A DNA stretch of 64,000 nucleotides, taken from Candidatus Eiseniibacteriota bacterium. GTDB lineage: Bacteria; Eisenbacteria; RBG-16-71-46. A program made the position numbers and the translations under genes. Location of the stretch: NCBI GenBank assembly GCA_041483195.1, contig JBGPFC010000004.1, positions 1 to 64,000 of the forward strand, in the 5' to 3' direction. The notes below the pieces were generated by a model, which saw only the letters and a list, made by a program, of their open reading frames with translations, ran no database searches and was not told the origin of the DNA. This document shows, piece by piece, positions 1 to 64,000 of the stretch (within the stretch, counting starts at the first letter, position 1; each line of letters opens with the position of its first letter).

Positions 1-227
1 TCGACCGCCGCCGAGGGCGTCGCGGATCCCTTCGCAGGCCGGCCGAAACGACGATCGACGCGCACCACCCAGGATCTCGGATCATGCGCGCCGACGTTGC
101 GAATACTCGGACAGGCTCCTAGCGGCGCTGGCCCGCGGCCGCGCCATGCGGCTATACTCCGCGCGAGTCGTTGTCTCGACCCCCCGTCCCCAAACGGTGC
201 CCGCCGACTCTACGGCGCCCGAGAAAA

Positions 228-1634
228 ATGGACCGCGCCATGGAGCTGAAGACTCAGGAAGAATTGCGTCACGCCACCGCCGCGCTCGCGAGCGGACGCG
301 GCGAGGCGCTGGATCGCCTCGTGTGGACCGGCGTGTTCGGCACGCCCGACTTGCGCGATCAGGCCCGCGCCGCGGTGCTCGAGCAGGCGCGCTCCACCGG
401 CGTCTATCCGGCATCGATCCACCACCTCTACCTCGCGCGCGGTCGCGGCAATGCGCCCGCGAACTTCACGGTGCCCGCCATCAACATCCGCGGGCTTGCG
501 TACGATACGGCGCGCGCGCTGTTTCGCGCCCGGAAGGCGCTGGATGCCGGGGCGGTCATCTGCGAGATCGCGCGCTCGGAGATCAGCTACACCGATCAGC
601 GCCCGGCCGAGTACGCCTTCGTGGTGCTGGCCGCCGCGCTGCGCGAAGGGTGGCGGGGTCCGGTCTTCATCCAGGGCGACCACTTCCAGCTCAACGCGAA
701 GAAGTACGCCGCGGATCCGGCCGCCGAGCTGCGCGCGGTACGCGACATCACCGCCGAGGCGATTCGCGCCGGCTTCTACAACATCGACGTCGACAGCTCC
801 ACGCTGGTCGATCTGTCGAAGCCCGACCTCGCCTCCCAGCAGGCGCTGAACGGCGGCCTGTGCGCCCAGCTCACGGCCTTCATCCGCGAGCACGAGCCGA
901 AGGGCGTGACGGTCTCGGTCGGCGGGGAGATCGGGGAGGTCGGCGGAAAGAACTCGACCCCAGAGGAGCTGACCGCGTTCATGGAGGTGTACGCCGCGGC
1001 GCTCGCGAAGGCGGCGCCGGGGGTTCCCGGCATGAGCAAGATCTCGATTCAGACCGGGACCTCCCACGGCGGCGTGCCGCTGCCGGACGGTTCGATCGCG
1101 CAGGTCAAGATCGACTTCGACGCGCTCGCGAAGTGCTCGACCCTGGCGCGGGAACGTTTCGGGCTCGGCGGCGCGGTCCAGCACGGTGCGTCCACGCTGC
1201 CCGGCGAGCTGTTCGACCGCTTCCCCGGCCTCGGCGCGTGCGAGATCCACCTCGCCACCGAGTTCCAGAACATGCTGTTCGACCATCCGTCGTTCCCGGC
1301 CGAACTCAAGCGCGCGATCTACGAAGGGCTGCGTACCAGTGCCGCCGACGAGCGCAAGCCCAGCGACACCGACGAGCAGTTCTTCTACAAGACCCGCAAG
1401 AAGGCGCTCGGCGCGAAGAAGCGCGAGCTGTGGGGGCTGCCCGCCGCGAGCCGCGAGGCGATCGGCCGCTCGCTCGAGGACAAGTTCCGCTTCCTGCTCG
1501 AGAAGCTCGCGGTCTCCGGCACCCGCGCGCTCGCCGAGAAGTGGGCGCCGTTCGTCGCGGGCTCGTTCCCCGATCTCGGCGCCTCCGCCTCGGCGGCCAG
1601 GGGCCACGAGGACGTCACGGGACTCTCCGACTGA
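228..1634 (+). CDS. Class II fructose-bisphosphate aldolase family protein
   Basis: VPAIN, FIQGDH, VGGEIGEVG, QTGTSHGG and VQHGAS motifs; directly upstream of FBPase. Start is ATG 228 or ATG 240. Confidence 0.85.
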   Translation: MDRAMELKTQEELRHATAALASGRGEALDRLVWTGVFGTPDLRDQARAAVLEQARSTGVYPASIHHLYLARGRGNAPANFTVPAINIRGLAYDTARALFRARKALDAGAVICEIARSEISYTDQRPAEYAFVVLAAALREGWRGPVFIQGDHFQLNAKKYAADPAAELRAVRDITAEAIRAGFYNIDVDSSTLVDLSKPDLASQQALNGGLCAQLTAFIREHEPKGVTVSVGGEIGEVGGKNSTPEELTAFMEVYAAALAKAAPGVPGMSKISIQTGTSHGGVPLPDGSIAQVKIDFDALAKCSTLARERFGLGGAVQHGASTLPGELFDRFPGLGACEIHLATEFQNMLFDHPSFPAELKRAIYEGLRTSAADERKPSDTDEQFFYKTRKKALGAKKRELWGLPAASREAIGRSLEDKFRFLLEKLAVSGTRALAEKWAPFVAGSFPDLGASASAARGHEDVTGLSD

Positions 1635-1642
1635 GGGCAGCT

Positions 1643-2698
1643 ATGACCGCGCGCGCGCTCACGCTTTCGCAGTTCATCCTCCAGCAGGAGCGCCGCCACC
1701 CGGAGGCCACCGGCGAGTTCACAAACCTGCTCACCGACATCGCGCTCGCGGCCAAGATGATCAACCGCGAGGTGATCCGGGCCGGGCTCGTGGACATCCT
1801 GGGCTACACCGGCCACGAGAACGTGCACGGCGAGAAGGTGCAGAAGCTCGACGCGTTCGCGCACCAGACGATCTATCGCGTGCTGGGCTCGACCGGGCAG
1901 CTCGCGGTGCTGGCTTCCGAGGAAGACGAGGACATCATCCACATCCCCGAGGGCCAGCCGGTCGGGAAGTACGTCGTCAACTTCGACCCGCTCGATGGCT
2001 CATCGAACATCAACGCCAACGTGAACATCGGGACGATCTTCTCGGTGCTGCCGCGCGTGACGCAGGGCGGCGGCGGCGGACTGGGCGATTGCCTGCAACC
2101 CGGCAAGAACCAGCTGTGCGCGGGCTACGTCATGTACGGCTCGAGCACGATGCTGGTGTTCACGACCGGGCAGGGCGTGCACGGGTTCACGTTCGAGCCG
2201 AGCCTCGGCGAGTTCCTGCTCTCGCATCCCGAGATCCACACCCCCAAGCGCGGCCGCATCTACAGCGCGAACGAGGGGAACTACTTCAAGTGGACGCCGG
2301 GCGTGAAGCGCTACGTGGACTGGCTCAAGATGGAGGACGGCGACAGCGGCCGGCCCTACAGCTCGCGCTACGTCGGCTCGCTGGTCGCCGACTTCCACCG
2401 CAATCTGCTCTACGGCGGGATCTTCCTCTACCCCGCCGACAAGAAGAATCCGCGCGGGAAGCTGCGCGTGCTCTACGAGGCGGCGCCGCTCGCGTTCATC
2501 GCGGAGCAGGCGGGAGGCGCCGCGAGCGACGGCACGCGCCGCATCCTCGAGCTCGAGCCCGCCACGCTCCACGAGCGCACGCCGCTGATCCTCGGCAGCA
2601 TGGAGGACGTGCGGGATTGCGAGGCGTTCGTGCAGGAGCGCCATCCCGCGATCGTCGCGGAGCGCCGCAGCAACGCATCGCGCGGCGAGACGCGCTGA
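1643..2698 (+). CDS. fbp: Class 1 fructose-1,6-bisphosphatase
   Basis: LASEE, FDPLDGSSN, GTIFS, RYVGSLVADFHRNLLYGGIFLYP and KLRVLYEAAP motifs. Real start is ATG 1643, inside the 850-aa track ORF. Confidence 0.95.
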   Translation: MTARALTLSQFILQQERRHPEATGEFTNLLTDIALAAKMINREVIRAGLVDILGYTGHENVHGEKVQKLDAFAHQTIYRVLGSTGQLAVLASEEDEDIIHIPEGQPVGKYVVNFDPLDGSSNINANVNIGTIFSVLPRVTQGGGGGLGDCLQPGKNQLCAGYVMYGSSTMLVFTTGQGVHGFTFEPSLGEFLLSHPEIHTPKRGRIYSANEGNYFKWTPGVKRYVDWLKMEDGDSGRPYSSRYVGSLVADFHRNLLYGGIFLYPADKKNPRGKLRVLYEAAPLAFIAEQAGGAASDGTRRILELEPATLHERTPLILGSMEDVRDCEAFVQERHPAIVAERRSNASRGETR

Positions 2699-2699
2699 A

Positions 2700-3167
2700 C
2701 TAGTCCTCGCCCGGCCAGAGCGAGGACACCCGCCAGCGGATCTGGTCGCGCGCCTCGCGAAACTCCGCGAGCCGCGACGCCTCGGGCGCCGCGGCGGGAT
2801 CGGAGAGCGGCCAGTGCACCCGGCGCACCACCGGGGCCAGCATCGGGCACGCGTCCTTCGCCTCGCCGCACAGCGTCACGACCGTGTCCGCATCGCGCCA
2901 CGGCACGTCGTCGAGCCGCTTGGAGCGCTGCGATCCGATGTCGATGCCCGCCTCCTGCATGACCTGGACCGCGAGCGGGTGAACTTCGCGCGGCTCGCTC
3001 CCGGCGCTCCAGATGTCGGTGCCGGGCGGGGCCATGGCGCGCGCGAATCCTTCGGCCATCTGACTGCGCGCCGAGTTGTGGACGCACACGAACACCACCC
3101 GCCGTGGGGGCGCGGAGATGAAAGCGGGGGGACGCGGGATCTCGTGCATGGGGGGCCATGGGCGCAT
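2700..3167 (-). CDS. arsC: Arsenate reductase / low-molecular-weight phosphatase family
   Basis: CVHNSARSQMAEG P-loop, downstream Cys pair (TLCGEAKDACP) and HWPLSDP; start uncertain. Confidence 0.8.
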   Translation of the reverse strand: MRPWPPMHEIPRPPAFISAPPRRVVFVCVHNSARSQMAEGFARAMAPPGTDIWSAGSEPREVHPLAVQVMQEAGIDIGSQRSKRLDDVPWRDADTVVTLCGEAKDACPMLAPVVRRVHWPLSDPAAAPEASRLAEFREARDQIRWRVSSLWPGED

Positions 3168-3329
3168 GGCCCGGGCGGGGGGTCCCGCGACGGACCATGG
3201 GCGCGACGGAGGCGCACGCTAGCGCACCGGCCGCCCCGGGGGCAACGCGCCTGCGCGCCGGGCCGGCCGCGAGCTACCATGTGACCTCGCGCCCAACCCT
3301 TTCCCCCCCGCCACCGACTCAGGAGTGAC

Positions 3330-3890
3330 ATGAGGCAAACGCCGCCCTCCGAAGCGGAAGACCGGATCCTGGCCGCGGCGGTCGCCGCCGACGGCGACGA
3401 GCGTGCGTTTCGTGAGCTGTACCGGCGCCACACCCCGGCGCTGTACCAGCTCGTGCTTCGCGTGCTCGGCGGCTCGACCGCGGATGCAGAGGACGTGGTG
3501 CAGGACACCTGGGTGCGTGCGGTGCGGCAGCTTTCGAAGTTTCGCTGGGAGTCGAGCCTGCGCACCTGGCTCTCGGCGATCGGGCTCAACCTCGCGCGCG
3601 AGACGCTGCGCCGCCGCGGGCGCGCCCGCAGCGAGGAGCTCACCGAGCAGCTCGGGCTGCACCTGCCGCCCGCGAAGGACGGCGAGCGCATCGATCTCGA
3701 GCGCGCGATCGCCCGACTCCCCGCCGGCTATCGCACCGTGCTCGTGCTGCACGACGTGGAAGGCTTCACTCACGAAGAAATCAGCCGCCAGCTGGAGATC
3801 GCCGTCGGAACCTCGAAGAGCCAGCTCTTCGACGCGCGGCGCGCAGTGCGGTCGATGTTGGGACCCCGGGAGGAAACACACCATGCATGA
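3330..3890 (+). CDS. ECF RNA polymerase sigma factor
   Basis: DAEDVVQDTW (region 2) and LHDVEGFTHEEISRQLEIAVGTSKSQLFDAR (region 4); SD AGGAG. Confidence 0.9.
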   Translation: MRQTPPSEAEDRILAAAVAADGDERAFRELYRRHTPALYQLVLRVLGGSTADAEDVVQDTWVRAVRQLSKFRWESSLRTWLSAIGLNLARETLRRRGRARSEELTEQLGLHLPPAKDGERIDLERAIARLPAGYRTVLVLHDVEGFTHEEISRQLEIAVGTSKSQLFDARRAVRSMLGPREETHHA

Positions 3891-4437
3891 CGACGAACTG
3901 ACACCCGCGGAACGCGCATCGATGGGCGCGCTCCCGCGCGAGCTTCGGCCCTCGCCCGATCTCGAGGAGCGCACGGTGCGCGCGATGCGCGCGGCGGGGC
4001 TGCTGCGCGGTCGCGCGCCCCTGCGCCTCCACGTGCCCCGCCTGCTGTGGGTCGGCGCCGCGGCGGCCTCGTTCGCGCTGTTCGTGGGAGGGTTCGCGCT
4101 CGGCGCGTGGATCGAGTCGCGGCACACGACCGCGATGGTGATGGCGGTGCAGCAGCGCGACGCGGAGAACGCGGCCGCCCTGGTGCAGCGCACCGGATCG
4201 GCCTACGTGTCGGCGCTCACGAGCCTCGCCTCCTTCGCCGACAGCGCGCGCTCGCCCGAGCTGGCGCAGGGCCGCGAGGTGGCCGTGAACGCGCTGCACG
4301 CCGCGGCCCGGCAGATGGTTCGGATCGCGCCAGAGGATCCGCTCACGGTCGACATCCTCCAGGGGATGAGCCGCGCCGCGCGGCGCGACACGACGAGCAT
4401 GGCCGCCGCGGAGCCGCGGCGCGTCGTGTGGTTCTGA
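3883..4437 (+). CDS. Putative single-pass anti-sigma factor
   Basis: Overlaps the sigma stop codon, GGAGG SD, one hydrophobic helix (LLWVGAAAASFALFVGGFALGAW). Confidence 0.6.
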   Translation: MHDDELTPAERASMGALPRELRPSPDLEERTVRAMRAAGLLRGRAPLRLHVPRLLWVGAAAASFALFVGGFALGAWIESRHTTAMVMAVQQRDAENAAALVQRTGSAYVSALTSLASFADSARSPELAQGREVAVNALHAAARQMVRIAPEDPLTVDILQGMSRAARRDTTSMAAAEPRRVVWF

Positions 4438-4445
4438 GGCGCGCG

Positions 4446-5741
4446 ATGAATCGAACGAACGTGCATCCGCGAAAGGGCACGAGCCGCGTGATCGCGACCG
4501 CCGCCGCGGCGATCGCGATCGCGCTCATCGCGTGCGCGGCCCGCGCCGAGCGGCAGACGCCATGCGCCAGCGGAGCGCTCAAGGTGGGGGACCTGGGCTT
4601 CTCGCGCCTCGATGGAACGAACCGCTTCACGAGCCGCGCGCACTCGATGAACGGAAAGCTCACCATGACGCGCGAGTGGTCGTTCTTCTCGGAGCCGCGC
4701 ATCGGCGACGTGGCCTCCGATGGGCCGGCCGCGGGCCGCCTGCGCGATGGCGACGTGCTTACGGCGATCGACGGGGCCCTCATCACCACGCGTGAAGGCG
4801 GACGGCGTTTCGGCGACGTGAAGCCGGGAATGCCGGTGACGCTCACGGTGAGACGAGCCGGCCGCGATCTCGACGTGCGCATCGTGCCCGGCGCGGTGTG
4901 CCCGGAAGAGGCGCTGGGCGGCACGCCCGGGCCGGTCTCCCCGCGGGCTCCGTCCAATTCCTTCAGCTGGACGTGGCCCACGCCCGCGGTCACCCCCACG
5001 CCACCGACTCCGGGCATCGCCCCGCCGGCGCCCACGCCTCCCCTCGAACCGACGCCCGAGGTCCCCGCCACGCCCGCGCCGCAACCGGTGGCCCCGCTGC
5101 GCGCGCTGCCGCGCGGCTGGTCGGGGTTCGGCCTCACGTGTCACGAGTGCGGAGGAGAGCAAGGCGAAGGTGGCGGCTCGCCGGTGTGGGAATTCGGGAC
5201 GCTGCCGGAAATCTATTACGTGGACCCCGGGGGTCCCGCCGGACGCGCCGGACTTCAAATTGGCGACGTGCTCACCCACATCGACAACATCTCGCTGCTG
5301 ACCGAGGACGGCGGCCGGCGCTTCGGCGCGCTCGCTCCCGGGCAGCGCGTGAGGTGGACGTATCTCCGTGGCGGAACGAGCCGGACGGCGTGGGTGACCA
5401 CGGTCGCGCGGCCCGAGGAACGCATGGTGCCGCTCGATCAGGTCAGCGGCCTGCTGCGGTCGCTGCGGGAGGGCAAGGATGGCCTGCGCCGCAACAAGGC
5501 CGACCTCGAACGCCTCGCGCGCGAGCTGGCGCGGCTGGACGCCTCGAGCGCGGAATCCGGCGTCTCCGGAAGGCGCCTGCGCTACGCGGGATCGGTCGGC
5601 GGGTCCGAGGTCGAGGTGCGCGGGCTCGGCAACGTGGTGGTTGACGATTCCGGGGACGAGATCGTGATCACCACGCGCGACGCCGTGATCCACATCCGGC
5701 CGTCCGCGAAGAGCGTCTCGACCACGCCGCGGCCGAAGTAG
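4446..5741 (+). CDS. Secreted protein with two PDZ domains and a Pro-rich linker
   Basis: Signal-like N-terminus; two repeats GPAAGRLRDGDVLTAIDG / GPAGRAGLQIGDVLTHIDN, each followed by GGRRFG. Confidence 0.75.
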   Translation: MNRTNVHPRKGTSRVIATAAAAIAIALIACAARAERQTPCASGALKVGDLGFSRLDGTNRFTSRAHSMNGKLTMTREWSFFSEPRIGDVASDGPAAGRLRDGDVLTAIDGALITTREGGRRFGDVKPGMPVTLTVRRAGRDLDVRIVPGAVCPEEALGGTPGPVSPRAPSNSFSWTWPTPAVTPTPPTPGIAPPAPTPPLEPTPEVPATPAPQPVAPLRALPRGWSGFGLTCHECGGEQGEGGGSPVWEFGTLPEIYYVDPGGPAGRAGLQIGDVLTHIDNISLLTEDGGRRFGALAPGQRVRWTYLRGGTSRTAWVTTVARPEERMVPLDQVSGLLRSLREGKDGLRRNKADLERLARELARLDASSAESGVSGRRLRYAGSVGGSEVEVRGLGNVVVDDSGDEIVITTRDAVIHIRPSAKSVSTTPRPK

Positions 5742-5816
5742 GCGCGCGGGCGGCGACCCCGCCACACGCCACGCGACTGCGCGGCGCACGCCCCGGGTCA
5801 TGAAGCCGCGCGCGCC

Positions 5817-6614
5817 TCAGGCCGGCAACGACTGCTGTCGCAGCAGCTCCTGCATGAGCTTCGCGTTGCGCGCGGCCTGGCCGGCGTGGCAGTTGTTGAA
5901 GAAGAGGTAGGTGCGCCGCGCCTGGGAAGCGAGGTCCGCGATCTTCGCCACCCATTCGTTCAGCTCGGCCGCGCTGTAGTCGTAGTCGTAGCGGTCCCCC
6001 CCGCCGCGCGCCCACCAGGTCTGCGTGTTGCGGCCGTGGAAGCGCACGTACGCGTCCTCGGTGGTGCGCAGCGTGACCGGCGGGACGAGGCCGCGCAGCG
6101 GCGGCTCGTCGACCGCGCAGTAGCCGATGCGCTCGCGCTCGAGCCACGGCGCGAGGTCGGGGGTGATCCATGAGTCGTGGCGGAATTCCGTCCAGAGCGG
6201 CTCGCCCGGCAGCAGCGCGCGCATCGCCTCGAGATGGCGCTGGTGATCGGCGGTGCGCTTGAACCCCCATGGGAACTGGGCGAGCAGGCCGTCGTACTTG
6301 TCGGCGCGCTTGAGCGGCTCCAGCACCGCGAGGAAATCGTGGTAGAGCGCGGGATCGAGCGAGAGCTCGTGGGTCATCGCCTGGTTCAGCTTCACCACGA
6401 ACCGGAACCCGGGCGGGGTCTTGCGTTCCATCTGCTCGAGCACGCGCGGATGCGGGATACGGTAGTAGGTGGAGTTCACCTCGACCGCCTCGAACTGGCC
6501 GGAGTAGTACGTCAGAAAATCTCCGGAGCGCATGCCCTGCGGGTAAAATGGCCCCACCCAGTCCGCGAAGGAATACCCGGACGTTCCGATCAGGATGCGG
6601 TGATCGTCGCTCAA
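5817..6614 (-). CDS. DUF72 (UPF0759) family protein
   Basis: IGTSGYSFADWVGPFYP, VEVNSTYY, YVRFHGRN, YDYS and FFNN motifs; TTG start overlapping the dinB stop. Confidence 0.85.
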   Translation of the reverse strand: MSDDHRILIGTSGYSFADWVGPFYPQGMRSGDFLTYYSGQFEAVEVNSTYYRIPHPRVLEQMERKTPPGFRFVVKLNQAMTHELSLDPALYHDFLAVLEPLKRADKYDGLLAQFPWGFKRTADHQRHLEAMRALLPGEPLWTEFRHDSWITPDLAPWLERERIGYCAVDEPPLRGLVPPVTLRTTEDAYVRFHGRNTQTWWARGGGDRYDYDYSAAELNEWVAKIADLASQARRTYLFFNNCHAGQAARNAKLMQELLRQQSLPA

Positions 6615-7873
6615 TCGCGCGGCTCCTTCCTCGCCTCGCGCTCCCGCGGCCGCGCTCGCGTGCGCGGGGAGAGCGCCCCGAACGGTACGTGGGTGAGCGT
6701 GCGGCGGTGGATCAGCGAGCCGAGCGGCACCACGCTCGCCTCTCCCATCCGGTCGCGCACGCGATCCAGCGCCTCGCGCAATCGAATCGACCGCGCGTCG
6801 CGATCGAACAGCTCGCTCTGATCCCCCGGCATCGGGCGCGCGAGCGCGGATACGCTCACGCCGACCAGGCGCAGCGGCTCGCCCTTCCAGTTCTCGTGGA
6901 GCAGCGCGCGCGCGGTCCGATAGATGGGCTCGCATTCCGCCGTGAAGGCCGCGAGCGCGCGCTGGCGGGTGATGGTGCGGAAGCGGCGATCGCGCAGCTT
7001 GAGCGTCACGATCCGCCCCCGATAGCCCTCGCCGCGCAGCCTGCGCCCCACCTGATCGGAGAGCCGCAGCAGCGTGCCGTCGAGAAACGCGGCCTCGTCG
7101 CAATCCTGGGGCAGCGTCACCTCGTGGCCCATCGATTTCGAATCCACGCCGCGATGGTAGGGAATCAGCGGCGTGTCGTCGCGCCCCCAGGCCGCCTCGC
7201 GCAGTTGCGGGCCGATCACGCCGAACGCGGCCTTGAGGGAAGGTTCGGGGGCGCGGGCCAGATCGCCGACGGTCTGAATCCCGAGTGACCGCATGCGCGC
7301 GGCGAGCTGAGGACCCACGCCCCACATCTGTTGAACGTCGCGCGGCCAGAACGCGCGACGGAATCCTTCTTCATCGAGCGCGGTCAAGCCGCGCGGCTTC
7401 TCGAGACCCGATGCCATCTTCGCGACCAGCTTGTTGGGGCCGACGCCGATCGATGCGCCGAGCCCGAAGCGCTGATCGATCGAACGCTGGATCCCGCGGG
7501 CGACCGCCGACGCCGCTTCGAGCGTCGCGACTTCGGGCCCCAGCCCGACGAACGCCTCGTCGACGCTGAAGGGCTCGACGTCGGGGGTGACGCGCGTGTA
7601 GAGCTCGAGCAGCTCGAGCGAGATCCCGATGTACTTGGCCGGGTCGCCCTCGAGGTACTCGGCCTGCGGGCACAACCGCCGCGCCTCCTGCAGCGGCATC
7701 CCCGCGTGCACCCCGAACGGCCGCGCCTCGTACGAGGCGGCGGTCACCACCCCGCGACGAGACGGATCCCCGCACACGATCACCGGCTTCCCGCGCAGAT
7801 GCGGGTGATGCGCCTGCTCGACCGACGCGAAGAACGCGTCCATGTCGACCAGCAGGATCATGCGTGCGCTCAT
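6611..7873 (-). CDS. dinB: DNA polymerase IV (Y family)
   Basis: VDMDAFFASVEQ, AASYEAR, SVDEAF, ASIGVGPNKLVAKMAS and RLVGVSVS motifs. Confidence 0.95.
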   Translation of the reverse strand: MSARMILLVDMDAFFASVEQAHHPHLRGKPVIVCGDPSRRGVVTAASYEARPFGVHAGMPLQEARRLCPQAEYLEGDPAKYIGISLELLELYTRVTPDVEPFSVDEAFVGLGPEVATLEAASAVARGIQRSIDQRFGLGASIGVGPNKLVAKMASGLEKPRGLTALDEEGFRRAFWPRDVQQMWGVGPQLAARMRSLGIQTVGDLARAPEPSLKAAFGVIGPQLREAAWGRDDTPLIPYHRGVDSKSMGHEVTLPQDCDEAAFLDGTLLRLSDQVGRRLRGEGYRGRIVTLKLRDRRFRTITRQRALAAFTAECEPIYRTARALLHENWKGEPLRLVGVSVSALARPMPGDQSELFDRDARSIRLREALDRVRDRMGEASVVPLGSLIHRRTLTHVPFGALSPRTRARPREREARKEPRD

Positions 7874-8124
7874 CGCGGCCCGCTCCACGCCCGGCTCAGG
7901 ATCCACCGTGGCCCGCGCGGATCGAAGCACAGCTCGTAGGTTTCGGCGGCGGCCGATTCGAGCGCGTAGTAGCGCAACACGGTCTGACCCTCACGCCGGT
8001 TCCATTCCCCCGTCACCCGTTTCACGCGCACCACCCGACCCTGCCAGCGGAATCGCAGCGGTCGCATGGTTCCATCCACGAACGCGGTGATGACGTCCAC
8101 CGGATCGCTCAACGATTCGAACAT
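7870..8124 (-). CDS. Small DUF6504-like protein
   Basis: 84 aa, P-x-RFRWQGR...W...YELCFD...W pattern; stop overlaps the dinB start. Confidence 0.65.
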   Translation of the reverse strand: MFESLSDPVDVITAFVDGTMRPLRFRWQGRVVRVKRVTGEWNRREGQTVLRYYALESAAAETYELCFDPRGPRWILSRAWSGPR

Positions 8125-8147
8125 GTCGGCCCCTGGCACCACGGAGG

Positions 8148-8176
8148 AACCTAGTGCACATTCGTGCAGTTGCCAA
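8148..8176 (-). promoter_or_regulatory. Sigma70 promoter with a LexA-box-like palindrome in the spacer
   Basis: Minus strand TTGGCA-N17-TAGGTT; TGCAC-ATTC-GTGCA palindrome at 8155-8168. Confidence 0.7.
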
Positions 8177-8314
8177 GCGAAAAGTAATGATGGCGCCTCC
8201 ATCCGCGCCGGCGGCCGCTCCGGCGTCGCTCGTCAGTTGGCAGAGAGCGTGGGCAGGTTGTCCGTGTGGCGGAGCGTGCGCGCCGCGATGCTGGATCGAA
8301 CCCGGAGGGATCCC

Positions 8315-8780
8315 ATGCACAGCTTGAAGCAGCCTCTTCTCCTCACGCGCGTCATCTTCGCCGTCGCGGCGACCGCGGCACTCGTATGCTTCGCTCCCGC
8401 CCATCGCGACAACGCTCGTGCGGACGGCGCGGCGGGCACCAGGTCGTCGCCGGCTCGCGAGTCACTGACCATCTCGGATCCGTGGGCGCGGGCGACCCCC
8501 GCGGGCGCCCGGATGGGAGCGATCTACCTGAGGCTGAGGAGCGCGAGCGGCGATCGCCTGCTGGGGGCCTCGGTCCCGCGCTCCGTGACCGCGGAGACCC
8601 AGCTTCACGAGACCATCGGCGGCGGCGGCGGCTCGATGAAGATGCGCGAGGTCTCGTCGATCGAGCTTCCGGCGGGGCAGACGGTCGAGCTCAAGCCGGG
8701 CGGCTTTCACGTGATGCTGATGGGCCTCAAGCATCGGCTGAAGGCCGGCGAGAAGGTGAGCGTCACGCTTCGATTCGAGA
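8315..8780 (+). pseudogene. Copper chaperone PCu(A)C with a disrupted 3' end
   Basis: Signal peptide, DPWARAT, LHET...MKMREV, LKPGGFHVMLMGL and VTLRFE. Homology ends near 8780 and the frame runs on without a stop to 9949, antisense to the kinase gene. Confidence 0.6.
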
Positions 8781-8932
8781 CGGTCGGTCATTCATCAGGC
8801 GTTCCTCACCCTGGCGCGCATCCTGATCAGCTGCGACGTCGCGGTCCGGCTGCGGTGAGTCATTCCGACCGCAACTCTTATGAGAATCACGTTCCGCCCC
8901 CGACGCCCAACCGTGTTGAGAATTCGCGTGGC

Positions 8933-9931
8933 TCAAGCCGATGGGAGCACGAGGCGCGCGCGCAGTCCGGCGCGGTCGCCCCGCTCGAGAGCGAGCGACC
9001 CACCATACAGCCGGGCAAGGTCGTCCACGATGGCGAGGCCGAGGCCATGGCCGGGGGCGTCTACGTGTGCACGCGCTCCTCGCTGCACGACCCGATCGAG
9101 CATGGAGGGGTCGATGCCGGGACCATCATCGTCGACGAGGAGCGTCACGGCGTCGACGCTGCGGGTCGCCGTCACGATCACCGCGGAAGCAGTCCACTTG
9201 CACGCGTTGTCGAGCAGATTCCCGAGCATCTCCTCGAAGTCTTCGGGCTCGCACCGCACGAAGAACGATTCGGCGAAGCGAACCTCGAACGCCAGCGATC
9301 TGCTCGCGTACAGACGGCGCAAGGTGTTCACGAGCCTGTGGGTCGCCGCTCCGATCTCCGTGCGGCGACCGTAGGTCGATCCGGCGCCGGAGGCGCGGGC
9401 GCGCGCCAGATGAAAGTCGAGCTGATGGCGCATGCGCTCGACCTGATCTGCGATCGTCGCTGCGCTGTCGTGCTGCCCGAGGGCCTCGACGCGGTCGACT
9501 TCCTGGGCCAGGATTGCGAGCGGCGTCTTCAATCCGTGGGCGAGATCACCTGCGGTCTCGAGCGCGCGCCGAACGAGTGTCTCGCGGTGGTCCAGCAGGT
9601 CGTTCATGTCGCGAACCAGCGGCTCGATCTCCGTCAGCCCGCTCGCGTCCAGCCGGTGCTGCTCGCCTGCCCGGACCGCCGACACGCGCGTCCGCACGCG
9701 GTCGAGCCGGCGCAGCTCTCGAGCGGCGATCAGCATGCCTGCGATCGCACAGGCGGTGCCGAGACACGAAAGCGCGAGCTGGTCGACCGGGCGGAGTCCG
9801 GGGAATGCTTCGGCTGCGACCGCGGACGCGACGTGAACCAGCACGAGCAAGCCCACGGTCCACAGGAATGCCGCTGCGACGACACGGGCGCGGAGCGAAC
9901 GGAAGATGACGTGGAGCGAGCGCAGGATCAC
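8933..9931 (-). CDS. Sensor histidine kinase
   Basis: LAHGLKTPL H-box, NLLDNACKW, DDDGPGI and GHGLGLAIV; two N-terminal TM helices. Confidence 0.9.
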   Translation of the reverse strand: MILRSLHVIFRSLRARVVAAAFLWTVGLLVLVHVASAVAAEAFPGLRPVDQLALSCLGTACAIAGMLIAARELRRLDRVRTRVSAVRAGEQHRLDASGLTEIEPLVRDMNDLLDHRETLVRRALETAGDLAHGLKTPLAILAQEVDRVEALGQHDSAATIADQVERMRHQLDFHLARARASGAGSTYGRRTEIGAATHRLVNTLRRLYASRSLAFEVRFAESFFVRCEPEDFEEMLGNLLDNACKWTASAVIVTATRSVDAVTLLVDDDGPGIDPSMLDRVVQRGARAHVDAPGHGLGLAIVDDLARLYGGSLALERGDRAGLRARLVLPSA

Positions 9932-10587
9932 GGCACACCGATCCGATAGCCGAGGCCGCGCACCGTCTCGATGGATGCCGGTCCGAGTTTGCGCCGCAAC
10001 CGGCCGATGAACACCTCGATCGTATTGGAGTCGCGCTCGAACGTCTGAGCATAAATGTGCTCTGTGAGCTCGGTCTGGGAAACGATCCGCTCCCCGTGGT
10101 GCATCAGATACGAGAGCACACGGTATTCATAACTCGTCAGGCGCACCGGCGCGCCATCCAGCGTCACCTTCGCCGTGCGAGGATCGAGCGTCAGCGCGCC
10201 GTGCCGCAGTTCGGTCTGGAGCTGTCCGGCGTCCCGCCGGATCAGTGCGCGCACCCGCGCCATCACCTCTTCGACCTGAAACGGCTTCACCACGTAATCA
10301 TCCGCGCCGGCGTCGATTCCCTCGACCTTCTCGTGCCACGATGCTCGGGCGGTGAGCACCAGGATCGGCACCCCGTTTGCCGCGGAGCGGCACCGCTGCA
10401 GCACGGCGAGGCCGTCCATCTTCGGCAGCCCGAGATCGAGGATCGCAGCGTCGTACCGTTCCGTCCCCAACAGGAAGTCCGCTCTTTCTCCGTCGGTTGC
10501 GACATCGACCGCGTAGCCGCACACCTCGAACGCGGATGCGAGGTGGCGAGCGAGACGGTCTTCGTCTTCGACGATGAGGAGGCGCAT
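9928..10587 (-). CDS. OmpR/PhoP-family response regulator
   Basis: LIVEDE, ILDLGLP, GADDYVVKPF and IETVRGLGY motifs. Confidence 0.95.
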   Translation of the reverse strand: MRLLIVEDEDRLARHLASAFEVCGYAVDVATDGERADFLLGTERYDAAILDLGLPKMDGLAVLQRCRSAANGVPILVLTARASWHEKVEGIDAGADDYVVKPFQVEEVMARVRALIRRDAGQLQTELRHGALTLDPRTAKVTLDGAPVRLTSYEYRVLSYLMHHGERIVSQTELTEHIYAQTFERDSNTIEVFIGRLRRKLGPASIETVRGLGYRIGVP

Positions 10588-10633
10588 GGGTTGGGGTACG
10601 TCGTCGGCCAGGGCGGATTGTGACGCCCGCCTG

Positions 10634-10672
10634 CTGAACGGCCGCTGAACGATCGGTTCAGGCTCCGTTCAG
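10634..10672. promoter_or_regulatory. Four-box operator CTGAAC-N5-CTGAAC-N5-GTTCAG-N5-GTTCAG
   Basis: Exact hexamers at 10634, 10645, 10656 and 10667 (11-bp period) between divergent genes. Confidence 0.65.
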
Positions 10673-10804
10673 CGAAACATCTCCAGTATGTATGGGCGCC
10701 ATGAAATCGCGACGGGTCAGGGGAGCTGCCGATCCCGCTTCGACCCGTCGAATCATGGCGGGGCTGAGGCGGATCGACCCGAAGTGCTTCACGAAGGAGA
10801 GGCG

Positions 10805-11266
10805 ATGCCGAACCTGACTACGAACGCAGCCAAGCCAGCATTCTCACGAACGCTCCCCACGCGCTCAGTCACTCGATTGCTGTCGTCGAGCGCGGCGTTG
10901 GTCGCCACACTGCTCGTCGCGTCGACGGTGTTTGCGGCCGAGGTGATCCGCCGCGGCGCGCCGATCCCCTCGGATGGCACGATCATCCCTCTTGCCAGCG
11001 TCATCTCGAACCCGGGAGCGTTCACACGAGATGAGTTTATCACGGAAGGCACGGTCCGGAAGGCGTGCATCTTCGCAGGGTGCTGGATGACGATCGCACC
11101 CGACGCTTCGTCGCCGGCGATGCGAGTGGTTTTCAAGCGTGGGGCGTTCGTCGTGCCGAGGTTCAGCGCGCATCGCCACGCGCGGCTGCTCGGGAGGGTG
11201 ATAGTCAAGGACAGCAAGGCGACGTTCGTGGCGAGCGGCGTGGAGCTGACGAGGAAATCGAAATGA
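10805..11266 (+). CDS. Secreted DUF4920-like OB-fold protein
   Basis: SD GAAGGAG, signal peptide, EGTVRKACIFAGCWM motif and C-terminal FVASGV. Confidence 0.65.
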   Translation: MPNLTTNAAKPAFSRTLPTRSVTRLLSSSAALVATLLVASTVFAAEVIRRGAPIPSDGTIIPLASVISNPGAFTRDEFITEGTVRKACIFAGCWMTIAPDASSPAMRVVFKRGAFVVPRFSAHRHARLLGRVIVKDSKATFVASGVELTRKSK

Positions 11267-11982
11267 GCGGCGTATTCGACGTATCGCCCCGGGCGCAGGC
11301 TCGCATCGCCGGCGCCGTGTACCTCGCCACCGGAACGGCAGCGGTGATTGGAGAGATGTTCGTGCGCGGAAAGCTGATCGTGCGCGGCGACCCGGCAGCG
11401 ACTGCTGCGAACATTCTCTCGCACGCGACGCTGTGGCGCGCGGGTGGTGTCGCGGATCTCTTCGCCGCGGCAGGCGACGCCACCCTCGCGCTCCTGTTCT
11501 TCGTTCTCTTCGCGGGAGTGAGCCGGCCGATCTCGCTGCTCGCCGCATTCTTCAGACTCATCCACGTCGCGGTGCTGGCGACCATCACGCTGCTGCATTT
11601 CGCTCCGCTGGCGTACCTCTCGACGGCGGCGCCGTTGATCGGGATGAGTACGGCGCAGCTCCAGGCCCAGGCGTTCGCGTCGCTTCGGTTGCACGCGATC
11701 GGCTACAACATCGCCCTCTTCTTCTTCGGCTTCACCTGCATCGCCCTCGGATTTCTGATCTCGCGCTCCTCTTTCCTGCCGCGCCTCATCGGTGTGTGGT
11801 TGGCGATCGCCGGAGCGGCGTATGTCGTGAACAGCGCCCTCCACTTTCTCGCTCCTGCCTATGGCGCGCAGTTCTTCCGGTACGTGCTGGTGCCGTGCGG
11901 CCTGGGCGAGCTGGTGCTGATGGTGTGGCTGCTCGTCTTCGGATTGAATGAGGAGCGATGGAGACCGGGTGTGGCGACCTGA
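11263..11982 (+). CDS. DUF4386 family membrane protein
   Basis: ARIAGAVYL, GDPAATAANI and SFLPRLIGVWL; multiple TM helices. Confidence 0.8.
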   Translation: MSGVFDVSPRAQARIAGAVYLATGTAAVIGEMFVRGKLIVRGDPAATAANILSHATLWRAGGVADLFAAAGDATLALLFFVLFAGVSRPISLLAAFFRLIHVAVLATITLLHFAPLAYLSTAAPLIGMSTAQLQAQAFASLRLHAIGYNIALFFFGFTCIALGFLISRSSFLPRLIGVWLAIAGAAYVVNSALHFLAPAYGAQFFRYVLVPCGLGELVLMVWLLVFGLNEERWRPGVAT

Positions 11983-12075
11983 GCCTGGTCGGCGCCGATC
12001 GGCATGGTGGGGGGCGGGACCGGGAGGTCCTGTTCGGGCGCCTCCGGATTCGCCGGGAGCGGCCCGAGGGCTCTG

Positions 12076-14265
12076 CTACGCTCCCACCGCCGGCCGCCGC
12101 AGGTCGATCGCCCTGCGCAGCACGCTCAGGAACGCGCTCGAGAGCATGATGATCGCGCCGATCCACACCAGGTTGATGAGCGGCTTGGTGCTGATCTCGA
12201 CCGCCAGCACGTCGCCGCCGCGGCCCATCTGCGTCATGCCCGGCACCTCGAGCGCGACCCGCCCGGTGGTGGGATCCACCGACGAGATCTGCACCGAGGC
12301 CCCGCCCGGCAGGTAGTCCGGGATGCGGTTGGGCACGCCGCTCGCGAGGTTCATCTCGAGCACCGGCCGCGCGGTGACCGTGCGGCCGCCGATCTCGACG
12401 CGCAGCCGCGCGGCGACCCGCACCACGTCTCCCATCTGGCGGTCGAAGTCGATGAACGTGTACTTCACCTGCCCGACCTGCTTGGTCTCGCCCTTGGACA
12501 GCCACAGCGCGCCGCCACCGGGATCGTCTCCCACGATCTCGAGCGGGGAGATGTACACGTCGTGCGTGAGGAAGCGCTCGATGTGCGGCTTCTTCATGTA
12601 GCCCTGGTTGAACTCGCTCCAGAACAGCGCGGGCGCCGCCTGGAACTTGCGGCCCGGCGTGTCCACCGCGATCAGCACGTGGTCCTTGCCGTTCTTCGAC
12701 TTCTGCACGCCCTCGAAGGTGAGCCGGTATCCGAGCGCGGCCCGCACCTGTCCCTGCGGCAGCTGGACCTGGGCCGAGCGGCCATACCCCGATGAGGCGA
12801 CGATCCCGATCAGCAGCACCGCGGCGCCGAGGTGACCGAGGTAGGCGACGCCGTGCTTCCACCCCGCGCGGAATCCGCGCGCCGTCACGATCGCGTTGGC
12901 CGCGAGCGCGAACGAAGCTGCGAACACGATGGCCGCCGGCAGCGGATCGCGGACTCCAGCCACCACGGCCGCGAGCGCGACCAGCACCGCGACCACGATC
13001 GCGGGCAGCGCGGCGCGCAGCAGCGCGCCCGCCTCCTGCTTGCGCCAACGCATGAGCGGCGCGAGCCCCAGCAGCACGCCCATCGCCACCGCGAGCGGCG
13101 CGTTGACCAGGTTGTAGTACGAGGTCTGGACGTTCGAGGGCGGGCCGAACATGCGGGTGATGAGCGGCGCGCTCATCCCGACCGCGGTGAGCGCGCACAT
13201 CAGCATGAAGACCAGCTGCCCGAGCCACATCATCGATTCGCGCGAGAAGCTCCCGAGCGCCTCCTTGGGGCCCGGGATGTCGCGCAGCCGGAACAGCAGC
13301 GTGCCGTAGCCCGCGACCACCACCACCCCCAGGAACGAGAGCAGGAATCCGTTCAGCCCGAGATTGACGAACGAGTGCACCGAGAAATCCGCGAGCACGC
13401 CGCTGCGCGTGAGGAACGAAGCGTAGAGCACCAGCGCGTAGCTCGTGATCGCGAGGAAGAAGTTGGTGCGGCGCAGGCTCCCGGTGACGCGCTGCACCAG
13501 CAGGCCGTGCAGCAGCGCGATGTTGCAGAGCCAGGGGATGAACGACCCGTTCTCGACCGGGTCCCAGCCCCAGTAGCCGCCCCAGCCCAGCACCTTGTAG
13601 GCCCACACCCCGCCCATGATGAAGCCGGTCGCGAGGATCGCGACCGAGAACACCACCCAGGGCAGCGCCGGCTTGATCCAGCCGTCGTAGTCGCGGCGCA
13701 CCAGCGCCGCCATCGCGATCGCGAACGGCACCACCAGCGATGAGAACCCGGTGAACAGCACCGGCGGGTGGATCGTCATCCACGGGTCCTGCAGCAGCGG
13801 GTTCAGGCCCTGGCCGTCGGGCGGCACGTGCCCGGCCGCGAACATCAGGAACGGCCCGCGCATCACGGTGACGAGGCCCAGCATCACGAGCGGAAGGTTC
13901 ATGAACAGCATCGCGGGGGTGGTGAGCGCGTGGCGCACCCGCATCAGCACCAACCCCAACGTGCACGTGACGAGCGCCCACAGCACGAACGTGCCTTCCT
14001 GCCCGCCCCAGAACGCGGCGTACAGGTAGTGCGGCTCCATCGCGCGCGAGGAGTAGCTCGCGACGTATTCGTAGCGGAAGTCGTGGCGGAAGAGCAGCGT
14101 CCAGAGCGTCGCCGCGGCGCCCGCGAGCGCGAGCCACTGCACGCGGAACGCGATGCGCGCGGGGCGCAGCGCCGCCTCGCGGCCGCCGGTGGCGGCGAGG
14201 TAGGCGAGCGCGGATGCGAGTGCTGCGAGGAACGCGGTCCAGCCGAGCAGCTGGCCCAGGTTCAC
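12076..14265 (-). CDS. ccmF: Cytochrome c heme lyase CcmF
   Basis: FWGGQEG, GLNPLLQDPWMTIHPP, WGGYWGWDPVEN and FLTRSGVLADFSVHSF; GTG start inferred. Confidence 0.93.
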   Translation of the reverse strand: MNLGQLLGWTAFLAALASALAYLAATGGREAALRPARIAFRVQWLALAGAAATLWTLLFRHDFRYEYVASYSSRAMEPHYLYAAFWGGQEGTFVLWALVTCTLGLVLMRVRHALTTPAMLFMNLPLVMLGLVTVMRGPFLMFAAGHVPPDGQGLNPLLQDPWMTIHPPVLFTGFSSLVVPFAIAMAALVRRDYDGWIKPALPWVVFSVAILATGFIMGGVWAYKVLGWGGYWGWDPVENGSFIPWLCNIALLHGLLVQRVTGSLRRTNFFLAITSYALVLYASFLTRSGVLADFSVHSFVNLGLNGFLLSFLGVVVVAGYGTLLFRLRDIPGPKEALGSFSRESMMWLGQLVFMLMCALTAVGMSAPLITRMFGPPSNVQTSYYNLVNAPLAVAMGVLLGLAPLMRWRKQEAGALLRAALPAIVVAVLVALAAVVAGVRDPLPAAIVFAASFALAANAIVTARGFRAGWKHGVAYLGHLGAAVLLIGIVASSGYGRSAQVQLPQGQVRAALGYRLTFEGVQKSKNGKDHVLIAVDTPGRKFQAAPALFWSEFNQGYMKKPHIERFLTHDVYISPLEIVGDDPGGGALWLSKGETKQVGQVKYTFIDFDRQMGDVVRVAARLRVEIGGRTVTARPVLEMNLASGVPNRIPDYLPGGASVQISSVDPTTGRVALEVPGMTQMGRGGDVLAVEISTKPLINLVWIGAIIMLSSAFLSVLRRAIDLRRPAVGA

Positions 14266-14648
14266 GAGACCGGCTTCTGCTTCAGTGCCTCGGCCTGATA
14301 CTTCGATGGACACTTGACCAGCAGCTGCTCGGCCTCGAAGTGATCGTTCGTGTAGCGTCCGATCGCGACGATCGAGGTGGCCTGGTCGAAGTTGCCCGGA
14401 ATCACGCCCCGATAGGTGACCTGCAGGACGTCGGAGCGGGAATCCTTGAGCTTGAACTCGAGGAACTGCTCGTCACGCTTCAGCACGTAGTTCTTGTCGG
14501 CCAGCACGCCGTTCACCTGCACCAGCCCGGGCGCGTGGCGCGCCTCGGCGAAGGAGATGTAGGGCGTCACCGACTTCTTGAAGCTCGACACCCCGACCGC
14601 GGTGGCGACCGCGAGCAGCCCCAGGGCGAGAATGACCTTCAGGTTCAT
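14262..14648 (-). CDS. ccmE: Heme chaperone CcmE (Cys-type)
   Basis: N-terminal anchor and LLVKCPSKY (CxxxY variant). Confidence 0.88.
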   Translation of the reverse strand: MNLKVILALGLLAVATAVGVSSFKKSVTPYISFAEARHAPGLVQVNGVLADKNYVLKRDEQFLEFKLKDSRSDVLQVTYRGVIPGNFDQATSIVAIGRYTNDHFEAEQLLVKCPSKYQAEALKQKPVS

Positions 14649-14752
14649 GACTTCTCCAGATCTCGAATCCGGCGCTCGAGACGCACGAGGTAGATGAAGA
14701 GCAGGCCCCACGTCAGCAGCGCGACCCCCATGACCACCAGATTGCCGTTCAA
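14645..14752 (-). CDS. ccmD: CcmD-like small membrane protein (35 aa, not in ORF track)
   Basis: TTG start, (M)NGNLVVMGVALLTWGLLFIYLVRLERRIRDLEKS; lies between ccmC and ccmE with an ATGA overlap. Confidence 0.75.
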   Translation of the reverse strand: MNGNLVVMGVALLTWGLLFIYLVRLERRIRDLEKS

Positions 14753-14770
14753 CCGACGCCCCCCGGGAAG

Positions 14771-15430
14771 CTATCCCGCGTGAAGGGTTTCCAAGCGCGA
14801 CCGTTCGATGCGCGCGAAGCGCACCCGGACCGACAACAGCCAGAAGAATAGCGCGGTGAATCCCAGCAGCATTGCAAAAAACACGATGCGGATCCGCGGA
14901 TCCATGTCGATCTTGCCCTGCGGGTTGATGATCGGATCCGGATGCAGCGAAAAGTAAATGCGCGGCACGACGAACATCAGGAACGGCACCGCAACAAACG
15001 CGCTGGCCGAGTAAACCGCCGAGAGCCGCGCGCGGCGCTCGTCACCCTCCACCGCGCTGCGCAGCGCCAGGTAGGCCGCGTAGATCAGCAGCAGGAAGAA
15101 GATCGACGTCTCGCGCGGGTCCCAGTTCCAGTATGAGCCCCACATCGCCTTGGCCCACATCGAGCCGCTCACCGTGGCCACGACGCAGAAGATGATGCCC
15201 AGCTCGGCGGCGGCGGCCGCCTGGTGATCGTGCTCCAGCTTTCGCCGCCTCAGGTACAGGACACTGTGGACCATGGACCAGCCCAGCGCCAGCACCGTAA
15301 TCCATGCCGCCGGAATGTGGAAATAGAGAACGCGGGTGGTCGAGCCGAGCACCGGGACCACCGGGGCCCAGACGAAGGCCGCGACCAGACATGCCGCGAT
15401 CCACAGGAAGAGCAGTCCGCGCAGGATCAT
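14771..15430 (-). CDS. ccmC: Heme exporter CcmC
   Basis: YFHIP, WAKAMWGSYWNWDPRETS and SLHP motifs. Confidence 0.93.
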   Translation of the reverse strand: MILRGLLFLWIAACLVAAFVWAPVVPVLGSTTRVLYFHIPAAWITVLALGWSMVHSVLYLRRRKLEHDHQAAAAAELGIIFCVVATVSGSMWAKAMWGSYWNWDPRETSIFFLLLIYAAYLALRSAVEGDERRARLSAVYSASAFVAVPFLMFVVPRIYFSLHPDPIINPQGKIDMDPRIRIVFFAMLLGFTALFFWLLSVRVRFARIERSRLETLHAG

Positions 15431-15431
15431 C

Positions 15432-16106
15432 TCAGTCCTCCCAGAGGTGGTCGTAGAGGAGCAGGCTCATGCCGAAAACCGCGATCGCGTACGAGGCCAG
15501 CAGCCGCGCCTCGGCGTCGATCGGGGCGCCCAGCCACTGTCCGCGCGTGCCCTTGACCGCCGCCGCCAGCACCGGCAGCAGCAGTGGCAGCGAGACCCCC
15601 GCGAACAGCGCGCCCCGGCCGCGGGTCTGCGCGATGATCGCGCTCACCAGCGTCGCGGAGGCCGCCAGCGCGACGCTCCCCAGCGCGAGCACCGCGAGGA
15701 ACGGCCCCCAGGCGGGCGGCGGGCCGCCCATCAGCACCAGGAACAGCGGCACCGTCACCAGCTCCAGCACCGCGAGGAACAGCAGGTTGAAGAGCAGCTT
15801 GCCGAGCGCGATCGCGGTCGGCGGCGCGACCAGCCGCAGCAGCGTGAGCGTGTGCCCCTCGACCTCGCGCACGAACGCGTGGCTGAGCGATGCGAGCGCC
15901 GCGAACAGCAGCACGATCCACAGCAGCGCGCTCAGGATGTCGGTGCGATCGCCGAGCCGCCCCACGGCGAAGCTCACGCCCGTCAGCGTCGTGATCGCGA
16001 ACAGCAATGCCGCGTTGAGCCCGTAGCGCGTGCGCCACTCGCTGCGGCACTCCTTACGAAGGATCGCCCAGACCGCGACCGCGGAGTTCGATCCGCTGCG
16101 CCCCAA
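15432..16106 (-). CDS. ccmB: Heme exporter CcmB
   Basis: ILRKECRSEWR, FVREVEGHTL, LGKLLFN and LPLLLPVL; start approximate. Confidence 0.88.
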   Translation of the reverse strand: MGRSGSNSAVAVWAILRKECRSEWRTRYGLNAALLFAITTLTGVSFAVGRLGDRTDILSALLWIVLLFAALASLSHAFVREVEGHTLTLLRLVAPPTAIALGKLLFNLLFLAVLELVTVPLFLVLMGGPPPAWGPFLAVLALGSVALAASATLVSAIIAQTRGRGALFAGVSLPLLLPVLAAAVKGTRGQWLGAPIDAEARLLASYAIAVFGMSLLLYDHLWED

Positions 16107-16752
16107 GTCTCCACTCCCTTTCGTCGTTGGTCGCGAGCAACACCAGGCCGCTCGCCCCGCATTCCCGCACCACGCGCGCGACCACCGCGCGCCCTTCGTC
16201 GTCGAGATGGCTGCCCGGCTCATCGAGCAGCAGCAGCGCCGGCCCGTGCATCAGCGCGAACGCGAGCCGCAGCCGCTGCTTCATGCCGGATGAGAGCGCG
16301 TCCACGCGATCGCGCGCGCGGCGCTCGAGCCCGACCCGCTCGAGCGCGACCGCCACCGTGCGGCGCGCATCCTTCAGCCCGCGCGCTTCGGCAACGAAGT
16401 CGAGATTCTCGGCCACCGTCATCTCGTCGTAGAACTGAAGCTCGGGCGATGCGAGGCCCACGTGAGCGCGGCGATCCGCGGGCGGGATCGCGCGCCCGGA
16501 CACCGTGAGCGTCGCGCTCCCGCCGGTCGGGCGCAGCAGGCCGGCCACGATCCGCAGCAGCGTGCTCTTGCCCGAGCCGTTCGCCCCGGTCACCGCCACC
16601 ACGCCCGGCGCGGCGAGCGAGAAGCTCACCGGCTCGAGCCCGCGGCGTGCGCCGTAGCGATGCTCGAGCGCGCGCGCCTCGAGCGTGAGCGCGACGGCGG
16701 CGAGCGGCTCGGCGATCGCCACGCCCTGCCCCGCGTCGCGCGTCGCGCTCAC
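16054..16752 (-). CDS. ccmA: Heme ABC exporter ATPase CcmA
   Basis: GANGSGKST, LSSGMKQR and LLLLDEP; position in the ccm operon. Confidence 0.88.
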   Translation of the reverse strand: MSATRDAGQGVAIAEPLAAVALTLEARALEHRYGARRGLEPVSFSLAAPGVVAVTGANGSGKSTLLRIVAGLLRPTGGSATLTVSGRAIPPADRRAHVGLASPELQFYDEMTVAENLDFVAEARGLKDARRTVAVALERVGLERRARDRVDALSSGMKQRLRLAFALMHGPALLLLDEPGSHLDDEGRAVVARVVRECGASGLVLLATNDEREWRLGAQRIELRGRGLGDPS

Positions 16753-17807
16753 GCCGGCCTCGCGGGCGCGGCGGCGGGCGCCGGCGCCGGCGCGGCCGCG
16801 GCCGGATCGAGCGCCGCGATCAGTCGGCCGATCTCGGGCAGCACACGCGCGCGCGCATCGGCGCGCGGTCCGCGCAGCAGCACGCCCGCCGCGTGAATGT
16901 GCCCGCCGCCGCCCAGGTTCGAGCACACGCGGTCGATCGACACGCGGCCGGTCGAGCGCAGCGAGACCTTGACCTTGCCCGGCTCCACCTCCGAGAACAG
17001 CGCGACCACCTCCACCCCCGCGATGGTGCGCGGCATGTCGACCAGGCCCTCGGTGTCTGAGCCGTCGAGGCCGTGGCGCTGGAACTGCTCGGGCGAGGCC
17101 TCGAGCACGACCAGCCGTCCGTCTTCGAGCAGTTGCAGGCCCGCGAGCACCTCGCCGAAGAAGCGCAGCCGCCCCGCGGAGGCGTGCGAGTGCACCTGCG
17201 AGTGGATGCGCTGCGGATCGAGCCCGCGCGCGAGCAGCTCCGCCGCCATGCGGTGCGCGTGGCTGTCGGTGTTCGAGTAGCGGAACGACCCGGTGTCGGT
17301 CATCAGCGCCACGTAGAGCGCCTCCGCGATCTCGCGCGTGATCTCGCCATTCGCCTCGCGGATCAGGTCGAACACGATCTCGCCGGTGGAGGATGCCTCG
17401 GCCTCGATCACGTTCACCTGCCCGAAGCCCTCCGCGTGCGTGACGTGGTGGTCCACCACCGCGGTCGGGAGGCCGCGTCGCTCGAGCACCGGGGCGAGCC
17501 GGCCGATGCGCTGGCGATTGCTGGTGTCGAGCACGATCACGGCGTCGGCCTCCGCGAAACGCCGCTCCGCGAGCTCTGGCTCGAACGACTCGATGGTCTG
17601 CTCGCGGATCAGGAACAGGAACGAGGTCGGCACCACCGAGTCGTTGAGCACGCTCACGCTCGCGCCGCGCTGGCGCAGCCAGAGGGCGAGCGCCACCTCG
17701 CTGCCGAGGCCGTCGCCGTCGGGATTGATGTGGGTGGTGAGCAGGAAACGGCGATGCTTCGCGACGAACTCGTGAAACGAGCGGCGAGCGGCGGCCGCCG
17801 GGCTCAC
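16749..17807 (-). CDS. nrnA: DHH/DHHA1 phosphoesterase (NrnA-like)
   Basis: THINPDGD, VDHH, TDTGSF, KVSLRS and GGGGHIHAAG motifs. Confidence 0.88.
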   Translation of the reverse strand: MSPAAAARRSFHEFVAKHRRFLLTTHINPDGDGLGSEVALALWLRQRGASVSVLNDSVVPTSFLFLIREQTIESFEPELAERRFAEADAVIVLDTSNRQRIGRLAPVLERRGLPTAVVDHHVTHAEGFGQVNVIEAEASSTGEIVFDLIREANGEITREIAEALYVALMTDTGSFRYSNTDSHAHRMAAELLARGLDPQRIHSQVHSHASAGRLRFFGEVLAGLQLLEDGRLVVLEASPEQFQRHGLDGSDTEGLVDMPRTIAGVEVVALFSEVEPGKVKVSLRSTGRVSIDRVCSNLGGGGHIHAAGVLLRGPRADARARVLPEIGRLIAALDPAAAAPAPAPAAAPARPA

Positions 17808-18475
17808 GCCGCCTCCGCGCGGGCCCGAGCGGCGTCGGGCGCTGGCGCTGGCGCCGGCATCAGCGCGAGCCCCGCGACCTCCGCGAGGAACCAGCGGTGG
17901 AAGCGCAGATCGGAGGTGAGCTCGGGATGGAAGCACAGCCCCACCACGCGCCCGCAGCGCACGCCGACCGGCTCGCCCCCGCGGCGCGCCACCACCTCGA
18001 CCCCATCCCCGACGCGCGTGATGCGCGGGGCGCGGATGAACACGCCCGGGAACGTCCCGCCCACCACCGCGGCCTCCAGCGTGTCGTGGAACGAATCGAT
18101 CTGACGCCCGTAGGCGTTGCGCTCGACGTCCACGTCGATCGCGCGCAGCGTCGGGGACGGCAATCGGCCCGACGAGGCGCCGAGCAGGATCACGCCGGCG
18201 CAAGTGCCCAGCACCGGGCGCTCGCGCACGAAGGCCGCCAGCGGCTCGCGCAGGTGGTTGGCCTCGATCAGCCGCAGCATGGTGGTGGACTCCCCGCCCG
18301 GCATGACCAGCGCGTCGAGCCCTTCGAGGTCGCGCGGCAGCGTCACGCGCACCACCTCGACGCCGAGCGCCTCGAGCGCCGCGCGATGGCACGCGAAGTC
18401 GCCCTGGAGGCTCAGCACGCCAACGCGCGGCGCGCGCACCGCCGCGCCGGGCATCGCACCGGGTTCCATCGTCAC
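17804..18475 (-). CDS. pdxT: Pyridoxal 5'-phosphate synthase glutaminase subunit
   Basis: GVLSLQGDF, PGGESTT, GTCAG, RNAYGRQ, FIRAP and FHPEL motifs. Confidence 0.95.
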   Translation of the reverse strand: MTMEPGAMPGAAVRAPRVGVLSLQGDFACHRAALEALGVEVVRVTLPRDLEGLDALVMPGGESTTMLRLIEANHLREPLAAFVRERPVLGTCAGVILLGASSGRLPSPTLRAIDVDVERNAYGRQIDSFHDTLEAAVVGGTFPGVFIRAPRITRVGDGVEVVARRGGEPVGVRCGRVVGLCFHPELTSDLRFHRWFLAEVAGLALMPAPAPAPDAARARAEAA

Positions 18476-18479
18476 GCCC

Positions 18480-19394
18480 TCACCATCCGCGCTTCGCGAG
18501 CTGCTGGTCCTCGGGGATCGATTCCAGCGACAGGCCCTTCATCGGCTTCGGCAGCCCCTCGCTGATCTCCGCGAGGATCGCGGGCTCGCGGTAGTGCGTG
18601 ACCGCCTTGACGATCGCCTGCGCCATGCGCAGCTGCTCCTTGCGCTGATCCTCGGGCTTGAGGTCGAGCCCCACCTCGAAGATCCCGGAGCCGACGAACA
18701 CCGACTCGGCGCCGAGCTGCATCATGAGCGCGGCATCGGCCGGGGTCGCGACCCCGCCCGCCGCGAAGTTGGGCACCGGCAGCTTGCCGGTGCGCGCGAC
18801 CTGCTTCACCAGCTCGTACGGCGCGCCGAGCTCCTTGGCCGCGGCCATCAGCTCGTCGTCGCGCAGCGTGGAGAGGTTCCGGATCCCGTGCATCACCGCG
18901 CGCATGTGGCGCACCGCCTCGACCACGTTGCCGGTCCCCGCCTCGCCCTTGGTGCGAATCAACGCCGCGCCCTCTCCGATCCGGCGCAGCGCCTCTCCCA
19001 GATCGCGACAGCCGCACACGAACGGCACCTTGAACGGATGCTTGTCGATGTGATGGGCCTCGTCGGCCGGGGTCAGCACCTCGCTCTCGTCGATGAAGTC
19101 GACGCCCAGCGCCTCGAGGATCTGCGCCTCGACGGTGTGGCCGATCCGGCACTTCGCCATGACCGGGATCGAGACCCCGGATTCGATATCCTTGATGAGC
19201 CGCGGATCGCTCATGCGCGCGACCCCGCCCTCGCGACGGATGCGCGCCGGGATGCGCTCCAGCGCCATCACGGCGGCCGCGCCCGCTTCCTCGGCGATCC
19301 GCGCGTGGTCCGGCGTCATGACGTCCATGATGACGCCGCCCTTCAGCATCTCCGCGAGGCCCACCTTGAGCCGGAACTGTTCCTGATGATTCAC
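18480..19394 (-). CDS. pdxS: Pyridoxal 5'-phosphate synthase lyase subunit
   Basis: [30 protein letters not shown] and [13 protein letters not shown] motifs. Confidence 0.97.
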
Positions 19395-19419
19395 CGGACC
19401 ACTCCTCTCTCCGCCGCGC

Positions 19420-20640
19420 TCACGCGAGGCCTGCCACCTTCCGCCCCGGCTGGCCGGGGCGCTCGCCGCCGCCGGCGAGCGATCGCAGCCGCTCGATCAC
19501 GGGCGGCGTCTTCGACACAATGTAATCCACGTCGGCCTGATCGTGCTCCTCGCCCAGCGAGAAGCGGACGCTCGCGTGCGCGTCTTCCGGCCGCATGCCC
19601 AGCGCGATCAGCACGTGCGAGGGCCCCGGGCTCGCGGCGCTGCACGCGGAACCGGTCGAGACCGTGATGCCGCTGCGGTCGAGCTCGTGCAGCACCGCCT
19701 CGCCGTCGACTCCCGCGAAGCGCAGGTTCACGATGGATGGCACCCGCTGAGCCGCGTCGCCGTTCAGGCGCGCGCCATCGATTGCGCGGCACAGGCCATC
19801 GCGCAGCCGCTCGCCGAGCGCCGCGAGCTGCGCGGGCCCGGACGACGCGAGCCACGCGCCAGCGCGTGCGGCGGCCACGCCGAGCCCCACGATCGCCGCG
19901 AGGTTTTCGGTACCCGCGCGGCGCGATCGCTCCTGGTGCCCGCCGTGAATCAGCGGCGAGAGCCGCGTGCGGCGGCGCACGAACAGCGCGGCCGCGCCCT
20001 GCGGGCCGTGGAACTTGTGACCCGCGAGCGAGAGCAGATCGACCCCCACCGCCTCCACGTCGATCGCGATCTTGCCCGCCGCCTGCACCGCGTCGCAGTG
20101 GATCAGCGCGCCGGCCGCATGGGCGAGCGCCGCGATCTTGGCGACCGGCTGCACCGTGCCGATCTCGTTGTTCACCCACATCACAGAGACCAGCGCCACG
20201 TCGGGACCGAGCGCCGCCTCGAGCCGCGCCGCGTCGAGCACGCCGTTCGGCTCGACCGGGACGATGGTGACCGGCCGGCCCCGCGATTCGAGGTAGCGCG
20301 CGGTCTCGATCACCGACGGATGCTCGATCGCCGAGATCACGAGCCGGCGCCGCGGCGCAGCGGCCAGCTCGGGGTCGAGCATCACGCCCTTGATCGCGAG
20401 GTTGTTCGCCTCCGATCCGCTCGCCGTGAAAACGATCTCGGCCGGCTGCGCGCCGACCAGCTCCGCGACCCGCGCGCGCGCGGTGTCGATCGCATCGCGC
20501 GCGGCCTCGCCGCGCCGGTGCACCGAAGAGGGATTGCCGAAGCGCGCGCCGAGGAACGGCAGCATCGCCTCGATCACCTCGGGCGCCGGCGCCGTGGTGG
20601 CCGCGCAGTCGGCGTAAACGTCGCGCGGGTTCGCGTTCAT
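19420..20640 (-). CDS. iscS: Cysteine desulfurase (IscS/NifS group)
   Basis: [38 protein letters not shown] and STGSACS motifs. Confidence 0.9.
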
Positions 20641-21707
20641 GCCGGGCCCTCCGCGGTGGCGGCCGCGTGGGCCGCGATCGAGATGCGCTGCGCGAGGTGC
20701 CCCGCGATGGTGGTCAGCGCGCGCGCGTATTCGCTGTCGGGCTTCGAGAGCACCACCGGCTGCCCGGTGTCGCCGCCGATCCGCACGTCGGGGTGGAGCG
20801 GGATCGCGCCGAGGAACGGCAGGCCCATCGCCAAAGCGCGCTCCTCCCCCTTGCCCGAGCTGAAGATGTCGTGCCGCGCGCTGCAGTTGGGGCACACGAA
20901 GTAGCTCATGTTCTCGATCACGCCCAACACCGGCACCTGCAATTTTGCGAACATGGCGATCGCCTTCACAGCGTCCTCGATCGCGACCGTGGAGGGCGTG
21001 GTCACCACCACCGCGCCGGCCACGAACGTCTGCTGGATGAGCGAGAGCTGAACGTCGCCGGTCCCGGGCGGCAGGTCCACGAGCAGGTAATCGAGATCGC
21101 CCCAGTCCACGTCGTGCAGGAAGCTCTTGATCGCGCCGTGCAGCATCGGCCCGCGCCACACCACGGCCTCGCCCGCCTCGACCAGCAGCCCCATCGACAT
21201 GAACGACAACCCCCACGCCTCGACCGGCAGGATCTTGCCGTCGCGCTGGGAGGGCTGGCGGTTGACTCCGAGCATGCGCGGCAGATTGGGCCCGTAGATG
21301 TCGCCATCGAGCAGCCCCACCCGCGCCCCGCTCGCCGCGAGCGCCACCGCGAGATTGGCGGCGATGGTCGACTTGCCGACTCCGCCCTTGCCGCTGCCGA
21401 TCGCGATCACCTGGGCCACGCCCGGGAGCGCCTTGCGCTCGGCGGTCGGATCCTTGGGCTTGCGCATGCGCGAGATGGTCTTGATGTCCGCCTCGCGCAC
21501 GCCCGGCACGCGCAACACGGCCGCGCGCGCGTCGCCCTCGATCTGCTCCTTTAGGGGGCATGCGGCGGTCGTGAGCACCAGCGTGAACGCCGCGCGGTCG
21601 CCATCCACGCGCAGGTCCTCGATCATCCCGAGGGTCACCAGGTCGCGATGGAGATCGGGGTCGATCACGGTGCGAAGGGCGTCGAGCACCGCTTCGCGAT
21701 CGATCAT
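20637..21707 (-). CDS. mrp: Mrp/NBP35 Fe-S cluster carrier ATPase
   Basis: N-terminal DUF59 domain, GKGGVGKST, DLPPGTGD and ENMSYFVCPNC. Confidence 0.93.
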   Translation of the reverse strand: MIDREAVLDALRTVIDPDLHRDLVTLGMIEDLRVDGDRAAFTLVLTTAACPLKEQIEGDARAAVLRVPGVREADIKTISRMRKPKDPTAERKALPGVAQVIAIGSGKGGVGKSTIAANLAVALAASGARVGLLDGDIYGPNLPRMLGVNRQPSQRDGKILPVEAWGLSFMSMGLLVEAGEAVVWRGPMLHGAIKSFLHDVDWGDLDYLLVDLPPGTGDVQLSLIQQTFVAGAVVVTTPSTVAIEDAVKAIAMFAKLQVPVLGVIENMSYFVCPNCSARHDIFSSGKGEERALAMGLPFLGAIPLHPDVRIGGDTGQPVVLSKPDSEYARALTTIAGHLAQRISIAAHAAATAEGPA

Positions 21708-21980
21708 GGGCTTGGAATGGATGGGAATCTCCTCGAGTGCCGGCCGGCCGCGCGACCCACCGTCCAAGTTGCCCGGTGACTTTGGCCGCCGCCTGCCGCA
21801 TCATGACGGTTCTCATGCGCCGGCGCACGCGGGCCGCCTGCCGCAGGCGGTGCGAACCGGTGAGCTTATGAACCAGCGCCATGCGAGTCAAACCACGTGC
21901 CACGGGTACAGATGCCCCGTGCGGGAACGGTACAGACTCAGATGATCGACGGCGGAAATGGACGCGAGGTCACCCGGGCC

Positions 21981-22883
21981 ATGCCCCTGGCGGCGGGGGT
22001 AGCGGTGGGCGATGCCCCCTCGCCCCGCTACCCCAGCGAGCCGCTCGAACACCTCGATGCGCTCTGGATCCAGGTGGCCGGCACGCTGTGCAACCTCGCG
22101 TGCACCCACTGCTTCGTCTCGTGCGGCCCGGGCGACGACCATCACCCGATGATGTCGCGCGAGCAGGTCCGCGCGCGCGTGGCCGAGGGCGTGGCGCTCG
22201 GCGTCAAGGAGTTCTACTTCACGGGCGGCGAGCCGTTCCTTCACCCCGAGATGATCGACATTCTCGAGGACACGCTCGTGCACGGGCCGGGCACCGTGCT
22301 CACCAACGGAACCCTGTTCACGACGCGGCTCATCGAGGCGTTGCGCTACTTGAGCGCCGCGAGCCGACACGGGCTCGAGATTCGGGTCAGCCTCGATGGG
22401 CATCGCGCCGAGGATCACGATTCGTTCCGCGGCGCCGGGAGCTTCGCGCGCGCGATCGACGGCCTGCGCCGCCTCGCAGCGGCGGGGCTGCTGCCGATCG
22501 TGACCGTGACCCAGAACACCGACGAGGATCCGATCGCGTTTCGCGAGCACTACCTCGAGATGCTGCACGCCGCCGGCATCGCGCGCCCGCGGCTCAAGGT
22601 GCTGCCCATGTTCCAGCTCGGTCGCGAGAGCGCGCGCACCCGCGGCTATCTTCCGCTCGAGACGCTCGCCGATCTGCCCGCGGCGTCGTTCGAGCCCGCG
22701 CGGCTCCAGTGCAACTCGTGCCGCGCCGTGACCGCGCGCGGCGTGTACGTATGCCCGCTGCTGGTGGACGAGCCCGGCGGCCGGATGGGCGAGCGTCTCG
22801 ATCAGGCGCTGGGGCCCTTCGAGCTGCGTCACGGCGCGTGCTTCACCTGCTACGTGACCGGCATGACCTGCGCGAACGGCTGA
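21981..22883 (+). CDS. Radical SAM protein with a Cys-rich C-terminus
   Basis: CNLACTHC, FTGGEPFLHP and C-terminal HGACFTCYVTGMTC; start uncertain (21897-21981). Confidence 0.85.
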   Translation: MPLAAGVAVGDAPSPRYPSEPLEHLDALWIQVAGTLCNLACTHCFVSCGPGDDHHPMMSREQVRARVAEGVALGVKEFYFTGGEPFLHPEMIDILEDTLVHGPGTVLTNGTLFTTRLIEALRYLSAASRHGLEIRVSLDGHRAEDHDSFRGAGSFARAIDGLRRLAAAGLLPIVTVTQNTDEDPIAFREHYLEMLHAAGIARPRLKVLPMFQLGRESARTRGYLPLETLADLPAASFEPARLQCNSCRAVTARGVYVCPLLVDEPGGRMGERLDQALGPFELRHGACFTCYVTGMTCANG

Positions 22884-22890
22884 GACGCGC

Positions 22891-23667
22891 GTGCGGCTCG
22901 TCTTGTTCGGCGGCGTGTACAGCAACCACCTCGCGTTGCGGGCGACGCTCGCCGACATCGCGGCACGCGGCGCCGACGCGACCTGGTGCCTGGGCGACCT
23001 GGGCGGATTCGGCCCGCACCCCGACCGCGCCGCCGAGATGCTGCGCGCCGCGAACGTTCCCATGCTGCGCGGGAATTACGACGAGTCGATCGGACACGAT
23101 CGCGCCGACTGCGACTGCGGCTACACCGACCCGCGCGACAACCTGTTCGCGCAGATCTCCTACGACTACACGGCGGCGTGCACATCGGCCGTGCACAAGG
23201 CGTGGATGCGCGACCTGTCCGAGCAGCACCGGCTCGAGATCGGCGGGCGGCGCGTGCTGCTCTGCCACGGCTCTCCGCGGCGCGTGAACGAATTTCTGTG
23301 GGAGTCCGCGTGCTCTGATGCGTTCCTCGAGTGGCTATGCGAGCGGCACGAGGCCGACGTGATCGCGTGCTCGCACTCGGGCCTTCACTGGCAGCGCGCG
23401 CTGCCATCGGGGCGGATGATCGTCAACGTTGGCGCGATCGGCCGGCCCGCGAACGACGGGCGCACCGAGGCGTGGTATGCGGCGCTCGAGATCGGGCGCG
23501 AGGCGCGCGTCGAGTTCCGCCCGGTCGCGTACGATCACGAGTCGCTCGCGCACGAGATGGAGGGCGAGGCGCTGCCGCCCGAGTTCGTCGAGACCATCCG
23601 CACCGGCTGGTGGACCACCTGCCTCGAGAACCTGCCCGCGAAGGAGCGGCAGCGCGGGCGGTTTTGA
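22891..23667 (+). CDS. Metallophosphoesterase family protein
   Basis: CLGDLGG, RGNYD, CHGSP, HSG and VNVGAIGRP motifs. Confidence 0.85.
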   Translation: MRLVLFGGVYSNHLALRATLADIAARGADATWCLGDLGGFGPHPDRAAEMLRAANVPMLRGNYDESIGHDRADCDCGYTDPRDNLFAQISYDYTAACTSAVHKAWMRDLSEQHRLEIGGRRVLLCHGSPRRVNEFLWESACSDAFLEWLCERHEADVIACSHSGLHWQRALPSGRMIVNVGAIGRPANDGRTEAWYAALEIGREARVEFRPVAYDHESLAHEMEGEALPPEFVETIRTGWWTTCLENLPAKERQRGRF

Positions 23668-23737
23668 GTTAGGCTGCGGCGCCGCGCGCGGCCGCGCGCG
23701 CATCGGACCGCCCTCTACCTCTCACCCGCGAGATTCC

Positions 23738-24550
23738 GTGGGCTACTACCGCGTCGACTTCCGCTGCGACGACGACGATCCGCTCCAGAGGGAGCTAGAC
23801 CGCCTCTACGGCTACCATGACGACATCGAGACCCGCGTGCTCCACCGCGGGCGGCTCAACCTGTTCTTCCTGCTGCTGCGCGAGCTGATCGCGAAGCGCG
23901 TCGTGACGCGGATGGGCTCGGCGCTCGACATCGGCTGCAACGCCGGCATGTATTCGAAGATCCTCTCGGACGAAGGCTTCGCGCACGTCGAGGGCATCGA
24001 CATCGACGAGGAGCAGGTGCGGCGCGCGGTGGAGACGTTCGCGGTTCAGGCGGCCGAGCGCTCGATCGAGTTTCGGGTCGAGAACGCGGAGGCCATCGAC
24101 CCGGCGAGGAAGTACGACTTCATCCTGTGCACCGAGGTGATCGAGCACACCTCGCAGCCGCAGAAGGTGATCGAGAACATCGCGGCGGCGCTAGTGCCCG
24201 GCGGCATCGCGGTGGTGACGCTGCCGAACGCGTTCTCGCTTCCGTTCGCGAAGGCGGCGCTCAAGTACCGGCTGACGCGGAAGGCGCGCGATCCGGTGTT
24301 CGAGGATCACCTGCGCTACCCGTTCTGGCGGGCGATGCGGCTGTTCGAGGGAGTCGGGCTCGAGCGGGTGCGGACGACCGGCACGAACTTGATCTGGGAC
24401 GCGACGACGCTGCGGTGGTTGTACCGCACGCCGGTGTTCGAGCCACTCAACCGCGCGCAGTTCGCCCTCGCGCGGCGCTGGCCGCTCGAGTACGGGGCGC
24501 AATTCTTCTATTCCGTCTGGCAGAAGGAGCCAAAGCCGAGGCATTCCTGA
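23738..24550 (+). CDS. Class I SAM-dependent methyltransferase
   Basis: ALDIGCNAG, GIDID, YDFILCTEVIEH and LVPGG motifs; GTG start inferred. Confidence 0.85.
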   Translation: MGYYRVDFRCDDDDPLQRELDRLYGYHDDIETRVLHRGRLNLFFLLLRELIAKRVVTRMGSALDIGCNAGMYSKILSDEGFAHVEGIDIDEEQVRRAVETFAVQAAERSIEFRVENAEAIDPARKYDFILCTEVIEHTSQPQKVIENIAAALVPGGIAVVTLPNAFSLPFAKAALKYRLTRKARDPVFEDHLRYPFWRAMRLFEGVGLERVRTTGTNLIWDATTLRWLYRTPVFEPLNRAQFALARRWPLEYGAQFFYSVWQKEPKPRHS

Positions 24551-24588
24551 CCGCACGTGCACATCTTGTTCCCTTCCGAGGTGACAAC

Positions 24589-25746
24589 ATGAAAACTCTG
24601 GCCGTTGCTCTTGCCTCGACCCTTTTCGTTCAATCATCGGCCCCCGCGCTCACGACAGCTGCCGTTGCTCCGCGCGCGCTCCAATCAATGACCAACCCGG
24701 CAAAGGTGCAATACGTCCGTGACTACCTGCGGGGCGCCGGCCTCAGCTCACTAAGCAATGTTGACATCGTGATTTCCTCCGACCTCGGGAGCGAGGGCAA
24801 CACGGCAGGCGAGTACATTCAGGCCGGCAGCCGTGGGAGCATAGACGGCAAGGTCTACAATACGCCGACCATCATCATCTACGCACCTGCATTCAAATCG
24901 GCAGACATGCTGGCCAATGTCGTCCTCCATGAAGGTCTGCACGCCACAATTGACCTGTCTTCCCCTCCAGAGGCCCTGACAAGTCTATGGACAGCAGCCA
25001 AAGCCCAACTTCAGGATAGATTCGACTTCTCAGGTGTGCCGGAGGGCATCAGATCCGGTGTCATCGAAGCGGTCTTTGCCGGAGTCAAGGGCAATCTGGA
25101 ACATGCTTATATTTATCAGACGCTCTTGGAGCTAACCACGACCCGTCACGATATTCTTGGTAAGGGCTACTATGAAGCGCGGCTACAGGAGATGAAGGTT
25201 GACTTTGATCGATTTTGGGCCACAAGTGAATCCCTCATCGCTCCGGACGGAAAGCGCTACAGGATCCTGCCGAAGCAGGCGAGTGCTTCGTCTCTTTCCG
25301 GTTCGTATGAGTGCGTTGAAGGTGAGAGCTGCAGGCCGAGTGGCACCCATGATCGGACGGAGGCCGGCCAACAGCTGGTCGAGGAAATCAGCCCGCTGAC
25401 TATTGAGCAGCAGGGCACGCTCGTGCGCATGCGATCCACCTATCGCCAGACGGCAATGCCCTATACAGTCACCAACGAAGTGGGTAGTTGTTCGGGCAGT
25501 GGGGGCGTGACGAGCGTGACGTCCACCGGCACTGGAAGGTTGGACGGAGATCTAGCTGGGATGGATATCGAGGCGGACTTTCATTCCAGCGGCCAGACGG
25601 TACGCTGCGACCCGGACGCACTCTCCCATACCATGCCAGAGCAGAATTCGCACAACGCGTCTCACGTGACGCTGAAGGTGCTGGGCCCCGGGAGGCTGTC
25701 TCTCACAGACGAGTCGGGCAAGACGTCGACGTGGCAGCGGCAATGA
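24589..25746 (+). CDS. Secreted hypothetical protein with an HExxH motif
   Basis: SD GAGG, signal peptide and VVLHEGLHA; codon usage visibly less GC-rich than its neighbours. Confidence 0.65.
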   Translation: MKTLAVALASTLFVQSSAPALTTAAVAPRALQSMTNPAKVQYVRDYLRGAGLSSLSNVDIVISSDLGSEGNTAGEYIQAGSRGSIDGKVYNTPTIIIYAPAFKSADMLANVVLHEGLHATIDLSSPPEALTSLWTAAKAQLQDRFDFSGVPEGIRSGVIEAVFAGVKGNLEHAYIYQTLLELTTTRHDILGKGYYEARLQEMKVDFDRFWATSESLIAPDGKRYRILPKQASASSLSGSYECVEGESCRPSGTHDRTEAGQQLVEEISPLTIEQQGTLVRMRSTYRQTAMPYTVTNEVGSCSGSGGVTSVTSTGTGRLDGDLAGMDIEADFHSSGQTVRCDPDALSHTMPEQNSHNASHVTLKVLGPGRLSLTDESGKTSTWQRQ

Positions 25747-26098
25747 GCGGAGATTCCTGACACCACCCGGCAATCCGGGCCTTGGAGCGCACTCCGGCCG
25801 AGCCTCGTGCAAGGGCCGGAGAGTCCGAGGGGCCAGCGTAGCTCACGTTGACCGCCTGCGCTTGTTTCACCGTCGGGTAGTGGATCGCGTGTGGTCACCA
25901 CCGCGCTGGCGTGAGGGGAGAAATCCCTTGGGCGGCGGCAGGTGAACTTTGGGACCAGCCGTCACCGAAACCCTCGCGTTCTCGGCCCCGTAGAGTCACC
26001 TGACTTTGGGCTCGACGTTGAGGGGAGCGGACACTCACTCACCGCAGCCAGCGAGACGGACTCGCGGCCGAGAGTCAACGAACTCGTGGAGGCGGGAC

Positions 26099-26803
26099 GT
26101 GAACTCAACCAACGCGACAGCACGGCAAGCAGGAGCGCTGTACTTCCTGTTCAGCCTCGTGGCGATCCTCGGCGAGTTCTTCTTTCCCGCCTTCATGGTT
26201 CCCGGGGACGCCGCCGCCACGGCCCGCAACATCCTCGCCGGCGAACTTGCCTATCGCATGAGCGTCCTGACGGGCTTCATCACGCTCGTCCTCTTCATCT
26301 TCCTGGTCGTGAGCCTCTACAAGCTGTTGAGGGACGTGGACAGGAGCCACGCGAGGCTCATGGTGCTGCTGGTCTCGATCGGCGTCGCCGTCGCGCTCGC
26401 CAATCTGCTCAACAAGTTCGCGCCGCTGGTCCTCCTGAGCGGCTCCGACTACCTGTCGGTGTTCACCAAACCTCAGCTGGACGCTCTGGCGCTGGGCTTT
26501 CTCGGACTTCACAGCAGTGGAGCCACGGTGGCCACGGCCTTCTGGGGTCTGTGGCTCTTTCCGTTCGGCATCCTCGTCATCAAGTCGCGCTTCTTTCCAC
26601 GGATCCTGGGCGTCCTGCTGATGGTGGCGGGCCTCGCCTATCTGACGAGCAGTGTGACGTCGATCGTCCTGCCCGCGTACCGGCACGTCGTCAACCGCGC
26701 CATGATGCCGCTCTATTTCGGCGAGGTGCCGATCATCTTCTGGCTGCTCATCAAGGGAGCCAAGGCGCCGCAACCGCAAGCGCGGTCTTCCCCGGTCAGC
26801 TGA
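26099..26803 (+). CDS. DUF4386 family membrane protein
   Basis: ARQAGALY, GDAAATARNI and FWGLWLFPFGILVIKSRFFPRILG. Confidence 0.85.
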   Translation: MNSTNATARQAGALYFLFSLVAILGEFFFPAFMVPGDAAATARNILAGELAYRMSVLTGFITLVLFIFLVVSLYKLLRDVDRSHARLMVLLVSIGVAVALANLLNKFAPLVLLSGSDYLSVFTKPQLDALALGFLGLHSSGATVATAFWGLWLFPFGILVIKSRFFPRILGVLLMVAGLAYLTSSVTSIVLPAYRHVVNRAMMPLYFGEVPIIFWLLIKGAKAPQPQARSSPVS

Positions 26804-26834
26804 CGGCCCGGCATCCTTCCGTGGCGCGCTGCGA

Positions 26835-27554
26835 TCACCAATTCCCCGCCGTGCTGGCCTGCTCCTTCCATCGTTCTTCATTCACGCCGAACACGATGAG
26901 CCACAGGATCTGCGGTGCTGCCCCGAGGAGGCCGAGGGCTGCGACGTAGAGGAACAGACGGGGTCCGAGCGTCGGTGACAGGAAGGTCAGCAGGCCCAGG
27001 CCCGCAAGCATCGACAACACGCCCAGGATCCGAGGCAGGAAGGTGGACCTGACGATGAGGTAGCCCTTCAGGAGCGCATAGAATCCGAAAAATGCCAGGC
27101 CGATCCCGGCGGCATGGTCATTCACCCTGAGGAAGAGGAGCGCCAGCGCCTGCAACTGGCCCGTGCTGAATACGCTCAAGTAGTGCGCGCCCCCCAGGAT
27201 GAACAAGGGGGCGATGAAGAAGAGGCGGCCGAGGGTCTTGATGACGCAACCGGTGAGGCTCAAGAACGCGGCAATCAGAGAGACGCTCCTGCCCACTGGT
27301 TTGAGCAGGTCATAGAAAATGGCGGTCACCGCGATCTGGCAGGCCATCTCGATCATGTAGACTGCGAAGCCCAGCTCGTACATGCCCCGGTGCGTCAGGA
27401 TGTTGGTCGCCGTCGCTGCGGCGTCGCCGGATACGACGAGCTTGTCGCTCACGAAGCCCTGGGCGAATACTCCCGTCAAGATGTTGAGGAGAGCGAGCAC
27501 TCCGGCAATCCTGGCCTTGCGCCGCGGCGACGCTCCTGCAATCCGTTCCATCAT
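26835..27554 (-). CDS. DUF4386 family membrane protein
   Basis: ARIAGVL, GDAAATATNI and STFLPRILG. Confidence 0.85.
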   Translation of the reverse strand: MMERIAGASPRRKARIAGVLALLNILTGVFAQGFVSDKLVVSGDAAATATNILTHRGMYELGFAVYMIEMACQIAVTAIFYDLLKPVGRSVSLIAAFLSLTGCVIKTLGRLFFIAPLFILGGAHYLSVFSTGQLQALALLFLRVNDHAAGIGLAFFGFYALLKGYLIVRSTFLPRILGVLSMLAGLGLLTFLSPTLGPRLFLYVAALGLLGAAPQILWLIVFGVNEERWKEQASTAGNW

Positions 27555-27946
27555 TTCATGGCCTCCAGGCAGCAGTGGGGCGATCCACGTCAAAGCCCTC
27601 CGCCCGTGGGAAAGCACCCTGAACAACCACTTTCTATCACGGTGAGGCCTTCGCCGTCTCGGACCGGCACAAGACACAGAAGCGGGACACCCGGCTGGAC
27701 CTCTGCGGCATCCAACGGCGCGTGACGAACAAACGCGATTCGCAGCCCGTCGATGCGGGCCTGACCTATCACTACGGCCGGCGTTCCCCCCCGAAAACTT
27801 GCCCCCTCAAGTCGCGCGCCCGCTGCTGCCGATAACACTCCCGGTAGCGGACGCCCCGAGCGACCCCCCTCGGACGGGCCCCGATGCCCGGTCCCAGTCC
27901 CGCAGGGCGCCGCAACCGATTCACCCGCCGCGTCACGGAGCACGTC

Positions 27947-28219
27947 ATGAATGTCCGATTCGCGAACACCACGCTCGAGGGCGACCGGTCTCACCTCCGG
28001 CTGCTCGCGCCGGGCGGCGCGCTGATGCTCGAGCTCAAGGGAGATGAGATCGAGGCCGCGATCCGCGGTGGATTCCTCGACCCGGAGCGTCTCCACTTCA
28101 GCATGTTCGAGTACGCGCGCATGCGCACCGAGCTCGCCGGCTCCCCCGGAGCTCACGGCCGCGACGCGGCGATCGATGACGGCGCCTCGTGGATCGCTTT
28201 CTCGACTCGCTCGACCTGA
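27947..28219 (+). CDS. Small hypothetical protein
   Basis: GGAG SD and GC3-rich codons; no recognised motif. Confidence 0.45.
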   Translation: MNVRFANTTLEGDRSHLRLLAPGGALMLELKGDEIEAAIRGGFLDPERLHFSMFEYARMRTELAGSPGAHGRDAAIDDGASWIAFSTRST

Positions 28220-28238
28220 GACGACCGGACGACGAGCC

Positions 28239-28478
28239 TTAGCCGTCGCCTACGATCTTCGGCTTCGGGCGCTCCTGCGCGAGAATCTTGTCGGTGAATT
28301 GAACCACGACCGGGTACCCCACGTACGTCTCGGGTAAATCGCGCGCCGCCTCCTGGCGGCTGACGTAGACCTGGATGCAGTCTTTTCCATCGCGCTCGCC
28401 GTGGGCGACGATTTCCACGCCTTCGATATTGAGCCAGGCGCCCGCCATTCGAATCGCTTCCTCGATGTTCACGCTCAT
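28239..28478 (-). CDS. Small protein resembling the N-terminal domain of the upstream protease
   Basis: 79 aa; CIQVYVSRQ versus CISVFVSQK in the protease. Confidence 0.65.
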   Translation of the reverse strand: MSVNIEEAIRMAGAWLNIEGVEIVAHGERDGKDCIQVYVSRQEAARDLPETYVGYPVVVQFTDKILAQERPKPKIVGDG

Positions 28479-28504
28479 GTACTTGATCCCCGCTGATTGC
28501 CCGG

Positions 28505-28545
28505 GCCGGTCCGGGGGTGATGCGGTTCACTCACCCCCGGCCGGC
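28505..28545. repeat. Intergenic inverted repeat / hairpin
   Basis: CCGGGGGTGA (28511-28520) / TCACCCCCGG (28531-28540) plus outer GCCGG/CCGGC. Confidence 0.6.
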
Positions 28546-28573
28546 GTTCACGCCGGTTGGCCCGGACGCTGGT

Positions 28574-29542
28574 TCAGACGACGCGGATGCCGAGCAGCTG
28601 CTGCACGTACCGGATGTCGTTGAAAATGGTGACCACTGAAGATCCCGCGAACAGCAGGCCGACCGCCTGCTGGTTGAGGTCGAGCAGCAAGCTGCCCGAG
28701 TCGCCGCCCGCCGACATGTTGGTCGTCAGGATCTGGCGCTCGAAGCGCGCGACCTTGCCGCCGCCGTAGTTCACGTTCACCGTAGCATTGATCGCGGTGA
28801 TGCGTCCGGTCGAGTAGTTCGTGGTGCGGCCGGTCTTCTGCACCAGCATCCCGATCTTGGCGATGATGGCTCCACGCGCGTAGCCGATCCAGTAGATCTC
28901 ACGGCTGAGCGACTGGAAATCGCCCTCCGCGATGGCGCAGTCCACGTAGTTGGGCGAGTTGTCGAAACGGATCGGAACGAAGCGCGAGAGATGCGCGATC
29001 GTGTCGCGGCCCACGATGCCGCCGTCGTACGGGCCGGGCTGCAGGATCGCATCCCCGAGCCGGGCGTCGTTGGAATTCGCGAGCACGTGATTGTTGCTGA
29101 GGATGTAGTAGTGCGGCGGGATTCCAGGGAACGGCGTGGCGTCGTAGACCGCCGTGGCGTAGGTGCCGGCCGTGATGGCGAAGTGGCCGACGCTGTAGCC
29201 GCCCATGGCGGGCCGCACGCGCGCGGTGAGCGCCTCGATTCCCACCTCGGCGATTCCCGCGCCCTCCGCCGGAACCGCGCCGGCGAAGATGATGCCGGTC
29301 TCGACCACGTCGGTCTTGATCTTGTCCACGCTCTTCGGCACCAGGGACGACTTGGGGAGCAACTCCGGCGGCAGCTTCTGCGAAACGAACACCGAGATGC
29401 AGTGCTCGCCGGTATCCACACCGTCCGAGATCTTGCGCCCGATGCCGACCCCGATCACGTTGGGATTGGCGAGAAGCTCATTCTGCCGCGTGCCCTGAAT
29501 CTCCTGAATGTTCGCGAGCTGCACATCGGTGATATCAGCCAT
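28574..29542 (-). CDS. Trypsin-like (S1/NAL1-like) serine protease, no signal peptide
   Basis: LSNNHVLA (His), VDCAIA (Asp), KTGRTT and GGDSGS (Ser). Confidence 0.85.
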   Translation of the reverse strand: MADITDVQLANIQEIQGTRQNELLANPNVIGVGIGRKISDGVDTGEHCISVFVSQKLPPELLPKSSLVPKSVDKIKTDVVETGIIFAGAVPAEGAGIAEVGIEALTARVRPAMGGYSVGHFAITAGTYATAVYDATPFPGIPPHYYILSNNHVLANSNDARLGDAILQPGPYDGGIVGRDTIAHLSRFVPIRFDNSPNYVDCAIAEGDFQSLSREIYWIGYARGAIIAKIGMLVQKTGRTTNYSTGRITAINATVNVNYGGGKVARFERQILTTNMSAGGDSGSLLLDLNQQAVGLLFAGSSVVTIFNDIRYVQQLLGIRVV

Positions 29543-29878
29543 GAGTCACCTCGGTGGGATGTTGCGGTGGAGTGCGGCGCGAGAGTCCCTCGCGCGCTCG
29601 CGGGTAGAAGGCCGCGCGGGGGGTGCTCGCGATCGCGCCGCTGAAATCATTGCGCCACTCCGAGCCCATCCGTCCGTGGCGGGCGACGACTTCAGCCTGG
29701 CGCCGTGCGCCGAAGGTGGGCGGACGGCAAGTCGGGGCATGGTACGCTCTGCCGCGTCGGTCTTGCCACATAATTGTGGCTATGTCGGCCGTATGGAATA
29801 CTTCGTTGTGTGGTCATGGCTTAGTGGACACTTGGCCGACATGGGCCGGGTGAATTCGGCCCCGAGAGGAGGCGATCC

Positions 29879-31786
29879 GTGCCCTTGAACTTGAAGGTCT
29901 ACGACAACGGCGATCACACGTGTCTGGTGTGGCTCCCCACCGACGGCAAGCCGATCCCGGCGTGCCGCGGCTTCGCGGTTCGTCGCGTGCTGAACGGCAA
30001 GGAGGGCTACCTGCACGGATTCGTCGGCTTCTCCGATGCCGACACGCTGGACCCTGCCGCCCTGTGGAAGTTTCCGCTGCAGCGGTACATGTGGTGGGAC
30101 TACGGCGTCTCGCCCGGTGACGTGGTGCGGTATTCGGTGGTGCCGGTGGTCGGGCCCGACGCCAAGCACCTGCAACTCTCGGCCGCGGCCGCCAGCGCGT
30201 TGACGGAGCCGATGACCGTATCCGGTCAGACCACGCCCCACGTGGCCGCGTATTTCAACAAGGGCATCGTCGCGGCGCAGTGGGTGTCGCGCGCGCTGGC
30301 CAAGGTCCCGAAGAACGCCAAGCTGGCGGATCTGATCGGCACCCCCGGCAATTCGTTGCGAGGTGCGTTGAGCGGACTCCTGCGGCCGCAGCTGTTGGGC
30401 CTGCTGAAGGACGCCAAGAACAACGGCGGCGAGGTGTATGCCGCGCTCTACGAGCTCAATGACCCGGAGCTGATCGCCGGGCTCACCGCGCTCGGCAAGA
30501 AGTGCCACCTGCTGCTGGCCAACGGCGCGTTCAAGCCGCCGGACAACGATGAGAACAAGGAGGTGCGGGCGCAGTTGCGCAACACGGTGGATCTACACGA
30601 CCGCCTCGTCGGCAGCGGCCACTTCGCGCACAACAAGTTCCTCGTCGTCTGCGATGCCGGGGGCAAGCCGCTTCGCGTGCTCTCGGGAAGCACCAACTGG
30701 TCGAAGACCGGACTGTGCACGCAGGCCAACAACGCCGTGATCGTGGAGGACCCGGCACTCGCGGCCGAGTTTCTCAACGAGTGGCGTCTCCTCGAGGCCG
30801 CGGGGAACGACTACCCCGCCTCGCTCGCGGCGGCCAATTCCACGGCCAAGACGTTTCAGGTCGATGGCTGCCGCATCACCCAGTGGTTCACGCCCACCGG
30901 CGCCGCCCAGGATCTGGACTACGCGCGCCAGCTGATCAATGCCGCGGAGGAGGGCGTCCTGTTTCTGTTCTTCAACCCGGGAAAGTTCGTGGCCGCGGAC
31001 CAGCCCGCGAAGTGGACGCTCCTCCAGAACATTCTCGTCCGACACCACGCGGACAGCCCGAATTACAATCCAGGGCTGTACGTGCGCGGCGTCGTCAATC
31101 AGGAGATCGCCAACCTCACGAGCCCTGGGACCGGGCCCGCGAGCGGAGCAGCGGCCCATCTTGCCCACGATCCATCGGCTCTCAACAACCCGGTCACGCT
31201 CTTCAGCGGCGGCAATCAGCCGCCGCAGCGCCTCACCCGCGAGTCGATGGTTCCCAAGAACATCAAGACGACCTTCCACAACTGGGCCACCGAGATCCTG
31301 GGGAGCGGAGTCCACATTCACAGCAAGGTCATCGTGCTCGATCCGTTTGGCGACAAGCCGGTGGTCATGACCGGGTCGCACAACCTCGGATACAAGGCTT
31401 CGACCAAGAACGACGACAACCTGATGATCGTCGAAGGGAACGCGCCGCTGGCCGCGGCGTTCGCGGCCAACATCATCGCGATCTACCAGACCTACCGCTG
31501 GAACGCCTACGTCGAGGCGCACCGGCAGGACCCTCACGTCTGGCATGGCCTCGTCGACAACGACTCGTGGCAGGAGAGTTACCTGACGGGCGATGACCTC
31601 GCCGAACTCCAGTTCTGGCTCGGGGCGCGCTCGGCCGGCTCGGGCAAGGCTGGCGGCGCTTCGGCGCCCGCTCACAAGAAACCGCCGGCGAAAAGGAAGG
31701 CGCCGGCGAAGAAGAAGACCCCGGCGAAGTCACGCTCCGGCTCGGCGCGGCCCCGCACCAAGGCGCGAGCGAGGAAGAAGAAGTAG
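29879..31786 (+). CDS. Phospholipase D superfamily protein
   Basis: Two HKD motifs (HNKFLVVCD...SGSTNWS; HSKVIVLD...TGSHN) and a Lys/Ala-rich C-terminal tail. Confidence 0.85.
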   Translation: MPLNLKVYDNGDHTCLVWLPTDGKPIPACRGFAVRRVLNGKEGYLHGFVGFSDADTLDPAALWKFPLQRYMWWDYGVSPGDVVRYSVVPVVGPDAKHLQLSAAAASALTEPMTVSGQTTPHVAAYFNKGIVAAQWVSRALAKVPKNAKLADLIGTPGNSLRGALSGLLRPQLLGLLKDAKNNGGEVYAALYELNDPELIAGLTALGKKCHLLLANGAFKPPDNDENKEVRAQLRNTVDLHDRLVGSGHFAHNKFLVVCDAGGKPLRVLSGSTNWSKTGLCTQANNAVIVEDPALAAEFLNEWRLLEAAGNDYPASLAAANSTAKTFQVDGCRITQWFTPTGAAQDLDYARQLINAAEEGVLFLFFNPGKFVAADQPAKWTLLQNILVRHHADSPNYNPGLYVRGVVNQEIANLTSPGTGPASGAAAHLAHDPSALNNPVTLFSGGNQPPQRLTRESMVPKNIKTTFHNWATEILGSGVHIHSKVIVLDPFGDKPVVMTGSHNLGYKASTKNDDNLMIVEGNAPLAAAFAANIIAIYQTYRWNAYVEAHRQDPHVWHGLVDNDSWQESYLTGDDLAELQFWLGARSAGSGKAGGASAPAHKKPPAKRKAPAKKKTPAKSRSGSARPRTKARARKKK

Positions 31787-31815
31787 ACGCTTCAGCAATC
31801 CGCTGGCCCGAACGA

Positions 31816-32517
31816 TCAAGAAGCTGGGGCGATCACTGTCCGCTCCCTCGCGCCCATGACCAGGAGCCACAGCATGAACACGATCTCTCCGAATCGGGCC
31901 GGGGAGCCGATGCGAAAGACCAGATCCTGGTACTGCGGCAGCAGGAGGCTCGTGAAGCTCAGGGCGAGATAACAGGGGCCGCCGATGATCAGCCAGATAC
32001 CGAGGAATCGGGGAAGGAATCGCGACCGGTACACGAGGATCCCCAGCGGGAACAGCCATAGTCCCCAGAAGATCTCAGCGGCGACGACTTCCCGGTCGTG
32101 CAGGCGCAGGAACAGCATGGCCAGGGCCTCCCGCTGAGGTTTGTCGAAGACAGACAGGAAGTCGCCGCCGCGCACGAGCATCTCGGCGGCAAAGTCGTTC
32201 AGCACGTTGAAGAAGTAGATGGCGGCCGGCATCACGCCCCCCAGGACCACCACCAGCATCGCGAGGTTCTGATCCACCCCCTTGAACAACCGATAGAGCG
32301 CCAGCGCGACGAAGATCAGAAGGGTTCCGCCGATCAAGTCGCTGACGATGCCGAGGTGGAAGAGCGAAGCGTGCGCGGAGATGTTGCTGGCCGTCGCGGC
32401 CGCGTTGCCGGTCACGATCATGGTGTTGGGGATGTAGATGAGGCGGAGCGGACCGGCGAGCACGATCCCGAGATACAGGAGCCCCGCGACTCTGGCGTTC
32501 TTGCTGGTCGAAGTCAT
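31816..32517 (-). CDS. DUF4386 family membrane protein
   Basis: ARVAGLLY, GNAAATASNI and FWGLWLFPLGILVYRSRFLPRFLG. Confidence 0.85.
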   Translation of the reverse strand: MTSTSKNARVAGLLYLGIVLAGPLRLIYIPNTMIVTGNAAATASNISAHASLFHLGIVSDLIGGTLLIFVALALYRLFKGVDQNLAMLVVVLGGVMPAAIYFFNVLNDFAAEMLVRGGDFLSVFDKPQREALAMLFLRLHDREVVAAEIFWGLWLFPLGILVYRSRFLPRFLGIWLIIGGPCYLALSFTSLLLPQYQDLVFRIGSPARFGEIVFMLWLLVMGARERTVIAPAS

Positions 32518-32681
32518 GCGCTTCCTTCCGTGGGGGGTAGGGGCCGGAGTACGGCGGAGGGCGTAGGAAGTTCCGGCTCCCTCGAGAGCGTGAGGGTTGA
32601 GCGGGTCCGCCCATCACGGTAAGGTGACGCGCCCTCCGTTCGGAAGCGCGCGCTCACCAGGCCGTTGGTGGAGTCCGAGGA

Positions 32682-35105
32682 ATGAAGCTGCGTCGCGGCG
32701 TGGCCGTGCTGGCCCTGCTGCTGATTCACCCGCGCGTTCTCCATGCGCAACCGCCCACCGAGGGCGTGGTCACTGGCATCGTGACCGACGCGTCGACCCG
32801 CGCCCCGCTGGAAAACGCCAACTTGCTGCTGCGCAGCCGGGCCGATTCCAGCCGCGTCTTCGCGACCACGACCCTCAAGGATGGCGCGTTCCTCTTCCCC
32901 CACGTTCCGCCCGGCGCCTACGTCGTGGAATGCAGCCTCATCGGGCATACCAGCTTCCGCTCGCCGGAGTTCGTGCTCGGCGCGGCGAGCCCACGCATGG
33001 ATCTTCGGACCATCTCCCTGAAACCATCGGCACTGCTGCTCGACGAGGTCGTGATCACTTCGGAGAGGAGTCTCTTCAACAACAGCATCGACCGCCGCGT
33101 GTACAACGTCGATCACGACCTGATGGCCAAGTCCAGCTCGGTAAGCGATCTCCTGCAGAACATCCCATCGGTCCAGGTGGACGTCGATGGCGGCGTTAGC
33201 CTGCGCGGCTCGCCCGACGTGATGATCCTGATCAACGGCAAGAAGTCGCCGCTGATGGGCAAGAGCCGGGCGGACGTGCTGCAGCAGCTCCCGGCCGCCA
33301 CCATCGAGAAGATCGAGGTGATCACGAACCCCTCGGCCCGATTCACGCCAGAGGGCACGTCGGGCATCATTAACATCGTCACCAGGAAGGGCGCCGGATC
33401 CGGGGTCAACGGCGACGTGACGGGGCACGTGGGCACGGCGAGCCGAAGCAACGAGAACCTCTCGCTCGGATACAGGCCGGGCAAGCTCGAGCTGTTCGTG
33501 AACTACAGCCACCGCGACGACCGAAGAAAGCGCATCGGCACGGACGCGCGGAGCCAGATTGCCTCGGGCTCGACGCACAATTCCCTCGAAGACAATCAGA
33601 TCGCGATGCGCCCGCGCGTGCACCTCGGAACTCTGGGCTTGAGCTACCACCCGGATCCGAAGAACACCCTGGAGCTTTCGTCGGAGTACTTCGACCGCCG
33701 GCCCTCGCGCGAGGGGCTCTCCACGATCGTCTCGCAGGGCACTGGCGGCGCGATCCTCTCGGACTACGACCGGCGGCAGTCGGGCTACGAGTCGGAGCAA
33801 GAGACGGGCGGCACCGCCGCATTCGAGCACGACTTTCCGAAGGAGGACCACAATCTGCGGGTCGAGGCCAACGTCTCCGACGTCCCGCAGACGGAGCTGG
33901 CGAACTTCGTCGAGCACTGGCGCACGCCCGCGAAGCCCGATCCCGCGAGCACCATTCTGCTCCGACAGACGGAGCGCCAGGGGCACGTCACGCTCGATTA
34001 CGCCGACCCGGTGGACGAGCAGTCGAAGCTCGAGGCGGGTTACGCGCTGGAAGTGCACCGACAGGACATCCGCTCCGACGCCGAGTCGCTCGACGTGATC
34101 CAGCAGGCGTTCCGACAGGACCTCTCGAAGACGTATCGGTTCAAGCTGGATCAGGCGATCCATGCGGTGTACGGCACCTACGAGCGCTCGCTCGGCAAGT
34201 TCAGCGTGCTCGGAGGGCTGCGGGCGGAGTACGCAAGCGTGAGGTCCGACCTCGTCACCGGCGGGTCGCCGTTCGACGATAAGTACTCCGGGCTCTATCC
34301 GACGCTGCACATGGCCTACCAGGCAAGCGAGCGCGGCCAGGTGCAGCTCAACTACAGCCGCCGGATCCGGAGGCCGGAGAGCGACGACCTCAATCCGTTC
34401 CCGGAATACACGGACCCGTACAACATCGATTCCGGCAACCCGCGGCTCAAGCCCGAATCGATCCACTCGTACGAGCTCGGCTACCGGCTGCGGGGCGAGC
34501 ATTTCTCCTTGGCCCCCACGATCTACTACCGCGACCGGCGCGATGGATTCACGCGGGTGACGCAGGCGATCAACGACTCCACGTTCCTCCGGACCATGGC
34601 GAATCTCGCGAGCGATCGATCCGCGGGGCTCGAGCCGGTGGTGACGATGTCGGTGGGGCGGGCGCTGCAGGCGAACCTGAACGGGAACGTGTTCTACGAC
34701 CAGATCGACGCGTCGAACATCGGGTACGCCGGCAAGAAGTCGGTGGTCTCGTGGAGCGGGACGTTCAACGCGACCGTCACCCCGTGGACCGCGACCGCGT
34801 TCGAGCTGAACTCCAACTACCGCTCGGCCCGGCTCACCCCGCAGGGAGACTCGCGCCCGAGCTTCGGCCTGAACGTGGGGGCGAGACAGAATCTGTTTCG
34901 CGATCGAGTCTCAGTGACCGTTGCCGTCTCGGACCTGCTCAAGACCCAGAGGCAGGAGACGCGGCTGGATGTCTCCGGGATCCAGCAGCGGGTGACGAAT
35001 AAACGGGATGCGCAGATCGTGTACGCGGGCGTTACCTATCACTACGGGCGGCCGGCGAAGGACGAGAAGAAGGAGAAGGGGCTGCAGTGGGAGGACGCGC
35101 CGTAG
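32682..35105 (+). CDS. TonB-dependent receptor-like outer-membrane beta-barrel
   Basis: Signal peptide, carboxypeptidase-regulatory-like domain, plug (DLLQNIPSV...IEKIEVITNPSARF...GIINIV), NYSRRIRRP and GNPRLKPE. Confidence 0.88.
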   Translation: MKLRRGVAVLALLLIHPRVLHAQPPTEGVVTGIVTDASTRAPLENANLLLRSRADSSRVFATTTLKDGAFLFPHVPPGAYVVECSLIGHTSFRSPEFVLGAASPRMDLRTISLKPSALLLDEVVITSERSLFNNSIDRRVYNVDHDLMAKSSSVSDLLQNIPSVQVDVDGGVSLRGSPDVMILINGKKSPLMGKSRADVLQQLPAATIEKIEVITNPSARFTPEGTSGIINIVTRKGAGSGVNGDVTGHVGTASRSNENLSLGYRPGKLELFVNYSHRDDRRKRIGTDARSQIASGSTHNSLEDNQIAMRPRVHLGTLGLSYHPDPKNTLELSSEYFDRRPSREGLSTIVSQGTGGAILSDYDRRQSGYESEQETGGTAAFEHDFPKEDHNLRVEANVSDVPQTELANFVEHWRTPAKPDPASTILLRQTERQGHVTLDYADPVDEQSKLEAGYALEVHRQDIRSDAESLDVIQQAFRQDLSKTYRFKLDQAIHAVYGTYERSLGKFSVLGGLRAEYASVRSDLVTGGSPFDDKYSGLYPTLHMAYQASERGQVQLNYSRRIRRPESDDLNPFPEYTDPYNIDSGNPRLKPESIHSYELGYRLRGEHFSLAPTIYYRDRRDGFTRVTQAINDSTFLRTMANLASDRSAGLEPVVTMSVGRALQANLNGNVFYDQIDASNIGYAGKKSVVSWSGTFNATVTPWTATAFELNSNYRSARLTPQGDSRPSFGLNVGARQNLFRDRVSVTVAVSDLLKTQRQETRLDVSGIQQRVTNKRDAQIVYAGVTYHYGRPAKDEKKEKGLQWEDAP

Positions 35106-35128
35106 GGGGGTGAGTGCGGGCGCGGCGC

Positions 35129-35328
35129 GTGATCGAGAACGTCGCTGCGGTGCTGGAGGCGGGCTGCATCGCTGTTGTGACGCTTCCAAAGGAGTTCTCG
35201 CTGCCGTTCGTGAAGGCGGCGTTCAAGTGCGGGCTGACGGGTAAGGCGCGCGATCCGGTGTTTGAGGATCGCCCCGCCTCGCATTCTGGAGGGCGATGAA
35301 ACTCTTCGAGGGCGTGGGGCTGGAGCGG
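35129..35328 (+). pseudogene. Degenerate copy of methyltransferase segment 24167-24367
   Basis: 22 mismatches in the first 142 nt (counted by eye), then a 1-nt deletion; no start and no 3' end. Confidence 0.85.
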
Positions 35329-35397
35329 TATTGCTCGCGATGCCTTGGGTCTCGATTATCAAGGCCACGGATGCGTCCAGAGCGTTGCAGACGCCAT

Positions 35398-36039
35398 TCA
35401 CTCTGGTTTCTTCGCCCCACGGGCAGCTGAATCGCGCACTCCCGGCGCAAGACCGCGCACAAGTCCACGAGCGCTGTCAGGACTTGAGCGGAGAACCGCC
35501 GCCGTCTCCAATGAGGGCGCTTGCCGTGGGATCACCGCTGTGTCCATCGCACCGACAAAGTCGCGCTCGATCGTAGGAGCAAGCCGCGGGACCGCGTAGT
35601 TGGCGCCCATGCTCGCGAGCACACCGAGGCCAAACACCACAGCGCCCCGAAGAAACTGACGCCACCGTGTCTTGTGTCGGACAAAGAATGGCATGGACCT
35701 GACTACCCACTCCCCCAGGGCAAATCCCAAGAGCACGCTTACAAACCCGAGCATCCAGGTGCCCGAGGCACGATAGGCCACAAGCATCCAGTAGAAGCTC
35801 AGGGTCGCCATCGTCGAAGCGAAGACCCATTTGAACGCCAGCAGCTTCGCACTATCCCGTCCTGGTGGCGGAAACGTCTCGAATGTCTCCTGCATGAGTA
35901 AGAGCGCCAGCAGGATGAAACAGCTCTCGAGCCACGCCGCTGACTTTCCCCGCCCGAGGCCCCGACTGAAGACCGCGGCTGCAATCGTGAAACTCGTCAC
36001 CGTGACAAGGGCCGAGTTGTTCCTGACCCACTCCCGCAA
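35398..36039 (-). CDS. Hypothetical multi-pass membrane protein downstream of the RT
   Basis: About five hydrophobic helices; lower GC; no recognised family. Confidence 0.55.
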   Translation of the reverse strand: MREWVRNNSALVTVTSFTIAAAVFSRGLGRGKSAAWLESCFILLALLLMQETFETFPPPGRDSAKLLAFKWVFASTMATLSFYWMLVAYRASGTWMLGFVSVLLGFALGEWVVRSMPFFVRHKTRWRQFLRGAVVFGLGVLASMGANYAVPRLAPTIERDFVGAMDTAVIPRQAPSLETAAVLRSSPDSARGLVRGLAPGVRDSAARGAKKPE

Positions 36040-36094
36040 TTCATGGCGAATGGGCAGAACCTGATCGGGGTCGACGATCAGGGGGCTCTCCTCG

Positions 36095-36170
36095 GAGCCT
36101 GTCCTGATTTCTGTGCAAGCCCCTTCCCGGTCACGCGGTCAGGCGCTTACACAAAATCAGGTACAGGCTC
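36095..36170. repeat. 76-bp element with 26-bp imperfect inverted arms
   Basis: GAGCCTGT-CCTGATTTCTGTGCAAGC versus the reverse complement of the right arm GAGCCTGTACCTGATTT-TGTGTAAGC. Confidence 0.7.
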
Positions 36171-36317
36171 GGCGATTTTCCGACACCCTTGGAGATTGGA
36201 GCTTTCACTACGCTGGCTCCCCGTGATGCCCCTGTGCCGCGACGCCCGCTCCGCCAGTTCGCCGAACCAAGAGGTTGCTCCGAGTTGTATGTTCCTCGAA
36301 GGCAAAATGCCGTCCGC

Positions 36318-37685
36318 CTAGAGTTCGCGCCGCAGCCGCTCCTCCGCGGCGCGGATTTCTCGGTTCAAACGCACCCAGAGCGCGCCGACCTGCTTCCGCA
36401 ACGGCATGCTTTCCGCCGCCAAGGCTGCGTCGCGTCCGTAGTGGATGAAGTTCCGATTCCGGGCGCGCTTCGGGTCTTGCGGTCCAAAAGTTCTGGCACT
36501 TCGACCCATGAACGAGAACTTCCGATACAACTTCCGCCGAAAGATCCTATCAATACGATTCCGCCGAGCCGCTGACTCTGCCGACCGAACACCATGCACC
36601 ATCTTCGCGATGAATCCCGCGACTGTTGCTTGCCTCAGCCGAATCGCATTCCCATCCCAGGCAAGGCCAAGGTACTGCAGAGAAACCGGCGACTTGTCCA
36701 GCACTTGCCCCTCTGTCGAGAGCCCAAGACCCGTCTGCCGACCAGCCGTTGATCGGAACGCCACCCGAATCGTCTTGGATTCCTGCACCGTAAGCTTAAC
36801 GCCTTCGACTGCCGAGATGACTGTAGCTTCGGCTTGTCTTGCGTATCCCGGCGGGCAGACCACCAGGATATCGTCGCTGTAGCGTCGATAGCTCGCCCCG
36901 AATTCGCCCAACTGTTCATGCAACGACTCGTCCCCTGCCAACATGTAGAGGTTCGCCAACACCGCGCTAATGGGCGAACCCTGAGGGATGCCGGCCGCCG
37001 AGCGGTTGCATTGAACGTGTGGGCGCAGCATGCTCCTGAACTCCTCAGGGCTGCATACGCGGGCGCCGGCGCGGCCTCGCCGGCGCGGAACGTCCCGACC
37101 CAGGAGATTGCGCACGCTTCCCCGATCGATCCAGCTGTACCGGGTGATTGCCCTGTAGATCGCGAAATGGTCTCTTGGGAGCGTTCGCCCCGTCCCCAAT
37201 ATGCCCAGCCAACGCGCTTTCAGAACACCGTGGTCAAGACTACCGAAGAAATCCTTGAGGTCGAGCGCGATCACATCGCAGTCGCCCGCATGTGCAATCT
37301 CTCGAAATGCGGCAACTGCAAAATCTACGTTGTTCCTCGGTGGACTCAGTTGACGATACGCAAGAACCGAAGCGCCAAAAGGACGCCGATAGTGCTGATC
37401 GAGCATCGTGGTGAGGTCAGAGGCGTACTTCGAGTAAATGTGGCTATCCATGTGGGCCGCAGAGCAGAGCTCACGCTGCTTGGGCTGACCCCGATGGCGC
37501 TTTTTCGTGTCAGGGTCCCGGACATAGCGTGGGGTAGTCTTCGTGAAGCGAAGAAATGGCCAGAACGCGTGTCTGGCGACACATTCGGGATCGACGCAAT
37601 AGGCGATGGCGCGGTCCGGGGCGACCGGCCGGTCGAAATGCGCGTATCCGCGCTGGCGGAACAACGGATGTCTCTCGGCGCTCAC
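36318..37685 (-). CDS. Antiviral reverse transcriptase, DRT2/UG2-like
   Basis: RGYAHFD, HAFWPFL, AHMDSHIY, VLAYR, NVDFA, ALDLKDFFGSLDH, LPRDHFAIYRAIT, GIPQGSPISAVLANLYM, YRRYSDD and QYLG. GTG 37685 is preferred because ATG 37727 lies in an ncRNA hairpin loop. Confidence 0.85.
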   Translation of the reverse strand: MSAERHPLFRQRGYAHFDRPVAPDRAIAYCVDPECVARHAFWPFLRFTKTTPRYVRDPDTKKRHRGQPKQRELCSAAHMDSHIYSKYASDLTTMLDQHYRRPFGASVLAYRQLSPPRNNVDFAVAAFREIAHAGDCDVIALDLKDFFGSLDHGVLKARWLGILGTGRTLPRDHFAIYRAITRYSWIDRGSVRNLLGRDVPRRRGRAGARVCSPEEFRSMLRPHVQCNRSAAGIPQGSPISAVLANLYMLAGDESLHEQLGEFGASYRRYSDDILVVCPPGYARQAEATVISAVEGVKLTVQESKTIRVAFRSTAGRQTGLGLSTEGQVLDKSPVSLQYLGLAWDGNAIRLRQATVAGFIAKMVHGVRSAESAARRNRIDRIFRRKLYRKFSFMGRSARTFGPQDPKRARNRNFIHYGRDAALAAESMPLRKQVGALWVRLNREIRAAEERLRREL

Positions 37686-37699
37686 GGATGATTTCCGAT

Positions 37700-37977
37700 G
37701 TAGCGGTGGAGGGCGGATCGACGGCATCCGCAGACGCCCTCCACCTCAAAGTTACCGAAGCACCGTGACGAAGCACTTCGAGTATGTCCACGCCCGTCGT
37801 CCTAGGACAATCGAAAGGAGCGTATGATCGTGATGCTGATCCTGCTCGTCGCGCTGATCGTCTCACCGTGGCCCGACTTCGGGCGGCAGGTGGCCGGCTG
37901 GGCCGGGTCCGCGTTGGTTGCGGCACTCACAGGCGAGTTGCAGCACACCCCTCCGCTTGAGCATCAACCCCAAGCGC
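37700..37977 (-). ncRNA. Predicted DRT2-type template/scaffold ncRNA (about 280 nt)
   Basis: Hairpins at 37954-37959/37971-37976, 37916-37949 and 37785-37789/37805-37809; a multibranch with a cUUCGg loop near 37745-37782; an 11-bp stem at 37705-37715/37735-37745; lies directly 5' of the RT. Ends approximate. Confidence 0.7.
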
Positions 37978-37985
37978 GCAGGTAG
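37824..37985 (+). other. Antisense neo-like ORF (genomic, permuted form; 53 aa)
   Basis: SD AAAGGAG at 37814-37820 and GC3-rich codons encoding MIVMLILLVALIVSPWPDFGRQVAGWAGSALVAALTGELQH... Confidence 0.6.
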
Positions 37986-38013
37986 AGTAAGTCCCGCGTT
38001 GGGCGCCGGTCAA
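37984..38013 (-). promoter_or_regulatory. Predicted sigma70 promoter for the ncRNA-RT transcript
   Basis: TTGACC-N18-TACTCT on the minus strand, just upstream of the first hairpin. Confidence 0.55.
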
Positions 38014-38118
38014 GCACCTGATCAGCTGTTGGAGGCCAGGGACCCGAGCCGGGATTCCCTAGGCTCCATTCCTTAAGAGGGGACACCCCACGAGCTTGGG
38101 CACGTTAGAGCTACCGGT

Positions 38119-40317
38119 TCACTCAGCAAGGATCTCGTCCGCGAGATCGTCGAGGCCCGCGCGTGCGACAGGACCAACTTTCGTCTTCGCTCGGTTAATG
38201 TGATCCCGCACCCGGCGCCTGATCACGCGCTCCGGGAGATCCCGAATCCCCTCACGCACTGCCTCAGCCTCGTCCAGAATTTCCGGCGTCATGTAACGCA
38301 CAATACCAGCATCCATAATAAGGGGCAGGCGCTCTTCTGTGGCTTTTGTGACCCGTCGCCTAACTGGGCCAAACGCCAAGTAGTTCACGAGAAAGTCTGC
38401 GCTCAGAACCGGCGAGTCAGGCGCCGTCCCTTTCATGAGCGATCCGAGGCGCGGTCTGAGATCAAACGCGCGCCGATCGATAGTCAGCCACCACGCATCA
38501 TATCCGAATGGGGATGCCTTCTGCATCGACCGCAACTGTGTGATCCCACAATAGCATTCTACGTCGTGCTCCACCAAATGCGTGATAGCCATCTCATCAA
38601 TCAACATGTCCTTCGGTCTCCGACGCGCCTCATGAGCCTCATACCAGACCTGCTGCAGGGCGTTTCTTAGGTCCGCACCTGCTCTATCCCGCTCCTCGTG
38701 CAAGTCGCGACGCTGCACCCCAAACTCATCTTCGAGATAGCTCGCGATATCGTTCTCCGGCTGTTCGTCCCCACGAAAGTTTTCCAGCCAGCCCGCAAAC
38801 TCTCCCCGCGTGCGACCGCTGGCTGCGAAGCGGTCGAGCAAGTAGGGTACTCTTCCAATCCACTGCCCAGCCTTCATTCGTGCGCACGCCACAGCACGGT
38901 TCATGTGCCGCTCGATTTCTTCGATTACGCCGGCGGTCACGTAAAGCTCGATACCTGCCTCGCGCGCCGCTCGCATCATTCTCGTAAACCGTCCGCCTCC
39001 TTCTTCGTCAAGAGACTCTGCCAAGAGCGGCAACGCTATTGTCGTGTCGAGCCAGAGCCTTCCGCCAGAAAACATCTTCCCAACCGCCGCTTCGACATCT
39101 GGCGTTTGTCGCAAGAACGCGAGGAGTGTATGCGCATCGATCAGCGTGCGCAGATGCCCCCGAATCGCCGGGTCATCGCTAAGAACCACCTCGCTGACAC
39201 CACCCTCAAGTGCCGCCATCCAGTCCACGCCGTCGCGCTTTGGTAATGCGTTTGCCGCCAAGTCAGCCAGTGCTGCTGTCTTGAGATCGTCGCTTGGGGG
39301 CATCGTCGGCCCGCCGCTCTGCACGGCCAAGGCAAACGCCTGACTGCGCTGGAAGAGGACAGCTTCTGACGTTCTCCTCATAGCGGCAGCGAGGAGTCGG
39401 CTGTCCTCAGGTGCAGCAGTGCTGTCCTGCAAGGTCGCGTCAGCAAGATTCTGTATCGCATCCTGGAGCCTAGCTTCAGCAAGTGCCGCTGCAATCTTGA
39501 ATTCGGCCAAGCGCAAGAGCTCCTCATGACTCAGGCAGAACTCGTCGTCCTTCGGGTAATGCCTTATGGCCTTTTTTGCCAAGCGCCTCAGAGCTGACTC
39601 AACGTAGGGCGCAATATCCTTCGCGTCGTGCCCCGGGAGCACGGCGCACACTCGCTCCCGCACCGCAGCACGGCTAAGCCGGTGGTTCGGGTCGGTGTGC
39701 GCCAACGCCGAGCGCACAAGTGCCTCAAAGGCCAGCTTTGTTAGGCCCTTCTCTCTGATGTCGTCCTGCCACTGGAGGCCGAGGTAGGTGAGTGCCGCTA
39801 CGGCCTCGGTGCCCGTGAGATCAGTTGCCCCTCTCGGACGGAGACCGTAATCGACGAGCAGTGGCTCGACTATCACCCGAGCCAGTTCATCTGCCGCGGC
39901 CTCCCGGGCATGATCTGTGTTGACGCGCTCGATGAACCAGCGCAGATCGCGAACATCCAGTCCTAGCGAGAACTCCTTGCGAAGCCTGCGCTTCAATTCA
40001 TCGGCAGCTGCACCTATGTTCTGGTTGCACATGTAAACTAGCGCGATCGCTTGTGGATGCGTCTTCTTCAGACGCTGCGCTGTCTTTACAATCTTGTTCT
40101 CCCAATTCGCGGCGACCGAGTACTGTACGGCGACCTGCGGCTCGTGTTCAGGGGAGAATAGCTCGCTGTCACGACCTCCATCGCCGCTAGCCGCTGCCGT
40201 CGTGCGAAGTTCGGAGAATTCCGCGGCCAAGAATACGGACGACAAGTGCTCAAAACGCTCCCAATCAGAGGGCTGAAGCCTCTCCAACGCCAGCTGAAAG
40301 CGCCCGCTGTTCATCAT
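38119..40317 (-). CDS. Large hypothetical protein: N-terminal PD-(D/E)xK REase-like domain plus C-terminal PIN-like domain
   Basis: WERFE...GDGGRD...QYS; LWLDTTIAL...YVTAGVIEEI...EHDVE; SD GGAGG. Confidence 0.6.
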   Translation of the reverse strand: MMNSGRFQLALERLQPSDWERFEHLSSVFLAAEFSELRTTAAASGDGGRDSELFSPEHEPQVAVQYSVAANWENKIVKTAQRLKKTHPQAIALVYMCNQNIGAAADELKRRLRKEFSLGLDVRDLRWFIERVNTDHAREAAADELARVIVEPLLVDYGLRPRGATDLTGTEAVAALTYLGLQWQDDIREKGLTKLAFEALVRSALAHTDPNHRLSRAAVRERVCAVLPGHDAKDIAPYVESALRRLAKKAIRHYPKDDEFCLSHEELLRLAEFKIAAALAEARLQDAIQNLADATLQDSTAAPEDSRLLAAAMRRTSEAVLFQRSQAFALAVQSGGPTMPPSDDLKTAALADLAANALPKRDGVDWMAALEGGVSEVVLSDDPAIRGHLRTLIDAHTLLAFLRQTPDVEAAVGKMFSGGRLWLDTTIALPLLAESLDEEGGGRFTRMMRAAREAGIELYVTAGVIEEIERHMNRAVACARMKAGQWIGRVPYLLDRFAASGRTRGEFAGWLENFRGDEQPENDIASYLEDEFGVQRRDLHEERDRAGADLRNALQQVWYEAHEARRRPKDMLIDEMAITHLVEHDVECYCGITQLRSMQKASPFGYDAWWLTIDRRAFDLRPRLGSLMKGTAPDSPVLSADFLVNYLAFGPVRRRVTKATEERLPLIMDAGIVRYMTPEILDEAEAVREGIRDLPERVIRRRVRDHINRAKTKVGPVARAGLDDLADEILAE

Positions 40318-40698
40318 GTCGTCCCTCCAATCACAGCTAGATCCTGCGCCCTCGGCCACTCCATAGATATTCGAGGACGTAGTGGGGATCCTTGTCATGA
40401 GTCATTGGCCCTACCGTCGCGAGATGGTTTCGCCCCTCGCCTACGAAGAGTTCCGCGCGACGCAGATCGCGCTGCGATGGCATCCGCGCCCCGAATGATT
40501 CGACAGCGGTCCCAGTCTTCACCATAGCAAAGCGCGGGAGAGGTTCCCAGTCCGTCGGGCCTTCGCCTTCGAAACTTCGCGATGAACCAACTGATCGCTG
40601 CTCGGAGTTGTGTAGGTCGTGCTCGTCCGCGATTGCAAGACTGTCGGATTCAAGCCTTGTCTCAAGGCTGCCGCGTACGACTTCCATCTTCTACCCCT

Positions 40699-41008
40699 CC
40701 CCCCGCTTCTTCGCCAGCACGCCCTCCCACGCCTTCATCCGCCTCGCGATCTCCGCCTCGAATCCCTCCTGCGTCGGCTCGTAAAACCGACGCCCCGCGA
40801 GTTCATCCGGCAGGTGCGCCTGATCGGTGATCCGATCCGGGTCGTCGTGTGCGTACTGGTAGCCCGCGCCGTAGCCCAGGTCCTTCATTAGCCGCGTCGG
40901 CGCATTGCGGATCACGAGCGGCGGCGGCAGGCTGCCGCACTTCTCGACCTCCTCGTTCGCGCGTCCGAAGCCCGCGTACACCGCCTCGCTCTTGGGCGCG
41001 ACGGCCAG
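40699..41008 (-). pseudogene. Duplicate 3' fragment of rarA (direct repeat of 43560-43869)
   Basis: About 310 bp, colinear at constant offset 2861; encodes LAVAPKS...GYQYAHD...LAKKRG. Confidence 0.9.
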
Positions 41009-41039
41009 CCCTTGCGAATCGCGCCCACTGCCAGCGCGG

Positions 41040-41942
41040 CTAAGCACGGTCCTTTGGCCGCCTGATGTGTCGGTCGATTGAATCTTGGAGGGACCTCGTC
41101 ATGCCTGCCTCCATCGCCACCGCCTGAACCAATCTGTTGCCGCGCTGGACCAGCGCACGCGCCAGATCCAGCCTCTCGGGCCCGAGCGTGTCACCATCCA
41201 TGTCACCCAGCAGGGAAACTAGCTTTTCCTGGTAAGCGACTACCTCTTCGGCAAGACCCGTCGTAATTCTCGGCCTTCTTGTGGCCTCGGAAACCTCCGC
41301 CAAGAGCGGCCTCAGCTCTCCGCTAAGGACCTCGCGCAGGACGTTCAGCGGAACCCCGCCCCCCCCGTCGCCGATCCTCTTCTCGACGCTCGCGACCGAG
41401 ATTCGAAGCTCCCCTACGGCTGCCAACACATCCGCGAGCTGCCGCTGCTCAGGATTGCCGCTTCGTCTCAGGAATTCGAGGTCCAGGGCGACCGAAATGG
41501 GGCTGTCCACTTCAGCCCCGGGCTGTTGCAGGCTCTTCATCTGCCGCTCAATCTCTCCTCTTGCCGCCTCCACGCTATCCAGATCGCGGTGGTCTACCTC
41601 CACGCTTCTGATGGCGGCAACATCGAATGGAATTCTTTCCCCTCGCTGTATTAGTTGGACGTATGGCTTTCTCAAGACATGGCGAATCGCCAATTCATAG
41701 AACACATTAGGATTGCGCTCCGTTAGGTCGGCGATCACGATTGGATCATCGACAATGTGTTGAATCACTTGTGTCGTTATCAGTCCCGGCTCACTAATCT
41801 GATCCGCGCGGATGGCATTATATCCACAGGCCCGCGCAGCTGGCTGGACAACGTACCGGAGGATTTGGTCCGATCGTCGCCGTGTATCTGAGTCCACGTC
41901 ACCAATCGGAGCTATGAATAGGCAAATCTTCTTGTCGTCCAT
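41040..41942 (-). CDS. Nucleoside 2-deoxyribosyltransferase-like / TIR-like domain protein
   Basis: CLFIAPIG, IRADQISEPGLIT, IADLTERNPNVFYELAIRH and IPFDV; helical C-terminus. Confidence 0.7.
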   Translation of the reverse strand: MDDKKICLFIAPIGDVDSDTRRRSDQILRYVVQPAARACGYNAIRADQISEPGLITTQVIQHIVDDPIVIADLTERNPNVFYELAIRHVLRKPYVQLIQRGERIPFDVAAIRSVEVDHRDLDSVEAARGEIERQMKSLQQPGAEVDSPISVALDLEFLRRSGNPEQRQLADVLAAVGELRISVASVEKRIGDGGGGVPLNVLREVLSGELRPLLAEVSEATRRPRITTGLAEEVVAYQEKLVSLLGDMDGDTLGPERLDLARALVQRGNRLVQAVAMEAGMTRSLQDSIDRHIRRPKDRA

Positions 41943-42047
41943 TGATCCACCTCCGAGACCTCTACGCCACCAGGCGCATGTGACCGCAGGCCCTCAAGCA
42001 GATCGCACGCTGAACGACTTGCTGCGGGGTCTGCACCGGTTCGACGC

Positions 42048-43193
42048 CTACAAAAAACTGACGCTCACGAGCGTCACGTCGTCCTCCTGTCCAATCTCGG
42101 CAGAGAACTCCGTCCCCGCTGAAATAAGCTCGTCGAGAAGCACCTCACCCCCCATTGGCCAACGCGCAATCTGCTCAACGACTCGCGTCGCGCCGAAGAA
42201 GTCGTCTGGGCCTCTAAGATCCAGCATTCCATCCGTGAGGAGAAGAAGTCGCTCGGAGCCCACAAACGGCACTACTTGTTTTACGTGCGGAAGCGATCGC
42301 AGCTCAGGCATCGGTGAAATCATTGGTCCACTTTCCGTCAGAGGCACCGGTGGCCAATCGACTCCCCACTTGTATGGTGACGGGTGGCCCGCGTTCACGT
42401 ACTCGAGCACCTCGTTGTCGGGATCAATGCGCATCGCTACGAGTGTCACAAAATGAGTTTCAGTGCACTGGGCGAGTGACTCAGAGACGCGATGGACGAC
42501 GGCGTCTGGGGCAAAGTCTTCGGCGTTCGAGCTGTGAAACGCCGACTTCACGACAGCGGTCAGCATCGCCGGAGCGAGGCCGTGGCCGGCGATGTCCGCA
42601 AGAATCAACGCGACGCGCGAGCCGTCAAGGACTGCATAGTCTGCGAAATCACCACCGAGGCGAAATCGCGGTTTATAGCGGCAGGACAGTGAGAGCCGCC
42701 CGACGTTGGGGAACTTGGCTGGAACGAGGCCAGCCTGCAGGGCTCGCGCATCTTCAACTTCTCTCTTGTACCGCTGCCCGATGTGATATTCCTCGAGGAG
42801 CCATCGTTGGCTGAGACAGCGCTCCACAATGGCGCATAGCTCTTCGTCGCCAAACGGTTTCTGCAGATAGTAGAATGCGGTCTTCTGGAGTGCTTGCATG
42901 AGCCGATCGCCGAGCGTCTTGTAACCGGTCATGAGGATCACGTCTACGTCCGGAAGGAGCAGCTTCAGTTGATCGAGGAGTTCAAACCCAGCACTGTCGC
43001 TTTGGCCAAGAACCACATCGAGCATGATGAGCTTCGGGCGGAATTCTCTAGCGAGGTCTGGCGCTGCTCGCCAAGAGGCTGTGGTGGCGAGGTCATGCTG
43101 ATCCTGCAGCGCGAGATCAATTCGATGAAGTAGCTTTGGGTCGTCGTCGACGACCAGGATCCGCGTTCGGCGAGGACGACCATCCTGAATCAT
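42048..43193 (-). CDS. Receiver-domain + PP2C/SpoIIE phosphatase (RsbU-like)
   Basis: ILVVDDD, MLDV, YLQKPF; LGGDFAD, ADIAGHG, NAGHP, LLTDG and EDDVTLV. Confidence 0.85.
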   Translation of the reverse strand: MIQDGRPRRTRILVVDDDPKLLHRIDLALQDQHDLATTASWRAAPDLAREFRPKLIMLDVVLGQSDSAGFELLDQLKLLLPDVDVILMTGYKTLGDRLMQALQKTAFYYLQKPFGDEELCAIVERCLSQRWLLEEYHIGQRYKREVEDARALQAGLVPAKFPNVGRLSLSCRYKPRFRLGGDFADYAVLDGSRVALILADIAGHGLAPAMLTAVVKSAFHSSNAEDFAPDAVVHRVSESLAQCTETHFVTLVAMRIDPDNEVLEYVNAGHPSPYKWGVDWPPVPLTESGPMISPMPELRSLPHVKQVVPFVGSERLLLLTDGMLDLRGPDDFFGATRVVEQIARWPMGGEVLLDELISAGTEFSAEIGQEDDVTLVSVSFL

Positions 43194-43536
43194 CCGCGGA
43201 AACTCCTGTGGGCTTGCGCGGCGAGTGAAAGTTGCATCGCCTTCGCCAGTTCCTCTCGGGGGTGCGCACGCACATTCGCTGGCACGGAGATTGACGGCAG
43301 AGACGCGGAAAGCAGCCAACGAGGAGAGATTGATGAGTTGAGCGCTGGCAGGATAGCATACAAAGTCAAATCACGCTGGAAGATCCTCATGAACTTGGCT
43401 GCCGAAGCTCTCGAAATCGGGGAGATTTGATTCGAGCGCGAGGAGCGGGGATCCTTCACCTCGGTCGATGCGCGGCGATTGACTGTGCGGAACTCACACG
43501 CATTCGATGGTTGGTGAAAACTGAGTTCACGCCAGT

Positions 43537-44889
43537 CTAGGACTCGCGTGTTTTGGCGCCCCCCCGCTTCTTCGCCAGCACGCCCTCCCACGCCTTCATC
43601 CGCTTCGCGATCTCCGCCTCGAATCCCTCCTGCGTCGGCTCGTAGAACTTTCGCCCCGCGAGTTCATCCGGCAGGTGCGCCTGATCCGTGATGCGATCCG
43701 GGTCGTCGTGCGCGTACTGGTAGCCCGCGCCGTAGCCGAGGTCCTTCATCAGCCGCGTCGGCGCGTTGCGGATCACGAGCGGCGGCGGCAGGCTGCCGCT
43801 GGATTCGATCTCGGCGTTCGCCTTCCCGAATCCCGCGTACACCGCGTTGCTCTTGGGCGCGACCGCCAGGTACACGCAGCACTGCGCGAGCGCCAGCTCG
43901 CCCTCCGGGGATCCGAGCTGGTGATACGCCTGAAACGCCGCGACCGCGAGCGGCAGCGCGTGCGGATCGGCGTTGCCCACGTCCTCGCTCGCGAATCGCA
44001 CCAGCCGCCGCGCCACGTAGAGCGGGTCGTCGCCCGCGGCCAGCATGCGCGCGAGCCAGTAGAGGCCGGCGTGCGGGTCGGAGTCGCGCAGCGACTTGTG
44101 CAGCGCCGAGATCAGATTGAAGTGCTCCTCCCCCGCGCGGTCGTAACGCAGGTGGCGGCGCGCGAGCGCGGTGCGCACGTCCTCGGCGGTGATGCGCCCC
44201 GCCTTCGCGCCGGCCGCGGCCACCTCGAGCGTGTTGAGCGCGCGCCGCGCGTCGCCGTCTGCGGCCTGCGCCAGCAGCTCGAGCGCGTCATCGTCCGCCG
44301 CGATCTTGCCGCCGAAGCCGCGCTCGGGATCCGCGAGCGCGCGTTCCACCAGCTGCCGCAGATCGGCGGGCGCGAGTTCCTTCAGCACCACGACCCGCGC
44401 GCGCGAGAGCAACGCGGCGTTCACCTCGAACGATGGGTTCTCGGTGGTGGCGCCGATCAGCACGATGTCGCCCTTTTCGACGTGCGAGAGGAACGCGTCC
44501 TGCTGCGCCTTGTTGAAGCGGTGGATCTCGTCGACGAACAGGATGGTCGAGCGCTTGGTGCGGCGCCGCTCCTGCGCGGCGCGCTGCATGATCTCCTTGG
44601 CTTCCTTCACGCCCGAGAGCACGGCGCTCACCGCGACGAAGGGCGCGCCCGCGGTGCGCGCGATCAGGCGCGCGATGGTGGTCTTGCCGCTCCCGGGCGG
44701 GCCCCACAGCACGATCGAGGAGAGATGCTTCCCGTCGCGCATGAGCGCGAGCGCGCTGCCGGGGGCGAACAGCTGCGACTGCCCGAGCAGCTCGTCGAAC
44801 GTGCGCGGGCGCATGCGGTCCGCGAGCGGGGCGCCGGGGTCGGGCGCTCCCTGCGCGGCGGCCGCGTTGCCGAATAGATCGTCTGTCAT
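43537..44889 (-). CDS. rarA: Replication-associated recombination protein A
   Basis: PLADRMRP, WGPPGSGKTT, DEIHRFNKAQQDAFL, ATTENPSF, ISALHKSLR and ASEDVG motifs. Confidence 0.95.
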   Translation of the reverse strand: MTDDLFGNAAAAQGAPDPGAPLADRMRPRTFDELLGQSQLFAPGSALALMRDGKHLSSIVLWGPPGSGKTTIARLIARTAGAPFVAVSAVLSGVKEAKEIMQRAAQERRRTKRSTILFVDEIHRFNKAQQDAFLSHVEKGDIVLIGATTENPSFEVNAALLSRARVVVLKELAPADLRQLVERALADPERGFGGKIAADDDALELLAQAADGDARRALNTLEVAAAGAKAGRITAEDVRTALARRHLRYDRAGEEHFNLISALHKSLRDSDPHAGLYWLARMLAAGDDPLYVARRLVRFASEDVGNADPHALPLAVAAFQAYHQLGSPEGELALAQCCVYLAVAPKSNAVYAGFGKANAEIESSGSLPPPLVIRNAPTRLMKDLGYGAGYQYAHDDPDRITDQAHLPDELAGRKFYEPTQEGFEAEIAKRMKAWEGVLAKKRGGAKTRES

Positions 44890-45827
44890 TCGCGCTCGTC
44901 CGGGCCGCCCGCGCGCGCGTGCGGGGGACGCTCGGGCTCGAGCGACGGGGCGATCGCGGGGCGCGGGAGTTCCGGAAGCGAGACGACCTCGTCTCGCGGG
45001 GCCCACCGCATGATCGCGCGCGCCGCCTCCTCAACGTCGATCGGGCGCCCGAGCTTCGCGCCGAGCGATTCGAGCCGCGCGAACAGCTCGGCGAGCACCG
45101 GCGGCTCGATGTTGCTGCGCAGCAGCATCGCGGGATCGCGGAAGATCTCGCGCGGCGCGCCCTGCGCCACGATCTCGCCGCCGCGCAGCAGCACGTACAC
45201 CATGTCGGCCATCGCGGGCACCACGTTCACGTCGTGGGTCGCGATCACGAGCGTCACGCCGTGCTCGGTATGGAGCCGGTTCAGGAGCGCGACCAGGTCG
45301 CGGCGCGATGCGGGATCGAGCCCCTCGAACGGCTCGTCGAGCACCAGCAGCTCGGGCGAGAGCACCAGCGCGCCCGCGAGCGCCACCTTGCGCTTCTCGC
45401 CGCCCGAGAGGTGATGGCACACCTTGTCGCGCAGGTGCGCGATGCCCACCTTCTCGAGCGCGGCGTGCACCAGGCGATCGACCTCTTCGTCGGCGTAGCC
45501 GTAGTTGCGCGGCGAGAACGAGACGTCGTCCCACACGGTGGGCGCGATGATCTGCTCCTCGACGTTCTGCAGCAGCACGCCCACGCGCTCGCGGATACGG
45601 TTGAAGTGGCGGGCGGGATTGACGCCGAACACCGAGACCTCGCCCTCCTGCGGCTCGAGCAGCCCGAGGATGTGGAACAGCAGGGTGGTCTTGCCGCAGC
45701 CGTTGGGCCCGAGGATCAGCACGCGCTGGCCCCTCGCGACCACGAAGTCGAGCCCGCACAGGTGGACCTGGGTGCGATCGGGATAGGTGTGCCGCACGCA
45801 CGAGACGCGCACCACGGTCTCGCTCAT
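44886..45827 (-). CDS. cbiO: ECF Co/Ni transporter ATPase
   Basis: GPNGCGKTT, LSGGEKRKVALAG and LDEP motifs. Confidence 0.85.
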   Translation of the reverse strand: MSETVVRVSCVRHTYPDRTQVHLCGLDFVVARGQRVLILGPNGCGKTTLLFHILGLLEPQEGEVSVFGVNPARHFNRIRERVGVLLQNVEEQIIAPTVWDDVSFSPRNYGYADEEVDRLVHAALEKVGIAHLRDKVCHHLSGGEKRKVALAGALVLSPELLVLDEPFEGLDPASRRDLVALLNRLHTEHGVTLVIATHDVNVVPAMADMVYVLLRGGEIVAQGAPREIFRDPAMLLRSNIEPPVLAELFARLESLGAKLGRPIDVEEAARAIMRWAPRDEVVSLPELPRPAIAPSLEPERPPHARAGGPDERE

Positions 45828-46543
45828 CCCATCCTCCATAGGGTCACCGCGCCGGCGGCGAGCAATGCGCCCGCGAACACCACCCACGCGTCGTCGCGCG
45901 TCCACTCCGCCCAGTGGCGGCAGCCGCAGATGCGCCCCGAGTGCCCGCGCAGCAGCATGGTCGAGTAGAGCCGCTGGCTGCGCTCGAACGAGTAGAGCAC
46001 CAGGGTCGCGAGCCCCTCGCCCGCGAGCGGCAGGCGCTTGCGCGCGGGCAGGCCGTCGCCGCCGCGCAGGTGAAGCGCGCGGAACCAGCGCTGCGCGCGC
46101 GCGAGCAGCTCGAACAGCGCGCGATAGGTGAGGAACAGCCCATCGCCCACGCTGCGCGGCAGCGCGCGCGAGATGGGCGCGAACAGGTCGGGATAGGGCG
46201 TGGTGCCGATCAGCCACACCACGAACATGCTGGCGGTGAGCGGGCGCAGTATGAGGCGCAGCGGGGTCTCGAACGTCCCGTCCCAGCGCAGCCCGACGAA
46301 CAACCCAACGAACAGCAGCGGATAGCCGGCGGCCGCGATCAGCAGCCGGAACGGAATGCGGCTGGTGATCGCGAGCACCGCGCCCGCGGCGAACAGCCCG
46401 GCCTGCAGCCGCCAGCCCGGCGCGAACACCGCGAGCAGCACCGCGACCACCGCGAGGACCAGCTTCGAGAGCGCGCTCGCGCGGTGCCATGGCGAGCGGC
46501 CGGCGTTCGCGATGTAGTCGATCTGCGCGATGGTGTTGATCAC
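45824..46543 (-). CDS. cbiQ: ECF transporter T component
   Basis: Multi-TM, SPWHRASALSKL, LHLRG and MLLRG; lies between the S and A components. Confidence 0.8.
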   Translation of the reverse strand: MINTIAQIDYIANAGRSPWHRASALSKLVLAVVAVLLAVFAPGWRLQAGLFAAGAVLAITSRIPFRLLIAAAGYPLLFVGLFVGLRWDGTFETPLRLILRPLTASMFVVWLIGTTPYPDLFAPISRALPRSVGDGLFLTYRALFELLARAQRWFRALHLRGGDGLPARKRLPLAGEGLATLVLYSFERSQRLYSTMLLRGHSGRICGCRHWAEWTRDDAWVVFAGALLAAGAVTLWRMG

Positions 46544-47241
46544 GTCGTGCTCCGCGCGGCGGGCGTGGCGAGCGTGGGCGTCGGGGCCGCGGCGTTCGGC
46601 AGCAGGTCGGGCCTCACGCGCATGAGGAATCGTCCGATCCCGAACGCCACCGCGGACTCGATCACGATCGCGAGCAGCCACAGCGCAGCGCTGATGGCCG
46701 CGAACACGCCGATGCGCGCGACCCCCTGCACCAGCGCCGGGGTCGCCGACGGCGCGACCCGCAGCGCGAGCGCGATGAGCGCGAACCAGAGCGCGCCCGA
46801 CACCAGCTGGGTCGCGGCGGTCGCGATCGCGAGCGAGGCCGGCGCGCCGAAGCGAGCCGCGCAGCGGTCGTACACCGGCCGCGCGATCGCGGCGCCAGCG
46901 CCCATCACGATCATGTTGAGTCCCACCACCGTCAGTCCGCCCTGGCCGAGCATCGCGAGAATCACGACCACCACCGCGATCACCTGATAGCTGCCCGCGG
47001 GGCCGAGCAGCACGCCCACCGGACCCGCCAGCGTCAGACAATACTCCAGCGCGAACACCGGGAGCGGAATGCTCATCACGGCGAGCATCAGCCCGCCGAG
47101 CGCGCCCTGGAGCGCGATGCGCTTGGGCGAGCGGTCGCGCGCCGCGCGCGCGCTCCACACCAGCGCGATCAGCGCGAGCGCGAGGCCGGGCGCCCACAGC
47201 AGCGGCGGCAGCACGCCGTCTGGAATGTGGAGGTGCGACAT
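46540..47241 (-). CDS. cbiM: ECF Co/Ni substrate-binding component
   Basis: N-terminal MSHLHIPDG, LLGP and GGLTVVGLN. Confidence 0.8.
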   Translation of the reverse strand: MSHLHIPDGVLPPLLWAPGLALALIALVWSARAARDRSPKRIALQGALGGLMLAVMSIPLPVFALEYCLTLAGPVGVLLGPAGSYQVIAVVVVILAMLGQGGLTVVGLNMIVMGAGAAIARPVYDRCAARFGAPASLAIATAATQLVSGALWFALIALALRVAPSATPALVQGVARIGVFAAISAALWLLAIVIESAVAFGIGRFLMRVRPDLLPNAAAPTPTLATPAARSTT

Positions 47242-47243
47242 GG

Positions 47244-47966
47244 CTACTGCGCCCAGGCCAGCGTCGCGCCGGTCGCGCGCGCGCCGGCGTCCGCCAGCGC
47301 GTCGAGGCACGCCTCGAGCGTGGCCCCGGTGGTGAGCACGTCGTCCACGATCACGATGGTCCGTCCCTTCAGCGCGCTGGGCCGCCGCGCGCGAAACGCG
47401 CCGGCCACGTTCTCGCGGCGCGCGCGCTGATCGAGCCGCGCCTGCGGGCGCGTGTCGCGCACGCGCTCGAGCGCGCGATCGAGGCGCGGCGCGCCGATGG
47501 CCTCGGCGAGCGCGTCGGCGAGCAGCTCGGCCTGATTGTACCCCCGCTCGCGGCGGCGGGCCGGATGGAGCGGCACCGCGAGAATCAGGTCGGGCTTGAG
47601 CGCGGTCGGGAGCGCGCGCGCGATCTCGGCGCCGAGTCTCGCCGCGAGCCCGAGGCGCGCCTCGTACTTCAGCGCGTGGACCACGCGGGCGGCGCGCTCG
47701 TCGTAGAGCCACGCCGACCACACCGCGTGTCCGGGATGGCGCACGCACCCGGACGGATCGTCGCCGCGCACGAGGCAACGCGCGCAAAGCGGCGTCGCGA
47801 GCCGCGGGATCGCGTCGAGGCACGCGGCGCACAGGAGATCCGCCGGCGGCGCCGGCGCGTCGCATCCGGGGCAGCGCTGCGGAAACGCGAACGCCATGAG
47901 GTCGCGGGCGATCGCGGCGGCGGTCGAGTGCAGGCGCTTCGCCGCGGCGGCGGGGTGCAGGCTCAT
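47244..47966 (-). CDS. comF: ComF family amidophosphoribosyltransferase-like protein
   Basis: CPGC/CAAC/CARC zinc ribbon, VPLH, RGYNQAELLA and VDDVLTTGATL. Confidence 0.9.
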   Translation of the reverse strand: MSLHPAAAAKRLHSTAAAIARDLMAFAFPQRCPGCDAPAPPADLLCAACLDAIPRLATPLCARCLVRGDDPSGCVRHPGHAVWSAWLYDERAARVVHALKYEARLGLAARLGAEIARALPTALKPDLILAVPLHPARRRERGYNQAELLADALAEAIGAPRLDRALERVRDTRPQARLDQRARRENVAGAFRARRPSALKGRTIVIVDDVLTTGATLEACLDALADAGARATGATLAWAQ

Positions 47967-48760
47967 CGCGGCCACCCCACCGCGCGCGCGAGCGGATCGA
48001 GCGGCACCTCGCGCCCGGTCCAGAGCGCGAGCGAGCGGCGCGCCTGATGGACCAGCAACCCGAGCCCGTCCCACGCTGCGAACCCGCGCGCGCGCGCGGC
48101 GCGCACCCAGGGCGTGATCGCCTCGCGGTAGGTGAGATCGATGACGAGCGTGGAGGGCGCGAGTGCAGCGGGATCGACCGGCCCGGTCTCGCCCGCGTCG
48201 GGCGCGGCGTTCACCACCGCCGTCGCCTCGCGAATCTCGTGCGCCTCGTCGCCGCGGCGGACGATGCGGGCGCCGGCGATCGCGCGCCATGCCGCTTCCG
48301 CACGCGACGGGTCGCGCGTGGCCATCGTGAGGCTCGCGCAGCCCGAGGCGATCAGCGCGAGCGCGAGGCTGCGCGCCGCGCCGCCCGCGCCGAACATCAC
48401 GACGCGCTCGCGCGCGGGATCGCGTCCGAGATCGGCGAGCCAGTCCACGAAGCCCGCGCCGTCGGTGGTGTCGCCCCACGCGCCCTCCGGCGCGAATCCC
48501 ACGGTGTTGACCGAGCGCGCGCGCCGCGCGGCGTCCGAGACCCGCGCCAGATGATCGAGCGCGGCTTCCTTGAGCGGGTGAGTCAGGTTCACGCCGGTGT
48601 ACCCCTCGGCCGCGAGAGCCGCGAGCCGCGCGCCCAGCTCGCTCGCGGGGGTGCGGATCGCGCGCGACTCGCACGCGATCCCGAGCGCCGCGAGGCCGGC
48701 GCGATGCAGGTCGGGCGAGCGGGTGTAGGGCAGCGGATCGCCCAGCACGGCGAGCTTCAC
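47963..48760 (-). CDS. aroE: Shikimate dehydrogenase
   Basis: TRSPDLH, NLTHPLK, SVNT, GAGGAAR and DGLGLLVHQA motifs. Confidence 0.9.
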   Translation of the reverse strand: MKLAVLGDPLPYTRSPDLHRAGLAALGIACESRAIRTPASELGARLAALAAEGYTGVNLTHPLKEAALDHLARVSDAARRARSVNTVGFAPEGAWGDTTDGAGFVDWLADLGRDPARERVVMFGAGGAARSLALALIASGCASLTMATRDPSRAEAAWRAIAGARIVRRGDEAHEIREATAVVNAAPDAGETGPVDPAALAPSTLVIDLTYREAITPWVRAARARGFAAWDGLGLLVHQARRSLALWTGREVPLDPLARAVGWPR

Positions 48761-48770
48761 GCGCCCGACC

Positions 48771-49565
48771 TCACGCCGCGGCGGGCGGGGCCGCCTGGCG
48801 ACGGAGGCGCAGGATCATGAGCGCCCCGAACAGCGCCATCGCGAGGCTGGTGAGCTGGCTCTCGGTGATGGGGACACCGCCGATGTTGACGAGGTCGGTG
48901 CCGGGCTCGTAGGCGCGGGTGAAGTCGAGCGGGATTCGCACCAGCGCGAACAGCAGGATGAACGTCCAGAACAACACCCCGGGCGCGAGCTTGCGCGCCC
49001 GCACCGCCCACAGCACCACGAACAGCACGAGCCCCGCGAGCGCGAAATAGAGTTGCGATGGATGAAGCCGCGCGTTGCCGAACTCGAGTCCCGCGAACGA
49101 ATCCGGGGGAAAGGCGATGCCCCAGGGCAGCGTCGTGGGACGCCCGTAGCAGCATCCGTTCAAGAAGCAGCCGGTGCGCCCGAACACGGTGCCGAGCGCG
49201 ATCGAGGGGGTGAGCGCGTCGGCCACGGTCCACATCGGGAGCTTGAACCGGCGCGCGGCGAGCAGGCCCGCGAACGTGCCGGCGACCAGCCCGCCGTAGA
49301 GCGTGAGCCCGCCCTGCCAGAGCGCGAGCGCGCTCCCCCACTCGCGGCGGAACTCCGGGACATGCTCGAGCACGTAGAGCGCGCGCGCGCCGAGCACGCC
49401 CGACACCAGCGCGACCAGGATCACGCTCACCAGCCGGTCCTCGTCGAGCTGCAGGCGGCGCGCCTCGCGCAGCGCGAGCCAGGTGCCGAACAGGAACGCG
49501 ATCGCCAGCATCAGCCCGTAGGAGCGGATGTGGAGGAAGCCCCAGTGGAAGAGTTCGGGATACAC
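48771..49565 (-). CDS. lgt: Prolipoprotein diacylglyceryl transferase
   Basis: SYGLM, GARALY, WQGGLTLYGG, GRTGCFLNGCCYG and HPSQLY motifs. Confidence 0.93.
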   Translation of the reverse strand: MYPELFHWGFLHIRSYGLMLAIAFLFGTWLALREARRLQLDEDRLVSVILVALVSGVLGARALYVLEHVPEFRREWGSALALWQGGLTLYGGLVAGTFAGLLAARRFKLPMWTVADALTPSIALGTVFGRTGCFLNGCCYGRPTTLPWGIAFPPDSFAGLEFGNARLHPSQLYFALAGLVLFVVLWAVRARKLAPGVLFWTFILLFALVRIPLDFTRAYEPGTDLVNIGGVPITESQLTSLAMALFGALMILRLRRQAAPPAAA

Positions 49566-50816
49566 TCAGAGTTCCCGGCGCCGCAGCGCCACGTTTTGAA
49601 GCATGCCGATCTGCACGCCGCCGGCGAGCAGGGCGGTGCCTCCGTACGAGATCAGCGGGAGCGGGAGTCCGGTCACCGGCGCCCACCCCACGGTCATCAG
49701 CATGTTCACCATGATGTGATAGAAGAGCCCGGTCACGAGCCCCACCGCCATCAGGCTCGCGAATCCGTTGCGGCAGGCGACGGCCAGCCGGTACCCGCGC
49801 AGGATGATGACGACGTACAGTAGCACCAGCGTCAACGACCCGACGAGGCCCAGCTCCTCGCCCACCACCGAGTAGATGAAGTCGGTGTGGCGCATCGGCA
49901 GGAACGCGAGCGCCTTCTGCGAGCCCTTGAGGTAGCCCTTGCCCGCGATCCCGCCGGAGCCGATCGCGATCTTGGACTGGATGATCTGGTAGCCCGCGCC
50001 GTACGGATCGTCTCCCGGGTTGAGGAAGGTCTCGATGCGCCGCTTCTGGTAATCGTGGAGATGGTCCCAGAGATGCGGCACGGCGTACGCGACGACGCCG
50101 TTCAAGGCGACCACCGCGATCAGCGGCATGAGCCGCGGTCGGACCACGCCGAGCAGCACCGCGAACAGCCCGGTGAACCACCACAGCGAGCCGGTCACGA
50201 AGAACAGCGCGACGTTGAACACCGGCGAGAGCCCGAGCAGCATCGCGCCCGGCGAGAGCCCCGCCCAGAAATACATCGCGACCAGGATCGCGGGAAACGC
50301 GAGCGAGGTTCCCAGGTCGGGCTCCTTCGCGACCAGCGCCAGCGGCAGCAGCACGATTCCGAGCGGCGGCAGCCAGAAGCGTAAGCGACGCAGGTCGAGC
50401 TGGGGATTGTCGAAGAAGCGCGCGAGCACCAGCACGCTCGCGATCTTGGCCAGCTCCGATGGCTGGAAGCGCACCGGGCCCAGGTCGAGCCAGCGCTTCG
50501 CGCCCATCGCGCTGCTGCCCATGAACAGCACCGCGGCCAGCATCAGCAGCGAGACCCCGTAGGCGGGCCACGCCAGCGTGTCGTACACGCGGTAGGGAAT
50601 CGCGGCCGCGATCCAGGCGGCGACGAACGCGATCATCGCCCACTGGAGCTGCTTCGCCCACAGGCCGTGATGGGCGCCCGGCATCGAGGTCGCGCTGTAC
50701 ACGGTCGCGAGGCCGAACGCGACCAGCGCCAGCGCTGCGATCGCGAGCGGCACGTCGATCGACGGCATGCGAAGCCGCGGCAGCATCGACAGGCGCGGCC
50801 AGCCGCTAGTCGCCAC
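49566..50816 (-). CDS. rodA: Rod shape-determining protein RodA
   Basis: GAKRWL, QPSELAK, EPDLGT, HTDFIYSVVGEELG and LPLISYGG motifs. Confidence 0.95.
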   Translation of the reverse strand: MATSGWPRLSMLPRLRMPSIDVPLAIAALALVAFGLATVYSATSMPGAHHGLWAKQLQWAMIAFVAAWIAAAIPYRVYDTLAWPAYGVSLLMLAAVLFMGSSAMGAKRWLDLGPVRFQPSELAKIASVLVLARFFDNPQLDLRRLRFWLPPLGIVLLPLALVAKEPDLGTSLAFPAILVAMYFWAGLSPGAMLLGLSPVFNVALFFVTGSLWWFTGLFAVLLGVVRPRLMPLIAVVALNGVVAYAVPHLWDHLHDYQKRRIETFLNPGDDPYGAGYQIIQSKIAIGSGGIAGKGYLKGSQKALAFLPMRHTDFIYSVVGEELGLVGSLTLVLLYVVIILRGYRLAVACRNGFASLMAVGLVTGLFYHIMVNMLMTVGWAPVTGLPLPLISYGGTALLAGGVQIGMLQNVALRRREL

Positions 50817-52662
50817 GTTCGACCTCCGAGGTGTCCGCTGCGATCCGCGGCGCGAGGATCCTGGTTTGCAGCGTGTCCGGCAGGAATATCCGCGCGAGCA
50901 CCTGGCGCGCGATCGGGGCGGCGATGCTGCCGCCGTGGCCGCTGTTCTCGACCACGAACGCCATCGCGATGGTGGGCGCTTCGGCCGGCGCGTAGCACAC
51001 GAACAGCGCGTGATCCTTGCCGTGCGGATTCTGCGCGGTGCCGGTCTTGCCAGCCACCCGCAGGCCGGGAACCCTGGCCGCGGTTCCGGTGCCGGAGTCG
51101 ATGACGCGCTCGAGCGCGGTGTGCAGCGTGTTCCACACCCCGGCCTCCGCCGGGACGCCGCTGCGGATCGATCGCTCCGGGCGGAAGCCGGGCTCGCCCC
51201 GCACCCGCATGACCACGTGCGGGCGCAGCGACCGCCCGCCGTTGCCGGCCTCGGCCGCGAGCAGCGCGAGCTGGAGCGGCGTGAGCAGCAGCTCGCCCTG
51301 GCCGATCGCGAGGTTCAGGAGCAATCCCTGCCTCCAGTGCCCCGCGCCCCAGCGCCGGTCGTACCAAGCCACGCTCGGAATCAGGCCGCGTCGCTCCTCC
51401 GGAAGATCGATGCCGGTCCGATCCCCGAGGCCGAAATCACGAGCGGCGGCCTCGAGCCGCGGCAGGCCGAGGCGCGGACCGAGCTGATAGAAGTACACGT
51501 CGCACGATTGCTGCATCGCCTCGATGAAATTCAAGGAGCCGTGTCCGTTCTTGTTCCAGCAGCCGAAGCTGCGGCCGCCAAATGTGTAGTAGCCGCCGCA
51601 GGGCTGGAGCCTCGTCTCGGGCCCCGCGATACCGGCGCGTAGCGCAGCGAACATGGTGACGATCTTGAAGGTGGAGCCGGGCGGGTACATGCCCTGAATC
51701 GCGCGATCCAGCAGCGGATTCGATCCGCCGCTCGACAGCTCGCGCCAGCGGTCCACCGAGAGCCCGTGCGAGAATTCGTTGGGATCATAGGCGGGCCGGC
51801 TCACCAGCGCGAGGATCGAGCCGTCGCGCGGATCGATCGCGATGCCCGCGCCCCGCTCGACCTTCGCCATCGCCTCCTCCATCGCGCGCTGCACGTTGAG
51901 GTCGATGGTGAGCACCAGGTCGTGCCCGTTGACCGGGGGCCGAGGCGGCTCCTCGCTCAGCGTCGAGACCCGCTTCCCCATCGCGTTCACGACCACGAAC
52001 TCGGCGCCGTCGTGCCCCCGCAGGAACTCCTCGTAGCGACCCTCGATCCCGCTGCGTCCGATCAGGTCGCCCGACTGATATCCGGCCACCGCGAGCGAGT
52101 CCACCTCGACGTCGTTCACCTCGCCCGCGTAGCCGAGCAGATGCGCGGCGAGCATGCCGTGCGGATAGCGGCGCAGCGGCTCGATCTGCACCTCGAGCCC
52201 CGGCAGCTCTGCGCGCGACTCCTCGACGGCGGCCAGCACCTTGAACGTCGCGTCGCGCCGCAGCAGCGCGCTGTGCCCGCTCCGATTCGCGAGCGTGATC
52301 TGGCGCTGCACCTCGGCGCTGTCGGTCCCGACCAGCGATGCGACGTGCGCGACCCACGAGCCGCCCAACGTGACCTGCGCGAGGCGGGTGCTCTCAGCGG
52401 GGAACGGGCGGAACACGATGCTGAAGCTGGGCGCGCTGTCGGCGAGCAGCTGGCCGTTGCGGTCGTAGATCGCGCCGCGCGGCGCGCGCAGGACCTCGAG
52501 CCGTACCCGGTTCTCCTTCGAGAGCTCGATGTACTTCTCGTGATCGACGACCTGGAGCCGCAGCAGCGCGACCGCCACCAGTCCGAAGCCGAGCGCCACC
52601 AGCCCGGCCAGGAACGCGTAACGCGACTCCTTAAGCTGCCGAATCCGGGGAGAAGGAAGCAT
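50806..52662 (-). CDS. mrdA: Penicillin-binding protein 2
   Basis: APRGAIYDRNG, YPPGSTFK, SCDVYFY, AIGQG and KTGTAQ motifs. Confidence 0.95.
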   Translation of the reverse strand: MLPSPRIRQLKESRYAFLAGLVALGFGLVAVALLRLQVVDHEKYIELSKENRVRLEVLRAPRGAIYDRNGQLLADSAPSFSIVFRPFPAESTRLAQVTLGGSWVAHVASLVGTDSAEVQRQITLANRSGHSALLRRDATFKVLAAVEESRAELPGLEVQIEPLRRYPHGMLAAHLLGYAGEVNDVEVDSLAVAGYQSGDLIGRSGIEGRYEEFLRGHDGAEFVVVNAMGKRVSTLSEEPPRPPVNGHDLVLTIDLNVQRAMEEAMAKVERGAGIAIDPRDGSILALVSRPAYDPNEFSHGLSVDRWRELSSGGSNPLLDRAIQGMYPPGSTFKIVTMFAALRAGIAGPETRLQPCGGYYTFGGRSFGCWNKNGHGSLNFIEAMQQSCDVYFYQLGPRLGLPRLEAAARDFGLGDRTGIDLPEERRGLIPSVAWYDRRWGAGHWRQGLLLNLAIGQGELLLTPLQLALLAAEAGNGGRSLRPHVVMRVRGEPGFRPERSIRSGVPAEAGVWNTLHTALERVIDSGTGTAARVPGLRVAGKTGTAQNPHGKDHALFVCYAPAEAPTIAMAFVVENSGHGGSIAAPIARQVLARIFLPDTLQTRILAPRIAADTSEVERGD

Positions 52663-53125
52663 GACCGAAGAGAGGGCGTCCGGTGGCGCGCCGCATCAGC
52701 GCGAGGAGCAGCGTTCCCACCGGCGCGGTCGCGACGGCCGCCAGGATCAGGCGCTGCAGCAGGAAGGGCCAGCCCGCGAGGCCCGAGAGCTCGAACGCGA
52801 CGCTCCACGCCTGGTGAACGAGCGTCGCGATCAGCAGCAGCCCGCATTGCGTGCTGGCGCGATCGCGCACCAGCGTGTGGCCGAGCCGGCCGACGCCGTA
52901 GCCGAGCAGCGCGAGGATCAGTGCGTGCCGCCCCAGCCAGTGCGCGGCGTCGAGATCGGCCGCGAGCCCCACCAGGAATCCGAACGATGCGCCCCAGCTC
53001 TCGCCGTGGCGCAGCGCCCAGACCACGGTCGCGAAGGCGAGCACGTCGAGCACGATGCCGCGCGCCGCGAGCGCGCTGAGCGCGGTCGATCGCATGAGCA
53101 GGGCCACCAGGATCAGCCCGATCAT
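52631..53125 (-). CDS. mreD: Rod shape-determining protein MreD
   Basis: Hydrophobic, FGFLVGLAADL; lies between mreC and mrdA. Confidence 0.85.
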   Translation of the reverse strand: MIGLILVALLMRSTALSALAARGIVLDVLAFATVVWALRHGESWGASFGFLVGLAADLDAAHWLGRHALILALLGYGVGRLGHTLVRDRASTQCGLLLIATLVHQAWSVAFELSGLAGWPFLLQRLILAAVATAPVGTLLLALMRRATGRPLFGHASFSPDSAA

Positions 53126-53139
53126 GGCGGAGATCCCCC

Positions 53140-53949
53140 TCACGGCCGTGCCTCGGGCGGCGCGGGGTGCGAGAGCACGTACGCGTGGCGCAGGCGCGAG
53201 AGCCGGACCGCGGGGCTCACCTCGATGTCGAGCATCAGCCCGCTCGCATCGGGCGTGACGCGGGCGACGCGGCCCACCAGCAGCCCGCGCGGATAATGTT
53301 GAGAGAGCCCGGAGGTCAGCACGCTCTCCCCCGCCCGCACCGTGTCGGTGAGCGGCACGTTGGTCAGCACCAGGCGCGGATGGGGCAGTAGCGTGAAGCG
53401 CAGCACGCCCAGCACCCCGGTGCTCTCGACCTCGCACGCCACCGCGGAGTTGGGATCGGTGAGCAGCACCACGCGGCTCATCCCGCCGTAGCTCTCGCCG
53501 ATCCGGCCCAGCAATCCGTCGCCGGTGACCACCGCGTCGCCCGGGGTCACGCCCTGATGCCGGCCGCCGCTCACGGTGGCGGCGGCGGGAATGGCCTCGC
53601 CGGAGAGCGCGAGCACCTCGACCGGCTTGGGCGCGAAGCCGCGCACCGCGGGAAGGCCGAGATCTTTTCGCAGCCGCTGGTTCTCGAAGCCGTCGAGGCG
53701 CAGGCGCTCGTTCTCGAGCGACAGCTCTGCGATGCGCTGATGCAGGCGCTGGTTCTCGCGCCAGGCGGCCGCCATGCGGTCGACCGAGAGCACGACCCGG
53801 TCGAGCGGGGCGAAGCAGAACGCGCCGATGCCGCGGAGCGATGCGGTCGGGATGCGCTCGCCGGTGAGCAGCAGCAGGAGCGAGAGCACCGCGTAGATTC
53901 CCAGCAGCGCTCCGCTGCGACGCTCGGCCGGGGGGAGGAAGCCTCCCAT
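53140..53949 (-). CDS. mreC: Rod shape-determining protein MreC
   Basis: TM helix, coiled coil ENQRL, GLLGRI, VLTSG and YPRGLLVG. Confidence 0.9.
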   Translation of the reverse strand: MGGFLPPAERRSGALLGIYAVLSLLLLLTGERIPTASLRGIGAFCFAPLDRVVLSVDRMAAAWRENQRLHQRIAELSLENERLRLDGFENQRLRKDLGLPAVRGFAPKPVEVLALSGEAIPAAATVSGGRHQGVTPGDAVVTGDGLLGRIGESYGGMSRVVLLTDPNSAVACEVESTGVLGVLRFTLLPHPRLVLTNVPLTDTVRAGESVLTSGLSQHYPRGLLVGRVARVTPDASGLMLDIEVSPAVRLSRLRHAYVLSHPAPPEARP

Positions 53950-53953
53950 CGCG

Positions 53954-54991
53954 TCAATCCTTGTGGCCGCTGAGGAGCACCTTCTCGTAGATCTCGAGGT
54001 TCTCGAGGATCTTTCCGGCACCGAGGACCACGCAGGTCAGCGGGTCCTGCGCGACGCGAATGTTGAGGTTCGTGACCTCGCGCATGAGCAGGTCGAGCCC
54101 GCGCAGCAGGGCCCCGCCTCCGGTCATGAAGATGCCGCGGTCCACGATGTCGGCGGCGAGCTCGGGGGGCGTGCGCTCGAGGCACTCGCGCAGCGCGTTG
54201 ACGATGGCGCCCACCGGCTCCTGGAGCGCCTCGCGGATCTCGACGCTCGAGACCCGCAGCGTGCGCGGGATGCCGCGCACCAGATCGCGCCCCTTGATCT
54301 CCATGTCCATCTCTTCGGGAAGCGGGAACGCGGAGCCGATCTCGATCTTGATCCGCTCCGCGGTCTGCTCGCCGATCAGCATGTTGTACGCCTTCTTCGC
54401 GTACGTCATGATCGCCTCGTCCATCTCGTCGCCCCCGACGCGGATCGAGGTGCGGGTGACGATGCCGTTGAGCGCGATCACCGCGATCTCGGTGGTGCCG
54501 CCCCCGATGTCCACCACCATGTTCCCGGTCGGGGTGTCGACCGGCAGCCCCACGCCGATGGCGGCCGCGATCGGCTCCGGCACCAGCTTCACGTCGCGGG
54601 CGCCGGCGCGCTCTGCCGAGTCCTGCACGGCGCGCTTCTCGACGGCGGTGATTCCGGAGGGGACGCAGATGACGATGCGGGGCCGGACGTTGAACTTGTG
54701 CTTGTGCACGCGATGCACGAACTCGCGCAGCAAGGCCTCGGTCAGCTCGAAGTCGGCGATCACGCCGTCCTTGAGCGGGCGCACGGCATTGATCTCGTCG
54801 GGAGTGCGGCCCAGCATGAGCTTGGCCTCGGTCCCGACCGCGAGGACCCGGCCGCTGGCCTTGTCGACGGCCACCACCGATGGCTCGTTGAGGACGATGC
54901 CCCGCCCCTTCACGAACACCAGGGTGTTGGCGGTGCCGAGGTCCATGGCGACGTCCGTGGAGAAGAAGCCCATCAGGTTATCGAGAAACAT
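53954..54991 (-). CDS. mreB: Actin-like protein MreB
   Basis: DLGTANT, EPSVVA, PLKDGVIADF, DIGGGTTE and TGGGALL motifs. Confidence 0.97.
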   Translation of the reverse strand: MFLDNLMGFFSTDVAMDLGTANTLVFVKGRGIVLNEPSVVAVDKASGRVLAVGTEAKLMLGRTPDEINAVRPLKDGVIADFELTEALLREFVHRVHKHKFNVRPRIVICVPSGITAVEKRAVQDSAERAGARDVKLVPEPIAAAIGVGLPVDTPTGNMVVDIGGGTTEIAVIALNGIVTRTSIRVGGDEMDEAIMTYAKKAYNMLIGEQTAERIKIEIGSAFPLPEEMDMEIKGRDLVRGIPRTLRVSSVEIREALQEPVGAIVNALRECLERTPPELAADIVDRGIFMTGGGALLRGLDLLMREVTNLNIRVAQDPLTCVVLGAGKILENLEIYEKVLLSGHKD

Positions 54992-55608
54992 CCTTGCCTC
55001 TCTCAAGGCCGGCTGATGAGCCGACTGTCACCGCGCTTTACGACGGGATGGGAGGAGGACTGCGGCGTGAAGCCATCGAGGTGCATACCCCACAAGTGTC
55101 GGCACGCTAGCACCTGAAACTTGAGTGCCGCAAGGCGATTGTCCCCCCCGCCGGCCCGGACGCTGGGGGCCCGCCGCGGCGGCGCGCGCCCCAGAACGCG
55201 CCCAGCGCGCCTGGGTCTGATCTCGCGCGGGCTCCGGATCGTTGGAATTGGCGACGTTTTTCCTCCGCGAAATGTCGGGGCGCGCCCGGCGCGGGGCCCT
55301 CCAACACGCCCCGGCGCGGGGGATCTTCCGCGCGGGCGGACGGTTAGGCATCCGGGGGCGCTGGCGCGCGCGGCTGGTCCGCTCCTTGCGGAACCCCCGT
55401 TGTGACGCCGCGGGTCCGTGCCCGCGGCATTCCATGCGCGCTCCTCCCGATGGCTCTCCGAGCGCGCGGTGCCGGCCCCTTCGGGGGCCGGCGCTCAATG
55501 ACGCACCGCCGAACGGAATGCGCGTCGCGTGGTGCGAAGCGCGCGTTGACCCTCGTTCCTCGCGGATGCTACGCTCGTTACCGTGAACGCGCAGCATCGC
55601 GCTACCGC

Positions 55609-57774
55609 ATGACCCGGCCTGCCCGGCTCCTTTTTCTCCTTGTCCCGCTTGTGCTTGGGCTCGTGTTCCTCTACCTGCCCGGTCGCGCGCAGCAGGCCCC
55701 GGCGGGGCGTTTTGCGTTCTCCGACACCACGCTCCTGCGCGACACGCTCGGCCTGAAATTCGATCGCCTGTTTCCGCTCGCCGACAGCCTGAGCCTCACG
55801 CCCGACACGCTGCGCGCGCTCTCGATCCGCTACCGCTTCACGCTCGCCCGCCTCGTGCATCTCGCCGACAGCCTCGGCATGCCGGTCGACAGCGTCGGCG
55901 AGACCATGCGGCGCGAGAGCTTCAATCCGCTCGCGAAGTCCGCGCGCACGCGGAACTCTTTCGAATACCGGAGCAGCTACGACGTGCAGCAGCAGACCTC
56001 GGACTGGAGCAACACCTCGAGCTTCAACCGGGACATCGGCTCGATCTACCTCACCAACGCCACGACCATCGCGATGCACCGTTACTACGCGGGCGGGCGC
56101 ACCAGCCTGCAGCAGTCGCGGTCCTCCGACACCAAGGCCGGCTGGACGTTCTCTCCCAACATGTCCGCGGGCGGCAGCGCGACCCTGACCCGCTACGACG
56201 CGCTCGATCCGCTGTCGGTCAACAACGAGGTCGAGACCAAGAACGACTTCGGGCTCGCGATGAACAGCCGGCAGCGCCCGAACAAGTCGATCAATTCCGA
56301 GGCGAACCTGCTGGCCGGCCTGCTCGATCTGACCAACAGCACCATCGTCAAGCGCGGGTTCTCCGGTAATTTCAACGGCCGGATGCGCTATCACCCCGGA
56401 GGGTGGCTCACGAACGACGCGTCGGTCCAGGTCGACGGCAACCTCGCCCGCTCGCGCCTTCCGGCCCGGATCCAGCAACTCAGCACCAACGACGTGAACA
56501 GCAACGTGCACGGCACGCTCGGGGTGCTCCCGAACGGCCCGGCGAACCTCAACGTCAACTATGGGCTGCGGAACTCGCGGGTCGAGACGCTGAGCGACAC
56601 CGGCAGCGTTCAGCAGGTGCGCACCAACAACAACAGCGTCAATTCCGCGCTCCGGCTGCACCAGGGCACCGAGCGCTCGATCATCTTTACGCACCGGCTC
56701 GGCAACACCCGCCAGGCCACCGCGACCGCGATCAACAATCAGAGCACGCGCGACGACAACGGCATCGCGATCAACGGGCGCTACGGGTGGCAGGACTGGA
56801 CGCTGGAGAGCAACTTCGGCCGCGCCCGGGCCACCTCGAAGTACCCGCGCCGCTCGGCCTCCGGCGGGTACGGCGAGCGGCAGGATCTGCGCTCGATCGA
56901 CGCGACGCTGAGCTGGAGCATGTCCCGCCGCATGGTGGCGAAGCTCAGCGGCAACGCAGGGCTCACCAAGCTCCGCTACTTCATCATCGGGACCTATCTC
57001 GCGCCCCCGGTCCCGCGCGATCAGTACACGCAGCTCTATCTCGTCGAATGGCGGTTCACCCAGTCCGATCGCATCAACACCACGCTCCGCATGGACGTGG
57101 GCCGAACGCTCTTCATCAACATCCCCGAGAAGAGCACCTCGGCGAACACCGAGAATCGCAGCTACCACGCGGAGTGGGACTGGAGCGATCGCCTGCTGCC
57201 GGGGCTCACCGCCACGCAACGCAACCAGCTGACCGCCGACTACACGTACTACACGTTCCTGCCCGTGAACAACGACCGGCTCGCGCTCGACTACAACACC
57301 TCCACGACGCTCAACGCGGTGATCACCCCGCGCCTGAGCTTCGACATGACGCATTCGGTGCGGTTCCAGCCGAGCGGCAACTATGCGCCGCTCGATGCGC
57401 CGCTCGACGACGGCCTCGTGTACTTCAAGCGCGCCGACGAGAATCGCCAGGCCTCGCTCACGGCGACGCTCACCTACCGGCCCTCGCAGTTGCTGTCGCT
57501 CACCGTCAATCCCAGCTATCTGGCCTCCGATCGCAGGTCGACATCGGGCGGACAGGTCGTGCCGCAGCGCAGCTCGCGGACGCTTCGTTTCTCGGGCGGC
57601 GCGTTCCTGAATTTCCCGGTCGGCGCCTGGGGGCAGCTCTCGGGCCAGATCAATCGTCAGTTCAACGCCGACCGCACCACCAACTTCACAGCGGGGGTTC
57701 CGCGGCTCACCCCCGCTTCGGAGACCGACTACTGGTCGGGGCACCTGGAGTTCTCATGGCAACCCACTCACTGA
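55609..57774 (+). CDS. Hypothetical outer-membrane beta-barrel protein
   Basis: Signal peptide, Ser/Thr/Asn-rich alternating strands and C-terminal GHLEFSW. Confidence 0.7.
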   Translation: MTRPARLLFLLVPLVLGLVFLYLPGRAQQAPAGRFAFSDTTLLRDTLGLKFDRLFPLADSLSLTPDTLRALSIRYRFTLARLVHLADSLGMPVDSVGETMRRESFNPLAKSARTRNSFEYRSSYDVQQQTSDWSNTSSFNRDIGSIYLTNATTIAMHRYYAGGRTSLQQSRSSDTKAGWTFSPNMSAGGSATLTRYDALDPLSVNNEVETKNDFGLAMNSRQRPNKSINSEANLLAGLLDLTNSTIVKRGFSGNFNGRMRYHPGGWLTNDASVQVDGNLARSRLPARIQQLSTNDVNSNVHGTLGVLPNGPANLNVNYGLRNSRVETLSDTGSVQQVRTNNNSVNSALRLHQGTERSIIFTHRLGNTRQATATAINNQSTRDDNGIAINGRYGWQDWTLESNFGRARATSKYPRRSASGGYGERQDLRSIDATLSWSMSRRMVAKLSGNAGLTKLRYFIIGTYLAPPVPRDQYTQLYLVEWRFTQSDRINTTLRMDVGRTLFINIPEKSTSANTENRSYHAEWDWSDRLLPGLTATQRNQLTADYTYYTFLPVNNDRLALDYNTSTTLNAVITPRLSFDMTHSVRFQPSGNYAPLDAPLDDGLVYFKRADENRQASLTATLTYRPSQLLSLTVNPSYLASDRRSTSGGQVVPQRSSRTLRFSGGAFLNFPVGAWGQLSGQINRQFNADRTTNFTAGVPRLTPASETDYWSGHLEFSWQPTH

Positions 57775-58430
57775 GACGCGCCAGGGGCGCCGCCCTGCTG
57801 GCGCTGGTGTGGCTCATGAGCACCGGTCTGTTCGGCCAGTGCGAGTTCTTCAAACCGACGTCGCCGGATCGACCGACGGCGAAGAACCCGATCTTTCCGG
57901 ACTACACCAGCCCGACCCTGACGCTGGAGACCCTGCGGCTGGGCATCGTGGACAAGAACGGGAGCAATGGGCAGGACGTCTACGTTCGGGCCTTCGCCGA
58001 CAGCCTCCCCACCGGGGCCGACGGCACGAACTTCATCGCGAACTTCGACGTGTCCGACCTCGATCAGTCTCCGCGCTGGGATCGCGGCGGAGTCTGGAGT
58101 CGCGGGCTCGAGCAGGCGTTCTACGTTTCGTTCGTCACTTTGTTCAGTCTGCCGTACGAGATGACCTGGGAGCCGTACGAGGCCAACGGCAACGATTCCG
58201 GCACGAACAGCGACTCGCTGCTCCACCGCCAGTACAAGATCTACTCGGTCGCGTCCGGCACGAAGAGTCTGATCGCCACTGGAGTCGCCGACCTTTACTT
58301 CGTGAAATCGCCGGGTACCGCGAATCGCTGGGCGATCAGGCGCTGGGACGATATGATCTCCCCCGACGCGCGGCCCACCCAGTTCCCGGATGAGGTCTCG
58401 CTCGGACTTCGGAGGCTTCGCACCCAATGA
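57756..58430 (+). CDS. Hypothetical exported protein / lipoprotein
   Basis: Signal ending in GQC-EFF and C-terminal WAIRRWDD; overlaps both neighbours. Confidence 0.65.
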   Translation: MATHSLRRARGAALLALVWLMSTGLFGQCEFFKPTSPDRPTAKNPIFPDYTSPTLTLETLRLGIVDKNGSNGQDVYVRAFADSLPTGADGTNFIANFDVSDLDQSPRWDRGGVWSRGLEQAFYVSFVTLFSLPYEMTWEPYEANGNDSGTNSDSLLHRQYKIYSVASGTKSLIATGVADLYFVKSPGTANRWAIRRWDDMISPDARPTQFPDEVSLGLRRLRTQ

Positions 58431-59236
58431 ATCGCTCTCGAGGTATCGGTCCGGGGCGCGCGGCGCTCGGGATGACGGGCGTGATGATCGCGGTCCTCGT
58501 CACGGGCTGCTTCAACCCGTTCAGCCCGAAGGTCGCGCCCAATCGCGGCGTCTCCAAGGCCCCGCCCGCGCCCAGCTCCGCCGAGGGCGTCGTGCGTCTG
58601 TTCGAGTGGTGCTGGAACAATCAGGACATCGATCAGTACCAGGAGATCTTCACCGACGATTTCAAGTTCCAGTTCGGGGCCACCGACACCGCGGGAAACG
58701 CGTTCCGCGATCGCGCGCTCACCCGGGGGGACGAGATCGACACCGAGCGCCACCTGTTCGTCGGCGGAAGCCCGACCGAGCGACCGGCGAACAAGATCTC
58801 GCTCGTCCTCGACCAGAATCTCATCGCGCAGACGGATAGCCGGCCCGGCAAGCAGGACTTCACGTACCACCGGGAGATCCTGACCCAGGTCGTGCTCAAG
58901 ATCGAGACCGATGCCGAGAGCTTCCAGGTGACGGGGGCCGCGCGATTCTTCGTGATCCGCGGCGATTCCGCGATCATCCCCGGCGACATGCTCCAGAAGG
59001 GGTTCCGCCGCGACTCGAAGCGCTGGTACATCGAGCGCTGGGAGGACGAGACCGTCGGCAGCGTGGCTCAGGCCGCGGCGCGCCACGCCCCGGGCCCGGA
59101 AGCGCGCGCGGTGCGGGCCTCGATCGCGGCGGAGCCGGCCGCGGCATCGCTGGCGCGAACCGCGGCCCCGGGAGAGGCGCAGAACCTGAACGTCACCTGG
59201 GGATTCGTGAAGCGCACGTACTATCCGCGGCGCTAG
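58427..59236 (+). CDS. Hypothetical lipoprotein (NTF2-like fold suspected)
   Basis: Lipobox VTGC, YQEIFTDDFKF and WYIERWED. Confidence 0.7.
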   Translation: MNRSRGIGPGRAALGMTGVMIAVLVTGCFNPFSPKVAPNRGVSKAPPAPSSAEGVVRLFEWCWNNQDIDQYQEIFTDDFKFQFGATDTAGNAFRDRALTRGDEIDTERHLFVGGSPTERPANKISLVLDQNLIAQTDSRPGKQDFTYHREILTQVVLKIETDAESFQVTGAARFFVIRGDSAIIPGDMLQKGFRRDSKRWYIERWEDETVGSVAQAAARHAPGPEARAVRASIAAEPAAASLARTAAPGEAQNLNVTWGFVKRTYYPRR

Positions 59237-59420
59237 CCACCGGGCAGGGCCCGCGCCGCGGGCGCGATCCGCGGGCCGAGTTTGTCGCGTTTCCGCGGGC
59301 CGATCTATACTGCGCGCCGCCTTTCCGGATGCGCCGTTCTCGCGACCCCACGCATCGCCCACCGGCCGCACGCTGCGGCCTCTCGAAACCGCGGCTCACG
59401 CGAGCCCGGCGGAGGACGCC

Positions 59421-60689
59421 ATGCCCGATGAAGGCGCCAACATTCAAAGAGAGCTCAACCCGCTCGCCAACGCCGAACGCCAGTTCGACGAGGCGGCGTC
59501 CCGGCTCAATCTCCCGGAGGGCATCCGGGAGGTCATCAAGCATCCGCGGCGCGCGACGATCGTTTCGCTCCCGGTCCACATGGACGACGGCACGCTGCGG
59601 GTGTTCACCGGCTACCGCGTCCAGCACTCGATCGTGCGCGGCCCGGCGAAGGGCGGCATCCGCTACCACCCCGACGTCACCCTCGACGAAGTGGCCGCGC
59701 TCGCGGCGTGGATGACGTGGAAGTGCGCGGTGGTCAACATCCCGTTCGGGGGCGGCAAGGGCGGCGTCATCTGCGATCCGTCTCGGATGTCGAAGGGCGA
59801 GCTCGAGCGCCTCACCCGGCGCTACGCCGCGGATCTGTCGGACCTGTTCGGGCCCGAGAGCGACGTCCCAGCCCCCGACGTGAACACCAACGAGCAGGTG
59901 ATGGCCTGGATCGTCGACACCTACTCGATGCACGAGCGGCGCACGGAGTACGCGGTGGTCACGGGCAAGCCGCTCGAGGTCGGCGGCTCGGCCGGGCGAC
60001 GCGAGGCGACGGGTCGCGGAGTGATGTTCTGCGTCCGCGAGGCCTGCCAGCACCTGGGATTCTCCCTCAGCGGCGCCCGGGTCGCGGTGCAGGGGTTTGG
60101 AAACGTGGGCTCGGTCTCGGCCGACCTCATGACGCGCGAGGGCGCGAAGATCGTGGCGGTCTCCGACGTGAGCGGCGGCGTGCACGAGCCGAACGGGATC
60201 GACGTCGCGGCGCTCATGAAGTGGGTGGCCGATCACCGCGGGGTCGCGGGCTTCCCGGGCGCCAGGCCGCTCACGGCGCCGATCGTCGAGTACGACTGCG
60301 ACATCCTGATCCCGGCGGCGCTGGAGAACCAGATCACCGCCGAGAACGCGAAACGCGTGCGGGCCCGGATCATCGCCGAGGGCGCGAACGGGCCCACCAC
60401 TCCGGACGCCGACGGGATCCTGTCGAAGATGGGAGCGTTCGTCATCCCGGACATTCTCTGCAATTCGGGCGGGGTCACGGTCTCGTACTTCGAGTGGGTG
60501 CAGAATCGCATGGGATTCTACTGGACCGAGGCCGAGGTCAACGCGCGGCTCGAGCAGTACATGGTGCAGGCGTTCCAGGACGTGCTGAAGAAGGCGCTCG
60601 AGCACAAGGTGAACATGCGGGTGGCCGCCTTCATGGTGGCGATCGAGCGGGTGGTGAAGGTGATCATGCTGCGCGGGGTGTACGCGTAG
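59421..60689 (+). CDS. gdhA: Glu/Leu/Phe/Val dehydrogenase (glutamate dehydrogenase)
   Basis: GPAKGGIRYHP, MTWKCA, GGGKGG, DVPAPD, QGFGNVG, EGANGPTT and VSYFEWVQN motifs. Confidence 0.95.
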   Translation: MPDEGANIQRELNPLANAERQFDEAASRLNLPEGIREVIKHPRRATIVSLPVHMDDGTLRVFTGYRVQHSIVRGPAKGGIRYHPDVTLDEVAALAAWMTWKCAVVNIPFGGGKGGVICDPSRMSKGELERLTRRYAADLSDLFGPESDVPAPDVNTNEQVMAWIVDTYSMHERRTEYAVVTGKPLEVGGSAGRREATGRGVMFCVREACQHLGFSLSGARVAVQGFGNVGSVSADLMTREGAKIVAVSDVSGGVHEPNGIDVAALMKWVADHRGVAGFPGARPLTAPIVEYDCDILIPAALENQITAENAKRVRARIIAEGANGPTTPDADGILSKMGAFVIPDILCNSGGVTVSYFEWVQNRMGFYWTEAEVNARLEQYMVQAFQDVLKKALEHKVNMRVAAFMVAIERVVKVIMLRGVYA

Positions 60690-60763
60690 GCAATCTTCGA
60701 CAGCGGGCGATGCGTCGACGGCCCGGGGGCTCCGCGCTCCCGGGCCTCTGCGTTGGTGCGCGG

Positions 60764-60804
60764 GAGAAAGAAGCGCGGGGGCGTCCGATGGACCGCCCCC
60801 GCGC
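60764..60804 (-). terminator. Intrinsic terminator after the outer-membrane protein gene
   Basis: GCGCGGGGGCG / CGCCCCCGCGC stem followed on the minus strand by TTCTTTCTC. Confidence 0.65.
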
Positions 60805-60827
60805 GTGCTTCAGCCGTTCCGGTGCGG

Positions 60828-62144
60828 CTAGAACGGATAGGTTGCCGTGACCTTCGGGAAGAAACCGCCGGTCGGCGTCGCGCCGCCCAGCAGCCCGTTC
60901 GCGTACGAGTACGAGTTGTCCGCCATGACCGCGTCGAACATCAGCGAACCAACCTTGACCCCGCAGCCGATGTTCATGTCGAACGTCGTGCCGGTGGTCT
61001 CGAACTTGCCGCGCGTGCTGCGCGTGTACTCGTTCTTCAGCTTGCTGTACGCGCCCTTGCTGGCGCCCATCCGCAGCGTGAGCCACGAATTCACGTGGGT
61101 CTCGAGCGCGGCGAACATGCGGGGCATGACGCTCTCGGTGACGGTGGTCGAGTCGGTCGCTCCGCTTCCCGCGAACGAGAAGATGGGATCGATCTGGTCG
61201 GCCTTGTTCTGGATGAAGTCGATACCCCAGACCAGCATGTCGTTCGAGGCCAGCGCCCAGTTGGCCGCCGCACCGATCTGCCAGCCCTTGAGGGAGTTGT
61301 CGAACGTGCTCGTGGTGCCGCCCGTGATCGACTTGCGCGACAGATCATAGGAGTACCACTTGAAGATCGGCGTCACCATGACGTTCGGCTGCCACTGCCA
61401 CATCGCACGGGCCGAGAACAAGTAGCTGGTGGGGCTGTCCTCGCTGCCGTTCGTTGCGCCGCCGATCGGTGACACCGTGCTCTCCCAGGTACGGCTCTGG
61501 TAGAGCAGCGCCAGCTCGACGTTCGTGTTCGGGTTCATCTCGAATCCGACACCGCCACCCAGACCCATGATGTTGCGGGCCAGGTTCTGGCCCTGCGGCG
61601 TGCCACCGCCGCTCGGATCGAAACCGAGCGTCGTCGTCACGGCGGGGTTGGAAGCGACGGTCTGGTAGAAGGAGCGATTGAGGCGGGCGCCGATCGAGGT
61701 GCCGCCCAGCTTCCTTCCCCACATGATGTCGAACTCTTCGTTGTTGTTCGTGTTCGGGTCGCCACTCGGGTTGATGGAGCCCCCCACGGACCCGGTCAGA
61801 TCGCCGTGGCCGAGTTCCGGCGTGGACTGGCGAAGATGGAACGCCCACGTGCCGAACTTGCCATCGCAGATGTTGCCCATCACCGAGCCCACTGAACGGT
61901 CGTTGACCGTGCCCGGGTTCAGGAACGAGCCGCCGCCGAACGTGTTGCCGACTTCGGCGTAGAACAGGTTGCCGACGTTCGAAACCTGTGACGGATACGT
62001 GTAGATACTCGTGTAGTCCTTCACGTAGTCACCCTGCAGCGTCATGCCCTCAAGGCGCGAGGTCTGGGCCGAAGCCACGACCGGAAGCGCGATGGCGAGC
62101 GCGACTGCGAGGGCGACCGACTTCTTGATCCAGCGAGACGACAT
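60828..62144 (-). CDS. Outer-membrane porin-like beta-barrel
   Basis: SD AAGGAGG, signal peptide ending ASA, amphipathic strands and C-terminal VTATYPF. Confidence 0.8.
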   Translation of the reverse strand: MSSRWIKKSVALAVALAIALPVVASAQTSRLEGMTLQGDYVKDYTSIYTYPSQVSNVGNLFYAEVGNTFGGGSFLNPGTVNDRSVGSVMGNICDGKFGTWAFHLRQSTPELGHGDLTGSVGGSINPSGDPNTNNNEEFDIMWGRKLGGTSIGARLNRSFYQTVASNPAVTTTLGFDPSGGGTPQGQNLARNIMGLGGGVGFEMNPNTNVELALLYQSRTWESTVSPIGGATNGSEDSPTSYLFSARAMWQWQPNVMVTPIFKWYSYDLSRKSITGGTTSTFDNSLKGWQIGAAANWALASNDMLVWGIDFIQNKADQIDPIFSFAGSGATDSTTVTESVMPRMFAALETHVNSWLTLRMGASKGAYSKLKNEYTRSTRGKFETTGTTFDMNIGCGVKVGSLMFDAVMADNSYSYANGLLGGATPTGGFFPKVTATYPF

Positions 62145-62328
62145 AATTCAAAGCCTCCTTGGCGAGATTCGTGTGAGAGCTACGAGTGCCACGATGCAGA
62201 ATGCAAGCCGGTACGTGGCCTGTTCACTACAACGCGGTGTCGGTCGAAGCCCCACCTCCTTTCAGAGCCGTCTTGAATACTTTCGATCAAGCGAATAGCC
62301 CCATCACTTCCGTGGGATGAGGCACATG

Positions 62329-62369
62329 AAAAAGCCAGGACCACACCTCCCTCATGGAAGGATCCTGGC
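62329..62369 (-). terminator. Intrinsic terminator after NlpC/P60
   Basis: GCCAGGA...TCCTGGC stem followed by TTTTT on the minus strand. Confidence 0.6.
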
Positions 62370-62408
62370 GAACGCCCGAAGCAACTTAGGAAAGTTCCCG
62401 AAACCTTG

Positions 62409-63269
62409 TCAAGCCGATTCTCCGGTTTGGAGCCCCCGGAAGGGCCTCCCGGAGGGTGCTTTTCGGGGTCTTCCGAAGCCGCTCAACTGAGGCATCAACG
62501 CCATGTCGCACAACGGGTTATCGATGTCCAACGAGCTCACACGGACATACCCCCTGGCATGGGCAAAATACCCCCCCCCAATGATCAGCCCGACGTGCCC
62601 GGCGGGCCCCCCCGGAACACCGAAAAAAACCAGATCGCCGGTCCGGGGGGAATCTCCGGTCTTGAGCCTCGAACACGCGCGAAATTGTTCCTGAGCGTCG
62701 CGAGGAAGCGCGAGTCCCTGTTCGAGCAGCACCTGCTGGGTGAATCCCGAGCAATCGAATCCCAGCGGGGTTCGTCCGCCCCACAGATAGGGCACTCCGA
62801 GGAGGCTCCGCACCCGCGCGACCAGATCGATCCGAGCGGGGCCCGAATGGAGCGCCGCGCTCGCGACCCAGCCCCGGCGTCCGTCCGGCAATTCCACCGG
62901 ACGAGACTTCCCCCGCGCGCGCCCGGCGATCACGCGGCTGTTCAGCACCAGCGGGCTCACGAGCGTCGAGGACCCGGGGCTCGCCACGATTTCGGAGAAC
63001 GGCCGCACGGCCCGCGCCCGCGCCCGGCGGGCCCATCGCATGGCCCGGGTCCGCGAGGCCCCGACCAGGCCCCAGGTCTTCACCCATCCACGGTCGCCGT
63101 CCGCGAGATTCTGCACGCGCCACCAGGAGCCCGCGGCCGCGCCACTCAGCACCCGAACCACCTCGCCGAGCAGCAACTGGCTCGCGAGCTCGCTCCGATG
63201 ATCGGGCCTGCGTCGCAAGTCCAGGGCGGCCAGGCTCACCACCGCGTGACTGGGACGGCGGGCGCTCAT
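62409..63269 (-). CDS. SH3 + NlpC/P60 (C40) peptidase
   Basis: SQLLLGE, GWV (twice), PYLWGG, FDCSGF, LPRDAQEQ, GDLVFF and HVG motifs. Confidence 0.9.
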   Translation of the reverse strand: MSARRPSHAVVSLAALDLRRRPDHRSELASQLLLGEVVRVLSGAAAGSWWRVQNLADGDRGWVKTWGLVGASRTRAMRWARRARARAVRPFSEIVASPGSSTLVSPLVLNSRVIAGRARGKSRPVELPDGRRGWVASAALHSGPARIDLVARVRSLLGVPYLWGGRTPLGFDCSGFTQQVLLEQGLALPRDAQEQFRACSRLKTGDSPRTGDLVFFGVPGGPAGHVGLIIGGGYFAHARGYVRVSSLDIDNPLCDMALMPQLSGFGRPRKAPSGRPFRGLQTGESA

Positions 63270-64000
63270 TCCGGGATCGGAGTGATGAGCAGGTACCGTC
63301 CGAAGCCCTCGCGATCTTCGAACACCAGCCTCCGATAGGGCCGGTTGTAGTACCAGATTTCCTGCTGCACGGTCTGCGAGCTCGCGGGCCGGGTCTCGAC
63401 CTGATCGGGCGGACCGAGCTTGATGTAGATCCTCCCCATGTCGGACCGCCATCCCGGGCCGAACCCCTGAAAATGCTGCTCCGCGTAATGCACCCGCCGG
63501 AAGAACTCGAGCATTGCCTCGTTGCGCGCAGTCTCCGGGGTGGGGTCGCGCCGGCGCCAGAATGCGTCCCAGCCTGCCGGCTGCTGCTCGGGGGGGAGCG
63601 CCCGCAGGGCCTCGATCTCACCCGCATCCGCGATGTAGCCGAGTGGCTCGAGCATGCGCTCGAACTCGCGCCCCCGTGGCGGACCGCTCTCCTCCACCTC
63701 GAACGAGCGCTCGACCCGCCAGCGCGAATGACCCTCGACCAGATCGAGCTGGAAGACATAGGAGCCGACGAAGAGCTCGGAGGCCGGCGGGCGGATGATC
63801 ACCGGCTGCGCCGATCGATCGACGCTCGCCTCCTGACTCCCGTTCGACAGCTCGTCCCCGCGCTCGTCGATGATCCGGTAGCGAAAGGAGTAGCGGCGCG
63901 GCCAGGAGCCGGGACGGCGGTCGAACACCGCGGCTCGCGCCGCGAGCCGCGAGGCATTCATGCCGAGCCGTCGCGTCGGCATCGCGACGAATGCCCCCGA
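63266..64000 (-). CDS. GWxTD domain protein (5' end outside the window)
   Basis: FWRRRDPTPETARNE, GWRSDMGRIYIKLGPPD and EIWYY. Confidence 0.85.
   Translation of the reverse strand, partial: SGAFVAMPTRRLGMNASRLAARAAVFDRRPGSWPRRYSFRYRIIDERGDELSNGSQEASVDRSAQPVIIRPPASELFVGSYVFQLDLVEGHSRWRVERSFEVEESGPPRGREFERMLEPLGYIADAGEIEALRALPPEQQPAGWDAFWRRRDPTPETARNEAMLEFFRRVHYAEQHFQGFGPGWRSDMGRIYIKLGPPDQVETRPASSQTVQQEIWYYNRPYRRLVFEDREGFGRYLLITPIPE

Follow-up and report, generated by a model that had tools for sequence, protein, structure and literature searches.

A divergent DRT2 locus with a candidate neo repeat gene antisense to its predicted leader RNA

Analysis of a 64-kb stretch of bacterial DNA (hereafter the window) identified a new, somewhat divergent example of the known DRT2 system. 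In all likelihood it constitutes a two-part anti-phage system, comprising a non-coding RNA (ncRNA) and a Drt2 reverse transcriptase (RT), in which a neo repeat gene would be made from a template within the RNA. It is established that the RT is of the Drt2 family, that the sequence elements are present in the geometry given below, and that the antisense frame shows codon periodicity; the system is apparently intact. Judging from the nucleotide sequence, a hidden neo repeat gene appears to be located antisense to the leader. Such an antisense proto-gene is a real hallmark of DRT2, and it had gone unnoticed in the original prediction.

As originally proposed, the RT encoded by this locus (Table 1) is a member of the Drt2/UG2 family, and no other RT class fits it. 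It scored 404.1 bits (E 2.6e-121) and 362.1 bits with the PADLOC Drt2 profiles, compared with 66.8 bits for UG17 (the next best class), 47.6 bits for Drt9/UG28 and at most 45 bits for the retron and group II profiles. With the NCBIfam Drt2 equivalog NF041746 the score was 392.2 bits, which exceeds the cut-off (390) by a margin of only 2 bits. The scores obtained with other NCBIfam models were below their cut-offs: (i) group II RT/maturase (57.4 vs 300), (ii) retron St85 (52.7 vs 235) and (iii) Drt3a (47.4 vs 200). Comparison with solved Drt2 structures (PDB 9c0i) gave an E value of 8.9e-74, with residues 3-443 aligned, i.e. the full length of the protein. On the basis of the PADLOC, NCBIfam and PDB scores, the RT does not fall into another class, the outcome that the original prediction had named as speaking against it; identities as a group II intron, retron, DRT9 or Cas-linked RT were rejected on the HMM scores. 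Pfam recognized RVT_1 only, and no maturase, HNH or other fused domain, in agreement with the description of the protein as a standalone RT. The blocks RGYAHFD, HAFWPFL, AHMDSHIY, VLAYR and YSDD were all found where they had been reported. The reading frame has no internal stops, YxDD is intact, and the residues invariant in the alignment of the Drt2 family are all retained.

The automatic ORF call opens the RT gene at ATG 37727. This start was rejected, since it is placed within the loop of the terminal hairpin of the predicted RNA. GTG 37685 is most probably the true start, because it fits better the N-termini of the family and of P0007, the Drt2 protein of locus L002 (from a Planctomycetota MAG), which is the closest relative whose DNA was compared. 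The N-terminal extensions called for two metagenomic relatives (P0002 and P0005) contain the residues KDAVDP, which correspond to the terminal loop translated in that frame.

Table 1. Positions of the features identified or predicted within the DRT2 locus (coordinates refer to the window)
Feature	Position	Strand	Basis or remarks
Drt2 (UG2) reverse transcriptase gene	36318..37685	-	455 aa from GTG start
Catalytic YSDD of the RT	36881-36870	-	Read from the sequence
Putative promoter from which ncRNA and RT would be transcribed: TTGACC, 18 nt, TACTCT	37984..38013	-	Read from the sequence
Predicted DRT2 ncRNA, ~277 nt	37701..37977	-	Both ends inferred
5' handle hairpin CGCUUG...CAAGCG; 6-bp stem, 11-nt loop	37954..37976	-	MFE fold and sequence
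Best template candidate, 138 nt (46 codons)	37810..37947	-	Flanked by UGU 37947-37945 and UGU 37809-37807
Pseudoknot, 5' strand CGACGG	37794..37799	-	Perfect complement of CCGUCG 37724-37719
Predicted middle hairpin of the 3' scaffold (tower/buttress position), contains CUUCGG	37754..37783	-	MFE fold only
Terminal hairpin, 11-bp outer stem GGUGGAGGGCG/CGCCCUCCACC, loop GGAUGCCGUCGAUCC	37705..37745	-	Loop carries the pseudoknot 3' strand (37724-37719)
GCUA, putative priming 3' end of the ncRNA	37701..37704	-	After the terminal hairpin, ahead of GTG
Candidate neo proto-gene, antisense to the ncRNA	37815..37985	+	SD AAGGAG 37815-37820, ATG 37824

As read from the sequence, the elements of an ncRNA of about 280 nt (5' handle, 3' hairpin, pseudoknot and GCUA end), located upstream of the RT gene and on the same strand, occupy the positions typical of the family. 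The existence of this RNA and its ends are predicted by homology. The 5' end was set approximately 7 nt past the -10 hexamer, and the 3' end at the A of GCUA, by analogy with the K. pneumoniae DRT2 (KpnDRT2) RNA, whose 3' end is given as G277..A280 in excerpts of Wilkinson et al. 2024 (PMC12039810). The priming role of GCUA is likewise proposed after KpnDRT2 as described in those excerpts. A GCUA-type end occurs shortly past the hairpin in most of the relatives. The predicted RNA may be divided into three parts: a 5' handle of 30 nt, a template of 138 nt and a scaffold of 109 nt.

Both hexamers of the promoter that had been proposed are present (TTGACC at 38013-38008 and TACTCT at 37989-37984), and 20 of the 27 columns of the -10/start block are identical to those of L002. 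A consensus promoter scan called no promoter at the leader, which can be explained by TACTCT matching only 3 of 6 positions. The same scan indicated two terminator-like sites, both at chance level. The hairpin announced for the 5' end was found, and relatives have one at the same position. The MFE fold has a z-score of -2.09, and 5 of 100 shuffled sequences folded equally well.

A site immediately 3' of the template candidate is complementary to the loop of the terminal hairpin, giving a 6-bp pseudoknot. Across the family, pairing in this pseudoknot amounts to 98.5%, and 4 of its 5 pairs show compensatory changes. The family-level structure, including the pseudoknot, also covaries: 90.4% of cells are paired, vs 75.6% in shuffles, and compensatory changes occur in 13 of 16 pairs, a level that was reached in none of 500 shuffles. 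The 11-bp stem ahead of the GTG start, recognized from the outset, is present; among 3000 dinucleotide-shuffled versions of the leader, 12 contained a contiguous Watson-Crick stem of this length with a loop of 15-31 nt. The core of the terminal loop, GCCGUC, is identical in L002. A cUUCGg loop had also been predicted. The CUUCGG sequence is indeed present, but in the MFE fold it makes up one side of a longer hairpin instead of a tetraloop. A family-derived descriptor (hairpin, GCCG loop, pseudoknot complement and GC[TA] tail) gave 781 matches in the 8.34-Mb host genome, which corresponds to a probability of approximately 0.006 of a chance match in a 60-nt target.

Searches with RNA and nucleotide models gave less. 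Rfam yielded no families at E values up to 1 over positions 36000-38600, and neither blastn nor nhmmer found anything significant when the leader of L002 was compared with the window. R1, a covariance model that we built from 27 canonical DRT2 scaffolds, missed the leader when the 64-kb window was searched. With filters switched off (2.6 kb), it gave a weak local match to the leader (8.1 bits, E 0.17). In a benchmark, R1 detected all 4 unseen canonical loci (E ≤4.4e-12) and none of 8 loci of the clade to which the RT of this study belongs. The sole R1 match in the window, at 27248-27292 (E 5.3), is regarded as a chance occurrence.

The antisense strand of the leader contains a linear frame of 53 codons, which ends at TAG 37983-37985 (+) and whose Shine-Dalgarno (SD) sequence is separated from the ATG by only 3 nt. 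A coding signature spans its first 41 codons. The G+C content of the three codon positions is 0.69, 0.44 and 0.87, respectively, the last value being host-like, and the frame is free of stops. In two tests, 2 and 1 of 20000 shuffles, respectively, reached this periodicity; it was absent from the scaffold, which served as a control. Within the frame 37 of 41 codons end in G or C, vs 10 of 18 flanking in-frame codons (Fisher p 0.0045). The N-terminus is strongly hydrophobic (mean hydropathy of residues 1-15, 2.97). Among the matches listed, an antisense SD-ATG occurs at an equal relative place in 15 of 44 relatives. No significant periodicity was seen in the templates proposed for L002 and L020 (equalled in 2527 and 7320 of 20000 shuffles, respectively). 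Three loci of the same 22-row RT clade (L018, L023 and L020) retain canonical neo features. The strong GC3 bias of the host exposes the candidate antisense gene as codon periodicity within a predicted RNA gene, and this is a simple route to neo frames in divergent DRT2 clades in which motif-based annotation has failed.

The template that best accommodates this frame is the 138-nt candidate (37947-37810). Its antisense frame is stop-free over the repeat junction, its length is divisible by 3, it includes the SD-ATG, and one of the UGU copies is placed just beyond its 3' end. Joining of its ends would create TTGCAG-N17-TATGAT, in which the -35 matches 3 of 6 and the -10 matches 5 of 6 consensus positions. 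The jump site and the junction promoter are proposed by homology. No -10 was found upstream of the neo SD. In departure from the canonical arrangement, the RBS would be located within the promoter spacer and the -10 would overlap the start codon.

In a leader with 63% G+C, circular frames without stops occur often: 71 candidates whose flanking repeats are no shorter than 3 nt were obtained, a number at chance level. The solution is not unique, and 7 of the 71 retain the ATG; the 138-nt candidate is the only one that combines SD and ATG, a closed stop-free frame and a 17-nt junction promoter spacer. An in-frame TAG at 37803-37805 (+) blocks any extension of the template. Units of 123 nt (GCU flanks) and 141 nt (GCUC flanks) were rejected, as they exclude the SD and form no junction promoter, and a unit of 153 nt (GAU flanks) was rejected on account of its 13-nt spacer. 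The positions equivalent to the canonical ACA copies were also rejected as template ends (145 nt apart, not divisible by 3), and there is no ACA near the template's 5' end. The UGU flank comprises only 3 nt and is placed 10 nt from the pseudoknot strand, vs 5-7 nt in canonical loci. In the flank scan, canonical relatives have ACA-flanked units of 99-138 nt, while other clades depart from ACA, having (A)GCA, CGUUC or UGUUC. The UGU flanks of this study resemble UGUUC of L002 and CGUUC of two further loci (L054 and L092).

Based on these elements, the following mechanism may be proposed, in which cDNA synthesis, Neo toxicity and phage defence are ascribed to the locus by homology. The ncRNA and the RT would be produced from one promoter on the minus strand as one transcript. 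By analogy with K. pneumoniae, the RT would grip the ncRNA through the 5' hairpin and the pseudoknotted 3' scaffold, prime on the GCUA 3' end of the RNA itself, and copy the internal template, most likely the 138-nt candidate. At the template's 5' end it would jump back to the 3' end via the short flanking repeat (UGU), and repeated jumps would yield a tandem-repeat cDNA. Upon phage infection this cDNA would become double-stranded, and each repeat junction would unite the -35-like TTGCAG and the -10-like TATGAT at the 17-nt spacing. The antisense strand could then be transcribed, and its message, read from the SD-ATG onwards, would give an endless hydrophobic protein (Neo) with a repeat of 46 residues, which would arrest growth.

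The locus shares several traits with KpnDRT2: (i) an RT of the same family, matching structures 9c0i/9c0j over its full length, (ii) an upstream ncRNA on the same strand, predicted here at ~277 nt, vs 281 nt according to excerpts of Tang et al. 2024 (bioRxiv 10.1101/2024.05.08.593200), so that the layout and length of the leader agree with DRT2 as claimed at the outset, and (iii) going by the excerpted literature, an antisense repeat frame (a candidate in our case) that is hydrophobic and free of stops, has an RBS and ATG, and is built of a unit divisible by 3. The RT is approximately 36-37% identical to named Drt2 proteins and contains YSDD in place of the YCDD of KpnDRT2. In excerpts of Tang et al. 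2024 (bioRxiv 10.1101/2024.05.08.593200) and Wilkinson et al. 2024 (PMC12039810), the KpnDRT2 template comprises bases 29-148 of 281. The other differences, as far as the excerpted descriptions of KpnDRT2 go, concern the flanking repeat (UGU vs ACA, i.e. ACA-1/ACA-2), the repeat unit (138 nt in our candidate vs 120 nt), the proposed -10 (overlapping the start codon vs 13 nt upstream of the RBS) and the 3' scaffold (a predicted 109 nt vs ~133 nt); the canonical model R1 does not recognize the leader of this locus.

L002 has an RT with 46% identity, and shares with our locus (i) a GTG start after a conserved CAUCG, (ii) a terminal hairpin GGUGG...CCACC with the same loop core and the pseudoknot strand GACGG and (iii) a TATGNT hexamer overlapping ATG. 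Its template candidate has UGUUC flanks, 117 nt and a stop-free hydrophobic frame. It differs in its longer scaffold, lack of an SD, and an unfit junction promoter spacing of 11 nt. It is conceivable, though we put this forward only tentatively, that the RT clade formed by the protein of the window, its metagenomic relatives with 52-57% identity and L002 has a rewired DRT2 synthesis, with a UGU(N)C jump, a -10 overlapping the start and a repeat of 46 residues. Translation may then begin at the SD-ATG of the next repeat or at a leaderless AUG, and the product, with two hydrophobic segments per unit, would plausibly be a membrane protein built of repeats, as opposed to a soluble alpha-solenoid. 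Such a rewiring, if true, would supply a Neo annotation for divergent clades, in which this annotation is described as difficult in excerpts of Tang et al. 2024 (bioRxiv 10.1101/2024.05.08.593200). Should the UGU flanks and the rearranged promoter be confirmed, the jump motif and the expression signals of DRT2 would be interchangeable modules, which would be useful for the engineering of repeat-DNA synthesis.

Three other explanations were weighed against a neo-producing DRT2 system. The RT and ncRNA might be those of a DRT2 whose product, in this divergent clade, is not a translated neo, the cDNA acting in another way or through another effector. The lack of ACA flanks and of the canonical -10/RBS order is in line with this, as is the failure of the canonical covariance model with the whole clade (0/8 loci). 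We nevertheless consider it improbable, since a neo gene would be expected to show just such features as the antisense SD-ATG, the strong codon periodicity and the hydrophobic frame, no conserved partner gene accompanies the locus, and the three clade members named above keep canonical neo features. An inactive relic, i.e. a horizontally acquired DRT2 whose drifted RNA no longer supports repeat synthesis, would account for the atypical RNA (UGU flanks, weak covariance-model score), the low-GC island in which the locus is situated, and the lack of any second Drt2 among the 206 genomes searched in the phylum. This is very improbable given the intact RT frame with its invariant residues, the perfect pseudoknot and 11-bp hairpin, the stop-free neo frame with host-like GC3 (0.87), and the identical sequence in contigs of 4 further sediment runs.

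It is more improbable still that the ORF at 37824-37985 (+) encodes an ordinary membrane protein of 53 aa, perhaps similar to a type I toxin, with the leader as its antisense RNA and no rolling-circle synthesis. A linear ORF with its own SD, ATG and stop, the strongly hydrophobic N-terminus and a codon periodicity indicative of coding would suit a gene of this kind, but the coding signature ends after codon 41, which is the end of the template candidate and not the linear stop. Moreover, the linear DNA has no -35-like hexamer 17 nt upstream of TATGAT, and the truncated linear ORFs of relatives close only on circular permutation, as in K. pneumoniae; in the excerpted description of KpnDRT2, 'only 26 codons ... 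identifiable' are mentioned for its linear neo.

The DRT2 module stands alone at this locus, because the neighbouring genes (encoding 759 aa and 213 aa) have no homologs in 160 other DRT2 loci; their products gave no PADLOC or Pfam match. DRT9 (UG28) and DRT10 (UG17) resemble DRT2 in that an RT is accompanied by an upstream structured ncRNA templating repetitive DNA; according to their abstracts, these systems rely on protein priming for making homopolymers or short tandem repeats, and a SLATT partner is required in DRT10. No SLATT partner was found at our locus, and its RT is far from both (47.6 bits for Drt9 and 66.8 bits for UG17, vs 404 bits for Drt2).

The host is the only one of the 206 genomes of its phylum to carry a Drt2, and the locus was therefore probably acquired horizontally. 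Eleven sediment-metagenome DNA runs contain the stretch, and no RNA run is among its listed holders. The contigs of 4 of these runs agree with the window at every position covered and contain no deviating letters, indels or joints; they are silent on expression, variation and concatemers. Metagenomic relatives of the RT (P0002-P0006) are 52-57% identical to it. A metagenome scan of at least 597 stretches gave relatives with at most 37% identity among the matches listed, and nothing nearer than 33% was found in two viral-contig scans. The Drt2 family as a whole is large and distributed over many phyla: 1341 of the 8000 candidate proteins scored belong to it at E ≤1e-20, and 13,034 DRT2 loci are mentioned in the excerpt of a preprint.

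The minus-strand ORF within 36318-38013 encodes, judged by its sequence, a reverse transcriptase (RT) of the Drt2/UG2 family, as originally predicted. The blocks RGYAHFD, HAFWPFL, AHMDSHIY and VLAYR were confirmed by reading the sequence, and the PADLOC Drt2 model matched with 404.1 bits (E 2.6e-121), the next RT models being UG17 (66.8) and Drt9 (47.6). The ORF narrowly passes the NCBIfam Drt2 equivalog (392.2 vs a cut-off of 390) and lies far below the cut-offs of the NCBIfam group II, retron and Drt3a models. Pfam assigned RVT_1 only, in line with the proposed lack of a maturase or HNH tail, and residues 3-443 align to experimental structures of Drt2, 9c0i among them, with E 8.9e-74. The nearest proteins among the matches listed (57, 56 and 52% identity) are all encoded on short metagenome contigs, and identity to proteins named Drt2 is 36-37%. 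In a FastTree phylogeny of 168 rows, the RT joins the 52-57% metagenomic proteins and then L002, a locus of a Planctomycetota MAG (46%). They all belong to a clade of 22 rows with an SH-like support of 98, and the enterobacterial and Pseudomonas systems fall outside it.

Positions of features of the DRT2 locus and its surroundings
Feature	Position	Strand	Remark
TonB-dependent receptor gene	32682-35105		
213-aa ORF	35398-36039	-	downstream of RT
YSDD	36881-36870	-	catalytic; sequence read
GTG	37685	-	favoured RT start
GCUA tail	37704-37701	-	sequence read
11-bp stem hairpin	37745-37705	-	terminal hairpin
CCGUCG	37724-37719	-	in terminal loop
ATG	37727	-	start in ORF listing; rejected
CGACGG	37799-37794	-	pseudoknot 5' strand; pairs perfectly with CCGUCG
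AAGGAG (SD)	37815-37820	+	antisense to RNA
ATG of candidate neo	37824	+	opens hydrophobic frame
Template candidate	37947-37810	-	
5' hairpin	37976-37954	-	5' handle
TACTCT	37989-37984	-	proposed -10
TTGACC	38013-38008	-	proposed -35
759-aa ORF	38119-40398	-	directly upstream of DRT2 promoter
rarA/mgsA fragment	40691-41047	-	118 aa, C-terminal
Direct repeat copies	40699-40998; 43560-43859		300 nt
300-aa protein gene	41040-41942	-	
Receiver-SpoIIE/PP2C gene	42048-43319	-	
rarA/mgsA	43537-45006	-	full gene

The GTG is favoured as the RT start, giving 455 aa, because it agrees with the N-termini of the family and with L002, which also starts at a GTG that follows a conserved CAUCG; the ATG of the ORF listing falls inside the terminal-hairpin loop. 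Gene callers run Drt2 ORFs upstream into the ncRNA in the window (37686-37727) and in several related Drt2 proteins (P0002, P0005 and P0008). These spurious extensions are translations of the terminal hairpin, which makes Drt2 N-termini unreliable as annotated in high-GC genomes. In P0002 and P0005 the called extension reads KDAVDP, as the terminal loop of the window would if translated in that frame; this points indirectly to conservation of the loop among the closest relatives.

The defining features of DRT2 RNAs, drawn from Tang et al. (10.1101/2024.05.08.593200) and Wilkinson et al. (PMC12039810), were recovered in 160 related loci: (i) a 5' hairpin, (ii) a template between copies of a short flanking repeat, (iii) a (C)GCGGC strand 2-3 nt past the second repeat, pairing with a GCCGC(A) loop of a long terminal hairpin to form the pseudoknot, and (iv) a GCUA end after that hairpin. 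Across 27 aligned canonical scaffolds, pairing in the 11 hairpin and 5 pseudoknot pairs amounts to 90.4% (75.6% in shuffles), with compensatory change in 13 of 16 pairs; the observed values were reached in 0/500 shuffles.

The predicted leader RNA of the window has the same plan (handle, pseudoknot and GCUA). Both its 5' hairpin and the 11-bp stem hairpin preceding the GTG were found where proposed. The expected length of about 280 nt would also hold, at ~277 nt if the start is taken ~7 nt past the -10, comprising a 30-nt handle, a 138-nt template and a 109-nt scaffold. As for the predicted promoter, both hexamers are present with their 18-nt spacer, while a consensus promoter scan made no call. 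The full leader folds only modestly better than shuffles (z -2.09), and the 11-bp stem by itself arose in 12/3000 dinucleotide shuffles. L002 has the GGUGG...CCACC stem, the tail and the GCCGUC core of the loop in common with the window, and its -10/start block matches in 20/27 columns.

Formal searches for the predicted RNA gave weak results. Rfam gave no match for the leader, and the L002 leader used as query in blastn and nhmmer gave nothing significant. A covariance model that we built from canonical scaffolds did not find the leader when run over the window; with filters off it reached no more than 8.1 bits (E 0.17), for the terminal hairpin. This model found 4/4 unseen canonical loci (E <=4.4e-12) and 0/8 loci of the window RT's clade, and its silence therefore does not count against the RNA. 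A looser family-derived descriptor matched 781 sites on both strands of the 4.17-Mb genome, the window site included, which corresponds to a chance of ~0.006 for a 60-nt target.

The template candidate was chosen because it retains the SD-ATG, is bounded by an in-frame TAG directly outside, has UGU(N)C flanks and would form a candidate promoter at its junction (TTGCAG, 17 nt, TATGAT). The flanks resemble those of L002 (UGUUC, 117 nt) and of L054 and L092 (CGUUC, 129 nt). Several features speak against this candidate: its flank spans just 3 nt, differs from ACA and is 10 nt away from the strand of the pseudoknot; the proposed -10 overlaps the ATG; and the SD spacer is 3 nt. The exact bounds are about equally likely to be right or wrong. 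Some related DRT2 loci also have a flanking jump repeat other than ACA (L010, L012, L015, L017, L081, L054, L092 and L020): a scan gave (A)GCA for a group from Pseudomonas, CGUUC for L054 (Phycisphaeraceae MAG) and the related metagenome contig L092, and GGUU for an Acidobacteria MAG, with unit lengths still divisible by 3.

In a leader this rich in G+C, a stop-free circular frame is not diagnostic by itself: 71 candidates exist. Within the candidate, G+C by codon position is 0.69/0.44/0.87, a periodicity matched in 2/20000 and 1/20000 shuffles and absent from the 3' scaffold. GC3 is 37/41 from the ATG to codon 41 vs 10/18 in flanking in-frame codons (p 0.0045). An antisense SD-ATG occupies the same relative position in 15/44 relatives listed, whose linear ORFs stop in the in-frame -35.

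The locus is best read as following the DRT2 cycle described in the literature, everything past the sequence anatomy being taken from homology. The RT would self-prime and copy the template by rolling-circle reverse transcription; phage would trigger second-strand synthesis, and the junction-made promoter would drive transcription of an endless hydrophobic Neo repeat, whose translation would lead to growth arrest. Compared with the DRT2 family, which is large and spans many phyla (13,034 loci according to a preprint), the locus shows the protein features and most RNA features, and of these it lacks only the ACA identity of its flanks, which varies in other clades too. It is a DRT2 with a possible variant architecture. 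We found no paper resolving the neo genes of divergent clades; the supplements of Tang et al. may cover this clade.

The locus lies between the TonB-dependent receptor gene and the rarA 3' end. It holds the single Drt2 of its genome, found in 1/206 genomes of the phylum, and GC3 is 0.68 in the RT and 0.85-0.95 in host genes of the window; the locus was probably acquired horizontally. The two flanking genes (759 aa and 213 aa) have no family match and were not found beside the Drt2 genes of 160 other loci. The 759-aa ORF lacks a Pfam or PADLOC family, hits 'hypothetical protein' clusters only in the ESM Atlas (score 0.98, mostly Pseudomonadota) and lies in the same low-GC island; it is possibly a defence gene of an unrelated kind. 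The 213-aa ORF, without a match in Pfam, PADLOC or NCBIfam, looks by eye like a multi-pass membrane protein.

The region 35500-43500 has a low G+C content (0.56-0.62 vs 0.65-0.75 around), and its ORFs, the rarA fragment excepted, lack the host GC3; it looks like a composite foreign-DNA island between the receptor gene and rarA. A direct repeat (91% identity) duplicates the rarA/mgsA 3' end, the fragment sharing 92% protein identity with the full gene, and the copies enclose 2.5 kb that appear to have been inserted into this end; no integrase was seen. The inserted segment, possibly a defence or signalling cassette in its own right, encodes (i) a protein of 300 aa that matches the PADLOC 'TIR effector' model weakly (E 2.8e-07) and has no Pfam match, and (ii) a fusion of a response-regulator receiver with a SpoIIE/PP2C phosphatase (E 6.3e-16 and 9.2e-31).

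Follow-up and report, generated by a model that had tools for sequence, protein, structure and literature searches.

A candidate neo-type template gene antisense to the upstream RNA of a DRT2 reverse transcriptase in an Eiseniibacteriota genome

The reverse transcriptase and its relatives

The stretch of DNA analysed here (the window) comprises 64,000 nt of contig JBGPFC010000004.1, from an uncultured sediment bacterium of the Candidatus Eiseniibacteriota. Its minus strand carries a reverse transcriptase (RT) gene preceded by a 391-nt gap (37728-38118), which holds a candidate promoter and a 5′ hairpin. On the opposite strand, within the gap, lies a small hydrophobic open reading frame (ORF). 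The features of the locus are as follows, in window coordinates.

36318-37727, minus strand: DRT2 reverse transcriptase gene, listed with 469 aa and with a PADLOC Drt2 match over residues 18-462.
37690-37976, minus strand: predicted DRT2 non-coding RNA (ncRNA) of ~285 nt, with a 5′ handle, a template and a 3′ scaffold reaching the RT start; its 5′ end is inferred from the promoter.
37984-38013, minus strand: candidate ncRNA/RT promoter, TTGACC (38013-38008), an 18-nt spacer and TACTCT (37989-37984).
37954-37976, minus strand: 5′ handle hairpin of 8 pairs, including one G-U pair specific to the minus-strand RNA; present in both the minimum free energy and the centroid structures.
37705-37745, minus strand: strong, GC-rich 11-bp hairpin of the 3′ scaffold, the loop of which contains the listed RT ATG (37727).
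37824-37985, plus strand: small hydrophobic ORF, 53 aa in the genome, identified from the ORF list, GC at third codon positions (GC3), codon log-odds and the homologue P0125.
37814-37820, plus strand: Shine-Dalgarno (SD) sequence AAAGGAG, 3 nt ahead of the ATG at 37824.

Profile evidence places the RT among the DRT2 (UG2) defence reverse transcriptases, the family to which a preliminary description made from the sequence had referred it. The PADLOC Drt2 profile matched with E-values of 2.6e-121 and 1.2e-108, with the next family at 3.9e-19, and a Pfam RVT_1 match was also present. The catalytic YxDD motif is intact (YSDD) and is invariant across an alignment of 16 relatives. When aligned with MAFFT, the start codons of relatives coincide with an in-frame GTG at 37685, which is probably the true RT start, rather than the listed ATG.

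Searches for the RT gave no match in 60 kin genomes (E ≤ 1e-20) and none in 205 others from the phylum (E ≤ 1e-40). A search of genome contigs returned 14 RT loci, all at 37% identity or less, and the metagenome search returned at least 80 loci, again with no more than 37% identity among the matches listed. Two viral searches yielded 0 and 8 distant loci, while plasmid matches reached at most 34% identity, and the four plasmid loci that were examined were placed in other clades. The closest RT proteins (P0003-P0007, 52-57% identical) are known as proteins only; the nearest loci for which DNA is available have RTs no more than 37% identical among the matches listed. The clade that contains the window's RT comprises 30 rows (SH-aLRT 99), and the loci L021 and L029 are the sole DNA loci inside it.

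Sequence from the window occurs in 23 listed runs, all of sediment DNA and none of RNA. In assembled contigs from four sediment DNA runs the sequence was identical, at a depth of 2-7, with no joints or variants, an outcome that is neutral regarding cDNA. Within the organism's own genome, a second copy of the template or of a junction was not found.

The antisense frame and the RNA that contains it

On the plus strand the frame stays open between 37806 and 37982 only, and the ORF within it is listed by the gene caller as a 50-aa protein (P0122). It lies where DRT2 relatives carry their permuted gene, antisense in the RNA upstream of the RT, and both its place and its orientation match those of the neo template in these relatives, as the preliminary description had supposed. 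For 37824-37946, GC by codon position is 0.68/0.44/0.90; the GC3 of 0.90 spans 41 codons and falls at 37947, to 0.58 in 37947-37982. Host-like codon log-odds are +0.28 per codon in the core and -0.68 in the tail, although 17% of the stop-free pieces taken from host genes in a wrong frame score as high as the core. The coding signal thus stops at ~37946, 36 nt short of the ORF stop. The earlier suggestion of a membrane-type frame is borne out by a hydrophobic, TM-like N-terminal segment (Kyte-Doolittle mean of 2.17 over residues 1-19), by the coding-like GC3 and codons, and by conservation in P0125.

P0125 (88 aa) is 55% identical to residues 3-46 of the ORF (E 2.5e-7, 1.84 billion proteins searched). 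The two proteins have a common start and frame and align over 44 residues without gaps, whereas their stops differ in position (53 aa versus 88 aa). The P0125 gene apparently shares a contig with P0004, an RT 56% identical to that of the window; each is on a contig of 3353 nt. Part of the similarity between P0125 and the ORF could stem from conservation at the RNA level. With the small ORF as query, a word-based protein search recovered the ORF itself only, and a search with the two-row alignment recovered P0125 and the ORF only; P0123, P0124 and P0126 were rejected on reading as unrelated repeat proteins. An atlas comparison reached a top score of 0.78 and gave no lead.

The start of the ncRNA, near 37976, is set by the sole promoter of at least 9.3 bits on the ncRNA strand. 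This candidate scores 9.75 bits, against 3.8 for the runner-up, and lines up (MAFFT) with a CTTGA motif of the sister clade; with 8 of 12 consensus matches it falls under the threshold of our promoter scan (9/12 matches, at least 4 per hexamer). At ~285 nt, the predicted RNA resembles the Klebsiella ncRNA, given as 281 nt in PMC11100668, and it has scaffold motifs in common with both L021 and L029. No Rfam family matched the upstream RNA, and its fold, with a z-score of -1.47, was not significantly better than those of shuffled sequences. A basal stem joining the template ends (7 pairs, GGAGGGG/CUCCUUU, 3 of them G-U) was found by eye and set aside, since it does not appear in the predicted fold and is not widespread among relatives.

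Among relatives, 22 of 45 loci have a promoter scoring 9.3 bits or more on the ncRNA strand, and in 18 of these 22 the predicted start lies 21-33 nt ahead of the template 5′ end (median 27). Applied to an RNA that starts near 37976, a handle of this kind places the expected template 5′ end near 37949 (~37947-37950).

For a wider survey, 89 loci with an RT match were collected, 11 of which were set aside because the RT match began late or the upstream DNA was shorter than 330 nt, leaving 78. Upstream of the RT, 46 of the 78 have an antisense junction promoter of at least 13 bits (range 13-17), many with a perfect TTGACA-17-TATAAT. In these strong pairs, the -10 and -35 are out of order in the genome and would come to stand, as a promoter, ahead of a small hydrophobic ORF after a template jump. 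All 46 show a 3-nt direct repeat at the junction. Their units are 91-162 nt long (median 129), with a length divisible by three in 38, and begin 118-243 nt from the RT anchor; the candidates in the window, which begin 135-149 nt from the anchor and are 138-155 nt long, fall within these ranges. TGT flanks occur in only 5 of the 46 strong loci, and other triplets elsewhere. Where the strong unit is not divisible by three (8 loci), a finite ORF with a stop-start overlap was seen in six (L021, L029, L030, L032, L043 and L064). In 6 of the 78 relatives no junction promoter reaches 9.3 bits.

Candidate junctions of the repeat unit

From the family, place and conservation of these elements we infer that the locus is probably a DRT2 defence system with a neo-type template gene. 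The RT would bind the ~285-nt RNA made from just upstream of its own gene (~37976 to ~37690, minus strand) and reverse-transcribe an internal template, the 5′ end of which would lie at ~37947-37950. By jumping back to the template 3′ end, it would generate tandem cDNA repeats, and at the junctions of the double-stranded repeats TTGCAG (37938-43) would come to lie ~17 nt upstream of a -10-like hexamer. Plus-strand transcription would follow, and the SD and ATG at 37814 and 37824 would drive production of a small hydrophobic, membrane-type protein that may arrest infected cells. At its genomic position the gene would be silent because the -35 sits downstream of the -10. The elements from which such a junction could be built are these.

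37938-37943, plus strand: -35-like TTGCAG, used in both the 138-nt and the 155-nt unit; its complement aligns (MAFFT) opposite the complement of the relatives' -35.
37823-37828, plus strand: -10-like TATGAT over the start codon (138-nt unit), a layout as in locus L107 and nearly equivalent to that in L036.
37806-37811, plus strand: GACAAT (155-nt unit), positional homologue of the -10 of L021 and L029, separated from the ATG by 12 nt, a distance shared with L043 and L051.
37810-37947, plus strand: 138-nt unit, joined from 37947 to 37810, with ACA at 37807-09 and 37945-47 and a 29-nt handle, within the 21-33 nt seen in the family.
37796-37950, plus strand: 155-nt unit, with a 6/7 direct repeat (CACGCCC at 37789-95, CACACCC at 37944-50) and a 26-nt handle.

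The preliminary description had proposed a 138-nt jump, and the motifs and coordinates on which it drew were all correct on direct reading: TAG at 37803-05, ACA at 37807-09, AAAGGAG at 37814-20, TATGAT at 37823-28 with ATG at 37824, TTGCAG at 37938-43, ACA at 37945-47 and TAG at 37983-85. The two ACA triplets are indeed 138 nt apart, and the join of 37947 to 37810 does yield a 17-nt spacer between TTGCAG and TATGAT (4 + 13 nt) and a stop-free frame. The promoter said to be rebuilt in this way has the correct spacing but a poor -35: it scores 9.3 bits, matches the consensus at 8/12 positions (TTGCAG 3/6, TATGAT 5/6), and would miss the promoter-scan threshold. The same scan of the linear sequence from 37500 to 38400 found 0 sites. 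The odd order that had been remarked on, with the SD between -35 and -10, has precedents in L036 and L107, both with strong promoters and endless frames, and the element order of the 138-nt unit recurs in 2-3 of 43 endless-type loci. A jump signal different from that of Klebsiella had also been anticipated, and no ncRNA-sense ACA pair is present: on the plus strand of 37728-38118, TGT occurs only at 37785 and 38027, 242 nt apart, with no pair separated by 90-185 nt.

To gauge how often such a geometry arises by chance, we counted arrangements in which the junction promoter scored at least 9.3 bits over a spacer of 16-18 nt, a direct repeat of 3 nt marked the junction, the unit was free of stops and divisible by three, and an SD preceded an in-frame start. 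Of 2000 dinucleotide shuffles of 37728-38118, 11 produced this combination, as did 5 of 830 further 391-nt segments taken from the window; the counts rose to 98 of 2000 and 42 of 830, respectively, when the SD/start condition was omitted. The opposite strand gave none. Within the proposed mechanism, we regard a 138-nt unit with an endless 46-aa repeat as a tentative possibility. The similarity to P0125 persists for at least 4 residues beyond its junction, and the second residue of P0125, given the same start and judging from the protein sequence, would abolish the last T of the proposed -10. For the divergent DRT2/neo variant that had been put forward, the template gene is supported, while a period of 138 nt, a junction at ACA and an endless frame are tentative.

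The required spacing is obtained with several junctions, the hexamers matching at only 7-8 of 12 positions, and units of 156, 157 and 117 nt score similarly to or better than the 138-nt unit. Divisible by three are the units of 138, 117 and 156 nt, and not those of 155 and 157 nt. With the same mechanism, a 155-nt unit (37796-37950) could be formed by a jump at CACGCCC/CACACCC, with GACAAT upstream of the SD as its -10; we consider this rather unlikely. Because 155 is 2 mod 3, each repeat would then encode a discrete 52-aa hydrophobic peptide, the TGA of which (37825-27) would overlap the ATG of the next repeat, producing a translationally coupled array, not an endless ORF. In favour of this arrangement, GACAAT corresponds in position to the -10 of L021 and L029, whose best junctions have a 17-nt spacer, units of 137 and 146 nt (2 mod 3) and a finite ORF with a TGA overlapping the following start, as also seen in L030, L032, L043 and L064. 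The 7 + 10 split of the spacer and the 12 nt from -10 to ATG are inside the family range, as is a handle of 26 nt, and an in-frame stop lies 7 codons ahead of the start, as in L021. The 155-nt unit fits the layout of the nearest relatives at least as well as the 138-nt unit does. However, its promoter (TTGCAG, 17 nt, GACAAT) is the weakest among the candidates at 6.6 bits and 7/12 matches, and it was picked post hoc from 19 candidates with a three-nucleotide repeat. Spacers of 16 or 18 nt moreover give endless solutions in L029 (144 and 147 nt), L043 (108 nt) and L032 (105 nt), and Klebsiella requires translation across several repeats, according to PMC11100668. The window, read with its 155-nt unit, would join L021, L029, L030, L032, L043 and L064 in a second DRT2 architecture, in which the unit length is 2 mod 3 and every repeat specifies a separate hydrophobic peptide of ~36-52 aa, its TGA overlapping the start codon of the following repeat (ATGA or GTGA); the existence of such a class seems to us doubtful. 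A jump at yet another place, giving a unit of 117 nt (GAG repeat, 37821-37937), 126 nt, or 156 or 157 nt with TTGAGC (37957-62) as the -35, is likewise unlikely. TTGAGC with TATGAT achieves the top score, 11.8 bits at 157 nt and 10.8 bits at 156 nt; its codon phase (Leu, then an acidic residue) is that of the -35 in L021, L029 and the sister clade, and P0125 is similar through PPL, perhaps to 37973 with a 3-residue gap. Against these longer units, those ending at 37967-37978 would cross the 5′ hairpin and lie -2 to 9 nt from the predicted RNA start, compared with 21-33 nt in 18 of 22 relatives, and the tail at 37947-82 is without coding signal. The 156-nt unit omits the SD, the 157-nt unit yields an ORF of ~97 aa with an Arg-rich out-of-frame tail, and the 117-nt unit has a 39-nt handle and only 8.3 bits.

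Two further explanations dispense with the jump. Type I toxin-antitoxin toxins such as Hok and TisB are peptides of ~50 aa in which a single segment is strongly hydrophobic; their genes lie antisense to an RNA, and their plausible effect is to damage the membrane. The ORF could be an ordinary gene of this type, or for another small membrane protein, transcribed from the chromosome antisense to the RT leader with no cDNA involved. In the genome it is complete, from a strong SD and ATG to a stop codon; it is called as a protein, and is conserved in a relative. This explanation is nonetheless improbable: the linear sequence has no promoter-like site upstream, the stop is not conserved, the coding signal ends 36 nt earlier, and the ORF is situated within the DRT2 RNA, where a permuted gene was found in 46 of 78 relatives. 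In contrast to Hok and TisB, moreover, the RNA of the opposite strand would here be the template of an RT. Alternatively, there may be no functional gene at all, the ORF being a by-product of a GC-rich structured RNA or part of a decaying system, and decay would explain the weakness of the hexamers, a long way from the near-perfect pairs seen in relatives. At a GC content of 63-68%, open frames spanning 53-88 codons are not unusual, and 6 of 78 relatives likewise show no junction promoter reaching 9.3 bits. We consider the absence of a gene improbable in view of the codon-position GC, the start and frame shared with P0125 without gaps over 44 residues, the strong SD and the intact RT.

Relation to other DRT2 systems

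Whichever junction is used, the preferred reading, a DRT2 system with a neo-type template gene, makes the conserved small membrane-type gene concealed antisense in the RT's RNA a concrete candidate in an uncultured sediment bacterium. Its junction would reveal how much leeway there is in the rules of neo, namely the ACA signal, the period divisible by three and the order of promoter and ribosome-binding site, and would also tell whether some DRT2 systems produce discrete peptides rather than an endless protein. If the second architecture were real, the cDNA concatemer would carry promoters all along its length and encode a small membrane toxin as a translationally coupled series.

The best-described system for comparison is the DRT2/neo system of Klebsiella pneumoniae (Tang et al. 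2024 preprint, PMC11100668; Wilkinson et al. 2024, PMC12039810). As portrayed in these sources, it resembles the window in having a single-gene DRT2 RT, preceded on the same strand by an ncRNA of ~280 nt (predicted in the window), and a hydrophobic ORF that runs antisense within the template and has its own SD and ATG. In both, the -10 or -10-like hexamer stands upstream of the -35 in the genome, and a jump would leave a 17-nt spacer; the candidate units of the window also lie within the family size range. By contrast, the RT of the window is only ~30-37% identical to relatives of the Klebsiella type, and ncRNA-sense ACA-1 and ACA-2 motifs, which flank the Klebsiella template in these accounts, are absent around that of the window. 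Against the near-perfect Klebsiella hexamers reported there, those of the window match at 8/12 positions, and the window has either an SD in the spacer and an ATG in the -10 (138-nt unit) or a unit that is not divisible by three (155-nt unit). The N-terminal segment is TM-like, whereas an alpha-solenoid is predicted for Klebsiella Neo in the same sources.

Other members of the family come closer in individual respects. In L107 (a drt2 locus on the Psychrobacter plasmid NC_019274) and the metagenome locus L036, the SD lies within the promoter spacer and the frame is endless, and, as in the 138-nt unit, the -10 lies over the in-frame ATG in L107 (TATGCT) and directly ahead of the ATG in L036. 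L107 additionally resembles the proposed 138-nt unit of the window in its own unit length of 138 nt and its gene-sense ACA repeat. Both differ from it in their perfect TTGACA -35 (13.3 and 15.5 bits) and in the position of their RTs elsewhere in the tree, the RT of L107 being 29% identical to that of the window; in L107 the junction also follows directly after the -35. In L021 and L029, an antisense ORF of 42-46 aa with an SD and start is found at the corresponding place, with the -10 located 6 nt ahead of the SD and the -35 in the 3′ part of the ORF, and, like the ORF of the window, theirs may have a stop that overlaps the next start (ATGA or GTGA). These two loci differ in having an additional scaffold hairpin and strong hexamers (15.8 and 14.9 bits), and their peptides are 22-23% identical to that of the window, a similarity too weak for mapping the -35.

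The reverse transcriptase and its surroundings

The 469-aa reverse transcriptase (RT) of the window is, by sequence, a DRT2: PADLOC assigned it to Drt2 with an E value of 2.6e-121 (next family 3.9e-19), and YSDD is present. In a MAFFT alignment, an in-frame GTG at 37685 lies opposite the start codons of relatives and is probably the true start. Because that alignment points to the GTG, the hairpin surrounding the listed ATG probably belongs to the ncRNA scaffold.

35398-36039, minus strand: 213-aa ORF flanking the RT, no Pfam hit
36318-37727, minus strand: RT gene as listed
37705-37745: GC-rich hairpin of 11 bp, with the listed RT ATG (37727) in its loop
38119-40398, minus strand: 759-aa ORF flanking the RT, no Pfam and no PADLOC hit

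The RT gene is foreign to its host. Its GC3 is 0.68, versus 0.76-0.96 in 33 long host ORFs, and a search for counterparts gave no match in 60 kin genomes or in the phylum's other 205 genomes. The 759-aa ORF is similarly low (GC3 0.66), and this common property suggests a small foreign island, which may hold another defence gene.

A small ORF antisense to the predicted upstream RNA

A 53-aa ORF (37824-37985, plus strand) runs antisense within the predicted RNA upstream of the RT. Direct reading of the plus strand placed each of the motifs reported in the preliminary description at its expected position:

37803-37805: TAG
37807-37809: ACA
37814-37820: AAAGGAG, Shine-Dalgarno (SD) sequence
37823-37828: TATGAT, -10-like, with the start codon ATG at 37824 inside it
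37938-37943: TTGCAG, -35-like
37945-37947: ACA
37983-37985: TAG

The frame is stop-free from 37806 to 37982, and joining 37947 to 37810, as had been proposed, does give a 138-nt unit with a stop-free frame and a 17-nt promoter spacer (4 + 13 nt). The promoter so formed is weak, matching the consensus at 8/12 positions; a scan of the linear sequence 37500-38400 on both strands, asking 9/12, found none. The full configuration (junction promoter scoring 9.3 bits or more, 3-nt direct repeat, stop-free multiple-of-three unit and SD-preceded start) arose in 11/2000 dinucleotide shuffles and 5/830 other 391-nt window segments, and without the SD/start condition in 98/2000 and 42/830, respectively.

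The GC-rich third positions and hydrophobicity previously ascribed to this frame were borne out: GC by codon position is 0.68/0.44/0.90 in 37824-37946, and residues 1-19 have a TM-like mean hydropathy of 2.17, followed by a mildly hydrophobic stretch (residues 22-39). GC3 drops to 0.58 in 37947-37982, and scoring the codons against host genes gives log-odds of +0.28 per codon in the core and -0.68 in the tail. The core total of +11.7 compares with an average of +15.9 per 41 codons for host true-frame pieces, and is equalled by 17% of stop-free wrong-frame pieces. HMMER over 1.84 billion representatives found P0125, a database protein of 88 aa that shares 55% identity across residues 3-46 (E 2.5e-7); the two share their start and align ungapped up to PPL, while the stop is unconserved (53 versus 88 aa). 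P0125 lies on a 3353-nt contig, and the contig of the RT P0004 (56% identical to the window RT) is also given as 3353 nt, so the two are presumably neighbours. Taken together, we conclude from these comparisons that the small ORF represents a genuine, conserved gene, the putative counterpart of neo, the Klebsiella DRT2 gene formed when the RT copies its ncRNA template into tandem cDNA repeats. Whatever the junction, a neo-type template gene is likely; that this is an ordinary small gene, or that there is no functional gene here, is in either case very unlikely.

Two further database proteins, P0124 and P0126 (E 6e-10 and 7e-6), were rejected as relatives. Both are long FG-GAP-like repeat proteins whose repeat, PWPxYGxQxGSW, looks like the SPWPDFGRQVAGW motif in the small ORF; this short-motif likeness was judged to be due to chance.

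Promoters, template ends and repeat units across DRT2 loci

An ncRNA-strand promoter search over 45 DRT2 loci returned at least 9.3 bits in 22, and in 18 of these the predicted RNA start lay 21-33 nt before the template 5' end (median 27), a fixed distance that can be used to locate template ends. The window has a single such promoter (next best 3.8 bits):

38013-37984, minus strand: candidate ncRNA promoter, TTGACC, 18-nt spacer, TACTCT, 9.75 bits
37976-37954: hairpin of 8 pairs directly after the predicted start, one G-U pair forming only in the minus-strand RNA

The ncRNA is thus predicted to start near 37976, and the family distance places the template 5' end near 37949; the 138-nt unit ends at 37947. 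With the GTG start of the RT, the RNA would be ~285 nt long, close to the 281 nt given for Klebsiella in the sections consulted of PMC11100668. By eye, GGAGGGG (37948-37954) in the minus-strand RNA, directly 5' of the 138-nt template end, could pair with CUCCUUU (37814-37820), the SD complement at the template 3' end (7 pairs, including 3 G-U). This pairing is absent from the predicted fold. The DRT2 locus L021 shows a GGAGG/CCUCC counterpart, which L029 and the sister clade lack.

Genome and metagenome scans yielded at least 89 loci with an RT match, of which 11 were dropped for a late match start or an upstream sequence shorter than 330 nt. The remaining 78 were searched upstream of the RT, on the antisense strand, for -35 and -10 elements brought 16-18 nt apart by a jump between 3-nt direct repeats. 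The best junction promoter reached at least 13 bits in 46 loci (many with a perfect TTGACA-17-TATAAT) and 9.3 to 13 bits in 26; in six, no junction promoter attained 9.3 bits. In the strong group of 46, repeat length was 91-162 nt (median 129), the unit started 118-243 nt from the RT anchor, and length was a multiple of three in 38, 2 mod 3 in seven and 1 mod 3 in one. The junction flank triplet was consistent within clades; TGT, which is the published ACA signal in ncRNA sense, flanked only 5/46, alongside ACG (8), AAT (5), TTG (4), AAC (4) and others. Restricting solutions to multiples of three and adding four plasmid loci gave 43 endless-type loci. An in-frame SD-start lay downstream of the -10 in 35, before it in one, and inside or directly after it in two (L036 and L107), which provide a precedent for the SD-within-spacer order described earlier; in five none was found by pattern. 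This survey reproduces and extends the DRT2 picture drawn in the portions of PMC12039810 and PMC11100668 consulted.

The window RT belongs to a 30-row clade (SH-aLRT 99) of database proteins and only two DNA loci, L021 and L029, with the ACG-flank clade as its weakly joined sister. By analogy, its system would work like Klebsiella DRT2/neo, with which it shares a DRT2-type RT. Unlike in Klebsiella DRT2, the published ACA pair is lacking upstream of this RT, in keeping with the doubt already voiced over a Klebsiella-type jump signal, and the promoter and frame of neo appear only under chosen junctions. The accessible text of the Tang et al. preprint (PMC11100668) leaves Neo in divergent clades open.

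In six loci spread over four regions of the tree (L021, L029, L030, L032, L043 and L064), the best junction was 2 mod 3, with a 17-nt spacer and 13.6-17.1 bits, and gave a finite ORF of 36-49 aa whose TGA overlaps the next repeat's start (ATGA or GTGA). They account for 6/8 of the strong loci whose repeat length is indivisible by three, and at some of them spacers of 16 or 18 nt allow an endless solution as well. A literature search found no paper tying DRT2 to translational coupling or overlapping stop-start codons. L108 (drt2, Nitratidesulfovibrio vulgaris DP4 plasmid) has a perfect TTGACA-17-TATAAT at its best junction (L=145, 1 mod 3), giving a 99-aa ORF with its stop overlapping a start, and an alternative with a 16-nt spacer (L=144).

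Competing template junctions

Candidate repeat units of the window (length, position where assigned; flanks; promoter; product)
138 nt, 37810-37947; ACA; TTGCAG-17-TATGAT, 9.3 bits; endless ORF
155 nt, 37796-37950; CACGCCC/CACACCC (6 of 7); TTGCAG-17-GACAAT, 6.6 bits; discrete 52-aa peptide
117 nt; GAG; TTGCGG-16-TATGAT, 8.3 bits; endless ORF
156 nt; GCG; TTGAGC-16-TATGAT, 10.8 bits; endless ORF, unit without SD
157 nt; AAG or CAA; TTGAGC-17-TATGAT, 11.8 bits; ~97 aa, out-of-frame tail

While the motifs, the geometry and a neo-type template gene put forward in the preliminary description are supported, its 138-nt ACA junction is one of several fits. Assembled contigs from low-depth DNA sequencing of this strain that cover the stretch showed neither joints nor variants. 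We regard the exact 138-nt endless repeat as possible and hold it tentatively: the coding signal stops exactly at its junction, its handle (the predicted ncRNA segment before the template) is 29 nt, its -10 (TATGAT) is the better one, and its element order recurs in L036 and L107, the latter (annotated drt2, Psychrobacter plasmid) with a unit of likewise 138 nt and an ACA repeat in gene sense. However, its -35 matches the consensus at only 3/6 positions, its microhomology is just 3 nt, and its spacer split falls just outside the span of most of the 46 relatives (5 + 12 to 12 + 6). Similarity to P0125 also continues past the junction and, if the start is shared, residue 2 of P0125 would cost the -10 its final T, judging from protein rather than DNA.

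The 155-nt unit, yielding a discrete peptide, is unlikely, although its GACAAT is homologous in position to the -10 hexamers at L021 and L029, the clade's two DNA loci. Both give 17-nt spacers and lengths that are 2 mod 3 (137 and 146 nt), with finite ORFs whose closing TGA overlaps the following start; the window start codon likewise reads ATGA, and L030, L032, L043 and L064 follow the same finite-ORF pattern. Against this, the 155-nt unit has the weakest promoter among the candidates and was found post hoc, and the endless alternatives at some 2-mod-3 loci weaken the parallel. Use of another junction is about as unlikely; the units built on TTGAGC (37957-37962) are disfavoured because their ends (37967-37978) fall inside the handle.
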